A stretch of 64,000 nucleotides of DNA, taken from Rhizodiscina lignyota (Eukaryota). Below the pieces are notes generated by a model that was not told the origin of the DNA, ran no database searches, and saw nothing but the letters and a program-made list of their open reading frames with translations. The translations under genes and the position numbers were made by a program. Below, piece after piece: positions 1 through 64,000 of this stretch. Position 1 is the first letter of the stretch, and each line of letters begins with the position of its first letter. Location: NCBI GenBank assembly GCA_010015805.1, contig ML978124.1, forward strand, positions 62,001 to 126,000. The letters are read 5' to 3'.

Positions 1-1042
1 CACGATCAGTCGTGTCACAGATGCCATACTTCTAAAACATTCCAGCTTCTGTGAAACTTCCCTTCAAGTCTTTGAATTTTCAATCACAGTTAGCTTACGA
101 AAGGCATGCAATTGTCGCCTACCCCATTCGGGAATTGAGCCCTTCCGTGGCGTTTCGCCGGACGAAGGCATGGAGATAGGAGTCCTTCTCACGAGAGGTA
201 ACAGTCTGCCAAGGCAACCGAGGTGGCGTATAACTCATCTTCACTCACAGCTCTGGGTGTTCTCATTGTGCAGCTTTGATACGCCGGCCAAACTTTGCGT
301 CGTCGTAGAGTGCTAGCCGCATCGGTCCATCCCTGATGGATTTCCAATACAATTATACCACGGCCTTCTCCACACGTTGAGTAACCAAAGCTCGAATAAC
401 GTTTCCTAAATGAGTTACTTGAACTCTTCTGCTCTGTATTCGTCTGTGAAACCAAAATTAAGCTTAATTCGACGGTGATGCCCGGGGCTGCAGGAAGTGT
501 GATTACTCACGCAAGCCCGATTACTTAGCAGCGTGGCTTGCTTCCCAGCCAAGCCCGCATTACCTCGATAAAGTAACTTCAGGATATTTCGTCATTTGGC
601 TGCTTGATAATTTGCTTAGTTGGTAAATTCCTTCATATGCTACGTTCACCCCCGTGTGTGAGGAATCCTCGACCAAGTGCTTGAAAATGATACCATAGCC
701 CGGACCCAGAACTTTGTCCCGAGCAACATTACTTTATGCCGCATTGTCGCTTGCAAATGCAAAAGAATTGATGAGCTCATTAATGACAACAGGGCGTGCG
801 TGCGTGCAAAATGATGCGCTGCATTATGACGGCGGAGAGGCATTCTCCGTCTTCTCTCGTTCACGCCTCGGCCAATAGCGGGACGTAGATCAGTGAGATA
901 CCAAGCAAGCAATCAGCTTACCCGGAGACTTCTATTTTTCAATAATTTGCACTGACAAGACAGTTCCGACGGAATCGGGTTACTGCGGCAAACAATCGTT
1001 GATGCTTTACTCTGTACGGCCCGACCGAAACACGATCGCACA

Positions 1043-1963
1043 ATGACCGGTTGGCCCGTGGTTAAGGATACTACAGCTCCTCCGAATCTTGAAGAGTTGG
1101 TGCCAATAATCCAAGCTGGTCTGGATCAAAATTTCAAAGAGGCATCTGTTTCGGTTGCAGAATGTCCAGACCTCTCATCTCCTCCGTTCAACCTGGCAGG
1201 GCAGGGTCTCTGCGGAAATGAGCGAATCGCAGATATTGGAGGCCAGCCTTACCTCTCACCGGTGCCACAGCTTGACAAGAAGTATTTGTTGTTAGACATG
1301 GCAAGGTTGATGGAGATGCCGAAAGAGCAAGGTTTCCTTTTGGGTGCTGGTGCAGGACCATGCCATGAATTGGGCTACAACTCTGAATTGGTGCCGAATA
1401 TATCTTGGAAGGGCGACAAGATCAACTCAGGCTGCACTCGATATGTCAAAATTCAAGATTCCGGAGACCCTCGCTGTGACAAACTGGACTCTACGGGCTT
1501 TGCGCTGATGTGTAACCTCTTTGGTAGCGACGGTCTTCCAGGCCCTGTGCTGAAGATCACGGCAAAATCGCGAACAGGTCCACTGAACTTTCCAGCGACA
1601 GTCCAGAAAGCCCTCCGAGAGCAGTACAAGGACCATCGTATCTCCTTGGGCGGTGTGTTTCTTCTCAAGTCTGGCAAGGCTAGGATGCACGTCATGCCGG
1701 ACTTCGCAGGGAAGCCACTAAAGACAACCGAAGAGAAGCTGCAATGGCTGCGCTTCTTCGAAATGAACGCTCCGTTGGTTTGCTTGAGCGTGTTCCATTC
1801 GCATGATCCTGGTTTGAGCCTCCGCATGGAGCATACGCATTGCTTCTCGGATCATGGAGATGGAGGACATTATCACTTCGACACAACGCCAGACGAGGTG
1901 GAGTATGAAGGATACTTCCAGGCCAGCAAAGTGCTGTACAGAATTGATCGACCGCCTTCGTAG
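1043..1963 (+). CDS. DUF1907 / C11orf54 (PTD012)-family zinc protein
   Basis: Intronless 306-aa ORF with CPDLSSPPFNLA..GLCG..IADIGG N-terminus and C-terminal EHTHCFS..GGHYH zinc-binding motif typical of C11orf54. Confidence 0.9.
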   Translation: MTGWPVVKDTTAPPNLEELVPIIQAGLDQNFKEASVSVAECPDLSSPPFNLAGQGLCGNERIADIGGQPYLSPVPQLDKKYLLLDMARLMEMPKEQGFLLGAGAGPCHELGYNSELVPNISWKGDKINSGCTRYVKIQDSGDPRCDKLDSTGFALMCNLFGSDGLPGPVLKITAKSRTGPLNFPATVQKALREQYKDHRISLGGVFLLKSGKARMHVMPDFAGKPLKTTEEKLQWLRFFEMNAPLVCLSVFHSHDPGLSLRMEHTHCFSDHGDGGHYHFDTTPDEVEYEGYFQASKVLYRIDRPPS

Positions 1964-2753
1964 CCCGTTATCAACAATAGCATTGCTGTTGAACTGCACC
2001 GAGTGTGGAATTGGAGGCTCATGGAAGAACAATGACAGCCAATTGTGATTATCTCGTCATGTTGATTTCATCTTACCTGGCATTCCTGAGGCTATGAGTC
2101 GGAAACCTGGAGCCGTATCACGCCAAATATCGTGTATCGGTTCCCAGGCCCTAGATATTGTATCTTTGCGCTTCTTGTATTTCGGGTTTGTCGACTTCAG
2201 CCGGTTCTGCATTACAGTTGGGCTGGCAGCTTTTTCCGTCCCGTCGCGACAATTCCTTACAAGACACAACGTGTTACATCTGGCCGGATTCCCCAATGAA
2301 CCATTCCCCGATGAACGACTATGAATTTACCATCATTCATTTGGGCTGCGTTAGTGACACGTGGAATAAAAGCAATCGATACAGTTAGTTGTCTTGGAAA
2401 AAGGCCCAATTGTGTTGCAAAATTGGACGCCGGTGGGTGTCGGCGTTTAAGGTTCGCACTCGTCCCCTGAAACGAGAATGGTTCATTCCCGACCCATGCC
2501 TAATCGAGACAAGGCTTGAAGGCAGCAACTTTTTGCGTGGGACAACAATCTGCCGTTAAGAATAAATACGCCGGTATCTCTTTTGCTTTTCAATTGATTC
2601 TCAGTATTTTGTCTACAACCTTTTAAGTTCCCGCAACCGTTCCATTGTCACTTATAGAGGCGTTTACGGTGGCTGTCGCTATTCCGAAGCACACCACAAC
2701 GCTGATCTTTGATTTTCTTTGGAGAAGATTCGTTGAACATCTAGGAAGTCGCC

Positions 2754-3689
2754 ATGTCCGATAATAAGACCACCTCTGCTCCACACACGGAGGAAAAGAC
2801 GTTCCGTGCCTACACTTCACAGCAAGGCAAGGACTACGCTCAACATCGCTTCGGTTACAGCCCGAGCCTGTACCAAGCCATCATCGACTACCACAAAGGA
2901 GGAGGCCAGCTTGACATAATCCTCGATGTCGGTTGTGGCCCTGGCGTCGCTGTCCGTGCGCTGGCGCCGCAATTCGCCCATGCAATTGGCATCGACCCGT
3001 CTGAGGGAATGATTAGTACTGCCCGATCCCTCGATGAAAACAAGGGCATCCGCTTTGAAGTCTCCACGGCAGAAGACCTCGGGTCGCAGGTGTCACCACC
3101 TATTGCAGATTCAAGCGTTGATCTCATTATCGCCGCGACCGCAGCTCATTGGTTCGACATGCCCCGATTCTGGGCACGCGCTGCGAAAGTCCTCAAGCCT
3201 GGCGGCAGTGTCGCTATCTGGACGAGCGCCTCTGGTGTTGTTCACCCATCCGTTCCCAACGCCGCTGCTATCCAGAAAGCTCTCGATGAGTACAGAGACA
3301 AACACATCAGACCCTATGACGCACCTGGGAATGTTATCGCTGCGGACTTGTACACCAACCTGCCACTTCCTTGGACCAGCCCAGAGCCTGTCCAGGAGTT
3401 CGATGAAGATACCTTCGTCCGGAAGGAATGGGCTCCAGGGGGCGAGTTCCTAGTCGGCAGCGAACGAATGGTCGACATGGAAACGCTCGAGAAGGTTCTG
3501 GGTACCGCCAGTCCGATAACGCGCTGGCGCGAGGCTCATCCAGATGCTGTGGGTACTGAGAATGATGTTACGCGGCTACTGAGGAGGGAAATAGAAAAGC
3601 TTTTGCATGAAGCCGGTGCGGAGAAAGGCAAAGAGATGGTTAGAGGCTCTGTTAAGGGAGTTTTGTTGATGGTGAAAAAGAAGGCCTAG
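2754..3689 (+). CDS. Class I SAM-dependent methyltransferase, trans-aconitate 3-methyltransferase (Tmt1)-like
   Basis: 311-aa ORF with ILDVGCGPG motif I, GIDPSEGM, AAHWFD and LKPGG motifs. Confidence 0.85.
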   Translation: MSDNKTTSAPHTEEKTFRAYTSQQGKDYAQHRFGYSPSLYQAIIDYHKGGGQLDIILDVGCGPGVAVRALAPQFAHAIGIDPSEGMISTARSLDENKGIRFEVSTAEDLGSQVSPPIADSSVDLIIAATAAHWFDMPRFWARAAKVLKPGGSVAIWTSASGVVHPSVPNAAAIQKALDEYRDKHIRPYDAPGNVIAADLYTNLPLPWTSPEPVQEFDEDTFVRKEWAPGGEFLVGSERMVDMETLEKVLGTASPITRWREAHPDAVGTENDVTRLLRREIEKLLHEAGAEKGKEMVRGSVKGVLLMVKKKA

Positions 3690-4456
3690 CCTTCCACTTT
3701 TCAGAGATTCCAGCAGTTGGAGGTGCGAGCGGCAAATTAAAGATACTTGAGAGATACATGAACTACTGTGGCAGCGACAGCGATCAAGTATTCGAGGAGC
3801 GAGTGATATTGCACAGGTATGAAAAGCGACGCGGAGAGGCACATGGAACAGTAGTGGTTGGTCAAGAGTCTCATAACTTAGAGAGGTAGCATAAAAGCCA
3901 TTCATCCGTCCACTACTGCAGTCATTCGCAAAATATTGCATTCATGTCCTGCAAACCAACTTCTTGTGCGATGGAAAAGTTTTTACATGTGCTATTATTA
4001 GGATGTCGGTCCGAGAGCCGCCACCGAAGAATATCCGTCCCGGCTCTACTCCGGCTGGTGTCATCAACATGATTCAGGGGCGACCTGAGTGGATCTGTCA
4101 ACGTGACCGGACGGTGATCCGGTATCAAATCACATGCCTTGTACCAAAAGAGTGCCAATGGACGATCATTTCCAGTGGAGAAGCACAAACGTGCATGCCG
4201 CCGGATTTTTTCTCGGTTCCAGGTTATCGTACGATTCGGTGTCACTCGGTCAGCTAACTACTACTTGCTTTCCGTGGCGATTGTGAAGCGTGTTCGTCGT
4301 GTCGACGTACCTCTGACGTATAAGTGCAAAACGGGCAATATGAAGCTGTACGCCAGGGGCTGCAATTATGAATAGCCTCCCCATTTCATTTTGAAGCGTC
4401 TCCAACGACTGCCTCAAGGATTATCTATACTTGTCAATCTATTTGCGACGCCGACA

Positions 4457-5388
4457 ATGGAAAATATCGGCAGTAAACAGTTTGCGGACTTCGACCTCGG
4501 AGGAGGCGTATTTATCGTGACTGGTAAGTCTGTTCGCCTGTTCTACGACTTTGATCTTGAACCCTGACTCCTCTCGCAGGTGGTGCACAGGGATTGGGCC
4601 TGGCCATGGCAGAGGGTCTTGTAGAAGCTGGGGGGAAAGGTACATCACCGCATCTCCAACGAAATCGAGTTTCGGCTAACCGCTGCTAAGTTTACTGCTT
4701 GGACCGTCAAACCGAGCCAGAAGAAGAATATTTGGAAGCTGAGAAGCGTGTCCGGCCTGAGTTTGGTGGCGAAATTCATTACCAGCAAGTAGATGTCCGC
4801 AACAACGATCATCTGAACAGTGTTATCGCTGGCATTGCCGAGCGCCATCAGCGTCTAGACGGTGTAGTAGCTGCCGCTGCCATTCAGCAGATACGCGCGG
4901 CAACCGACTATACGCCAGAAGACGTCAGAGAAGTGCTCGACATTAACTACACTGGCGCATTTATGACAGCAACAGCAGCAGCAAGGCAGATGTTCCGCTA
5001 CAAGTGCCGTGGATCAGTATGTCTAATTGCGTCCATGTCAGGTCACATTGCGAATAAAGGTCTTATCACTCCGGTCTACAACAGCTCGAAGGCAGCGGTA
5101 ATTCAACTCGCGCGAAATCTTGCAATGGAATGGTCTAAAGTAAACGAGAAGGGCGAAGGCGGAATTCGAGTGAATTCACTTAGCCCTGGAAACATCCTTA
5201 CCCCCATGGTTTTGAAGAACTTCGAGGAGAAACCGGAGCTGAGGACGACCTGGGAGAGCGAGAACATGCTTGGCCGTCTGAGTACACCGGAAGAATACAA
5301 AGGGGCTACGCTCTTCCTCCTTAGCAAGGCGAGCAGTTTCATGACCGGCGCAAACATGGTTATTGATGGAGGCTACACAGCTTGGTAA
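4457..5388 (+). CDS. Short-chain dehydrogenase/reductase, polyol type (D-arabinitol dehydrogenase / L-xylulose or sorbose reductase-like)
   Basis: ATG 4457; introns 4524-4579 and 4640-4690 give VTGGAQGLG (TGxxxGxG); IASMSG, catalytic YNSSK, IRVNSLSPG and C-terminal VIDGGYTAW. Confidence 0.88.
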
Positions 5389-6896
5389 TGCGGAGGTCTC
5401 GTGGTCGTCAGTTTGGACTCTAGAGCGTTAGAATGTTATGTAATATATCCTGTCCTGGTGTTACGATATCCGTTATAAAATTATCAATGAACTTGACTAC
5501 ATCTGAGGCAGAATTAATAGAAGGATGAGTCTCTGAAGTAAAATCAGATGTGTCATATGCCTGATAGCACATTCGTCATGCGACCGGCCCCGCTAACCAA
5601 GACTGAAGTGTACGGGGTATTCTAAATGCATTACATGAGAGAGGGCGTATAAAAAGCCGAAATATTCGCTGGGAGAATGCGCGATATGTCCCTTTTACTT
5701 TTCAGACCGAATCACAGCTACACAGATTCACAATCTGACTCGTGGTAAGGTTGCTCAAACGACGAGTCGGACTGCGATTTCACATGTTATTAGTGACGCA
5801 GCGAAATGTTTCAGGAGAACTCCCATACCTCGTTGAATGATGTCCTACTGTAACATATCCTTACTTCATACCATTCCTCAGCGGCACCATTTTTCTGTTT
5901 TTTCATAGAAATCCTATTAGTCTGAGTAAATCTCATGAGCATTTTATGAGTAATACCGGTTTGCGCTGCATCCAACCTGTGAATGTATCCGCTACCATAT
6001 GGTAGAAATTCATCAGTAATACCACTGGAATCATGTTTAGGGACCCTTTACATCAGTCAGGCGCCCGCTATTAAGAATTCAAGAATCGGCAAGAAGAGCG
6101 TAAATACCTCATATACTGGCTTTGACCGCCACGAGTACGAATGTTTCTAAAGGCATTCGGGTTTCCGATGACGCCGTAAACGGGACACCGCAACCTTGGA
6201 CGAAATTTCCAGCTCGGTCTCCTGATTCCGATCGTGAAATCATGTCAAGAGCATTTTGGACATCTCATAGTCAAGTATGTCTGGGAAAATTCGATATTTC
6301 GTCATTCGCAAACTATTACGTTGCACAATACATAACAGATAGCGTAGTCGCGCGCAAGAATGCGCTGTCCCCGCAAAAACCCAGTCCTAGGAAAAGGCTC
6401 ATCCCAGCCGCGAAAGGGACACTGTCACTTTCATAGGCGGCTCGTCCCGTGTATCGGCGGTGGCTCCGTACCCTGGTGGTAGCTTTGCAGCTATCCTTGC
6501 ATTATCTGCATTATCCGGAGGAAGCTCCGAGCTGCTTGTAAGAAATACTACTGGACGTTGCAAGTTTCGGTCAGCCACGATGGCGGAACGTCGTCCGATG
6601 GCATTTGATGATTGTCCTAGCTCCCACCCGACGTAAATTCTACGTAAAAGCCCAGATCCAGTTTCAATGATCGTCGTTTATCGTACGGGTTGCTTTGTCC
6701 TCACTGGCTGGACGGGAGCATTTAAGGCACATTTTGCCAGGAACGTGCGGCTCTGAAAAACATGGAGTGCTTCAGAGCTTCATAAATATGGCCTTACCTT
6801 CACATCACAGTGAGGTCATCCTCGTGGTTGAAGAGCCGGAGCAAAGTTGCGAAATCATCACAATGTTACTTCTGAGACTCACTGAGTGCGAAGAAA

Positions 6897-7190
6897 ATGG
6901 GCTCTGCCGCGCACACCAGGAAGCACAAGATTGCAGTCGTCGGATCTGGTAACTGGTCAGTCAGTCCTGTAGCGTATTCAAAACGCAAAAGGTAACGCAC
7001 GATGGGTGAAGGGCATCGGCAATCGCCAGAATAGTAGCAGAGAACGCGAAAGAACATGCAGATTTCGAGGAAACGGTGCCGATGTGGGTCTTCGACGAAG
7101 AGGTGGAAGTTAAGGATACCACGCATAGTGACGTCTTTGGCGGAGAGCCCACGAAGATTACTGAGGTACCAGCAGGTACATGAGAACGCC
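6897..7190 (+). pseudogene. Truncated NAD-dependent glycerol-3-phosphate dehydrogenase (GPD1-like) N-terminal fragment
   Basis: MGSAAHTRKHKIAVVGSGNW, intron ending at 7011, then ASAIARIVAEN..VPMWVFDEEV..KITEV; stop at 7181-7183, with VHEN continuing in another frame and nothing further downstream. Confidence 0.85.
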
Positions 7191-7268
7191 TATACTTTAT
7201 AGGTCTCGTACTTATTTAGTATTCGGTTCCGCTTCTACTCTAGAGCTATGTACAGTAACTTGAATATA

Positions 7269-7983
7269 CTAACTTGATGCAGCATGTGATGGCAGGACAA
7301 GAGTTCCGTTCCCCTCGAAGTCCGCGTCCCGTTGTGCATTCGCATCGCGCTGCTGCGACGTCACGAACTTGAGCTCTGCGAATTCCTGGTTCACGTTTGT
7401 CGGATCACCCGATCCCCAGAAGCCGCCTGGTTTGCCATTGTCAATGCATCTAGACTGTATTTCCTCCTGCACGCAGAGTCAGTCTTGTACTCGGTCATCG
7501 TTGTAACGTAGAACTTACGAGGACAGTGCAGCCATTCGGATAGCCTCCAGATCCAAAGTTTTGTTTAACCATGCGGAGATAATACGCAGGGGTAGGTCGT
7601 ACCGCAGTTTGGACGCTGCACGCCGGATAGTTACCCGATGAGCTAGTCTTATGGAAACTCAAGGTGTAGAATGCCGTATCCACCGTATGAGTGCAATCAT
7701 TCTGGGTGTTTCCATCACTGCTGCAATTGTAGATTGGGTCCCCGCCGGGATTACTGCACATCCAGCTTATCATGCTGCCCGCTGGTGTGGACGTGTCACC
7801 TATTTCAGTCTGCATGTTGTTGAGCCAGTCGGTCCAGTGCGGCGGCACTGTCGCTGGTTTTGCATCGCATCCGAACGCTCCACTTGGGTCTGGAGGTGAA
7901 GCCTGAGGAACAGCTTTAGCTTGGCTGAGGAGAAGTAGGACCAGACATGGTAGAAATAAGACAGGGAAACTAAACGAAAACAT
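7269..7983 (-). CDS. Small secreted cysteine-containing protein (effector-like), about 220 aa
   Basis: Hydrophobic signal peptide ending AKA; intron 7467-7518 (GTAAGT..CTGAC..CAG) joins ORF 7495-7983 in frame to ORF 7269-7472; 7 Cys in the mature part. Confidence 0.7.
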
Positions 7984-8499
7984 CGTGACTTATCCGGGAG
8001 GATGACAGACTTGCACACTAGAACATTAAAGTAGAGGAGAAATGTCTTCCCTTATACTGTCAAGATCTTCTCAGCTCCGTGCTTCGCATGAAGGCAAATA
8101 AGAAATACATTCAACTTAAACAAGAATAGTAATAATCTTCTAGCCTCCATTTATGAGAGCCTACCATCCTAAAATTCTAGATAAGTTATTTTCAGTGCTC
8201 GAGTGTTGTGAGGTGATCGTATGGCCATGAGAAGAGCATTTCCGGCGGAGACGATACTCACATCACGAAAGCTAACAGCGGATTCCGCTGAGTTGAAATC
8301 CTCATCTATGGGCACCGTTCACTTGGTGATGAAGCATTGTGCTTTGAGAAGCCAGTAATGTTAATCAAGCCCCCTTCTTATCCTCGGATCGGAGGCTTCG
8401 AGATGACGAAGGCAATAAGATTACCACAAGGTTATTATAGAGAACAAAGATAGTATGCCCGCATGATAGCGAGGGGATTGCACTATGTAGTCCCACTGA

Positions 8500-8830
8500 T
8501 AATAGTGCCCTACGAAAACGCTAGCAACTACCGTGGAAGACTACGGTAGTTATTACTTAGATTTAGATACTAAACTTAGTTAGACGTTTATAAGATATAA
8601 CGAGGTAGGGCTTCGTATATAATTAAGAACTCTTATCCGTAGAGCGGGTCCTAGGTCTTTATTTTCTATATTTACAATATTTAGAGAGAGAGAGAGAATA
8701 AATGAAAAACGTAGACTAATATATTTAACTAGTTAAATACTATATAATAGAACTACTTAAGAACCTGAGGTACAACCCTCACAGATTCACATAAGTTATT
8801 GTGTTTCGTTGCAAATATATACATATTTGA
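8500..8830. repeat. AT-rich, TpA-enriched block, probable RIP-mutated repeat/transposon relic, with a short (GA)n run
   Basis: Sharp drop in GC and abundant TA/TAG/CTA (e.g. tagacgtttataagatataa, actagttaaatactatataatag); no ORF. Confidence 0.55.
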
Positions 8831-9136
8831 TCAATCTACGGAGTAGATGGGCAAAGATCGTTTGCGTTCGCGGAGATGAAGAAGAGCACCAGCGAGAGAT
8901 GGCGTGATGAGAGATTTACGCGAGTTGACAGTGACAGCGATAGTGAACTCAGGTACGCCTCACGCATACGATAGAGCAACAAATTTGATCGAATTGTCGT
9001 CCACTGGTACCGTACGGAGCTGCAAAGATAAGCGCGATGGATTATCGACATCAGAGGGATGTACATCAACTAGTCGAATGTGCGTTGAATCAGTCTCGTC
9101 TGTGAGCGGTACCTGCGCGTAACTGAATGACTCTAT
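8831..9136 (-). pseudogene. HET-domain (HET-6-like) N-terminal remnant
   Basis: YAQVPL..HIRLVDVHP..LQLRTVPV..FVALSYA*G..ITPSLAGALLHLR; conserved ALSYxW Trp is a TGA stop (8960-8962); probable start reads ATA; homology is lost at the AT-rich block. Confidence 0.8.
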
Positions 9137-9517
9137 ATGGCGAATATACCGACGTTTGTATTGCAAGTCTGCGCGGATGTGCCAAGCTGTTGTAAAATCA
9201 AGAACTAGAACAGGAAACTGAGTGGAAACGAATGACCATACGAAGGGGCTAATTGAAAAATGAAAAACTGAAGCTGAAGTTGAGGCTGAAAGGAGAACAC
9301 GAGGCGGCTTGGATGCCAAGAGTTCTAGGTTGAGGCTGCATCACCAGCCACCACCTTCGGTGTTTCTCAAGTGGAACGTCCAATACGCCACCACTTGCCT
9401 TGTGTTCAACTTTTGCCTTAGGAAACTTTGACTTGCGACAAACGTGTTCACCAAATTCTCGTCGGAATCGAAGACTTGCGAAAGTTACCAAGTTGTTAGG
9501 GGACACCGCTCACCGCG

Positions 9518-10267
9518 ATGGAAACCAGCTCGGAACAAACGACAATTCCAACTCTGCACCACCTATCTTCATCGCAGTCGAATCGCGTCCTTTGGGCCCT
9601 CGAGGAGCTGGCCGAGGGGAACGGACTCAAATACGGTCTGAAAGCTTATCCTCGCGAGCATGGAGTTGCGCCGAAAGAACTGAAGTCGATATCTCCGCTT
9701 GGAAAGTCACCGATCTTGACAGTGGAACCCGTCGACCAATCAGGCCACAACAGCCTCGCTGCCGAGAAAGAGGTCGTGACTGAGAGTCGCATCATTCTCC
9801 AATTCATCTCCGACAACTACTCAAATGGCATATGGGTGCCAGAGTCCCCAGAAGATAAGAAGCGTGATGCGTTCTTCCAGGAATTTGCAAACTCTACGCT
9901 TCAGCCGAAAGTGACGTATCCACTCATTTTCGAATTGATACCGGTGCAGCTCCCGTTCGGCCTACGTCAACTCGTACAGCTTATGGTCAAACCAGTGGTC
10001 AACCATTGGTTGCAAGACCTGGGGCCAATCTACCAGGTCTTGGAAGATGCGCTCTCTGAAGAGAAGCCGTGGTTTGCTGGGGCAAAGCTTGGCCTCGCAG
10101 ATTTTTGCATGAACTGGGGTATGGACATAGCGACACACCGCAAATATTTCGATGCAGCCAAGTACCCAAAGCTTGGAAAGTGGTACATGACGGTGGTGGA
10201 AAGACCTGCATACAAGGCGACCCTGCAGAAAGGAGGCTCTTATGACCTTCTCACATTTGATTCTTGA
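9518..10267 (+). CDS. Glutathione S-transferase (Gtt1-like)
   Basis: TLHHLSSSQSNRVLWALEEL, SPLGKSP, ESRIILQFI and FAGAKLGLADF GST motifs. Confidence 0.9.
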   Translation: METSSEQTTIPTLHHLSSSQSNRVLWALEELAEGNGLKYGLKAYPREHGVAPKELKSISPLGKSPILTVEPVDQSGHNSLAAEKEVVTESRIILQFISDNYSNGIWVPESPEDKKRDAFFQEFANSTLQPKVTYPLIFELIPVQLPFGLRQLVQLMVKPVVNHWLQDLGPIYQVLEDALSEEKPWFAGAKLGLADFCMNWGMDIATHRKYFDAAKYPKLGKWYMTVVERPAYKATLQKGGSYDLLTFDS

Positions 10268-11831
10268 CGCATCGGCTCCCAATTCGAGGAACCACGTCCG
10301 GGCTCTGGAGGCACGAGCTTGACGCCGCACGAAAGTCAAAGGCTTGCGCTTCTGTACATCACCGACGGTGACCGTCTGCCGGTGCAAAATTATTTACTGA
10401 TCAGCTTGAAGTCACGCGCCCTCCGCACTTGTTACGATGGATAATCCGAATTTGTCTAGATAATCCATATATTACCTTTACCATAATCCATCTCATAACA
10501 CATTGTGGCGATAATCGATTATTCGCCTCCGGGGAGATATGGGTCCACCAACACTGGGGAAGGATCCGCACATACAGTTCCAGAGGCCTGACGAATCCAG
10601 GTATATTAGACGAGTAAGCTGTGGAAAAAGCGTTCATTCTAGCTCTCTGAATCAAAACAATTCCAGAGATGCGGCTGTCCTCATGACCCCCGGCCAATCG
10701 GTGTATTGAAGCCGTGGCATTGGGATGATGGTTTGCTCAGATGATAGACTGTGGTATCCAAGAAGGAGATGGCTCACAGCTGTGCCCCAACAACTGAGGC
10801 CAACGCTGCAGTGGCTACCTGCGGATGCTGGCGGCGCAGTGCATGTTGCATGCAAGCGAGTATGGCCCATCAGGCCAGTTAATTGAGACGCGTGCACTGG
10901 ATAGACGGTCCCGGGGAGCGTGATACGCAAGTCAAGACATGGGTACTTGCAAAGGCTCGGCGGACGATGGGAAATGTAGATCCGGCTGACCTGACTGATC
11001 CACCGGCTCTCCGCGGCAAATGGAAATATCAGTCTTGGCGCACATCTAGCGAATCCTCCTGGTCGAATATCAGGTTATACGCTGTGCTTTTCCTGTGCGC
11101 ATTTCGGGATTCTGGCCGCTTATGGTGGTGTCCTATCGCACTCCTAATTGCAGTCCCACAGTGCTAGCCACAATCCAACCACTGCAGCAGCCGCGGGAGC
11201 TGTCTCTCCGCACTCACGAACGAGGCAAGACGAGAATCAACGCTTTGTCTGCTCAACAGTCCAGCGCGGCCTAGAGCGCTGCCAGAGGTAACGTGTTCTG
11301 TTTCTGTGGGTCTCGTTGTTGGGGCCCCGCGCCAGACCGAAGAATTCGTCCCCACAATGAGCGCGTGATTGGTCGACTGGCTCTTCTTTATCGGCGACCG
11401 TCCACGTGCGGAGGTACCGCTGTACCATCTTCTTTGGGCTCCCATGTTTAGGGTACATGCACCCCGAACGCACCCCGAACGCACCCCGCGTCTTTCCAGA
11501 TATGGTGTCGTTTTATCTGGGGCTCCCAACTCACAGCTCCCCCTGCATTCGATAGCTTGCCCCAGAGGCTTCGGCCAGTATCCCGCGTGGTCAGATTTCC
11601 GTCCCCATGGGCGAGTCTGAGGGCGACCCGGGGTCCCCAGGTTCTCCACATGGCCTGCTCACTGCTTGAACGGTACGCAAGGCATGAGGGTTTCCGTCCT
11701 AACGCCGGGGGAAATAGTTTATAGGCACGACACCTTATGTACCCGTGTTCGCCCAGTCTGCCTCCGAGAAGCAGGTCACGCTTCGTATTGCTTGGATCAT
11801 TATTTCACAGCGTCATACAAAATCTGCAGCC

Positions 11832-13688
11832 ATGGCAGACCATCTAACCTCCGACGTCGAGAAGCCGGGCTTCGCGCCTGGGAAGGGAACCCATCAGTAC
11901 GATGAAAACATCGAAGAGCTGGTTCAGACCGAAGTTGAGGTCATCGAGCTCAGCGAGGAAGAAAAGAGCAAAGTTCTGCGAAAAATAGATTGGATATTGG
12001 TTCCACAGTTGACAATTTTGTACCTCCTGGCGTTCCTCGACAGAAGCAACAGTACGAAACATTCCGCCAAACAGATATTCGTTTAGCTGACACCAAACAG
12101 TTGGAAATGCGAAAATTGCCGGAATGACCGAAGATCTCAATCTTGTTGGCTTGGATTACAATGTCGCGCTATCAATCTTCTTCGTCTCCTATTCGTTCTT
12201 TGAGATTCCTAGCAACATCGTCCTCAAGATCATACGACCAAACATTTGGATCTCTCTCATCATGGTTGTGTGGGGAGTGATCATGACGCTGATGGGCATC
12301 GTGCAATCCTATTCTGGACTTCTTGCGGCCAGATTCTTCCTTGGAGTTGCAGAGGTATATTACTCAATTTGAGTTCGGCTGCAAATCCCCGCTAACGCCA
12401 TGACAGGCTGGCCTCTTCCCCGGCGCGACCTATTTGCTGACTCTCTGGTACCGACGTTACGAAGTCCAAAAGAGAATGGCGTGGTTCTATGTCGGTGCAT
12501 CGTTGTCAGGTGCATTTTCGGGATTGTTGGCATATGCGATCCAGAAAATGGACGGAATTGCCGGTCTTGGAGGGTGGCGATGGTATGGGTCTCCTCTCCG
12601 CGAACCCCGACAAATATTGACGATTTCTACAGGATTTTCATTCTTGAGGGCATTTTATCGGCAGTCGTCGGGTTCTGCATCGTCTTCACATTACCGAATA
12701 GCCCATGGACCGCGAAGTTCCTTACAAAGGAGCAGGCTCAATTCGTTGTGAGCAGATTGCAAGTCGAAACTGGATCTGGTGCTGGCCGCGTCACAAACGA
12801 CGATAAAATTAGACTTCATCACGTTATCAAGGCGCTGAAGGAGTGGAAAATTTGGATGGGTGTCATTTGCTGGTGGGGAAATGCTATCACGGTCTATGGG
12901 TATGTCTTTCTCGAGCAAGATTCAGCTCGATCGTCGCGCTAACGAAAAGCAGCTTTACATATACTGTTCCCACTGTGATTACGCAGCTCGGCTACAGCAA
13001 TGCGAACGCTGTAAGATTTCTCCAACTTGTACAGTCCGAGTAAAAACAAAATGCTAACCTTGGTGTAGCAACTTATGACCATCCCGATCTATGTTGCGGC
13101 CATGGTAGCAACTATTGTCCTGGCCTATATCTCTGATCGCTATCAACAACGAGCATGGGTCATCGCAGGTGGCTTTGGATTCGGATCTCTGGGGTTCCTC
13201 GCACTCCTTGTGGTGCCTCACCCCCGCTTGCCCGGTCTGACATACGGAATGTTGTTCCCCGCCGCAATGGGAATCTACGCGCCATTGATGCCTCTTCTCA
13301 GTTGGTTTGGTAAGTACAGCTGCATTGAATTTGGACATGTTAACAATCTTACTAACTCGATCCTCCGCAAACAGCTAACAACCTCGCCCCGTCCTCCAAG
13401 CGTGCAGTGGGCATGGCACTCTTGATCTGCTTCGGCAACCTTGGCGGAGGTCTCGTCGGTTCCAACATCTTCCTCGACAGGCTAAAGCCCCATTACTATG
13501 TTGGTTACGGAGTTTGCTTCGCCATCATGCTTGCGGCGTCTGCAACTGCCATTTTCTTGAGGACCGTCTACGCAAGGATCAATCACAAGCGCGATCAACT
13601 CACCGAAGCTGAGATCAGAGCGTTGTATACGGAAGGTGAACTCCTAGATATGGGTGACAAGAGTCCATTCTTCAGATATGCGTTGTAA
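11832..13688 (+). CDS. MFS transporter, anion:cation symporter family (Tna1/Dal5-like)
   Basis: Multi-exon; RKIDW..LAFLDRSN|IGNAKIAGM, EIPSN, ARFFLGVAE|AGLFPG, LGGWRW|IFILEG, NNLAPSSKRA and C-terminal GDKSPFFRYAL. Confidence 0.92.
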
Positions 13689-14692
13689 TTGGTCCTTCGC
13701 AGTTTAAAACCAGCGAAAGAATAGACACAGGAGAACAGTTAGACTACCATTTAATCCTGTACCAAGATTACCTAGAAATTAGACGCAGTAGAAATGTCAA
13801 AAAGTTACAATCAAGATGTCTCTTATAAATATTAGTTCAGGCCGAAGACGAATGATATCAAGTTGCGCCGTTCAAATGGGTCTCACATAACCACATGGCT
13901 TCTCTACATACGTACGAGCAGCCTTCTGACAAAACAATACAGCATATATCATGTGAACAATTAGTGCAAAGCTGAGAAGCCCGGGTTATGTAATGTCGGA
14001 ACTCGATTACTTAGCAAGACTAAGATGTCACACAACCCACAAAGCCTCCAATTATCTCACCAAAGGACTGTAGTCTCCTGTCCATTGAGACTGCAGAGAG
14101 GCATTCTTGCACGACCTCGTATCTTAGGCGCACGATGACTACTGTATCTGTCAGTGTTGAGTGGTGCCTCTGAAAACTGATATGTTGAGTATGCGATTTT
14201 ACCGGCCATAGGTTACGATAATTGATGTTTGGAATCACCCTACATAAACGATGGAATTCATTGAAATCTCTCAATTAAATGCTTGGACCACACATGCTGA
14301 ATGGAGTCTGCCTACAGCGTGAGGACACGTTATGCTCTGCTAAAGCACTTCCCGCGCGAGAGAGATATCCTTGAAAATACTCCAGCAGTCTCCGTATCCG
14401 GGAATGCAAGCAGCACATTCTTCTTACTTAAGCTTGGCAGGGTCGCTCCTTTAAAAAGATCATCTCATATAAAGTTCTTTCCTTCCAAGTTTTCTTGAAC
14501 ATATTATACGCATTACGCGTTTAACGCTTGAAGTTTATGACGTAGTGGGGCCGTCACATGAAAGTATCATCCAGTTACGTACTCCATCCTGCCAAGATTT
14601 CTTCAACCTCATCCAACTTACTCATTCACAGCAAAACTCCAACACGACTTCTTCTGCTGCTAGAGAATTGAAACGAGAGCAATATTAGCACA

Positions 14693-16236
14693 ATGGTTGT
14701 TCAGCACGGCGATGAACACGATATTCCCCATGAGCACAGAGTCCACAGGTAGGAAACCAAACCAACGCCACATTGTGGCGCAGACTGACTGAATGATTCA
14801 AGAACTGGTGGCTGGCTACCAGCGGATCACCGCGTCACCAGGCACTGGCTGAAGAAGACAATCGAGCATGTCGACAACAATCCAGAGGAGCTAGTCCCCA
14901 TACTCAAAGAATTCAAGAAGTTCATTGAGGGCAACACGCGAGTGTTCTACGAATGCAATGCCATGTTCGAAGAGATTCCGAACAAGAAGCCTTATTGCAA
15001 CGATCCAACAGGCACTAGTCAAATCAGAGACTACAGTCATATGCTGGACATTTTCAATCATGTCTTGACGACTGCGCCTCAATGGACCGATGCTGCTGAG
15101 AGTGTTGGAATGGTCGGCGTGCCTCTCCATGCTATTTTCGATTGGCCAATGGGAACTCCAAGGCAATACTCGACACCCACAATTTATGAAATATTTACCT
15201 AACATTACGCAGTGGTCATACTTTCTTTCTTGATCAAGAGGTCAATGTCTGGATCAAGAAGGTGCTTAATGAGTGGGGTAAATATCTTCTGGTATGCCAG
15301 CCGAAACAAAGCGAAAGACCCATCCCTGACTGAAAACAGACACCAGAATCAGCCGAAGTCTTGGGCGATCACACGGCAGGCTGGTTTGGCCCTACAGGTA
15401 AAAAGGATCTGCTTGCCGTGGCCAATGATGCCAGCGGGACTTCACTCGGCTTTGAAGAAATTTTTGTCTGCGATCCTTCCGCAAAGCACTACGGCTACAA
15501 ATCCTGGGATGGTATGAAAGCTCTGACAGCGGAGAAATTCAAGTCCTAACATGCACTAGATTTCTTCACTCGCAAAGTCAAGGATAGCGCTCGACCCGTT
15601 GCCTCTCCAGACGATGATAATGTCATCGCCAATTGCTGCGAGTCCAGACCATACAACGTGGCACATGGCGCAAAGTTGCGAGACCGTTTCTGGATTAAGG
15701 GCCAACCGTACTCTGTTCTAGATATGGTGGCACACGATAAGCTCGCCGAGCAATTCGAAGGCGCCACCATCTACCAGGCCTTCCTATCTGCATTGAGCTA
15801 TCATCGCTGGCACACGCCAGTCAGCGGAAAGATTGTGAAAGCATGGGTCGAGGATGGCACCTACTTCTCTGAGCCACTATTTGAGGGTATTGGCGATCCC
15901 ACTGTCAAGGACATTGACCCTCACGGCCTTGCCACTGCTCAGGGGTACATTTCTCATCTCGCAGCAAGAGCTATCATCTTCATCGAAGCTGACAATCCTG
16001 CGATTGGTCTCATGGCTTTCATTGGAATCGGCATGGATGAAGTCTCCACCTGCGAGATCACTGTGAAGGAAGGCCAACATGTCAAGAAAGGCGATGAGAC
16101 GGGCATGTTCCATTTTGGCGGATCGACGCATTGCTTGCTCTTCCGCAAGGGCGTCAAGGTCGAGGGTTTCCCTCATCCAGGTCGTGCGACTAACATCCCT
16201 GTGCGGAGCCAAGTGGCTGTCGTCAAGGGAAACTGA
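14693..16236 (+). CDS. Phosphatidylserine-decarboxylase-fold, pyruvoyl-dependent decarboxylase of the PsiD-like subgroup
   Basis: Four introns (14749-14802, GC-AG 15163-15212, two more); GGWLP, GVPLHAIFDWPMGTPSG, WDDFFTR, YQAFLSALSYHRWH and self-cleavage motif FHFGGST. Confidence 0.9.
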
Positions 16237-16799
16237 GACCTCCATTTGAGGAATCAGTATGAAGTTGGGTTCAAAATTTCCTGCTGCCTATTCGTCAGCT
16301 GCACCTCGATTCGTACTAAAAAATGTGTACATGTAACTTAGCACAAAAGCACAAATATGGAAATGGATACTCTCTCTTCTCTCCTGTTAAGTCATGTAAA
16401 ACCTGCGCATTACAAAACTTCGGTACTCTAGTGCACTCACATTATTAAATCCTGCAGGGCCTTTCTCCTCAAGTTCGGAGTTCGCTGTATAGCACAATGT
16501 CATGCCGTGAGCTCGTGACAAGAAGAGACAGTGTGAGAATATAGTTCTTGGGGCCATGAGTGTTCGTGTCGGAGCACAACTTCATTCACGTCCGCACAAA
16601 GCTTTGATCACTGTGTCACATGTGATGGTAGCGAGCCCCAACTGCAGTGGATATAAACTCAGATTTCCTTATCTACCTTCTTCAACCTCTAAAACATTCT
16701 CTTCTACTACATTCGAATATTTACACACCCCTTTATAGCACTGTGACAGTGTTCGGGAACTAGCATCATTCGTTGATCGTATCGGTCGAACTTTCACAA

Positions 16800-17867
16800 A
16801 TGGACGATCTCATCAAGCTTGCAAAATCCATTGCAGCGACAACCGTAAGTACAGCGAATTTACGGAAGACAATAGAGAACACTAACACTGTGCAGGTTGC
16901 AGGGTGTATCCAAACTCGCAAGGAACGCCGCACGTTAATTCAAGCACGTATCACCGAGTCGACGATTGCATATCCAAGTCTATGTGAGACAGACTCGAGT
17001 TCACAAAATGTACTTACCAAGTCGGCTCTGATGACCGCGGACTCGGACTCTACAACCGTCGGGTCCAAGAAGGTTGTAATGGAGGACCATTCGTTTCTGT
17101 ACTTGTCTCTTTCCTTCGTCAGGGAGACTCAGAAGCTAATATCGAGCAGGAAACTACCTGGTGAGATTAAGAATAGAATATATCACTACGTCTTTTGTTC
17201 AAAGTTCGTGGATGTCGAGCTCCATCTCTCACCATTCAGACCATCTCGTGATGGCTGGGGCGATTGGGAACTCGAACCCCTACCTGGAATTGTACTGGCG
17301 AATCGCCAAACCTACGCCGAGGCCTTTGCTCTGGCTTTCAAACATGTAGTCTTCAGCATAAACGACGAGATGTTGCTGGATATTGTTTTAGCACGGTGTC
17401 GTCCCAACTTTCGATCGCAAATTCGGCAGCTGGGGATGCGCTTTCCGATGCACTGTGGACCAAGTTTCTGGTGCAAGTTCCTTCCACAATGTACAGGTCT
17501 TGAGACGGTGTTTATTGAGCTAGACTTCCGCGCGTTTGACTCTCGGCAATTGTACAGAATCCCATTTGACCACATCGTAAATGCTATTTCGGCTGTTGTC
17601 AAGGCACTCTTCACGCTCAAGAAGCCGCAGGTCTTCTTCAGATGCTGCAACGATGAGTGGACGGGGGCGGTGGAGTGCGAAGCCCTGCGGCAGAATTTTT
17701 ACGAATTGGTTCTGGATGCTGTTCGCAAGTTTGCACCGGATTCCGAAGATCTCCGTTCTCGAGTCCAGAGCCAGTTCCATCTTGTTACTCATTTCTGTTG
17801 GAATCGACGACTAAGTGTCAATGACATTTGTCCTGAGACTTGTTCTTTGGAGAAAAAGTCCACATGA
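16800..17867 (+). CDS. Fungal hypothetical protein with F-box-like FLxLPGEIxNRIY motif
   Basis: Long ORF; probable intron (GTACTT..GCTAAT..CAG) gives SFL-KLPGEIKNRIYHYVF, followed by GIVLANRQTYAEA, typical of this widespread fungal family. Confidence 0.65.
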   Translation: MDDLIKLAKSIAATTVSTANLRKTIENTNTVQVAGCIQTRKERRTLIQARITESTIAYPSLCETDSSSQNVLTKSALMTADSDSTTVGSKKVVMEDHSFLYLSLSFVRETQKLISSRKLPGEIKNRIYHYVFCSKFVDVELHLSPFRPSRDGWGDWELEPLPGIVLANRQTYAEAFALAFKHVVFSINDEMLLDIVLARCRPNFRSQIRQLGMRFPMHCGPSFWCKFLPQCTGLETVFIELDFRAFDSRQLYRIPFDHIVNAISAVVKALFTLKKPQVFFRCCNDEWTGAVECEALRQNFYELVLDAVRKFAPDSEDLRSRVQSQFHLVTHFCWNRRLSVNDICPETCSLEKKST

Positions 17868-18089
17868 GGCAAACTGGCTTTAGCGGTTATAAAGGCAGTA
17901 AAATAACGGTGTTCCAGATGCCTACGGACATTGAAGGGTCGACGTAGCTACTGGCAAACACTTCTTGCTTAATTTCATTCAGGAGTTTGATTGTTGATAG
18001 TACTATTCTTCGGAACTCGTGTCCATAAAGAGAATCTTCATTAATATATTAAATGAAGAGAACGTCACCTCTTTCCCGGCAAACAATGA

Positions 18090-18383
18090 CTATGTAACAA
18101 TACCAATAAGGAAATAATGGCCACAGGGTGTATCAAATGATATGAAAGTCTTGCTCAATATATTCCGATTATCTAGAGCCTCGCCTTTCATGAGTCCTCG
18201 CAAGCGGCACGCCCCTGCGAGCTCGAATCTGTTTTCAGAGCGTGGTCGAAGGCAGAACGGCATATCGCCTCCATATAGCACGCACACAACATCCCCGGAT
18301 TTAGCCAAACGCGGAATCCATCCGATCTGGGAACCTTGAGCTTTTCTGTGCATACGCTTGCGAAGATAATTGCGATACAGCAA
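18090..18383 (-). pseudogene. C-terminal remnant of a HET-6-like protein
   Basis: GWIPRLAKSGDVVCVLYGGDMPFCLRP..FELAGACRLRGLMKGEAL resembles the C-terminus of the intact HET at 23178-25073 (GDSIWIVRGSRVPLILR..IVGGAYVHGFMHGEAL); no HET domain upstream. Confidence 0.72.
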
Positions 18384-18697
18384 GTTGATGGAATGGAAAC
18401 GGATCCTAAAGGTAGAAGGCTACCTGTCGTACGATACGATCACATATGGCGATCTCATATCGTACTTCTAGTGGGCCTCGCTCTCCCCAGAGTTCCCAGG
18501 ATTACGGCTTTTGATGTACCGATCAAGTGGGTCAGTAGTGCAGTTGAGCGTCTCCCCTCAACAACAGGATAACAAATTGGATGTAGGCCGCATTTGAGGT
18601 GGCCTTCGGGTAATCCATGGGCAAGGTTGTACATGAGGCTGAGGACTCAGCCTCAGCCTTCCCTCTTCCTGTTAGACAACCTTTCCACTAAACAGCA

Positions 18698-19390
18698 ATG
18701 GAGTTTCAGTCGAAAAGCTTCCAAAGTCTCCTCCAGATTGCGAACGACAACACAATCTCCGGTGCCGGAAAAGAATATTGGGAGGAATCAGGAGACGACC
18801 CGCCAAAGACTCTCTTCAAAAATCCCGCAACAGCCCAAGAGATTGCGACGCTAGAAGATCGTCTTGGAATAGCTTTGCCAAACGACTACAAAGAGTTTCT
18901 CGCCATCAGTAATGGCTTCGGCAGTGGCCATCTTGAAGACGGTATTTATAATGGATATTATCCCGAACCGGAGCTCTTCTCGGTGGATAAAGTAAACTGG
19001 AACTCCGAGCCTTACTTCCAACTTCCCATCGACCTCCTGGAGCTGCCATATGAAATCATCGGCCTCGCTAGCTCTTTCCCTGACTTTGACCGTGTACTCG
19101 AGATTGGAGTGAGGGATGTCGAAAATACCTGGCTCGTACGTCCTGAGCTTGTCGAGCGGGCCAGGGTGGCGTACATGGAGATGTACGAGAAGGCAGACGA
19201 TCAGCAAAAGAAGATTATTGAGAGAGCTATTGAAGAGTTTGTGGGAAGTAAGGAAGCTTTCGAGAAGCTGGAGTGGTGCTGTGTGAGATGGTCGGCTGGC
19301 GGTGCTGCGGCTATGCGCGGACATGCAGGATTTAGAAGATACGTTGAGCATGTAGTCAAACAGGGCACAGAGGATAGAGGGAAACCTTAA
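18698..19390 (+). CDS. SMI1/KNR4 (SUKH) domain protein
   Basis: Intronless 230 aa with the SUKH hallmark PATAQEIATLEDRLGIALPNDYKEFLAISNG. Confidence 0.85.
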   Translation: MEFQSKSFQSLLQIANDNTISGAGKEYWEESGDDPPKTLFKNPATAQEIATLEDRLGIALPNDYKEFLAISNGFGSGHLEDGIYNGYYPEPELFSVDKVNWNSEPYFQLPIDLLELPYEIIGLASSFPDFDRVLEIGVRDVENTWLVRPELVERARVAYMEMYEKADDQQKKIIERAIEEFVGSKEAFEKLEWCCVRWSAGGAAAMRGHAGFRRYVEHVVKQGTEDRGKP

Positions 19391-20301
19391 GATCTGATGC
19401 AGTCAAGAAGGAATAGATAGATCAAGTCATTCACTGTTTTACTCTCCTTGTAACGGCGTAGTCTATCTTGGCCTATTTAGTTAGTCAAAAACACTCTCGG
19501 CTGCCATAAGCTCCATATTGTCACTAGTGTTAACCATTTTTATATCAACAAGTTGCGTAGTGCAGAACTTTGACTCGGTGCAGGCAACATCCATTCTCTG
19601 CTAAGAAAAACAGCCACAAATGAAGAGCCCAAAACTTCTTTAAATGTCCTATTTCCATCTCTATATCAAGCTCCACGATAGCTCCAAGAAACTCATGGGT
19701 ATCTAGTAGCGTCCTCTTGAGCTTTGTTCATTAGAAAGAATGACGATTCCAGAACACAAGCTGATTATGCAAAAGGCAAAGTCTGTTTGATCGGGTGGAA
19801 AAGAGCAAATCTTTACTGTGCATAAGAAATTGTTTGCTCGCAGGATGATAAATCGATTCATCGTGAGCTAGGGCCATCCGAAAGGTTGTGTGATCACACT
19901 TAGTGCAAATCTACCTACAGCACTGTACATTTAGCAAACCCTTTTCTTCTGTCTCCGGTAGGACTTGAGAGACGCACAAACTTCTCAATAAATGGCCCAT
20001 AACAGTCATCTTGTCCCGATTTTCAGCAACTGAGCTTACGAAACAAATCAATGATAAAAAGTTGAAGGCACGATGGTAATATCTATCACCGATGATTTGC
20101 GTCGTTCGGTCAAGATTTCTAAATCATATGGCTCCTTCATTTCCGCGCTTCCATTCTTTGGCTACTGCTTGTTTGCTTTTGCACCAGCTGGACTTTGTGG
20201 TGGCGACATTTCCATGATATCAATTGACCGAGCCTTTACGATGTTATGACACTCTGGGACAGATTGAAAATTGGTCGCACGCAAAATATCCAGTGTTCGG
20301 C

Positions 20302-20949
20302 CTACTCTTTTCGCGCAATGACAAACACAAACGGCGCATCGTCATCGTCATTAGTGATTTCCTTCTCCACAATAGTAAGGCCAGCCTCTTGCACCATCTC
20401 CAAGCTCTTCTCCGTTCCAAAGCTGCTCCAGAACATACGCATCCCGAGCCAGTCATTCGAAATTAGCTTTGGAGTCTCCGCAGCAGCAAAGGAGCATAAC
20501 AAGTACCCGTCCTTTCTCAGCCAACGACCAATCCGCCCAATCAACTCCTTCTGATCCCCTTGCTCGAGGTGGATAATGCTGTAGAACGCAACCACGGTGT
20601 CGAAGCTGCCATCGGCAAACTCAAGTTCCATCATATCGCTCTCAATCATCTCGAAATTGGTCTTGCCACTCAATCGTTCCTTTGCCATGGCAATCTGAGT
20701 GCTGGATATATCATTCGCGGTGACGTGCTGGCATCTTTCTGCTAGTGATATGGTAACCGGGTCGCCCGCACCACAACCTAGCTCAAGCGCTGTTGCCGAA
20801 GTTGTCCTGTTACCAAGGTAGCCGTAAAGTTTATCAAGCATCAGAACGCGACGATGCGCGTGAGATTGCATCCATTCCAGATAGCGAGCAGCGCCCTGAT
20901 TGTATCCAGTACGCGAAAGCTCCTTCGGGTCATCTTGTGATGACTCCAT
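20302..20949 (-). CDS. Class I SAM-dependent methyltransferase
   Basis: Intronless 215 aa; ALELGCGAG, NDISSTQI, FDTVVAFYSIIHL and WLRKDG motifs. Confidence 0.88.
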   Translation of the reverse strand: MESSQDDPKELSRTGYNQGAARYLEWMQSHAHRRVLMLDKLYGYLGNRTTSATALELGCGAGDPVTISLAERCQHVTANDISSTQIAMAKERLSGKTNFEMIESDMMELEFADGSFDTVVAFYSIIHLEQGDQKELIGRIGRWLRKDGYLLCSFAAAETPKLISNDWLGMRMFWSSFGTEKSLEMVQEAGLTIVEKEITNDDDDAPFVFVIARKE

Positions 20950-21115
20950 AGCGGGCCGGATTGCAATATTTATTGTTCAGCAATGGGAATGATGAATGAC
21001 TGGCTAATTGAAATCTTATTGCATTGCCACGTGAGAGTAAACTTGGTGCCGCAAGTGCTTCGCAGCTGTTCCAATTTAAGCCAAAGCCAGGTGCCCGGGG
21101 TTATAAAAGACGCTG

Positions 21116-21190
21116 AATGCTTCTTAGAGTCATCAATGAGACTGTTTCTCAGAGTCATCAATGAGAATGCTTCTTGGAGTCATCAATGAG
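21116..21190. repeat. Three tandem copies of a 25-bp unit
   Basis: aatgcttcttagagtcatcaatgag / actgtttctcagagtcatcaatgag / aatgcttcttggagtcatcaatgag, directly adjacent. Confidence 0.9.
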
Positions 21191-21918
21191 AGCTTACCGC
21201 TGATGACAGTGGTTCTGGGCCATCCCGGCGGTGTCCTGTACAAGTTTAGCTTGACCGCCTTGTATATCAAAAGTGGAAGCCCGGAACGGATGAAAATCGG
21301 CTGAAAATCGGCTGAATCAGGTTCACTTCTAAGGATTTTCACCATCTCCAAGATCTGCTTTCAGCTGAGCAACGAGTCTCATAGAGCAGCATCGAAATGG
21401 GCGACTTTGTTGAATTTCACTGAACCACATTCAACTAATGACTCACTAGGCCTAGAGCCATCAAAGAGTGAGGATTGGGGAGCTTGAAATCTCTATGCCG
21501 GTTGAGTTGATCAACCTTCTTCAATCGGACAACGAAAATTTCCCAGTGAGCGCGCTTGTGGAGCGCCATCCAATGAGGAATCATGCACTCCCTTTGTGTA
21601 GTGACATCCATCTGATCTCCATCTGTCACATTAACCTCTCGCCACCCTGGAAAATTGAAACGGTCATATCTAGCCGTAGCCCTCAGTAAGAAATCAACCG
21701 TTTCCCCCAGACAATCCAAGACAGACCGTGACCACTCTTGATTTTTTTGCACTTCATTTCCATGTCAGCAACCAGAAAGGAACACTGCAGGACAGTGCAG
21801 GGACTTCGTGAGACTACACCATGTGTTCCTTGGCGAATGGCTTTTGCAGCGTGCATATACCCTGGAGCGCATAGTCCACATTTTCATATCGGTGCGTTAT
21901 TCTCATAAGCTGATACAA

Positions 21919-22892
21919 TCAGATGTCCTTGGTGACTCTCTCACCCTTCACGAGGATCGCAATGCTGCTACCTTCGCGGACCCGAAACCCTGGCAAGCCG
22001 ATGACTCCGAGAATTGCAGAAATAGCATAAGAATGAGTCGTGAGGGCGATGAATTGGTTCTCATCAGAAGCGAAAATGTCCTCGAGAACCCGCTGCTTCC
22101 TGGCCAGATGGTCTTCCGCACTCTCCGAACGTTCCGCCGACCAGAGCACATCTTCTTCGGAGAAGCCTGGCTCAACCGCGAACTCTGAGAACTGCTCCTT
22201 GATCCAGCTTTGGCTACTCCTTCGATCGCATGTGTGGTTTGTAAGTCTCTCGCGAAGTAATTCTTTCACAATCGGCTGGAACTGTGCTCCTTGCGCTTTC
22301 ATGGCCTTGGAGAACACCAGGCGGGTAGTCTCTAAACAACGCGTGAGGGGGCTACTGTAGATAGTTTCAGGGATAGGTATTTTATCATTGGCCACAGCGT
22401 CTATCCAGAATTGACCCAAGACTGTTGCTTGCTCGAGGCCTTCTTGATCCAGTCGTGAATCAGCCCACGTGACTTTTCCGTCTCCATCTAGGTGCGACCA
22501 ATGATCCTGTGAATGATCAGTAATAGCAAAGTATTTCAGAGCCCAAAATAAATTACATTCCACGATTCACTTGAGACTTTACTCATGAAAGCGTTGTGAT
22601 AACCGAAACCGTGTCTCGTGATGTAGAGAACTTTGTAACTCGTGTCCGGATCTTGCTTGTTCAAATTTTCAACATAGGCCTTGAACCGCTTCCAGGGTTG
22701 CCCGTCCATGTCTTTATGTTTGATTTCTTTTTTGCTTTTGCCATCTGTGTTATAGGGCCGATCGATGAGACCGAGTCCAGGCAGTGTTGTGGCCCGGAAG
22801 GACGAATCCTTTTGTGCCTTTTCCGAGTAGTTCTTGAAGAACTGCGGAAGAGCTTGGAATTTGAAGTGACATGTCGCTTCGTTGGCCGCCAT
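21919..22892 (-). CDS. Histidine phosphatase / phosphoglycerate-mutase family protein (Pmu1-like)
   Basis: ATG 22892; YKVLYITRHGFGYHN, intron 22507-22556, WADSRL, YSSPLTRCLET, HTCDRRS and IALTTHS. Confidence 0.9.
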
Positions 22893-23177
22893 AACTGCTA
22901 ATGTTATCGAGCAGATCTGGTTCTGCAGAAGCATAGAGAGCAAGGCTGCGAAAATTGTCCTGAGGGTCAAGAAGGAGCTGAAGATGACCACTCGGCCCCG
23001 CACTCAAAAAAGAAACGGACCCAATGGTCTGGTTCAGCCTCGATAAACTTCGCCCAGCAATTTAATTCTTGTTCCCTGCGTTTCGATGGCCTCAGGGAAG
23101 ACGAAAAGTACAATGTAGAATTAAATGCTCAGATCGAACGGCTGGCGCGGCTCCCGTCTATTTACTGACTGATAATC

Positions 23178-25073
23178 ATGCCTCCTCATATTCCAAGCGC
23201 GCCAGCGACTGGTCTTTACGATACTCTGCGACTTACACATGAAAACGAAATCAGGCTCATGAGGCTAGTTCCGAACGAATCTGGGGATATCGCATGCGAT
23301 ATCCGTGTCGTCAGTCTCGAAGACAGGCCGCAGTATATTGCACTATCGTACACATGGGGACCTTCGACCGATGAGGACGAGGCGAGAGGCGTGACGAGTG
23401 ATCCGAAGAGTCGAATGTTCTGCAACAATCACAAGGTCCTGGTGACGGAGAATTTTCATGGTTTTCTTGTCAGAGCAGCGAAGAATCCTTCGCTCGCATC
23501 TAACGAGTTCTGGGTGGATATCATCAGCATCAATCAACATGACCAGGAGGAGCGCAGCAGCCAAGTTAACATGATGGCAACAATCTACAGCTCTGCAGCC
23601 TCCGTGGTAATATGGCTTGGCGAGGAAGATGAACACACTGAAGCAGCATTTGATATGATCAGGTTGTTGGGAAAATGCTCTGAGGACAGTCTCAAGAGGA
23701 TCACGCCTAGAAGGCTGGGTGGGGAGGAGATGCTTGATATTCTAGCGCCTCGCGGCGACACCTCATCCTGGGTTTCTGTCAAAAAGCTCTTCCAACGAAG
23801 GTACTTTACCCGGGCTTGGATCATCCAAGAGATCACACTGGCACCGAAGATAGATGCGCACTGTGGAGGCCATTCCGTTGAATGGCCGAATGTGATAAAG
23901 GTATCAAAATTCCTAACAGAGACGCCCTGGACGAGATGGATGGGCAGATTTCACGAGTCATATCACGCGGTTCCGAATCTCTTGGCCGCAAACAAGCGCA
24001 CAAAAATTACCGATGGCAAGAACATCATGTTGTACTCCCTTATCCGAGCTCGTCGATTCAGAGCATCTGACCCTCGGGATAAGATTTATTCTCTGCTCGG
24101 TGTTGCGGGGGATTCGGTACACGGAAAGCACGCTTTCAATCCCGTCTATGGAGAGAGATCAGCAGCAGAAGCGTACATCCTCGCAGCGACGCAGATACTC
24201 AAGGATTCGGATGATCTGCTCTTACTTGCACATGCAGAAGGAGAGAAATTCCGAAACCTCCAGCGCCCAACGGGTGATGCAAATACTCCTCTCCCTTCCT
24301 GGGTTCCCGACTGGAGCGCTCCACATAGTCTCGGGCTGGGAGTGACTGGTTACACAAGATTCAGGGCTGCGGGATATCTGGATAGAACTCTGCATATCGA
24401 TGAAATCAGTCAGCGCTTGATTATTGAAGGAATGCCTTTGGACAGCATTGAATTGTTTGGAGAGAGCAAAGACCAGGTTCTCAAGGGAGAACCATTTCCT
24501 CAGTGGTACCACCTTCTTAGCAACTTGTCAGAAGTTTATCATACTGGCCAATCTCGATCGGAAGTCTTCTGGAGGACTCTCATCACAGACACTTCCGGCC
24601 CACCGACCAAGCATCCGGCTCTATCTGAGTACGGACCTGCATTCTTCTCCTGGATTGAGCGGAAGCTGGATACAGTCCAGGCTATTGAAAAGTCTTCATT
24701 TCTAAGCACTCTTAAAGTCCAAAAAACAAAAGATCCTCCGGATGGCTTCAGTTCTCCAGAGAATGACATGTTACAGAGTTTAGGAGATGGAATATCCGTG
24801 GATGGTTACGAGACAACGTTCTCTCATTCCGCACATCTTCGGCCATTTTTGACTGTCGATGGATATTTCGGGATCGGTTCTGAGTCACTCCTTAAGGGAG
24901 ATTCGATATGGATCGTACGGGGCTCTCGGGTTCCACTGATTCTTCGGAAAGTCTCTTCGGGAGATAGCATCCTGGATGAATATTGCATTGTGGGAGGAGC
25001 ATATGTGCATGGCTTCATGCATGGGGAAGCGTTGGATTCGGGCTGCCCTTTCAAGGACATTGTCATCGTCTGA
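23178..25073 (+). CDS. HET-domain (HET-6-like) heterokaryon-incompatibility protein
   Basis: Intronless 631 aa; EIRL, YIALSYTWG, FWVDIISINQ, QVNMMATIY, YFTRAWIIQE, DPRDKIYSLLG, LPSWVPDWS and YVHGFMHGE. Confidence 0.93.
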   Translation: MPPHIPSAPATGLYDTLRLTHENEIRLMRLVPNESGDIACDIRVVSLEDRPQYIALSYTWGPSTDEDEARGVTSDPKSRMFCNNHKVLVTENFHGFLVRAAKNPSLASNEFWVDIISINQHDQEERSSQVNMMATIYSSAASVVIWLGEEDEHTEAAFDMIRLLGKCSEDSLKRITPRRLGGEEMLDILAPRGDTSSWVSVKKLFQRRYFTRAWIIQEITLAPKIDAHCGGHSVEWPNVIKVSKFLTETPWTRWMGRFHESYHAVPNLLAANKRTKITDGKNIMLYSLIRARRFRASDPRDKIYSLLGVAGDSVHGKHAFNPVYGERSAAEAYILAATQILKDSDDLLLLAHAEGEKFRNLQRPTGDANTPLPSWVPDWSAPHSLGLGVTGYTRFRAAGYLDRTLHIDEISQRLIIEGMPLDSIELFGESKDQVLKGEPFPQWYHLLSNLSEVYHTGQSRSEVFWRTLITDTSGPPTKHPALSEYGPAFFSWIERKLDTVQAIEKSSFLSTLKVQKTKDPPDGFSSPENDMLQSLGDGISVDGYETTFSHSAHLRPFLTVDGYFGIGSESLLKGDSIWIVRGSRVPLILRKVSSGDSILDEYCIVGGAYVHGFMHGEALDSGCPFKDIVIV

Positions 25074-26467
25074 TGTGACGCGTTCAACGGAGATTTTGGA
25101 TCTCCCAGATGAATAATACTGCAACGTCTCATGACCAAAGCCACACGGGCCTTGAAGTGAATAAACTCCGGCTGAACTGGAATAGGGACGCCGAAAAGTC
25201 AGAAAGCGTGACAATTGCACGCAATGAAATTGTCGCTGTAAACGGAAGGAAAGATGGACATGGTCTTCTTGAGAATACTGAGCCTGCCGCCAATCCCGTC
25301 ATAGTCTTGCTGCGGTTGCAACTGGTCCTGAGATGTGCTGAGAAATTCAATCCCTAATTCGGCTGGTGCCCGAAGCAAACTTCCGGTAAGCTACGGATCA
25401 ACGGGAGGGAGCTGCCTCTAACTTCCGCTATTTGCTCAATGCAAGATAAACGTGCATAATGCCGACAATAACACTGGGGCAAGCAAAGAAGGACGACAAG
25501 GGTGCGGTGAGAAGCTTAAAAAGGCAAAATCGACCTCTCAGACGAAGACACTGCCACTGGAATGAATTGACGTATGCCGATGAGAATCAGTGCACTTAAT
25601 TGGAGCAGCGACTTTACTTGATATCAAACGAGTTGTTGAGGTTCTGGTGATTCTGCGTCGGTTCAAGGCGTTCGGCGAAAGCTGTTAGGCCTTGGTGGCT
25701 TGCTTTGCCCCCGCAGCAAGTGCCAAGCTACCAGCCTCTCCACCGCGATCATTTAACCGCCTCATTTGTCATTCTGTACCGTCCTGCTGCACCGGTGACA
25801 TTGATAAATCTTCGCATTCGGAGCGAGGAAGACGAACTTCCCGGCCGTGCAACGCGTATCACGTCTTTTCGATTTCCAACTTGGCGACCGAGAGGAGGAA
25901 CTCCGGTAAGTTCGGCCACCCGCCAAGGATGAATTGCAGAGAAGGGGTACGTCAACAGTGGCACTCGTCCCTTACAGGAAACTGAAAGCAAGGCTAATGA
26001 CTCTTTCCAGGATACCTTCGAGTCTTTCCAACGATCACGTTGTTACTCCTGACGCCTCCGACCAGCTTTTCCCAGCCGACGGGGAAAGCATGAACTGCCC
26101 ATCTCTGCATCCGATCGTTCCCTAACGAGACGCCCTGCAGCTGCCGAACGCCATGAAGCTGTATAATCGAATAATATTCAAATGATTTGTATTACTTGCA
26201 GCGATCATGTATTACGATCCTTCTACTCCGCTCATGAGGTAACACCACTGAACGTGAACGGTGAATTATGAACCGACACGCGCGTCTTCTCGCGGCGTTC
26301 ACGCACGCGTCCCGTGGGAGATGAAGAAAGACTTTCTCTGCGGGGCAGGAAGAATCATATGGAGCTAGAACACACGAAAATGAAGGGCTGGTATATATTC
26401 TGATCGGATTCTCTACTTTCTCCACTTCTTTCGTATCTTGCACCGCTCCGCGAGAAGTTTGCTCACA

Positions 26468-28251
26468 ATGCTTCAAATTTTCGCTCTGTTTGCGGTCTTC
26501 CTCGCGCCAGTCCTCTCGGACTCGAGCCATTTCCCAGGCTCAAGCCACTTCTCTCCATCCCACGGCAACTCTTTGTGGAACGGCTGGGGTGGCGGTATCC
26601 TCAATAACCGCTGGGCTTCGAGCAACACCCAAGTCAATTCTGCCAGCATTAAAAGTCTCTCTGCGAACTGCAAACATGTATACGATTCGGGTGTTAGCGC
26701 GACCCCAACTGTCGGCGAGGATGGGTATGTCTGTTCTTTGATACGTGACAAAGATATCTAGATTGATAATCTACAGCATCGTCTACTACCCTACTTGGGA
26801 AGGTCGTCTCGTTGCGCTGGACTACACTACTTGCAAAGTGAAGTGGGAGATCAACGTTACGGAAATCATCCTGAACTTCGGGCCACAACTCTCTACAAAC
26901 ACCTTCGTTCCGGCGGTTGCCCGTACCAGCCCTCAGATCAGCAATGGTGTTCTCTACTTTGGAACTTTGCTCAACTGCCTCATGGTAGCCGTGAAACTCG
27001 AAGACGGCAGTGTCCTTGACACCTTCCAGCTCAACTCGAATCAGTATGCAATCGTAACGATGAGCCCAACCCTGTACAACGGCCATCTGTTCATCGGAGC
27101 GTCGAGCATGGAAGAGACTGCAGCCGACCGCATTCCAAACTACAAGTGCTGCACCTTCACCGGTAACGTGATGGCACTTACTTTCGACGGCTCCAAGTTC
27201 CATGCTGCTTGGAACATCAGCATGATCCCCGACGATGAGGTTGCCATGGGCTGGACCGGAAACGCCATTTGGGGCAGTCAGCCGGCCATCGATGTGAAGC
27301 GCAACCAAGTCTTCTTCGCAACGGGTAACGTCTACTCCGTGCCAGATGTCATTACAAAATGCCAACAACAGACGGCGAACATCACTGCAATCTCTACAGG
27401 CTTGGTTCCCGAGTCTTGCCTGCCAAGCGATGTGTGGCAGGAGGCTGTTCTCGCGATTGACATTGATGATGGTCTTGTGAACTGGGTTCGTCAGCTCTCG
27501 CCGCTCGACTCTTGGACAGGTGAGTGAAAATAGATCATCTGGCACTAAAGCAGCACATCACTGAGGTTGTACAACAGTCGCTTGCGGTATCCCGGGACGC
27601 CTTCCGAAGATCCCAGAAGTCTGCACAGGCGTACCCGGTCCTGACGCCGATTTCGGCATGGCTCCAGCATATGTCCCAGGCAATGCAAACACTCCCTTTG
27701 GCCGCGATATCGTGGTCGTCGGGCAGAAGAATGGCAACCTGCATGCACTGAATGCCCAGACCGGGTCGCTGTTCTGGTCTGTCGCCACGAGCCCTGACGG
27801 CACTGGTGGTGGCCTGTCTTGGGGTGTTGCAGCTGATGATACACGCGCTTACTTCACTGCTATCAATGCGAACCTCAAGCCATACCACCTGATTCCGTCG
27901 AACCAGAGTGTACACACCAGCGCGTTTGGCGCGGCTTCTTTGACAGATGGACGCATCGAGTGGGAGACGGTCGTGCCGTTTGGTCAAGCGGCGTATGTCC
28001 CACCCACTGTTGTTGGCGACATTGTCATTGCGGGCAGAACTGGACTCGACCAGGGTCATGGAGTGCTAGCGAATACAACCGGCGGTCTTATTGTGATGAA
28101 TAAGGCCACTGGCGAGATTTTACAGGACATGGAGCTCGATGCTAACTTTCACGGTGGCATTGCGGTGCAGGGAGATTATCTGATGTTCGGCACTGGATAT
28201 TCGGGTCTGAACACTACAGGAACTTTCGTAGTCGCGAAGATTGGTAAATAG
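26468..28251 (+). CDS. Secreted quinoprotein-type (PQQ-like) beta-propeller, polyvinyl-alcohol-dehydrogenase-like
   Basis: Signal peptide; WNGWGG..NNR, VSATP, ARTSP, YKCCTFTG, AIWGSQP, FFATGN, DADFGMAP, GQKNG and GGLSWG; two introns. Confidence 0.82.
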
Positions 28252-28948
28252 AGCGCTGGTCGTGTCGGACTGGTTCCGATGCTTGTCGCTGCGTAGATGA
28301 TATGACTCATGTCCGCCTCCGCGCAGGAAAAATTAGCAGTCAGCTTTGACTGAAGAGATTAACCTGTTAAATCAGCAATATTTTCCAAACACGATGTATA
28401 TATCTTACGCTATATAGGGGAGCCAGTTCTAGTGAGCGAATGCCATCTATAACAGCGACTCGTTTCCGCGACAATAAAAGCAAATCTTCTAAAGCAGAGC
28501 TAGTAAGCTGCCTCCTGACAATTTCGAATGTAAGCTCACCAATACGCAGAAGCTTCTTGTAAGTGCTGAAAGCAATTGTAATAGAGCGGCTCGATACAAC
28601 GAGGCTGGCCAAACAGCGTGCTCATCACTTGGCTGCTCGTATTTCTTCATTTGATACTACCTTGCTGATATCCCGTTATCCCCTTAACTCATTAGAATGG
28701 CCAGAGACAGACCGGTTGGGTAGTGACATAACTACATTTGCTTTCACTGGTCGAAATGGAGATTCTGTATGCATGAGTACATAGCCGCGCTCTTCGCAGA
28801 AACGAGAAGCGAGGAGCATTCCCAATGGCGGAACAAAAGCATCAGCTGAATTATATTGCACAAAAGGGTAGCTTTTCGAGTTCCTCGATGATATACAGAG
28901 TAACCAGCGAACCGATGTTCATTTTAAGCCGACGCGCCAAAAAGGTCT

Positions 28949-28960
28949 GTGGCCAATAGG
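28949..28960 (+). promoter_or_regulatory. Candidate CCAAT box upstream of SDH4
   Basis: GGCCAATAG about 150 nt upstream of a respiratory-complex gene; short motif, function inferred. Confidence 0.3.
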
Positions 28961-29100
28961 AGGCGGTCCAAAAGTGCTTAGGAAACGCCGCATCACGTGC
29001 GCTGGACCTCGGAAGAAGTCGCACCATCTCGACATCACCAAGCCAGCACATCTAAGCTCCGCCAGACTCCCCACAGCCTCTCCACTCCAATCCAGCGGCA

Positions 29101-29831
29101 ATGGCTTCAATTGCGCGTCCCATGCTGCTTAGGCAGTGCTGCAACGCCTCTGCCGCCCGCGCTGCTCTCCGCCCGTCCACGTTCAGATCGATCACACCAC
29201 TCGCGCGACAGCCGCTGAAGTCGCAGTTCGTTCGCGATACACTTCCCATTTCTTCGAGGGTAGCTGCGTTCCATGCGGAGGGAAGGAAGGCGATTCTTCC
29301 TCCGCTGCCGCGTATGTTCCGCTGCTGCGCTGCTTGCGGCAGTCATACCCCGCGATACCATAAGAAGAGTTGTCTAATAGCATGATAGAGCGAGTTGAAG
29401 GCACAACAAATGATCCAGTGCATATACCTAGCCCGTCACCGAGTCATGGAAGCTACCATTGGACTGCTGAGAGGTCCGTTCGATTGTTACAACTCTACTA
29501 AACCGAGAAACTAGAATCTGAAACTGACAACATGATGTAATACAGAGTGATCGCCGCAGCTCTCATCCCTCTAACTGTCGCCCCCTTCGCCGGTGCCTCA
29601 CTCAATCCTGTCACGGACGGTATCCTCTGCGCCTTGCTTGTTGCTCACTCGCACATTGGCTTCCAAGCCTGCATCATCGACTACTTCCCCACCTGGCGTG
29701 TGCCAGGCGTACGAAAGGGACTGAATTGGGTGCTAAACATCAGCACGGTCATCGTGCTAATTGGTCTCTATGAGTTTGAGACAAATGATGTCGGAATCGT
29801 GGAGGCAGTTAAGAGGGTTTGGAAAGCTTAA
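29101..29831 (+). CDS. SDH4: Succinate dehydrogenase cytochrome b small (membrane anchor) subunit, CybS
   Basis: Arg/Ala/Ser-rich mitochondrial presequence; two introns; ILPPLP, HGSYHWTAER, HSHIGFQACIIDY and GLYEFETNDVGI. Confidence 0.95.
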
Positions 29832-30095
29832 ATGTGGATATGTATTATATGCAAAGACCGAGTGCAGGAACGAAGATCGGATTTTCCAATAGGAAAGCGC
29901 CTGGCTTTTGGATGAGATACAACAAGAAATCGAAGGAAAGAACAGATGAAGCGCCAATTTATATGCGGTTTCTAGATTTCGGTCCCCCAGACTCCACGCT
30001 GCAAAACCGAGCACGCAAATTGGATGGCATCTCAAATGCCTTTCCAAACCCCAGTCACCTTTCGAACTATACCAATATGCACAAGAACTCTCTGT

Positions 30096-32596
30096 TTATG
30101 CTCTCTCCTCATCCGCCGCACCCTTGATCTTAGATTTCTCCCATCTCAACCTCGCATCTTCTTCTTCCATATCCGCATCTCTCCTCCCATCCCTCGGCAA
30201 CATAACAGCCTTGTCTATCGCAACTGGCAAGCCCCTATGCCTTCCTCTGATCATGACCGCACATAAGATCAACTTGCTCAGCACATGCCAGCTACCACTG
30301 AAGCTGTATGCGTTATTCGGCACACCAACGCTAATGCCCACGGTAGCATAGCCGCTCACGACTTCGAAGATAACGTTGAACACGCTGAAATCAGCAGGAT
30401 CTCTCTCAAACTGCCCGCCCTCGATGATCGTGATCAGCCAGATGGCAAGCACAAGCCACCACAGATCGTGCGCGAGCTGTGCGCGGAGCTGCTGTTGCAC
30501 GAAGTATGACTTCTCGTGTTTGTGATTTGTGTCTGGCGAGCCTGCTCGAGTATTTTGTTTACTCAGGCCGCCTGAATGGCCCATCAGAGCACCGAAGAGA
30601 GACCGCTTTCGTTGCTTTTTGTTGCGCTCATAATCCTCGTAACCGGGGTCGTCCGCGTAAATGCCAAGGCTGCGCTCCTCGTAGACATTGCTATTGCGGA
30701 TGGTGATGACGACGGGGTAGACGGAGATGTACATCATCACGACGTACAATACTTGCAGGCTGATACGCGTGCTTGGAATCGGGACAACATAGAAGCCGCC
30801 GCTCCGGACGGCGAAGGCTTGGAAGAGACCGTCGAGGAACTCGATTCCAGGAGAAAGGTGAGTAATGGCTTTGTTGCCTATATTTAGGATTGAAAACATC
30901 GCACAGTCAACGCCATTGAGCACAATGACGGTGGCAAAGAGCCACCACGTTTCGCGGGAAGGGAATAGGTTCGTATAAACACGACGTGGGTGATCAAGCA
31001 GAAATCGCAACGTGCATTTGAAATCATCAACTCTGCCTCTCGCGTCATTGGGGCATAGACGCCACATTGCCCAGATGATAAGGCGGAGGAAGACGGGGTA
31101 ACTGGCTTTAATTAGTAAGACGTTCACAACACACATGTGATGAGGACGGGTGGCTTACCAAGTGTTGCCAGCGAGAATGAAAAGACTCATACTGAGCAAC
31201 ATGTAAACGCTGTCCTGGAATGCCACCATGTTTGCATCAAGCAAGCTCATGCCTGAGTTGTTGAATGCGCTAACCGCATTAAATGCTCCAGTCCACCAAG
31301 GATTCAGCCCGTTCTCTCTTGTTGCAGCAGATCTATCGTTGGTAATGTACGCGCCAAGGCCAATGCAGCCAAGGAGCTGCCATGCAATGAAGTACGCCGG
31401 GACAAGCCACGCGAGCAGTCTAACTGCTTTGTACTCGATACCGCCCAGTCGCTCGCGGTCATCCTCGCTCATGTGGTGAAATGTGGAGTTGCGTGCAAGG
31501 ACGCCAGACGTGAAGAAGTGATGGTGCAATTCTTGGGACTCTGTACCTTCAGCTTGCTCTGGGATGTTGCGGAGGCGCGGCTCGAATGATACCCGAGAAA
31601 TAGTTGACATACTGCGGGTGCGTGAGGTTGGACGGGCGCCGATTCCATTCCGAGGGAGAAGGTGAGAGAGGACAGGATGGTCGTGCTCGCCTTGGGCGTC
31701 GAGATCCGCAGGGTCACGCAGAGGTCGCGGAGTAGAACCAAAAGTGATTCGGGTTTCAGATGCTGGTGACCTCATGATTGTTTGTTGCGATCTTTCCGTA
31801 CGCATTTCAGGCATGCTTTGCGAATCGTCTGTGTCTACTCTCAAATCCGGTCGCCGATCCCTCAATGTGTCAGCATCTTGCGTTACATTTGAAGCCGACG
31901 CCAGCGTATCGTCTTCTCCGGTCTTTGGAGACGCCTCCCTTGGCGTATTTTCTTCTCTGACTTTCGAAAACGACCTTCCCCTTTCAATCTCTCCATTCTC
32001 TTTCTCGGAATTTTCGGGAATAACAGTACCGTTCAATTTGTTGGCTTCAGGATCCCTTTGTAGAGTTACGGGGCGACTGAAGGTCCTTGCACGGGTCAAT
32101 GTTCGCGAGAGAGGTAGCAGCGTTTTCCTCCTCCGAATGCGACGCTCGAGATCAATTTCAGACAGGAAACGATCCTCGAAGGCGTTTCGTCGAACATGTA
32201 CGACAAATGCAGATACGAAAACGGTAGAGCCCATCATGATCAGAACGAACAGCATGAACTGCTGCCACGTATTAAGCTGCGAAAGATTGACAGTATTGAG
32301 ACCTGCCAAAGTCATCGCACTCGCTGGAGGCTTATCAGTACATGGATTAAATAGCGACAGAGATGCAACGTACTCGTGAGAAAAAGGGAGTCCGTGAAAC
32401 TAACAGATCTAAATGGTGTTGATGAGCCCCAGAAGATGAGCGCTGAAAGTAACGCTGTGCCGATGAAATAAATATAGTGAATCTGAATAAAATTGAGATC
32501 TGTAATTGTCGCCAAGGTACTTTGGAAAGCATTTCCAATCAACCTCGACGCTGTTAAGCGACGAGACGGTCTATCCTTTGTCTCGTCGCTCGCCAT
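30096..32596 (-). CDS. Trk-family K+ transporter
   Basis: NFIQIHYIYF, SAMTLAGLNTV, GGIEYKAV, SAFNNSGMSLLD, LAGNT, RSGGF, FEVVSGYATVGIS and RGRHRGLP; two introns. Confidence 0.93.
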
Positions 32597-32999
32597 TATA
32601 GGATCGCGTAAGAGCTGAGAGATGCTGGGCAGGGATTGGGAGATGCCTTCCGCGTAGACGCGCGGAAGGCCGCGAGAAGGTTCGACGACCAGTTCACCAA
32701 GTCAGAAGGCAATCAGGCGTAGACTGGACATCGAAGTATGGCAGTATTGATGAAGAATAGATGTGGAAGTGAGAATCGCGCCGAGTCGTGTTCGAGTCTT
32801 AGAAGATACGTCAGTGGAAAGCTGCAGGGTTATCTGTACAGGGGTATCCACGCGCGAGGAAAAGGAGAAAGGAGTCGCTCTGTTTACACGTGACTATACG
32901 CCCAGCTGGGTTAGTGTGCTTGGCGCGTTGACTCAGCAACATTGCACCCGGCACTCTCTGGCTCAATTGTGCTCATCCTTGCGCTGCCATAATGTACTC

Positions 33000-34169
33000 A
33001 TGCTCTCCGACTTATGCTCAATCAACCTTGACCTCGGTCTTGTTGAGAAATTCGTCGAATTGAGCGCGAGTTCAAGGTTGGGCACTAATACCGACCGGCC
33101 CAAGTCATGGATGTTTGCCCTTCCGAAACTATTCGCCGATTCTAAGACCGCTTCCGTGAGATATAGCATCCTGGCTGCATCCTTGTTATCCTTTGCAGTT
33201 GTGCACCATAACAAGAGTGCCGAGCTAGAAGCTGTCCGATGGTACCTTGCCGGCCTAGAAAGCCATCGGTCGTCAATCCAGGACTTCACTCTCACTAGTG
33301 CAATGGACACGCTAGGCCCAGACAAGGACATTTTTGCGCCCATGATGTTTCTCTATTTCAAGGTGATGGGAAGAACGACGAGCGTTTCTTGGGCACATCA
33401 TATAGCCGCCGCTGTTAAGACGATCGAATCTCGAGGACCTCATCATTATCGTACCGGCTATGATCACGTCACATTCAGGTCTCTTCGCCCATATGCGGTA
33501 CTTATAAGGCCTAAATAATGTTATTCTCGGGGAGCCTTAAGCTAACTAGGGCCTTGCAGGCTTTCAAATCCATCCTTCGCAACGATCCCTGCAGCCTTGC
33601 TTCCCAAGAATGGTGTGAAGCTCTGTTTGGTGGATAGCGGCGATTTGTGTGATTCTCTCCGCAAGGTTCCGGATCTCGGCGAGTCAGAACGACAAGCTCT
33701 CGAGAGGGAGATATTGGTCGTCCTTCAAAATCTGGAAAACTGGTGGTGGCAATTCAAACAGGAGATTGGCGTCGTTGCGCAACCTACCACCGATCTGATT
33801 GATGATATCTCTGAGTCATTCACGATTCCACCGACTGTCAAGTTTATGTATCCCGACACATTGACCGCCAAGTCAGTCTCGTTGTATAACTCCATGAACA
33901 TTATTATTTATTCTGCGTTGGTCGCTCTCGAGGAGTGCAAATCGTCAGAGTTTAGGGGCATCTCTCCCATTCAGCGGTATCATTTTGTTATCGACTATCA
34001 TTCATCCTCGATTTTGGCCGCAGCTGCATACCAGCATTGGCGGCATCCGTTCTGTGGAGATACGCTGCGGACCGCTTTCTCTTTGAAGATCGTATCGTTG
34101 CTGGCTATTGACGAGGTGCATCGATGGGATGCACAAAGGATGATTGAAGATTGGGGAGTGGAGAGCTGA
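33000..34169 (+). pseudogene. Fungal-specific transcription factor domain (Fungal_trans_2-like) gene, probably broken
   Basis: AVRWYLAGL, WAHHIAAA..IESRGP; after the intron the frame reads CSLASQEWCEALFGG* (TAG 33635-33637) while the rest lies in another frame; no Zn2Cys6 motif found upstream. Confidence 0.55.
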
Positions 34170-34649
34170 TATATGCTCGATTCATTGGCCGCTCTTTGCA
34201 GTGTTGAATGTGCCTGGTGAAGGCAATTCTTCATCATGAGTTACAACGCGCGACTGTAGGAAATATCTACTAGCATTCTCCTAACACAACAGTGAATGAA
34301 GTTTACCCATAGCCATCTTCTTCCACTGACAAAAAGAGGAGCAAATGTTTTCTCACAATCTAGGAAGATCAGTCTTGGTGCATCAGTAAGTGAAACCCCA
34401 ACCAACACAGAGCTGCTGCCTCTATGGTCTTTAGCTGAGTTTATTTTAGATGCCAGTTTCTGATTTGATCTCCTCTCTGTTGAGCGAGAGACATCAGCGG
34501 ACAGGATGTTCTACTGGGTCGAGCAGGAAGGTCAACATTTTATAAAGGCTGCTTACTATACGAGCATGATTGGTTGGTTGGCTAAAATGACCTTCTGACA
34601 ACCACGTCTAGCAGTAAAGACTATGAGAAACATCCACGTATCTGGGGTT

Positions 34650-35729
34650 TCACGGACCCTTGCGCACGCTTTCCATCTGAACCAAGCACCGATTGATGAA
34701 TCTCTGGATCTCTTGATTGTTACTTTCAATCGCCATTAAGTGGCCATTCCCGTGAATACCCTTATCAACCAGATAGACGTGCTCTACAGACACGCCTGCG
34801 TCGCGGAGAAACTCCACTGTCAAATGGTCAAATGTCGTATCGTATGAAGCCTCCGCTGTGACCACTACGACGGGAATCGATGCCAAGTTGACCAAATGTC
34901 TCGCCGGGCTTTTCTGACGACAGCCGCTTGCCAGCCCAGCTTCCTGGGGTTTGGGATTATAGTAACGCTCATAGCTGAGCTGCGTCGCATTGATTTCGAG
35001 TGGAGGTGAGTACTGAAGGGGAGTTGAAGTGATGCCAAAGGGATGAGCCAATATTCCCACAATTTGAGGCCGTTTGTCGAAGGGAGGGAAGTCAGGGTAT
35101 TCAAAAGGCGGACCATGGGGCTCCAAAGCCACAATCCCCTTGATCGAGTCAGGACACTCGTCCGCAATGTGCCAACCCAGCGGTCCAGATTGCGAATGCG
35201 TCACCAGGTAGGCAGGCCCGGTTTTTAAGAGAAGAGCCCGAAAAGCCTTGCGGACCAGTTGCTCCATTATCTTGTAATCTGCGATATGGCCGACCTGGCT
35301 GGCATAAAAAGCATCAAAATTAGCATCTCGCATCTTGCCAGTCCCCGGCCATTGTGTGTGCAGCTTAGCTGTTGGCCAGGAATCCAGGTTGGGCGCAGTG
35401 AAGGTAGCTTGCAGTTCCTCGGCGGTGTAATGTGTCAGAGGACCCATGTCAACATGATGATATCGAGATCTACCTATGCCGGGGAGGTCGACGACATAGC
35501 AATCCCGCCCTTCTTGTACTTGTAGCAGTGCCAGCCCAGGTTGGCCGTCTGGAGTGGCTTCGAAGTGCGACCTAGTCTGTGCGGCGCCGTGAATGAAAAT
35601 TATTGCGGGACAATGATGGATGCCTTTAGTATAGTGTCGGATGCACATCTGTCCGGACATATGGGTCCCTTTCCCGTCCCGTATGTACTCTCCTCCGACG
35701 TAGAAGACACTAGGGGGGTGAGAAATCAT
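34650..35729 (-). CDS. Alpha/beta-fold hydrolase
   Basis: FYVGG..GQM, IFIHG, TPDG, VDLPGIGRS, HTQWPGTG, nucleophile elbow THSQSG, LEPHGPPF and GIHGNGHLM; intronless. Confidence 0.88.
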   Translation of the reverse strand: MISHPPSVFYVGGEYIRDGKGTHMSGQMCIRHYTKGIHHCPAIIFIHGAAQTRSHFEATPDGQPGLALLQVQEGRDCYVVDLPGIGRSRYHHVDMGPLTHYTAEELQATFTAPNLDSWPTAKLHTQWPGTGKMRDANFDAFYASQVGHIADYKIMEQLVRKAFRALLLKTGPAYLVTHSQSGPLGWHIADECPDSIKGIVALEPHGPPFEYPDFPPFDKRPQIVGILAHPFGITSTPLQYSPPLEINATQLSYERYYNPKPQEAGLASGCRQKSPARHLVNLASIPVVVVTAEASYDTTFDHLTVEFLRDAGVSVEHVYLVDKGIHGNGHLMAIESNNQEIQRFINRCLVQMESVRKGP

Positions 35730-36953
35730 TATTTCCCTAGGCCACCTGCAGAGTAGTAGAGAATGAGCAGTTTGTCTGTCTTACGAGCCAATTTGTTGCA
35801 TCCAAGCGGTTTAACATTTAAATTTTATCATCTTTCGAGCCAATATTTATGGTCTCTGGCGTGGGTCTAAGGCTATGCCTCTGTTTGGCAACCGATACGA
35901 ATCCGGACTCCGGAATTGCCAGACGACCCAGGTTAGTTGGATTCTTGTTAGATTGCTGTTATTTACATTAAACCCTAGTGTTGAAAGTTTGAATTCGTAG
36001 ATTCTAAATGAATTTGCCGATAGAGTGCTGGCGATTGGCCTATTAGCTGCGGAGCCCCTTAATTCTGAATTCTAGATTGGGTGCTCTCACGAGATCATCC
36101 AGAATCCGAATCCGGAACAGGCCTCGTACCCAATGGGCAGGCAACGGCAAGAGTTCGCAGGCTTCTCGCCGTAACTAAAATTCAATTCGAAAAGTCAAAT
36201 CGTTTGTCAAACAGGGATAGCCTAAAGGGGCTGCGGCAATCTGGAGCGGACACTATTACGGAAATTCTACCATACACGGTGCAATACCCAGATAGGTCCT
36301 GATTCAAAAATAAAAAAGAACCCAGTCGATTAAGTGCGGCTCCTTGGTGTATCGTATCGCTTCATGAAGCTCGATTTATGAGAGTCCTCTCAAAGCTGGG
36401 CCGTTAAAATGCGGGCTCTAAGCTTGAAATTGACCAAAAGAGGACATTCTCACGATGGCTGCATGTGTGGCTCAACTAGTTTCGCCACCCTTGTACGCAC
36501 TGCTTCCATCAACACATCATTTAGCAGTTGAGCCAGATGACACGGTCTGCACAGATGTCCCGAGTCTCCGACTCAAGACACTTGATTCCTGACCCGATCG
36601 GAAGTTGGTCCAGTTCGGTCCTCGGAGTCCAAGGTGATTCTTAGGATATTTCCTGGTATTATTTGTAGTCCTGGCTATATGTTAGCATTGAAGTGAAATT
36701 GTTCAGGAGCAGTAGTGCAGTAAGGTCAGTATTAATTAGAGTCATCGCTCCCTTGGCTTGCGAATGGTAATTCTACGTCAGAGGCATAGATGGGATTCGA
36801 AATAATGCATGGGAATTTCGTCCACAATACTACCAATGTCTTGGATGTGAACCAGATTTGATGATCCTTCAATTCCTAGCTCATTGATCTATGACTCGAT
36901 ATGCTTCAAAATGCAACTATGTGCCGAATTTACAAACCGGGAACACATGATCT

Positions 36954-38543
36954 TCATGGGCTTTTACCGTTCAACAGGGTCGCCGCAGTGGTGATACGGA
37001 TAACTCCAACTCCATTCTCAATGTCGATTTCAGTTCCAAATGGCTGTGAGTATTCCGCTACACTCTCGAGAATCCTCTTAGCGACCTCCGGAGTAGGGCG
37101 TCGGGGTGTCCCCATCTCAGAGCTTGGTCGATTCAACCCCAGATCAGCAGGGTAGAGCAATACCTCCAGCAACTTCCCGCCGACATAGCGACTACTGGCT
37201 AAGATAGCCTCGAAGTTTTCCGGCCTCTGCAACCAAGCCCAACGAGACTCGTTGCTCTCCCCGTCACCAATGACCGGGCCAGTCAAAGAAGCCGGCTCCC
37301 GTTCCGCATCGTCGCGCCAGGAGCGAAACCTTTGATTCTGAAAGACGTAATTATTGATGCCATAGAAGATCGGTTTCCCCTTGTATATCTCCACACCCTT
37401 GAGAGTGTGCACGCCATGGGCAAAGAAAAGATCAGCACCGTTGCCAATAACTTCATGTGCAAATTTGATCTGGTAGTCGGCTGGGTAGTGATCGAAAGAA
37501 TATTTCTGGAAGGTGTAGCGATTTTGATGCCAGTGAATGGTAAAGGCTTCAAAGTCTGAGAATTGTTTACCAGATCGAACCTCGCGCAGGATTTCACGCT
37601 CATCAATCTCGTTCATATCATAGGTGAGTTCCCCTGATGCGGGAGTCACCTTAAAGTGTACTCCAAACGCATCGAGGGTGGTGCCAATGTCTTCTTTACC
37701 GACAATCTTGCGGAGTTCCATCATTTGAGTTTGTGTCACGCCTTGATAGACCTTAAGCCCAAGCGTGTTGTTCTTGAACGTGACCTTGCCCTTCGAATGC
37801 AGATGGTGTTCCAGTCGCCTTCTGATAGAAGCGGCCTCCTCAACAACTGTGTCTGTGGCATTCGGGAGCTGGAAGAGCCGACCGAAAAGAATAACACTAT
37901 CTTCAGGGCCCGACTTGATATCGTCAATAGGATTGGGGACATCCTTGCGCCGTTCGAGGAGGGAATCTTGCATTGCGTGTAGCTGTTGAAGTTGCTCTTT
38001 GTTGACTACAATTGGGTCTCCGGTGGGGATTCTAAACAGTTGAGAGAAATCTGCCACCTCTGCATACGCACCCACGAAACCAACAGCCCCTTTAGGTATC
38101 GAGCGAAATCGAGCAAGTCTTGCCTCACTGACATTGTAATCTGTGCCGACGTAGTCAATGCCCACGCGACGTAGTTGCTCGAAGGTCTGAATCGCGCCGA
38201 GCTCGCCATTGTCGAATGTGTGATTGTTTGCTTTGGACACCATGGCAATGCCCATGGAAGCCCAATCATCCGCAATCTCGGAGGGAGCCTCCATGTGGGA
38301 TACCGGCCCTCGAAATGTGAGTCGGTCGACAATTGTGTTTTCGTTATTGGCCAATGTGATGTCTGCACTTCGCAGCACTCCGACAAGAGCCTGGATGTCT
38401 GGATCATCGCGATTGGAGAACGGAACCATTTGAATGAGATCGCCTACAACCGCAACTGTAAAGGGTTCCTTGATGCGCATGGCAAGTTCGGCTTCCTTGT
38501 CTCGGAAACTCTCCGGAGGCCTCATAGTAAGTGCGTTCGGCAT
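36954..38543 (-). CDS. CapA / PGA_cap (poly-gamma-glutamate synthesis protein A) family metallophosphoesterase-fold protein
   Basis: Intronless 529 aa; VVGD, ANNE, SKANNHTFDNG, IHWH and GADLFFAHGVH..GVEIYKGKPIFYGINNYVFQ are the CapA motifs. Confidence 0.9.
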   Translation of the reverse strand: MPNALTMRPPESFRDKEAELAMRIKEPFTVAVVGDLIQMVPFSNRDDPDIQALVGVLRSADITLANNENTIVDRLTFRGPVSHMEAPSEIADDWASMGIAMVSKANNHTFDNGELGAIQTFEQLRRVGIDYVGTDYNVSEARLARFRSIPKGAVGFVGAYAEVADFSQLFRIPTGDPIVVNKEQLQQLHAMQDSLLERRKDVPNPIDDIKSGPEDSVILFGRLFQLPNATDTVVEEAASIRRRLEHHLHSKGKVTFKNNTLGLKVYQGVTQTQMMELRKIVGKEDIGTTLDAFGVHFKVTPASGELTYDMNEIDEREILREVRSGKQFSDFEAFTIHWHQNRYTFQKYSFDHYPADYQIKFAHEVIGNGADLFFAHGVHTLKGVEIYKGKPIFYGINNYVFQNQRFRSWRDDAEREPASLTGPVIGDGESNESRWAWLQRPENFEAILASSRYVGGKLLEVLLYPADLGLNRPSSEMGTPRRPTPEVAKRILESVAEYSQPFGTEIDIENGVGVIRITTAATLLNGKSP

Positions 38544-39215
38544 TTTGATACTGTAGGGGATAATGGCTCTTTGGCAATTATTATGAAGGTGAGGGGGAAT
38601 CTGGTTCGAGGATCTATTATTTCAAAATCTAAAGGGACAAGTTCAGCTTAAATCAGCCTATTCATGCATTCCATGCCCTTCGTTTAGATAAGTAGATTTT
38701 CATCCGAAAAGCAGTGCGACATACATGATCATCTTGCTCGCCGAAGTTCAGTGTGCTGTGCGTGGTCCGCGCGGATATGATTTGTCAATGGCCTTAGTCC
38801 CAGGAATACAAATTGTATGGAGTCGGTTGAATTTCATGTGGATACCGTGGGAATTTCCATCCTTGGTATAGCTTCAACTGTACTCTAGCCTGAATAGGAA
38901 ATATTTGAGACGCCTGCATAAATGATCAAACGGGAAATCTCTCCGGAGAGTCACCAGCAAGAGACTCTTTCTTAGTGTTTTAATCCTTGCATGTGTCTCC
39001 CATGAGTACGAAGTCCAGACTGTCGGCCTTGCGGGGCCCCAAAGGTCCCGCTTAAGTACGAAATTGGTAAATTTGGCAAGAATCAGTATATAATTATCTC
39101 ATTCATCACGCTTGTCTGGGTCGATCTCAATATTTGATTGTGACAACTTCCCAAGGAAGGGACATTATTATCTAACTTCTTGCTTGTCAATCTTTCCAAA
39201 GTCCTAAGTCTAGAA

Positions 39216-41006
39216 ATGACCTCATCCGTCGGGAAGGTAGAAGATAAGGGGGTCGTTCAGATCGAATTCCAGACTTCAGAAACAAAAGAAGTCTCTGGCT
39301 TCATCTATGAAGATCCAAAGAAAGCACCAAGACCACGTCCAGAAGAGCGTCGACTTGTCTTCAAGGCCGATCTGTTGATTGTTGGGCTGACTTCGTTAGT
39401 CTTCCTGGTGAATCAGTGGGTGAGTGATGCCTTAACTGTCTATTCATACCACTTTTCCCGTTGATGAATACTACTGCAGGATCGAGGCAACATTGGCAAC
39501 GCACGTGTGATGGGCTTTCAAAAGGACTCGAACATCAGATGGCCAGTTCTACAACGCCATCTCTCTATACTGTCTGTCTCTCATTCTCTTGTTGTTCATC
39601 ATCATATGATTGCTAACTGGAGGAAAGACATTGGATATGTCATCTGCATCTTGCCAGCTAATTTGTCTGTCCGCTTTCTCAAACCCCATCGCCAGATTGG
39701 CGGCTGCGTAGTGCTCTTCGCAATACTTTCGTGTTGTATGGCAGATGCAAAAAACGCTGGCACGGTTCTGGCCTTGCGAATTATCTTCGGCTTCATCTCA
39801 GCGTTCCTCCAAGCGTTGACAATCTATACCAGCATGTGGTATAAAAAAAATGAGTTGGCAACACGTACCGGTACGTGGTTTTTGTTCTCCCCTAGCATTT
39901 GCCACCTATTATGTGTCGTGGTGTCTAAATGAGCTAGGGATTTTCTATTCTGCCGCTACCATTGCTGGCGGTTTCAGCGGACTCATTGACTATGCAATCC
40001 AAAAAAACCTTGATGGTGCACTAGGTCATTCAGCTTGGCAATGGCTGTTCATTATTGAAGGCATTGCCGGTGTCTTCGTTGGCCTTTGTTGCTGGATTCT
40101 CCTACCTCCGGCTCCAGATCAAATGAAGAGAAACCACTGGATATTCAGTGAAAAGGAAATCGAGATCGCCATCAGTCGGATGAAGAGTTACAACGTTGAA
40201 CATGCTGAGGTTCAATGGAAGCAGATCTGGCTTGCAGTCAAAGATCCTAAGACGACTCTGTTTTCATTCATGAATGCTGGAACATCTTTAGCGTTGGCTT
40301 CTATTAGTGCGTTCCTTCCGACCTTCATCGCCCAATTTGGATATTCAAAGGGTAAGTTGTTCCTCCGGGCAGCTTATTATGATGATGTCATGCTCATATT
40401 GCCTCAGTTCGAACGCAGCTGTTTTCAGTAATCCCGTACGCTTGCGCCTTCGTCACGTTGATCGTCGTCAATATCTGGTCCGACAAAGTCAACCGCAAAG
40501 GCGTGTTCCTTATGGGCCTGCTCTGCACCAGCTCAGTTGGATACGTCATCCTGATTGCGGTGCATAATGTGAAGGTGAAAATATTCGCTACATGCTTGAT
40601 CACCATGGGTACTTTTCCTGGTGTGACAATTCTGGGGGCCTGGACCAGTATCAATACTGGCGGCTTTACCAAGCGTGCATCCACTTGGGGCATTGCTGAG
40701 GTCACTGGTCAATGCCTCGCCATTCTTGGATCGCACATTTATACGAACCCGCCGCAATACATTAAAGGCCACTCTATTGCCCTGGCATTCAACCTTCTTG
40801 CCTTGATCGCGGTGATTATCTGCTGGTTCTGGATGCGCTGGCTTAATCAACCGAAGGAAAAGGAGGCACTCGAACATGCTGAGTATTGGCCGACTCCCAA
40901 GTTTCGAAACGACGCTAGGGCCGGGCCCTTGCCGCTGTATATATACCAGAAGGAACTTTCCCTCAGAGCCCTGTTGGGCAATGTAGTTTTTTGTTCTGTG
41001 GTTTAA
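39216..41006 (+). pseudogene. ACS-family MFS transporter with apparent frameshift and aberrant C-terminus
   Basis: ERRLVFKAD, DRGNIGNA, WYKKNELATR, AWQWLFIIEG and GGFTKRA; frame slips near 39537 (DGQFYNAISLY lies in another frame); similarity fades after about 40880. Confidence 0.65.
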
Positions 41007-41019
41007 CACCGCAAAACGG

Positions 41020-42700
41020 TCAGACGTGGCGTTCGACTGTGGCGGTGCAATGTCAACAATCGAAAGCTCCGGTCTTTGACAAATTCCTTCTTTTTACCGA
41101 TACCCACAACCCAAACACATCAGTCAAAAAACTTCAGTTCGCCTACAGATTTTGTGACTCTTTGGAGTTAACCATACCGTCGCGAGCAAAGTAAGCTCGT
41201 GGAGCAGATCATACATGTCGTGATCATTCAGGGCATCTGGAATAAAGTAAGTATTGTACTGATCTTTCCGAATTCTAAAAGACCATTAATGATTTATCAG
41301 AACAAGCCACAACTTGTATCCCTGGCAGACAGAGCGATGCAATAGGGCCTGTCCTTGGCTATGAGAACAATGTTTATGCTAACATAGGGCTGATTCTTGC
41401 GTCCTAACCCTTCCGCATTTGAGAGATACCAGAATGTACGGACCCTCGATCCGGATTTCTTCGACTCAGGGATGTATGCGCCTCACACAGTTCCAGTTTA
41501 ATTGATCAAGCAGTGCGGTAAAAATCTCAATCGCTCCCGATCCGCCGCCTGTCGATCACGATTCAAAAGCGTTCATTGAGGAAGCAATCTGTGCCCATAG
41601 AGATGTCGTATACACGGCAAGGATAGTCTCCAATCACCCCTCGAAGCATGGCAAGTGAGGATAAGCAAGTGGACAGAGGGCGAGGAGAGCCCGAATATTG
41701 TGGAATGAAAGTCGCGAGCCTTGGGATAATCGTGATCATCGCTGCACTTTGCGATTGCTCCACGGTGGTGTCGCCGATGCCGATCTTCTTCTTCAACAAT
41801 GGCTTGACATGCGAACTTGGCGCGTGAACTTGACGATTTCGTCTGACAAAATCGTGGTTTCCCCAGAGCAAAATATGTCGAGGGTAAAATGGAGTGACAA
41901 TGGGCAAGAGTTAGCTTTCAGGAGACTAATAACGACCCCTCCAACGTCAAAGTGGACGTCTACATCAAAGTCCAAATGTAGAACAACAGGCCCAATTACC
42001 GGTATGAGATGATCGGACTGGATCCTCACCTCAAAGGTGATCCTCCACTGAGTCCTCTACCGAGAGAGGGCTTCGTGCGGCAAAATCGTCTCTCGGCGCT
42101 GTGTCGGAAAAAGCATGGCACGGAGCAAAGAACTTCTCGCGACGGGTCTGGATCTAGAAGCATACAATTATCGCAGTCAAGAAATGTCATACACTTGGCG
42201 AGCTGAAGAGGGCACAGAATGCCCAGAACCCTGCAAGTTCGAAATGTGCAACGGGACAAATGATTCATACCTGCAATGGATGTTCCGCTTGTTTCAACGA
42301 TCTGCGGCACTTTCCTGGCGGCAGCATCAAATTGGACGAAGGATGGGTTCCCTTTTCCTTGAACGGCGAATCGAAACCAAGGTTTGCCGGACTGAAGGAG
42401 ATACTGGAGGGGATGGATTCGACATGGCCAAGCTCAGGTGTATTACAACTCCGTCTCGACGTCTGCAGCATCTTTCAATGTCCGGCCAAGACCATTGGCG
42501 GTTGTCGGCTGTCTCCTGAGAATCTTTCCATTGAACCCATAATCACCTTAGATGCCGAACAAACACCTCACATCTAGACAGGCTCAGACAAGCAACGGGT
42601 TGAATGCAAACTTTCGCTCGGCGATACAGATTGTTCTTGATTGTAAGCAACGAGAGCCGCTTGAAGAGGAAGAAGTCATGAGACCAATCGCACCACACAG
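41020..42700 (+). pseudogene. Degraded multi-exon gene of unknown family
   Basis: Several GTAAG..CAG/TAG intron-like segments at 41190-41400 and protein-like ORF pieces in shifting frames (41698-42012, 42009-42206, 42115-42519, 42260-42577). Confidence 0.35.
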
Positions 42701-43759
42701 GCTAAGAGGCTACTTTTCATTGCCACCATCCATTGTGGTGTGCCACGACAGCTTCGGGTCGGAAAGACGTGATGGGAGCAGTTCGAACAACTCGCTAGTT
42801 GATCTCTTCCATTCCGTCGCCATTAGATCCATCTTCCAAAAGGAACATGCCTCGCACCGGTAGACTGCTTCTTCAACTGATGATCATAATGCGGAAGGTC
42901 GCATTCATTGCAAAGGCAAAGTTACCGCCTGTCTGCAACACCTTGGCTTCATCGAGAGCGACATCGACGCCAAATCGGTCGATCTTTCTGGGCCGCTGGA
43001 GGACCTTCAGAAGTCTGAGTGCTTCCCAAAAACCTGCACATTCAACGTTACCTACGGATCGCAATGACGGACTCAGCCCGTTGGGTAGCCCTGAAGCTTC
43101 CACTCATCTTCGGCGTGGAAGCCACGACCCGGGGAGGATTCTTGGCCAATCGATGGTGTGGGAAATGCTCTCACCCACACTTCAACCCCTAAGAAAACCT
43201 GAAATATCAAAGTTGTCAGCGATCCTCATGTCACATCGAGGATGAGAGACGTCAAACTTGAATTCGATTAACTGAACGTTCCTCTCATCCATCTAATGGT
43301 GCAGGCCGGCCGATCACGTGATTATGCGACAGCCGCTTCCGTGTGATCTTCGGCCCATAAAAAAAAAGAGTTAGACGAGTTTCAGTTTGCCGCGTCGGAT
43401 AGCCACTTATCTGAGGATCAACTGCCAAATGAAGCACTTGTGACTCAACGCTTCCGTCGCCTCGCGAAATGTTTCTCGTTTGTTGGTGAGCACCTGCCTT
43501 TCGACGGCTCCTGCCTCTGCATGTGCTCTGCTGCCTGCCATCCCATCCCGTTGCGGTGACTGCGAACGCGTCGTCCGAAGTCGGGACCGGCGTCAGGTGC
43601 GCATATTGGCTTCACGCACGCCATCATTGGCTTTCGGCATCGGACGATTGCGCCTTTTCTGGTCATTTGGCGGTGAATCGGCGGTGGATCGGTGGGTCCA
43701 GCCCCTTCACAGCGGCAGTTGCACCGTCCGATCGCCGCCCGACCCCTGTTACCCTCTTG

Positions 43760-43768
43760 ATATATAAA
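43760..43768 (+). promoter_or_regulatory. TATA box of the U2 snRNA gene
   Basis: TATATAAA followed by a pyrimidine tract about 45 nt upstream of the U2 5' end. Confidence 0.6.
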
Positions 43769-43807
43769 CCTCTCCCTCTTCCCTCCAACTCTCTCTTTTC
43801 TTTCCTT

Positions 43808-43994
43808 AGCTCTCTTTGCCTTTTGGCTTAGATCAAGTGTAGTATCTGTTCTTTTCAGTTTAATCTCTGAAACGAGGCTACGGCCTCATATTCAAGATTA
43901 ATCTTATTTTTGGACCCGGGGGGGATTCCTCTGTGCATGCACATGTTTCCTCCCACAGTGTCGCCGGTATTGCACTACCTCCGGCTGACGCGAC
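43808..43994 (+). ncRNA. U2: U2 spliceosomal snRNA
   Basis: CTCTTTGCCTTTTGGCTTAGATCAAGTGTAGTATCTGTTCTTTTCAGTTTAATCTCTGAAA 5' domain, branch-point pairing GTAGTA (43839-43844), Sm site ATTTTTG, and 3' stem-loop IV with loop ATTGCACTAC; ends approximate. Confidence 0.96.
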
Positions 43995-44359
43995 CCTCTT
44001 GTCTTCTTTTCATTGATCCTTCCGCCTGGTGTGGGAGATTGACGAAGAGTTTGATTTTGAAGATCGAATGAATATCAACCCACTGCTCGCTTGGGACACT
44101 GGCTCTTAACCTCATCGTCTTGTGCGCTTTCAATGGCCCCGGCAACATCAAGTCCGATATCTCCGGCACACGGCTCTCTTAAGGACGTAAGAACAGCCAG
44201 CTTAATTTTCAACATGACAGGCAGCAGCTGCGTTGGAATCGCCACGAAAGACATGGTGCATCACGCTCAATGGTTCTGTCCAGAGTGCATCACTGGTACC
44301 TGGACTCCAGATGGAAACGCTTCAAGCTCGCTTCACCTGGAAATGCCTTGTGTGCCGGC

Positions 44360-45035
44360 AAGGCAGCACTGTCTCCCATTCTCAAATCTATGTGAGTTTG
44401 GGTCAACCTGGCGGGCTCTACCGAAGGTACATGCGGAGTGCTGGAAAGACACAGCGCCCGTGGTCGATACCATTTGATTCCACTCAAGCTTCGCACTACG
44501 CATGAAGATCATGATCACTAGCCGCATCGAAGACTCTATGGAAGCGTGATGGGTCGGATCCAATGGCTCAGTCCAGAATGCATACTTCTGCGAGCATGTC
44601 GGATGGAAGCAGATCGAACTTGGAGCGCTGGACAATGCCATCATTGGCAAGATTAAAGCCATGTCCCGAGTTCTAAATAGCACGGAGGTCTGGTGGATTG
44701 CTTTAGATGGCTCAGTATGTGATAAGTTCTGGTGTGAAGATGCTCGATGGGAGCGGTCTGAGATCACACCAGCAGGAAGTGCCGCTGTTGGCACCAGCAT
44801 CGCTGCAACAAGGCTTCCTCTGACCTCCATGGACCTGTGGTGGATAGCCAAGGATAGCTGGATGCAAGACGCATACTTTTACGAGAGTACCGGATGGAAA
44901 GGCTTCGATCTCGCTTCAGCTGGGAAGTGCTGCAACTGGACGCATCGAGGCGGTGTTTGGAAGTGTGTTGGACTTCACCACCAGATTGTGCATTCCAGGG
45001 CACGCATTGGTACGATGCCGTTCACATGGCGGTGA
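44360..45035 (+). pseudogene. Fucose-lectin-like (AAL-type) beta-propeller repeat pseudogene
   Basis: Repeats SRIEDSMEA*WVGSNGSVQNAYF, SRVLNSTEVWWIALDGSVCDKFW and SMDLWWIAKDSWMQDAYFYESTGW; in-frame TGA at 44547-44549 and a further broken repeat upstream. Confidence 0.7.
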
Positions 45036-45247
45036 TTCCAGCCCGGGGCCAGCAAAGTTTGATGTGATTTGTGGTTACAGTGCGAATCCCAGGTGCGATG
45101 GAAGTCTGCTTCTCAGTGCCTGCGAGATCAGAGCTGGACTTTGCATTCGTTCTCCAAAATACAGACACCGATTGCAGTTGTCGAAATTTTGAACAAATGG
45201 CATTACTCATAAACTGTATGACCGATCTATGAATTCCACAGCGTGAT

Positions 45248-46539
45248 TTAATTTCCAAACGCATCTTTCAAGCACTGCTCAGTATCGTTCTCCAGATCTC
45301 TGCAGTAAAGCCACGTCTGGTCCACCCCGCTACCCCAAGTCTCCATCTCTAACTTCTCTCTCTCTTCCTTCGGTAGCGTCGTCTTGTTTAACAGCTGCGT
45401 CAATTTCTTCACTCCGTCGACTCGTGCATTCCTCATCTTCTCCCACGCATCCAATGACTTATTCCACTCTCTCCCCTTCGCCACCTCAGCTAGCACAATC
45501 GTAAACGAATATGCATCCTCGAGCGCCTGGCTTGCGCCCTGTCCCGCTGTGGGAGGAACAGCGTGTGCCGCATCGCCCAGAATAACGACACGGCCTTGCT
45601 CCGACGACCATTTACTCAATCGCGGGACGTTGTAGAACGGCCAGATCGCCACCGTTTCTTCCGGCACCGCTTCCATGGCAGATTGTACAATGTCTGGCCA
45701 GGCATCCTTATCCTTGCAGAACATCGAAAGTAACTTGGCTTTGTCGCGAGCGAGCTCATCCCAGCCTGCGTGATCCTGCTCTGGGTACAAAGCTACCGTA
45801 CCAGCAAAAATGGTACTACCTTCACCGTCCTGTGGTGCCATGATGAAAGTTCCAGGCTTGCTTTGTACTGCAACCGGAAGTGGATAGTCAGGATGTTCCG
45901 GCGGCATACGGAGTGCGGAACGGGGAAACGCGCAATTGATGCTGATCATTCCTGCATAAACGGGTCGCGCAGACGGATTGATGCATCGTCGGACAGTGGA
46001 GTGGATGCCATCTGTACCGATGAGCAAGGAGCAGTGCTTTGTAGTGCTGTCCTCGAATGCAAACTCAACGCCATCTTCGGTCTCCGAAACCACATGCGAG
46101 AATTTGGCGCCATAGAACACCGGGATGCCAGCATCGTTGATCTCAAACCGCAGATGATCTAGCAAGCCTCTTCTGTATAATCGCAAGCAATCGTACCCGA
46201 AAAGCTCCTTGCTGCCGAGATAGTATTCGTCGGTGGTCTCGTGAGCGTTGTTCTTGAAAATCATCTTCTGGAAACTGAACCCCTTGGGCTCGAGGTCTTC
46301 GTAGACACCAAGTTTATCGAGTATTCTCAGAGCGTTTGGTGAGAGGATAAGAGCTCCTGTCGTTCGGTAGATGGTCGAGCGCACCTCATAGATTTTGCAT
46401 GGGATTCCACGTGCGTGAAGGGTCAGCGCCAATGTCATTCCCTGGCGAGAATTAGCGAATTGAAAGAAAGCCCCTGCTCATGGTCACTGACTGCAACACC
46501 GCACCCAATGATTGCGATGTCCTTTGTTGGCGAAGACAT
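45248..46539 (-). CDS. FAD-dependent monooxygenase (salicylate hydroxylase / kynurenine monooxygenase-like, class A)
   Basis: ATG 46539, one intron giving IAIIGCGVAG (GxGxxG); LIGTDGIHSTVR (DG motif); ILGDAAHAVPPTAGQGASQALED (GD motif). Confidence 0.92.
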
Positions 46540-47230
46540 CTTTCCAAACTCCTGACCGGTCGGATAGTTCTAACTGAAGCAATGCTTTCAAGGACCTCAG
46601 GATGATGGTTCGAGCTGGCAAGGAACTCTGCCAGTGCTTTTCAGGTGGATAATGGTTTGAATGGAGCTTTCGAATTGAGGACATGACTACGTTCTTATGT
46701 GATCCTCGAATATGAGACAACGGCTTGTGTGCAGTCGAAGGGCGTCCTATGTTGCGAGATTTTGCGAGTAATGTTCTTCTTCAACTGCTATTTTTGAATA
46801 GTTGAAGAGAACATTCCTCTGGAATTGACCAATGTATTCGACTCGCTTCAAGATATTCTCCGATCGATACTCGGTTCTTCCGAGCATGCTTGCTGACTGA
46901 TGCTTCGCTCTAGAGCCAAGTACGGCTAGTTTGTTAACCCTAATAATCCTATGCTCCGCGTTTCGGACTGTCCGGTCGCTCTTGCCATTGCGGTTTGACT
47001 CTGTAGTGATGGATGTCATATAACAATGGTAGAGAAGGGCGTTGAAGTTTCATTATCCAGTCTTCAGCTTCGCATTCAATAAAAAGGATCCAGCCCGGGC
47101 TTGATTTTCGACAGTCCAGCGTCTGACCAAATCACTCATCAAGTCGAACAAACATCTTCACTCCCTCACAACATCCGACATTCCAGATCGATCTGAATTA
47201 GATTTCGAGAGCTCTTCCATCTCATTCAGT

Positions 47231-47899
47231 ATGCAAATTCTCATCCTCGGCGGCAGTGGGCGAACCGGAAAGCTCGTGATAGACGAAGCATTGCGACGCA
47301 ACCACTCTGTCGCCGCCCTGGTCCGCAACGAGAGCAGTTTGAAGCCTCGTGGAAACTTGACGGTCGTCAAAGGCACTCCTCTTAAGCAAGAAGACATTGA
47401 AGCCGCGTTCGAAGCGACACCATCCCCTCCAGATGCTGTAATTGTCACCCTCAACGCAGCTCGAGCCAGCGACAGCCCCTTCGCCAAACCGATCACACCA
47501 CCGCGATTCCTGGCCGACAGCAACGAGAATGCTGTTGCGGTAATGCGCAAATACGGTGTCCGACGGATCGTGACGATGTCCGCATTCGGGGTCGCAGATT
47601 CGAGCAAGGAAATGGCGTGGCTAATGCGACACATAATTCGGAAGACAAACATGTCGTACCAGTTTGAAGACCATGACTTGGTGGACAAAGAGATGAAGAC
47701 CAGCGGAACGGATTACACCTTGGTGCGGCCCGTGGTGCTTTCCGAGGGAGAGGATCTGCCAGTCAAGGACTTTGGAGATTCAGGAAAAGGAGTAGGCATG
47801 ATGTCGAAGATAACAAGAAAGAGCGTCGCGAGCTACTTGGTGAAGGCAGCTGAGACTAACGAGCTCCGTGGGAGGACTCCGGTGATCGCGAACGTATAG
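47231..47899 (+). CDS. NAD(P)H-binding atypical SDR, flavin reductase / biliverdin-IXbeta reductase-like
   Basis: MQILILGGSGRTG, ALVRN, MSAFGV, DYTLVRP and ITRKSVA motifs. Confidence 0.88.
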   Translation: MQILILGGSGRTGKLVIDEALRRNHSVAALVRNESSLKPRGNLTVVKGTPLKQEDIEAAFEATPSPPDAVIVTLNAARASDSPFAKPITPPRFLADSNENAVAVMRKYGVRRIVTMSAFGVADSSKEMAWLMRHIIRKTNMSYQFEDHDLVDKEMKTSGTDYTLVRPVVLSEGEDLPVKDFGDSGKGVGMMSKITRKSVASYLVKAAETNELRGRTPVIANV

Positions 47900-48038
47900 T
47901 ATTTTGGTTTTTACTATTGATTTCCAGATCGGTGTATCATAGAAGGAGTTGGCGTTCCAGTACGGAGTAAAACGGCATAGATGGTAGTTTCGGGTACAAT
48001 AATGATATGATTCAGAGTGATCCATGAATGAAATCTCT

Positions 48039-50245
48039 TTAAAGACCTGTGCCGTACCAATCCAGATCGAAGTCCATGGCGAGTTCGGAGAAGTCGAAAA
48101 GGTCCGATTCGAAACTTCCATAGTCAGAAACATTAAGCGGAGTTTCGTTTTGGCCAACCCCTTCAGGAGCGTGGACTGCACACTCCATTGGCTCCAAGTC
48201 CTCAGCGACCTCACTCAAGTACAAGTGGGCTACATCCACAACCTCCATTAATCCCTTTCGCATCACACCAACGTCCAAATAATCTTCCGAAACGTATAAA
48301 GAAACGGCTGCCAGACCGAGCACATCCTTGAGGTCACCGCCGAGAACACCGATAGTACCAGCAAGAGTTTCAATGCCCTCTCGAACGTCACTGATGTCTG
48401 TAACAGAGCCGTCGCTGATTCCCTCGCAAAGATATAGTATGGCTTTTTGAATATCGGTCTTAAAATTAGCGAAGAATAAGTGCCGTTCAATATTCCCTCC
48501 AATGCGGTGATCGTCGCTCAGGCGACAAAACCTTGAGAGTATTTCACAAGCCTTCTTGTACCTGCTGTCGACTTGTGCCTCAGTGTTCGGGTTCATTTGT
48601 AAAATTGACCGGGCAATCCAGTTAGCAACATTATATCGTCCACGTGTAGTAGCAGCATCCTCAAGAGCTTGTAGCGTTGCATTTCCCAAACTCACACGGT
48701 CAGAGCCTGCCAGATGGCTTGGAATGGACGATGCTAACTTTGCAGCATCTAGCCGGGGAAGGAGGGATTCCGTGAGTAGAATTTGTCCAGTCACATCTGT
48801 CTGAGTTTCTTTTCCTTGACCTTGCGGTAGCGCTGAGTCAACGTTTGACAAGTCCGAGTCATTAACGTTGAGCGGAAAGAATATTGTTTCCTTCGTCATA
48901 TCTGTAAGCGGCGGCATTCCACTAGCCGTGGCAAGCTGCAAATCAAGTTCGACCAGAGTAAGCCAGAGCCTCTTTCGTACTTCTTTCTGAGCTCCAGAGA
49001 GCTTTTGCGACCCAGATGCATCATAGTGAAGACCCATTGTCATAGCAGTGCGGACTATCGAGCCCATAGATTGCCACAAGATATCGCTCGGCGTAAAAAG
49101 AACCTGCTCGGCCAGAACCAGGAGAACTTGAGACTGCAATGTGCGGATATCTAAACGTTCTTTCCTCGGAAGTCGAAAAGACCATTCCCGAAGTAGATAG
49201 CAGCGATCTGCAACAGATATATCTCCAACTTCAGAGTAAGTCTTCGGTCGACAATCATTGTGCGTCGCGTTAGAAGCACAAGCAAGCGCAATTACTGCAG
49301 TTAACAATGGCAGAAAGGATGAATGCAGTACAGGTTGCTGACTGTCTCTGCGGTCCATGAATTGTTCGTAGTCTTGATAAAACGTCGGGATGTGCAGCAC
49401 TCTGTGAACCTTCTCCCAGTATTCGAAATATTTGTCAATAATGTCGTCGCACAAATCCCTCGGCGGTAGTGTTTCAAGCATTAGCTCTACGGCCGGCTTC
49501 TGTAACCGGTTCAAATCGCATCGACGCACTTGGTATCGAGCTCGGAATACTATCTTTTGCAATGCATGAACTTCCTGGACTGCGGACATGGCAAGGGAGT
49601 CCGTCATGGCAGCCTTGATCATAAGATCCAAAGCCTCAGGAAACTACCCATAATCAGTACCTCCTGGTGAAGTAGGGGGGTGGGACGAGATTATCTCACC
49701 TGCTTGCGTAACTTTTGTCTGATGTCTCTTCGAAGTCTCGTCCGGTTCTCCTTCACGACAATAGAATCTTTTGCAATCTCTTCTATCTCAGCGCATGTCC
49801 CTTCCGCAGCCGTGCACCCCTGAACACGCCCATTGTACCTCTCGCTAATACTATGCTCGATCTCCGAGGCAGGCACTGCAGCAGTATTCAACCCATTGTT
49901 GGAAATTGTGTTGGCTTGTTTCTCCAGCTCCGCCACTCGAGCCTGGAGGTCTTCTATAGCTCTCAACACCGAGGCATTCGTACCCAGTCCATTACTTTGT
50001 TGTGTTCCACCACCCGTCCTTGCTCTTTTCCTCGGCGAGTCGTCGTTCTCGTCGTAGCTGTTCGTGGATTGAGATATACTCGGGTCTACCGCATACGTGC
50101 ATTGCGCTGAGCGACGACTTCGAACGCATTGCTCGCACGGCTGAGCTCTGTCGCATCTCAGCTTCTTCCGACGGCATGAGAGGCATGAGAGAGTTGGCCG
50201 CGGCCGAGCACGGGGGTTATAGGCCGCACTGGGCTCGTTGGACAT
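48039..50245 (-). CDS. Zn(II)2Cys6 transcription factor with Fungal_trans domain
   Basis: CLSCRRKKLRCDRAQPCEQCVRSRRSAQC; after one intron LPPRDLCD..YF, RVLHIPTF, AMTMGLH and EVRKRLW. Confidence 0.92.
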
Positions 50246-51111
50246 GGTTTCGCATGACAGTCGCAGGTCCGAGTCGCTCAGACGCGTTCGTGTTGTACGT
50301 GATTTCCGTGCCCTTCATCACGGCGGCGGAAGTGGGTGACAAAAAAGTTGAGTCATAGCTGCAATGTATTGGACCGTAAGGATGTATAGCCTCGCCAGTT
50401 AATATAGATTGTATATACTAAAGCTGCGCGTTTTCGATAAATACGCTCCGGTATATATTCAATCGAGCTTTAACAGGTGCTCTCGCTCCTGCTGAAGAAC
50501 AAACCTTGTTCTTACTACAGCCGTTCAGTTAACGCGGGCGCGTGTCCTCGCTAGATCTTGCGCTTCCCTCATCCATGCCACTGCGCTATAAAAGAGTAGT
50601 AGTAGCTTATTAAAGAATACTATACGATAATAAGCCATTTTCGCAAGTATTGCAATTCAAAAAATGCAATATCTCGAGATATTCTGCTACTCTCGAACGC
50701 ATTTGTCAACAAGTCGCGTATTTCGTATCGCGGAATAGGCCTTTCCAGGAAAAGAAATAATATATCCGCCACCTATTTGAAAGCCAGCTTCCCGTCCCAA
50801 GTCGAAGGAAATACTCTTAAGTTTCGCTTGCGCTTATTTCGGCATTATTTTCACTTATCATCTTTACTCAGAGCAGTCTCCTAGAGACATGTTGTCGTCC
50901 TTGTGTGCCTGGAGAAATCAGCTTCGGTTTGACTCGACTCAGTTCGGACTACATACCTCCACACGATGCTTACTACCGTCGACCCGTCACATACACTCCA
51001 CACGTCCTAATTTCACCTCCAATCCATCTCAACGGGACTTTAACAATTTTTCATAGTCCAGAACATTGCCTTCGACCCGTCCGAAGACTCCCAGCCTTCG
51101 CCAAGCCGAAT

Positions 51112-51176
51112 ACCCTCCGTGTCCTCTAATCTTGCGCCTCAAACCCTCCGTGTCCTCTAATCTTGCGCCTCAAACC
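51112..51176. repeat. Perfect 31-bp tandem duplication
   Basis: accctccgtgtcctctaatcttgcgcctcaa occurs twice in succession. Confidence 0.9.
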
Positions 51177-52226
51177 AAAACTATGGTGTCCGCGTACGAG
51201 AGATGTGGAACGATTGCAATACGTGGGGGCGGGAGGCTTTGTTTTAGCGGCAAGCTGGCTGCTCGGATGAACGAATCGTGAAAAGCGCAAATGACTTAGT
51301 GCAAGAGAGAACACCAGTTCCAATGTCAGCGACGTCTGACGTCATATCAGTTTTGGACCACACATCCGATGCAATAGATCCTATCCAGGGTTCAGCATTT
51401 GAGCGCTTCTTATTTGTCCTCTCGTTTTCTATATGGCGTTGTGAACGACGCGCTTCAACATCGCATGCCTCACGATTATTCAAACTTCCACACGGGTCAA
51501 TGCAGGCTGAACAGAAACTTAAACGATGACACGACACTTCTCCCATGCAGTCAAAGGTATCGGGCCGGTTGCCATGGCTATGGAACCGACAATCTAGCGA
51601 TTGGTGGCATACAACTACTCTACGGGAAGTCCGAGGATAACACGAATTCGTTGGAGCAAGAGCTGCAGTTATTGGAACAACACGGTTGGACACGGCTTAT
51701 CAACGCTGGCATATGTATATACAATTGGCGCGATGTTACATTGCTAAAGCTCTTCCAAGCTTCCAAGCAGCATGGCGAGGATGAAGGTTCTTGGGTCTGG
51801 GTGAACTAGATACCTACCCCACGGCGGGCCAACACCCGAACATGCTGGTTAAGAGGCTATTTCGCGATAAGGCGAATAGCGACCGACTAGGCATGTGTTG
51901 TATTCCGAGGAGGTGATAAAAGGTGATCCCTCTGCTTGAAGAGACGAATGAGAGGTGCGCGCGACAGGGGACACCTTTATCTCTTGGCCCTTATCCTTGG
52001 CGCGTTCCTTCCCCGGATGGTTATTGATTGTCGATCCAACTGATAACTATCGATGCCACCGTACGACTCGTGTTCGAAGCACGGCGACTCGTATGCCCTG
52101 CATGCGAGTGCTTGGGATTAGTTCTGGCGTTGGTTATAAGATGGAGCCTCCGCTACCGTGTACTTGGTCGACGTCGTGGTCTGCTTCTACCCTTGCAAGC
52201 ACAATCTGTCTCTGCTTGAATGCAAA

Positions 52227-53974
52227 ATGTCGGACTCGGATCCCGAGAAAACGCAAGAATATGGCTATAGCAAAGAAAAGGGCTATCAAGAGCCGGGCCA
52301 TGGTTATGGTCAAGGACCCGCTCTTGTCACCGAGGACCATGGCGCCGACTCCGAATTGCAGCGCCGGCTGAGTACGCGACATATCACCATGATTGCACTT
52401 GGATCATCGATTGGTATGGGGTTATGGCTTGGATCTGGTCTTTCCCTCGCCTCTGGAGGACCAGCGGGTATTTTTATCGGATATCTGCTCTCAGGTTCCA
52501 TGATCTGGAGCGTCAGTCATAGCATCGGAGAGATGGCTGTCATGTATCCTTTACCGAGCGCTGTATGTCGATTTCAATTATGACCGTTGCTTTCTGGGCT
52601 GACTCATTCTTCACAGTTTGTGCAATGGACGAACAAATTCGTTGATCCTGCTGCTGGGTTCACCCTAGGGTGGGCCTACTGGTTTTCATTCTGGATAACT
52701 ATTGCGAACGAACTTCAAGGTGTGGTGACCGTTCTCGGATTCTGGACAGATGCAGTCCCTACCGCCGCATGGATATCAATCTTCTGGGTCGTCATCATTT
52801 GCATCAATATCGGCGCCGTGAACGTCTTTGGAGAAATCGAAGTCATTTGTTCCATGATCAAGTTCGGGTGGATCTTCGTCGTCATCATCTCTTGCATTGT
52901 CATCTCTGCTGGCGGCGCCCCTAATGAGTCGGCCATAGGCTTTCGGTACTGGAATTCAACCCCGTTCATCAACGGATTCAAGGGCTTTTTGTCTGTCATG
53001 CCGACTTGCATCTTCGCCATGTCCGGTTCGGAGAACGCTGGACTTGTAGCGGCAGAAACTGCAAACCCGCGCAAGTCAGTACCAAAAGCTGTCGGTTCCA
53101 TCTGGTTGCGTCTCAGCTTGTTCTACATCATGGGAAGCCTCATGGTGACCATCACCGTCAGTCCCACGGATCCGAACCTCTTTGGTGGCGAGGGCACAAA
53201 TGCCAGTCCATTCGTCATCGCCTATCGCAATGCTGGTATCCCGGCAATGGCACATATCATGAACGCAATCATCTTAATCTCCGTTCTGTCGACTGGCAGT
53301 ATCTCGGGCTACGCCGGATCTAGGACGCTTGTTGGTCTTTCACAAATTGGCATGGCACCCAAGGTAAGCAGATTCTTCATTATATACTTACGATCTAAGT
53401 GCTGCAGCTGACTGCGCTCAAGCAAATGAGGAAAGCCGACAGCTGGGGCCGTCCATGGTACGGCCTCGTCCCCACGCTCGTCATCGGCGGCGGCCTCGCA
53501 TACCTGAACGTCAGCAATACCGGCTCTACAGTGTTCGGCTGGTTCTCCAACCTAACGTCTCTCTGCACCTTGTTTGGATGGGGCATGATTTGTCTCTCTC
53601 ACATCCGTATGCGTCGCGCATGGAAGGTCCAAGGCCGCTCGAAGGAAGACCTGCCCTGGAGGACCTGGACGTGGCCCTGGGGCGCTTATTGGGGCCTCTT
53701 CTGGTGTGTTCTGCTCATCATCGCAGAGTTCTACCTCTCTGTCTGGCCCTTAGGTGAACCGACGACTGCCAAGAATTTCTTCGCGAATTATGTCTCGGTC
53801 GTTGCGATCATTGTTATCTATATCGCTGCAAAGATCTACTACAGAGACAGACGCTGGGTGGATACCGCTACGGTCGATCTGGATGCCGGGAGGAGGTTCT
53901 ACAAGGCTGAGGAGGTTGATGCGGCGATGAAGAAGAGCTGGATCAGGAAATCGATCGAAGGCATTTGGTCATAA
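52227..53974 (+). CDS. Amino acid permease (APC superfamily, YAT family)
   Basis: LQRRLSTRHITMIALGSSIGMGL, GEMAVMYP, FVDPAAGF, FGEIE, AAETANPRKSVPKA and ASPFVIA; two introns. Confidence 0.94.
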
Positions 53975-54560
53975 GCGCAAGCCCACATATGTGCGAGTCT
54001 TCGTACAATGCATGGTACAGCCATCTAAATGAGCTTCTGGGTTGATGTGTACTTTCCTCTTCAAATTTAAATTTTCTTGTTCTTCTTCTGGTGCGAAACG
54101 CACAGACTGCTATTCCGTACGAAATATTAAGCGTTCGACTCAAGGGATCGTTTCACCAGATGTCTTCCACTGCTGATGGTACATAGCCTCACTCCAAGAC
54201 TGCTTATGCATAGAACAGGTCTGCACTACCAAGCTCGAAGTAACAATGTGTGGCTATGGGTAAACCCCTAAATATCAACAGTATAGTCATCAGTCTCAGG
54301 GCCAGCCACCTGTTTCAAAGACCCCTTGAAAGCCCCGGACCCACGCCCTCGACATGTGTAATGAGAGGCAAGGCTGAAACGCGAAGACTTCCGGAAAGTC
54401 AAAAGGAAAAATCATGCACAATAACGCTGGCTCATGTTAACTCACACTTATGTAGAAAGCTGTATCCCGCTCCGTGAGACTGCGGAGGTTTTGGCGATTA
54501 ATTATTCTAATTAATGTGGAAGAGTTGGGATCAATCTACTTTACAAATAGATAAGTAAGT

Positions 54561-55905
54561 TTATCGCTTCAGTCGAGCTTCAATAATTGACTGTCCAAGT
54601 ATCGGTGCGTCGGGCTTCTCCGATTTCTGCTCGCTCCAGACTTTGACCAGTTCCAATCCTGCTGCGTTCAGAAGTTCGCGGAATTGCTTTTCGGTTCGCT
54701 CGAGGGATGCATACGCTGCCATCATGGTAAAGTCCATTCCCGCTGCTATGAACGGGGCATCGCGTTCAGCCATGACGGTCTCGCTCAATAGAACAACTGA
54801 ATCCGGCCCCATTGCATTACGCACCTGCTGGAGAATGACTTTGGCTTGTTTGTCTGGCCAGTCGTGTAGGACGTGAGCAAGGAAGTAGACCTTGGCACCG
54901 CAAATCGGCTGTGGCTTGAAGAAGTCGGCTACCATGGCCTCAATGCCTGAGGGAAGAGACTTGATACCATCGATGACCGAGGCGGTATCCTGGACAATCA
55001 TGCGTCCTATCTCTGGGTGATGTTCTTTGAAATCGATCGTTTGATGGCCGATACCACCACCAATATCAACTAAAAAGACCTCTGGGACCGGCTCCTCCGC
55101 CATTAGTCGCTCAACCGGAAACACCTCGAACCATTTGGAATCGACGCTACGCCGAGTTCGAATTGTCATCATGACATTGTAGGCATGCTGGATCTTTGGG
55201 TTCGCTGCTACCCAGTCAAAGTTGTGTAGCTTAGTTCCCATTGCGTACTGAAACGGGCAGTCCATGGAATCAGTGGGACTTTGATATCCTTTTTCAGCAA
55301 AGTAATCAGGAAGCTTGATCACTTGAACCATGTTCATGGTCCTACAAGCGTCAGAACAACGAACAAACTAACTGAAAGATTTTAGCATACCAATGGATGA
55401 TGGCCTGAGCCATTGGCAACTCATACTTGTAGAGAGCAACAGTGGGCGTCGGTTGGAAGACATCTTGATCGATCTCATTGAAAATATTCATGCTAATGAG
55501 GATGCGCATGACTCTTTCTAAAGAATATCAGTCACCTCTTCTCATACGTCTCTTCCCCACTTACTGATGAGCAGTGCCTCGCACTTTGTTTCATTGCTCA
55601 GCTGCTCCAACGTCACATTCTCTTTCTTTGCGAGAGCTGGTGCGCTCGCGTGGAAGAGTCGCATATCAATCGCAAGACGAAGAGCGATTGATTTCAATGG
55701 CTGTGGCACAGTTATTGGCAAATGCACACACACTGAACAACACACTTACAGCGAATAGCAAGTCCATTAACTTTCGGTCGAAAGGCTGGAATGCCGAGAC
55801 CAGATTAGTACAGGCTTCAAGGAGTTGAGCCTTGTCAGCCTCTGGTGTAGAATCAGGATTTGCAGCAGCGTCATTAAGGGTTTTCACAACGGTTGAGATA
55901 TCCAT
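54561..55905 (-). CDS. O-methyltransferase (Methyltransf_2, OmtA/OmtB-like)
   Basis: ATG 55905, three introns; LRLAIDMRLF, RVMRIL, FLVDIGGGIG, DFFKPQP, VLHDWPD and ERTEKQF. Confidence 0.92.
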
Positions 55906-56353
55906 GATCAACGAGGAATAGTTTTTGAGAGGCCTGAGTGGCAGATCAAAAATGTGAATAGGTTGATTGTAGAAGGAAGCTCTCTGTGGGAAGTAGTGAT
56001 TATATACACGAATTCTGGTACTAGGCTACAGCTCACATCCTTTTACTTCTTTGAACGAGTAAGTACAGCTTGAGACTCACTTTCACCAGTGGTGTATCCT
56101 TAGGACTACGAAATAGGACTAGGTTAGACCCTTGGCTTGGCGTCCGCGGGCCCACGGAGGGAGCGACGGAGCAATGACCCTCTGAATCTCCACCTGCCTC
56201 TCTCTTTGGCTCTCTCCACCGCTGAATGACTGCCCATAATTCAGTCCGGAGCTTGGTGCAACCATATCAAGCCTGTGATTGTGGACCCAAGTTCGACCAT
56301 CGTGGTTAAGCCTCCCATGTCCGCGGCTCCGCGGGCCTTGCGCCACCGTCACA

Positions 56354-58457
56354 ATGATACCGGCCATGCAAAGGAATGCATGTCTATCATGTCGTCAAAG
56401 GAAGCTGAAATGCGATAGACAGCAGCCATGCGCAAACTGTGTCGCTCGCTCGATCGAGTGTAACCAACAGCAACTCCCGCCAGTCACGCGAGGAGTGAAA
56501 AGACCTCCGGACGAGTCGGATCCATCGACAATATCGCATATCCTCACCAGACTAGATCGAATTGAAGCTTGCATAAATCGAACGCAAGACAATGATATTG
56601 ACAACCTTGTCTCAACCCCAATTGGAAATGAGCTGAGCAAGATACGAAACGTCGTTCCAACCCCGGCCTCGAAAGTCCACGCACCGTCGACCGATAGAAC
56701 CACTCCTTCGGTCCACTCTGAAGGCGCAGTGCAACGGGTTAAATTTTCGGCAAATGACAACTTTTTGGTGTGTTTTTAATCCTAATATACCGCTTCCTTA
56801 GATAACTGTGGACAGCGCAATGCACTGATGCATAATCTTTACATATCGATCTCAGCAGACTCCCGAGTTCAGCAACACGCGGACTCCCATCAGATTCAGC
56901 TACCTCCTAAATGGGAGACGCTTCGCTTGTTTCAGGTCTACTTTAATTACATTGGCCACTTCCAACACATCATCTACGAGCCACATTCTCGCATTTTGAT
57001 TGAGGAAGTCTATTACCAAGTGGTTCATGTCTCAACGACAACTGCACCGCGGGGTTTAGCTTTGATATTAGCTGTCATTGCAATAGCAGTCATGCTCGAG
57101 CCTCTCCACGGTAATCTAGATGAAGTCCTCCCGATTCTCAAAGAACGACTGAGGATATGTGCTGTGTACATCCGATCGTCTATGGACTGCTTGGAACAGC
57201 ATCGCCGAAGAATGAATCATACACTCGAAAATGTACAAGCTATGCTTATTCTCCAATTCCTCATCAGCCACATTGAAGCCTTTTCTGCCCGATCCCGTGG
57301 CTTACTCGCCGAGGCCACTACGGTATCTCAAAGTCTCGGCCTCCATCTCATCGATTCGACAACAGCCAAAGGAAGCCTATCACAGAATAGGACAGATCTA
57401 ATTACTCGAGAGATAAAGCGAAGAGTTTGGTGGTACCTAACGGCGATGGATTGGATGATTTCCATGACAGAAGGTAGGGGGTTTCTGTTTCACGGGTCGG
57501 ATGAATTGCTAACTCGATGAAGGGCCATTTGACGCAGTTTACCTCATACAGCCGAGGTTTATCACTTCCAATATCCCTAAGCATGTCAATGATGACGATC
57601 TTGGAAATCCTAACATCAAAGAGCGGCCACTGTCAGAACCGACTACCATGTCGTATGTTTTGAATCGTCTCAAGGTCGCAGAGATATCTCGGTGCATTTC
57701 AGACGTGACACCGCACGATCCAAACGATGCGACTTACGAACTAATACTATCACTTGATTCCAAACTTGAATCGTTAATTCGAGGCCTCCCGGCGTTCTTC
57801 AACATTGAAACCGCCGACTCGGAAGAGACTGGACTAATCGACCAGACACACCCGTACATCCCTATGCAACGACTCATAATTAATATGATGATCAATCTTA
57901 TGCGATGCAAACTCCACTTTCCCTATTTCGCTGGACACCCGAGAAAATCTCTCCATGCCTTCTCACGAGATGCTAGCTTGAAAGCTGCTCGACACGTACT
58001 CTCGGCGCATCGGGACATGATCACCTCGGATATGTCGCACTCCGCTGATTTCATGAAGATCCAAGGAACAGTACTGCACATGTTTATCGGGGCACTCATT
58101 CTAGCGACAGATCTCTGTTGTAACCAACATCATGGCGAGGATCGTGAAAGTCAGTCGTCCGAGTTGATGGCGGCGCTAAAACAGCTGGAAGGCATAAAGC
58201 AACATTCTCAAATTGCTGCGAAGTTCCTCGAGGTTCTGACGGAATTGCTTGTCAAGTACGGAGTTTGGACCCCCTCCACGGCTGTTCCGTCAAATACGGA
58301 GAATGAATCGGATCCAAATGTGCACTCTCTTGAGAATGGCCACGTGAGTGCACAAGACTTCGATATACCCTTCTCGGATATACCCTTCCCCTTTGATGAT
58401 CTATGGAAGACATTTGTGGAATGGCCTGCAGCTTTTGACATGATTGATGTCTTGTAA
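56354..58457 (+). CDS. Zn(II)2Cys6 transcription factor with Fungal_trans domain
   Basis: CLSCRQRKLKCDRQQPCANCVARSIEC; SLGLHLID, EIKRRVWWYL..DW and PTTMSY; two introns. Confidence 0.92.
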
Positions 58458-58652
58458 CGTAGCAGCCCGGCAAGAGGATGACAAAAAGTTGGCCACAGCT
58501 TTCAAGACTGTGCAGCCGTCTATGTACAGCACGTATAGGTAATATAGGATGCAAGTTTTTCAATAGCCCACTGTTATTTAATACACTCTAGAGAACATAT
58601 AACTGAATTTTCAGAGATAGTCTTGGTTTCCCTCTCTCTTTTTCTCTAAACT

Positions 58653-58796
58653 TCTACCTTGAGAAATGAAAAATGAAGCAAAACTGACAGCCTCAACATT
58701 CTTTTTCGTATATCTAACAACCTGAAGCGACAAATAGTGATCTAACCTAAGAAATGAAAATTAAGCAAAACTGACGACTCAACATTCTTTTCCGAA
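58653..58796. repeat. Diverged direct repeat of about 55 bp, period about 88 bp
   Basis: gaaatgaaaaatgaagcaaaactgacagcctcaacattctttttcg versus gaaatgaaaattaagcaaaactgacgactcaacattcttttccg. Confidence 0.75.
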
Positions 58797-58933
58797 CTAC
58801 TACATGTATGACACCTGATACATCGTTGCGTGAGATTGTCGAGTTATGGTCCCTGCCTCTGGTACGTTGGCTGCCATGCTCTTGAGAGATTGACTCGGCG
58901 AAGAAACCCAACGAGGATTCAGTTGCCCACTCT

Positions 58934-59425
58934 TCACCCACCGAAATTGTACTTGAAGAGCTGCTGTGAATTACACGTTGCTGGATTTACGCCTTGATTC
59001 ACTGGTTCAAACAAATTCTCGACCAAATATAACTCGTACATCTCATCTTGAGCTGACTCGCTGTACCACGTCCCGACGCGATATTGGCAATCTGCAGGTC
59101 CGGTGCCGTCTTGCCTGTGTAGGAAAATACTGGCGATATCGTTCAGCGCCTGTTGACAATGTTTGCTGGTGCGCGAATTCTTGATGGTGAAACTGACGGT
59201 CGCCATCCCGTCGGAGCTTGTAACCTGGTGGGACACGGGGTTTAAGATCGCTTTCCATCCAGCCACATCACCGCAGAATTGATTGATAGTATTCCCAATG
59301 TCATTAGTAGGATCATGGATATCCGATTGAATACTGTTCGCGTAGTCGCATACGACGTAGCCGCCTCGAACGCCGAGGAAGAAGGCTGAAAGGAGAGTGA
59401 GAGCTGAGATGATTTTCGGTGCCAT
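58934..59425 (-). CDS. Small secreted cysteine-containing protein (effector-like)
   Basis: MAPKIISALTLLSAFFLGVRG signal peptide from ATG 59425; about 163 aa with 5 Cys. Confidence 0.68.
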   Translation of the reverse strand: MAPKIISALTLLSAFFLGVRGGYVVCDYANSIQSDIHDPTNDIGNTINQFCGDVAGWKAILNPVSHQVTSSDGMATVSFTIKNSRTSKHCQQALNDIASIFLHRQDGTGPADCQYRVGTWYSESAQDEMYELYLVENLFEPVNQGVNPATCNSQQLFKYNFGG

Positions 59426-60036
59426 TGCGACTGATATTGAAGTGGTCGAGGGGCGAGAAACAGGAGGATCTGAAGGACAGCAATTAGTATTACAAGTATA
59501 TGTTCGTATATGTTCGGCTAAACGTACTACAATGTAGCGAACGTCTGGTTCTGCGACTCTGAAATAAAAAAGAGAGTAGAGCACCAAGACAGTTCTCAAT
59601 CTGATAGTAGCCTAATGAATGAAGAGGTTTTCTATCATCCTGAAGACTGTCAACATCAGGATGCCTTCATTCTTATAGTACAATATCGGTTGCACGTCCT
59701 CTGTTCATCTGGTTAACCATTATCCTATCCAGGTCCGGAAAATTAATATTCGACATTTCAGTCAAATTACATTCAGTTCAGCTGAATTTAGGGCGGAATG
59801 AGAATGAGACATTGAAACATGTTGATTTTCCCCTGAGCTGAAGAAGAGAACTGATTCTTGCTATAGCCGTTCAGGTAATTAAGCTAAACGATTTTGTCGC
59901 CCGCGTGCTGGCTTCCTCTCAATCTCGCTAGAGATCAATTGCCTGTTTTGGCAGTTCGCAGTCGAGAACAGGTTGGACAATAGCAAAGAGTTCTCACTTT
60001 AGTAACCGCTCAAAGTCCCGAAAGAAACGATCGGCA

Positions 60037-61855
60037 TCAGGTGTCAAGATTGTCTATTCGCTCTACTATCTCGCCCCAGAGCAGCCGATGCGTTGGCTCA
60101 TCTTGTAATTCGTGCCATATGACCCTTTTCAGCGTTGCTCGCATGTCCTCCCAAGATGATATCCCCATCTCTCCAACCATGCATGCCAGATGGCCTACGA
60201 ACCACGTCCGCTCTGGGCTGCCAAATGCTCCAACGCCTCCGGCTGAAAGTAGCCACAGTAAGACTGGATTTGCCGCACCCGTGATCATCAGCGGCCTCAG
60301 AGCCTCTTTCAGATCGTGCTGTGCTTTACTGACCATGAGTATCGGATCAGGTTGATGTCCGCACCATTGCGAAAACACATGCAATGCAGCTGTCCAACGG
60401 CATGCTTCTGCAATGAGGTATCTCTCCGAACCTTGTTCGAGCACGGGTGATAAGCTCAAAATACGCTGGAGAGTTGAGCAGAGAAAAGTCAGCACTGAGA
60501 GGTATGTCTGCGTGGAGTCGCAGTCCTCCGCTGTCTGGTATGTCGCGGCAAGGAGCCGTATATTACGCAAGCAGGCGGCAAATTCTACGTCTACGCCATA
60601 TTCTTCGAAGTCGACATATTCGAAGGCATCAAAACGTGGTAGCACTTCGTAGTACCACTGAGGATTTTCAATACCGTTAACAAGATCAATGATGGGGAAT
60701 GGTTCGTCTACTGCTGCAACAAACATGCTAAGTGAGAAGTAGTTAGCACTATCCGTAGTATCGGGTATCGATTGCTTAGGTGTGAATGGGATATCTGTCA
60801 TACCAGAAAACAATATTAGCAACCATCGCATTGGATTTCCGCAATCCATTGAATCCACCTCGGATTTCCGCCATCTTCTTCAGTCCTTGAATATGCATCT
60901 GCACCATCCGAATGTTGCCCTTCTCGTGCTGCAAGCAGTCAGCTCACACACCAAATTGAAGAACCTTTCATACTTACCTCTATCGCTGCAAGTCCAGCAA
61001 CCGCACTGATGGTTTGATCAGACACTGCCACGCCTGAATCCGACGAGTGCTGCACCCGTTCTCGCAATAACCGAATACATTCGCTCATTAGACGTTTCGA
61101 CTGGCGTACATCCGTCTTCGCATGAGATTTTTCCAAGTGGATAGCACTGAGCTGTAGTGTGACGTGGTAGAGGACTTCATCGCTGTAGATGATGGGAGCA
61201 TAGTATTCTGTCTGAGGGTTCTTCCCAGGCGCAGGGTAAAATGGGAACATATTGAAGACGCAGGTCGAGAAATCTAGAAGAGTCAGTGAGGTTATGAACT
61301 TTGTGCCAAGTACAGAAGGAATGTAACATACAATGCTTCAGCAAGTAGTCGGCGTTGTTCTCGCTCGTTGGAGGATGCGTCTGAAAAGGGTCGAGAAGCT
61401 CTGGGTCGATGAATTTCGGTACCGATGGAGCTGATCTTCTTCGAGCATGCTGCGTCGACTTGAAGATGGAAAACACCGTTTCGTCAGTTTCGATGTCGCC
61501 GGTGTCCTTCGCCATAGTGCCAACTTGGCCGGGGCTCGAGATATCGACATTGTATTCGCAAGTCTTCTTCGATCCTTGGAAATATATTTTGCAATTAACA
61601 CAGAGAGGATGCGTCTCATCACACTGCTCCCGTCAGCATATCTCAGGTGACAGACAATACGGAACGATTCAGGAGCAGCCTCCAAAGTGAAAGAATGACC
61701 CAGGACAGTGGACTACGAGTGTGCGACCGACAAGGACTCACCTTGATCTTCCTTTCTTTGCAAGTCTTGCAGCCTTTTCGAGATTTTTTGTGAGCTCGTG
61801 GGGCGACTAGTCTCTGACACTCCTCTGAGTGCTGGTCAGCGTTTGGATAAGTCAT
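60037..61855 (-). CDS. Zn(II)2Cys6 transcription factor with Upc2/Ecm22-type DNA-binding domain
   Basis: RAHKKSRKGCKTCKERKIK|CDETHPLCVNC..TCEY split by an intron; LDPF, VSDQTISAVAGLAAIE, LLWLL..GG and WFV..L motifs. Confidence 0.88.
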
Positions 61856-64000
61856 CGGGTTCGGGTTCGGGACAGTGGCTTAGAGAATAGGGGTTCTGGT
61901 AGGGTAAGGTTTGAGATGACAGAATGACTTCGCCCTGGAAAAGAACGTTGAGTACTGAATTCGATACAGTCGCAATACGGTCGCCTTCCCAGTCCTCGTC
62001 TCCGCAGCTCTCGAATTTCTGACTTGAAAAGGGGGTCCTTTGAGCTTACCTACTTATTCTGCTTCGAGATCGCTTTGCAAGGCTTTGCAATCTATCGACG
62101 GACTGTTCAATTCTGGTACATCTGTCATCGGCTTCGGGTGCATATGTAATCGAGAGAACTGTATAGATGATGTCGCTAGATCTTCAGATCGGGCTGAGAG
62201 ATTCTGATTGGAATATGGCATATATGACGAGCTGAATCACAATTACCCGCTGCAATGAAGGTGTGTTAGATTTGCGGTTGGTTATCTTTATTCGGCCGTC
62301 AGGGTCCACTCACGTACATTAGAGCGTCCGCCATCAGACGGGAACTCATCCGACAGGCTGTGACGCTTTGCCACGGCCTGACTAAACTATCACGGTGATA
62401 TTTTATCCCCAAGCGAAGTTAATGTTGTATCGCATTTCGGTATGTTTTCAACTGTTTCTTAGTACGAGAACACAAGAGTAAGATTTCGTTCTAAATCGAA
62501 CGTCATAACGCAGACAGAACTCCTTAGTGCATGCAGGTTTCAGCATATCACAGAAGACCCGGGATCGAGGGCGTCAAAGCTGATCCCAACCATCTCTACA
62601 AGGATTCGAATTCCAGTGAGATATTCAACGAACTATAAAGGTAGTTATCGTCGTTTGGCTCATGGATTCTCAAGCGAGATGCTATGAGAGCTATTTGCTC
62701 GACTTGTCATCCACCCAGAAACGAAAGTCGACTTGATACCTACCCACAATATAAGAAATCAGTGTTTGGAGCACATGCAGCAAGCTCACCGTGATCTAGA
62801 TGCCTCCAGGGTTGAGATCCTCCTTCAACTACCGTCCCTTGGCGCTGTTGTTGCCACTCATGTTCTTGAACATCGTGGCGTCAGACCAATTGACTGTAGC
62901 TCACCGCTTCGAGCTCGTCGAGCAAATGGCCTGCTCCTGACGTGTATGAACAGCTCCCCATGCCGTATCTATGCACAGGATCACGTTAGCTTCTGTTGAC
63001 CGGTCGTTTCCTTCACGGTGATCGATCCCGATCGATCCAAATGGCTGCAGCAGAACAAAGAATCTGCGCAAGTGCGATGTCCCTTCTAGTACCGTGACAC
63101 CATTCTGTTATGGTGTGGGAGGTTGTTGAATCGAACTTTCTTCTGTCAAATTATTTGCCGCTGATGCTGGAGACTGGATTGGGAGGTGAGTGGCCCTGGC
63201 ACCTTCTTCACGGGACGTACGATGACATATTCCGGGAGAGCAGCGGATCCCAGAAATACTTAAAGCGCATATTAAGAGATGATTCAAATTGGTCGTGGTG
63301 GCTGTTTTCAACCTGCAGTATGAATCAGAACGGTACAGTTCGACTCTCATCGCCATGATCGACACACGTATTGATGAACCGGATTGCGAAGAAATAGCTC
63401 TGAAGAGTTCTTGACTTGAAGGCCGAAGGCCGGGACTTCTCAGGGACTTCAAGAATACTCGAAACATGAGCAGAACTGAAACATAAACAAAAGGACATCT
63501 TCGACTTAGAGTTGTTTCCGAAAGCAGACCATATGGTCTTCAATCAGGAATGCCATAATAAAGGGGACAGAAATCATCATTGGGCATGGTCATGGATTCC
63601 GTCACATCCCGCGTCGACAGTTGCGAAGGAGATGATCTTGTCCTTGCCTCTCAAAATGTTCATCGACAAAAGGCTTGTTGGCGGTTTTCACAATGAAGTT
63701 ATCGCCTAGAGCCTGTTGCCCGGTTCCGATGTTACCAGGGAATGAAGGTTTCGATATGGGGCGAAAGATGGATCGATGTCGGACTCCAGGTTCATTCAAC
63801 TGTCAACATGCATCAATCGTCCCTGGCATAGGCGAGCCATTAGTCGCGCTGCGATGCAGGATGGCGTTCTGTTCCACAATGAACAAGATTTCTGACGCGT
63901 TCGGCCGCAAACTCGTTAGTTCTCGACGACGATGCTGGAATGAGGGAGGTGAGAAAGGAACGAATTGCCCCGACCACGTTCGGGCGAATAAACGTTGGCG

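Follow-up and report, generated by a model that had tools for sequence, protein, structure and literature searches.

A fungal gene trio of two probably bacterial enzymes and a native transporter is patchily distributed and shows signs of decay in Rhizodiscina lignyota

The window, the whole 64,000-nucleotide stretch of Rhizodiscina lignyota contig ML978124.1 that was analysed, contains a locus of three real genes, encoding a CapA-family enzyme, an esterase and a transporter (Table 1). The esterase lies 1224 nt downstream of CapA on the same strand, and the transporter, with its ATG at 39216, is divergent from CapA. The initial annotation had described this layout; its divergent promoter of 670 nt agrees with the 672 nt measured between the two starts, and the hydrolase is intronless, as it stated. 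The CGG/CCG motifs that it placed in this promoter (e.g., CTCCGGAG) show no enrichment. CTCCGGAG is present once between the two starts, at 38941, and three times in the window against 0.97 expected, a count reached in 3 of 100 shuffles; the other two copies fall within the CapA coding sequence. CGG and CCG each occur six times in 673 nt, a lower density than the average of about 13 per kb for the window.

Table 1. Features of the three-gene locus in the window
Feature	Position	Strand	Remarks
SulE/esterase-713-type alpha/beta hydrolase	34650..35729	-	359 aa, intronless, frame open
CapA/MslH-like calcineurin-fold enzyme	36954..38543	-	529 aa, ORF intact
Divergent intergenic region CapA/transporter	38544..39215	.	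672 nt between starts
ACS-family MFS transporter, probable pseudogene	39216..41006	+	five exons
Transporter exons	39216-39419, 39480-39571, 39628-39870, 39938-40351, 40408 onward	+	
Short dispersed repeat	40930..41012	.	just past lost transporter 3' end

There is virtually no chance that bacterial contamination or misassembly produced this locus. CapA and the esterase are intronless and have bacterial relatives, as contaminants would, but syntenic orthologues in independent fungal genomes refute this origin. Furthermore, both genes lie beside a fungal gene that contains introns, on a contig of 2.6 Mb, and their GC and GC3 resemble those of neighbouring genes. One Logan contig also spans 32500-42500 with zero differences, although it is possibly the source of the present DNA itself. 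Transport as Starship cargo was rejected, as DUF3435 matches were found on another contig only.

The transporter is a native fungal gene, and the window copy is a probable pseudogene. It appears to be ACS-type and is divergent, as annotated, but its frame shifts near 39537, the first stop falls at codon 110, and the 3' end is shortened. Homology ends at 40883 with the last ~26 codons gone, and the genome has three more copies (78-92% identity) of the dispersed repeat just beyond. Orthologues of this broken copy match TIGR00893 at E 1e-40, which is below the cut-off. The esterase also appears to be eroding: its frame is open, but it departs from the other sequences at 10 of 117 columns that are invariant elsewhere. 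Judged by sequence, the trio is thus decaying in the R. lignyota genome, with the transporter broken, the esterase eroding and CapA intact. This decay was missed by the initial annotation.

CapA is an intact member of its family. It matches PF09587 at E 3.8e-37 (128.6 bits against a gathering cut-off of 27), and its alignment to orthologues is unbroken; it is therefore intronless, as first described. A hydrophobic leader is absent, in agreement with the reported lack of a signal peptide. The reported lack of CapB/CapC partners was also borne out: profiles for CapC (PF14102) and PgsB/CapB (TIGR04012) found no match in the R. lignyota genome, while both controls were positive in B. subtilis. The PF09587 domain is shared with CapA/PgsA of poly-gamma-glutamate synthesis, but as capB and capC are absent from the genome, and the protein has neither leader nor membrane anchor, capsule synthesis was rejected.

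The active site follows that of MslH, a lasso-peptide C-terminal Trp epimerase. Two-metal calcineurin-like phosphoesterases carry motifs named DxH and GD that serve a second metal. Such a two-metal site is not found in CapA, which has GD35LI without the His. The claim that all metal-binding motifs are present thus holds for the one-metal MslH site and fails for the two-metal phosphoesterase site. CapA residues D35, E68, N107, H108, D111, H337, H339 and H379 match the metal and catalytic residues D11, E44, N87, H88, D91, H259, H261 and H295 of MslH; all eight are kept, and all eight were mutation-tested in MslH, where the second-metal ligands of a one-metal site act as an acid/base dyad (PMC10406935). 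This residue set is non-diagnostic, since an unrelated native CapA of the same genome (L001) keeps 7 of the 8. L001 also has PF09587, but is a short form without G- and C-domains and, by alignment, a separate lineage.

MslH is the best fold match of CapA (E 2.5e-32, TM 0.73 by target), and no other close match with a characterised structure was found. The two share the fold, including G- and C-domains, the one-metal site and both His/Asp dyads (PDB 8GQ9/8ITG; PMC10406935). They differ in that CapA has 23% identity to MslH, a duplicated G-domain segment, which is common to the donor proteins only, and a clade-specific HWHQNR...YSFDHYP loop. The hydrophobic Trp pocket of MslH is not kept in the aligned residues, its Gly60-62 loop and Ile319 aligning to S82-H83 and N403. 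CapA also scores well below the MslH equivalog NF038314 (114.7 bits against a cut-off of 700), and no lasso gene cluster was found among the CapA neighbours scanned. The AlphaFold model has a mean pLDDT of 72.5, with values <50 at residues 341-351 and 399-435, too low for reading the geometry of the pocket.

Phylogeny, patchy fungal distribution and genomic integration support the horizontal acquisition of CapA from bacteria. The fungal clade sits inside bacterial rows (SH 99, bootstrap 100/99), in a tree that was run in quick mode overall and with careful LG+G4 on subsets only. This placement, together with the patchiness seen in the tree and the linkage survey, bears out the origin first proposed. 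The bacterial relatives have 52-60% identity and carry signal peptides, and the fungal start coincides with that of the bacterial mature chain. A leader-like hydrophobic stretch is present in 54 of 58 bacterial proteins and in 2 of 31 fungal proteins, and the latter two look like over-extended gene calls. A metagenome scan gave no locus above 59% best-segment identity, and therefore no fungal-clade locus among its returns. Four GTDB samples (401, 301, 401 and 301 genomes) each gave the centre genome only, and no further donor locus.

The CapA transfer seems to have been catalogued already, without discussion, in a 2024 supplementary table (Event4026; table s0003, PMC11708051). That entry records transfers of CapA-family genes in Fonsecaea, Rhizodiscina, Scytalidium, Xylogone and Hawksworthiomyces, which is also the taxon pattern of our results. 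The match is drawn from taxa rather than from sequence. The supplements use their own ids and contain no GenBank accessions. The entry differs from our results in that its best matches reach only 24-29%, and cluster, close donor and function are absent; the word "capsule" does not appear in the main text of PMC11708051. This apparent earlier listing was missed by the initial annotation.

The esterase is probably a second bacterial acquisition. The proteins nearest to it (48-51%) are actinobacterial or unnamed, and it is placed apart from the genome's native paralogue (grouping rejected, p 4e-4). It has the Ser-Glu-His triad (S179-E203-H330) and THS nucleophile elbow of SulE and esterase 713 (PDB 8GOL, 1QLW; PMC10356948), to which similarity is only distant (E about 1e-16), and it has no leader. 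An Atlas search with the esterase returned generic hydrolase clusters only. Its probable bacterial source was overlooked in the initial annotation. Several Chaetothyriales hold a second esterase copy, beside which no CapA was seen.

The linkage of the trio is kept across distant fungi, as in fungal metabolic gene clusters. Gene order was read from locus tags, which give adjacency only. All three genes have consecutive tags in four Chaetothyriales genomes, and pairs do so in eight further genomes, with adjacent pairs in Trichoderma, Cladobotryum, Scytalidium and Niveomyces. This conserved neighbourhood agrees with the module first proposed, though CapA is often unlinked. In T. virens, T. cf. 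simile and Scytalidium lignicola it lies apart from the esterase-transporter pair, and it was not seen for Cladobotryum or T. citrinoviride.

CapA does not follow the fungal species tree. In AU tests on CapA, monophyly was rejected for Leotiomycetes (p 2e-32), Sordariomycetes (p 3e-83) and Chaetothyriales (p 9e-4). The CapA, esterase and MFS trees have groupings in common, and the MFS tree repeats that of Niveomyces, Scytalidium and Xylogone. Very probably, the trio was put together in fungi, where two enzymes of bacterial origin joined a native transporter, and subsequently spread patchily between fungal classes. Hidden paralogy with gene loss is a possible cause of the same patchy pattern, and the grouping of the window gene with Chaetothyriales is alone no proof of fungus-to-fungus transfer. 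The locus offers a clear case of a cluster assembled from two soil-bacterial donors and a native gene, moved out of the periplasm into the cytosol, carried across fungal classes and now decaying in one host.

Bacterial neighbourhoods point to a substrate that is likely of tricarboxylate type. Tricarboxylate genes (TcuC symporter, PrpD, CitE) are present in 4 of 5 donor-clade loci and 4 of 81 other loci (Fisher p 1.6e-4), a contrast that rests on five non-independent loci and on gene classes chosen after looking. TcuC is above its curated cut-off in L009, L094, L081 and L098, and was detected by tblastn in L008; its base rate is 2 of 201 Alphaproteobacteria genomes. TcuC and TctD-like genes adjoin the donor CapA, and in L008 and L094 the periplasmic CapA is in an operon with a TonB receptor, a binding protein and TcuC. 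L005 is closely related but lacks the duplication, and tricarboxylate genes are absent from it.

Because TcuC, PrpD and citrate-lyase genes accompany the closest relatives in bacteria, a citrate-like substrate is favoured over gamma-glutamyl peptides. The initial proposal that the system imports and processes an acidic compound fits this context; the substrates it named, a gamma-glutamyl or D-amino-acid peptide or a phosphoester, fit less well, as the peptide-transport contexts are those of distant relatives. The fungal transporter is ACS rather than TcuC, and the substrate in fungi may therefore differ from that of the donors. The aconitate isomerase TarA has a fold different from that of CapA. 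Bacterial tricarboxylate uptake and trans-aconitate operons (TcuC, TctDE, tarAB, with tarA encoding that isomerase) likewise pair an importer with a converting enzyme, and CapA is not named in the sections of PMC11495376 that describe them.

As the best overall explanation, we tentatively propose that two bacterial enzymes and a native carrier form a catabolic trio that imports and isomerises a citrate-like acid. Origin, linkage and active-site residues are observed, and the steps that follow are conjectural. The ACS carrier would take up a citrate-like tricarboxylic acid, either free or as an ester or lactone, and the Ser-Glu-His esterase would release the carboxylate. CapA would hold the freed carboxylate on one divalent metal, while His108/Asp111 and His379/Asp35 would abstract the alpha proton and put it back, in the manner of MslH. 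An unusable stereoisomer (e.g., allo-isocitrate, or a methylcitrate or alkylcitrate diastereomer) would thereby become a form that central metabolism accepts. In donors, periplasmic CapA would act ahead of TcuC import; in fungi, the leaderless enzyme would act after import.

By analogy, CapA could plausibly perform epimerase or isomerase chemistry on a tricarboxylate-type substrate. A doubtful extension is that its subfamily comprises calcineurin-fold epimerases/isomerases for citrate-like acids, small-molecule counterparts of MslH and possibly the gene behind an activity like isocitrate epimerase (EC 5.1.2.6), and that the trio was passed across four classes by wood- or fungus-dwelling species consuming a rival's or host's tricarboxylate metabolite. 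We know of no gene for EC 5.1.2.6. Literature searches linked no CapA-family metallophosphatase with a racemase, and those on isocitrate/tartrate epimerase found unrelated work only. CapA-family proteins are widespread, poorly understood and mostly misnamed "capsule synthesis"; a subfamily tied to bacterial tricarboxylate uptake and a fungal esterase-transporter pair, in a trio that probably imports and converts a citrate-like acid, has a job that can be tested directly, by assay on a short list of substrates.

Other readings divide the roles differently. CapA might instead be a metal-dependent hydrolase that splits a conjugate of citrate or tricarballylate (an ester, a lactone, an amide like that of citrate siderophores, or a phosphate ester) and so frees the acid. 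Characterised members of the calcineurin fold are mostly hydrolases, pre-import hydrolysis would suit the periplasmic donors of L008 and L094, and esterases/hydrolases adjoin the bacterial relatives L005, L019, L023 and L041. We nevertheless regard this as unlikely, since the fungal trio already includes an esterase and the site matches the one-metal arrangement of MslH with its acid/base dyad (PMC10406935). Close to the version first proposed is a reading in which gamma-glutamyl, D-amino-acid or N-acyl peptides are broken down and CapA is an MslH-like C-terminal peptide epimerase. It draws on MslH as the only characterised structural match, on y4uA-type relatives in dipeptide ABC and Xaa-Pro peptidase operons, and on L045, where a relative lies beside a gamma-glutamyltranspeptidase. 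Some ACS carriers take dipeptides, which also counts in its favour. These contexts, however, belong to relatives with best-segment identity of at most 38%, and the replaced Trp-pocket residues, the low NF038314 score and the missing capB and capC make peptide catabolism quite improbable.

It is more doubtful still that esterase and transporter are the stable unit, with CapA a linked passenger of separate role, or that the role of the trio is in detoxification or export and not in nutrition. Esterase and MFS genes are adjacent without CapA in five genomes, and the window CapA is intact while its two neighbours decay. Against this, the three gene trees share groupings, CapA and MFS genes are adjacent in Niveomyces and T. 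arundinaceum, and genomes with split clusters often keep all three genes.

The genes for CapA, a SulE/esterase-713-type hydrolase, and a divergent ACS-type MFS transporter make up a genuine fungal module that is conserved and was seeded by horizontal transfer; it belongs to a familiar kind of catabolic cluster. Based on consecutive locus tags, all three are adjacent in four fungal genomes (F. multimorphosa, Z520_02812-14; F. erecta, AYL99_08112-14; C. immunda, CLAIMM_00855-57; and C. psammophila, A1O5_01669-71), the initial annotation having proposed neighborhood conservation as a check. CapA adjoins the transporter in F. pedrosoi, Niveomyces, and T. arundinaceum, and the hydrolase adjoins it in T. 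virens, T. cf. simile, T. citrinoviride, Cladobotryum, and Scytalidium lignicola; of the latter five genomes, three carry CapA at another location, and no CapA was seen in the remaining two. Xylogone has CapA and the transporter on equal-sized contigs and the hydrolase on a different-sized one, and five further gene pairs on equal-sized contigs are a weak sign of linkage. P0448, a long T. harzianum MFS gene model (893 aa) whose cluster also contains hydrolases, is probably a transporter and an esterase called as a single gene. We found no earlier report of the trio cluster or the tricarboxylate link in listings of open-access text; supplements may hold more.

Features of the trio region and related loci (window positions; G000, R. 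lignyota genome; L008, bacterial locus)
Feature	Position	Strand	Remark
CapA	36954-38543	minus	Single ORF, 529 aa
Hydrolase	34650-35729	minus	Single ORF, 359 aa
Transporter	start 39216	plus	Five exons, GT-AG borders
Transporter frameshift	near 39537		Stop at codon 110
End of transporter homology	40883		~26 codons short
Intergenic repeat	40930-41012		60-80 nt
Stretch adjoining hydrolase	32754-34169	plus	Weak Fungal_trans_2 match, E 0.0025, below cut-off
Trk-type potassium transporter	30096-32315		Flanks trio region
FAD-dependent monooxygenase	45248-46438		Flanks trio region
Native second CapA (L001)	G000:C3:1663461-1667291		Short, different form, separate lineage
DUF3435 tyrosine recombinase (Starship captain type)	G000:C2:2387634-2388940		Other contig; one internal TGA
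Tandem CapA genes	L008:8571-13245		Two genes, different subclades, behind TcuC

The bacterial origin initially proposed for CapA is supported by its phylogeny. Within the best 120 of 300 protein matches considered, the best 30 (62-100%, the window's own protein included) are fungal wherever named (Fonsecaea, Cladophialophora, Trichoderma, Xylogone, Scytalidium, Pseudogymnoascus, and Niveomyces), followed by Exophiala at 58% and by proteins at 52-60%, the named ones being from Bradyrhizobium and Sphingomonas. Fungal rows, with unlabeled rows sorted as fungal or bacterial by tree position and leader, form one clade in trees of 164, 51, and 30 rows (SH 99; 100/99), nested within the bacterial rows by several supported nodes; the first tree excluded rows <430 aa and the later ones are subsets. 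Two tree-independent characters agree with this nesting. A hydrophobic leader (hydropathy rule, not SignalP) is present in 54/58 bacterial versus 2/31 fungal proteins so classed, and the fungal start Met aligns with the expected N-terminus of the mature bacterial protein. An insertion of ~50 residues, repeating a G-domain strand-helix, is common to fungi and the nearest bacteria and missing in more distant relatives.

The bare CapA transfer is probably already known. The PMC11708051 supplement files R. lignyota under Dothideomycetes and contains Event4026 (supplementary file 3), with CapA-family genes from Fonsecaea pugnacius, Rhizodiscina, Scytalidium, Xylogone, and Hawksworthiomyces and best hits of 24-29%, besides the CapA transfers Event2434 and Event8593. 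This reading takes Event4026 as the same family as the window CapA, judged from taxa alone.

The hydrolase likely represents a second transfer into fungi. It resembles SulE and esterase 713 (PMC10356948), with the S179-E203-H330 triad retained. The fungal hydrolase clade clusters with thinly named leaderless proteins at 48-51% (one named, Streptacidiphilus), and an AU test using one paralogue exon rejects joining it to the native intron-bearing paralogue (p 4e-4). The transporter, which has introns, is a typical fungal carrier of the ACS type, and the R. lignyota genome encodes many paralogues of it. The window is fungal DNA, and one of its transporter exons has an identical protein match labeled Rhizodiscina lignyota.

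Fungus-to-fungus transfer is the simplest reading of the CapA and transporter trees. CapA AU tests (LG+G4; 13 named fungal and 7 bacterial rows, 10 other fungal-clade rows left out), run after the first tree was seen, reject the monophyly of Leotiomycetes, Sordariomycetes, and Chaetothyriales. The transporter tree likewise groups Niveomyces with Scytalidium and Xylogone and rejects a Sordariomycetes clade (p 3e-10). The same pattern could also result from paralogy with heavy loss.

The trio is decaying in R. lignyota, with CapA intact. As initially annotated, CapA and the hydrolase are intronless and on the same strand, their ORFs aligning unbroken to orthologues, and 672 nt of shared divergent promoter region separate the CapA and transporter starts; the CGG/CCG motifs claimed there are without support. 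The transporter is frameshifted and truncated, and its missing tail has no match within the following 9 kb. A Logan contig (depth 159) covers 32500-42500 with zero differences; it may share its source with the window and so counts against assembly error only. Leave-one-out counts of changes at otherwise invariant columns are 5/171 for CapA (others 0-9), 10/117 for the hydrolase (others 0-7), and 27/239 for the transporter (others 0-7), where 8 of the 27 arise because the gene model skips the frameshift and the lost tail accounts for about 6. The public transporter model (P0241) avoids the frameshift and ends in an added tail without homology, so that a broken gene is listed as an intact protein. 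The repeat beside the break, with three further genome copies (L089-L091), is possibly a transposon remnant. The stretch adjoining the hydrolase may encode a degenerate trio regulator; no Zn2Cys6 motif was seen in 32400-33000. Neither flanking gene shows any sign of membership in the module. A captain-type recombinase lies elsewhere in the genome.

CapA is predicted to be MslH-like at its active site, and is not an MslH family member. The best structural match of its model is MslH, a lasso-peptide C-terminal Trp epimerase (E 2.5e-32), with YmdB-like and nucleotidase folds far behind (1e-4). According to PMC10406935, MslH holds one Ca through E44, N87, H259, and H261, and its dyads H88/D91 and H295/D11 move the alpha proton of the metal-bound C-terminal carboxylate. 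The window CapA has counterparts of all eight residues. Seven of them are invariant across 29 fungal rows, and D111 is nearly invariant; however, the native L001 also keeps seven, which counts against over-reading the match. The MslH tryptophan pocket is not kept (Gly loop to S82-H83, Ile319 to N403). Metal ligand H339 is followed by an invariant loop containing N341, R342, Q346, Y348, S349, D351, and H352. The polar pocket inferred here possibly binds polyanions. In P0101 (Lacunisphaera), Lys at the catalytic His108 position and Gln at His376 suggest altered chemistry in that branch.

Bacterial neighborhoods provide a substrate lead. Five of 86 CapA loci examined belong to the duplicated-G-domain clade. 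L008 carries a binding protein, TonB receptor, TcuC, and two CapA genes, with a TctE-like sensor opposite; in L009, CapA abuts TcuC; L094, on a Novosphingobium humi plasmid, combines TctD/E-like genes with a TonB receptor, TcuC, and an ACS carrier; in L004 (Bradyrhizobium), two PrpD-family genes flank CapA, and CitE-like, methylisocitrate-lyase-like, and CoA-transferase genes are also present; and L010 (3.3 kb) has an outer-membrane barrel only. Tricarboxylate genes, in classes picked after looking, occur in 4/5 of these loci (a small sample) versus 4/81 others (p 1.6e-4), or 4/4 versus 4/57 at lengths of at least 4 kb. The chosen classes were screened by tblastn over all 86 loci, and neighbors were annotated from 72 hand-picked ORFs against Pfam and 30 proteins against NCBIfam. 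TcuC was found in 2/201 alphaproteobacterial genomes. TctDE responds to citrate. A ModA-like gene is present at three loci, and one aconitate isomerase from Pseudomonas is ModA-like. The available part of PMC11495376 makes no mention of ModA.

We tentatively favor a mechanism in which a citrate-like acid would be imported, de-esterified, and epimerized at its alpha carbon. ACS carriers take carboxylates and dipeptides, and some epimerases have EC numbers but no known gene. Hydrolysis of a tricarboxylate conjugate is an unlikely alternative to citrate-like epimerization, and peptide epimerization ranks lower still; the peptide substrate initially suggested fits distant relatives such as y4uA, which lie in dipeptide-transport operons. 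A capsule system was rejected, since neither capB nor capC was found, as first annotated. Elsewhere among the bacterial loci, L046 has four CapA genes in a row.
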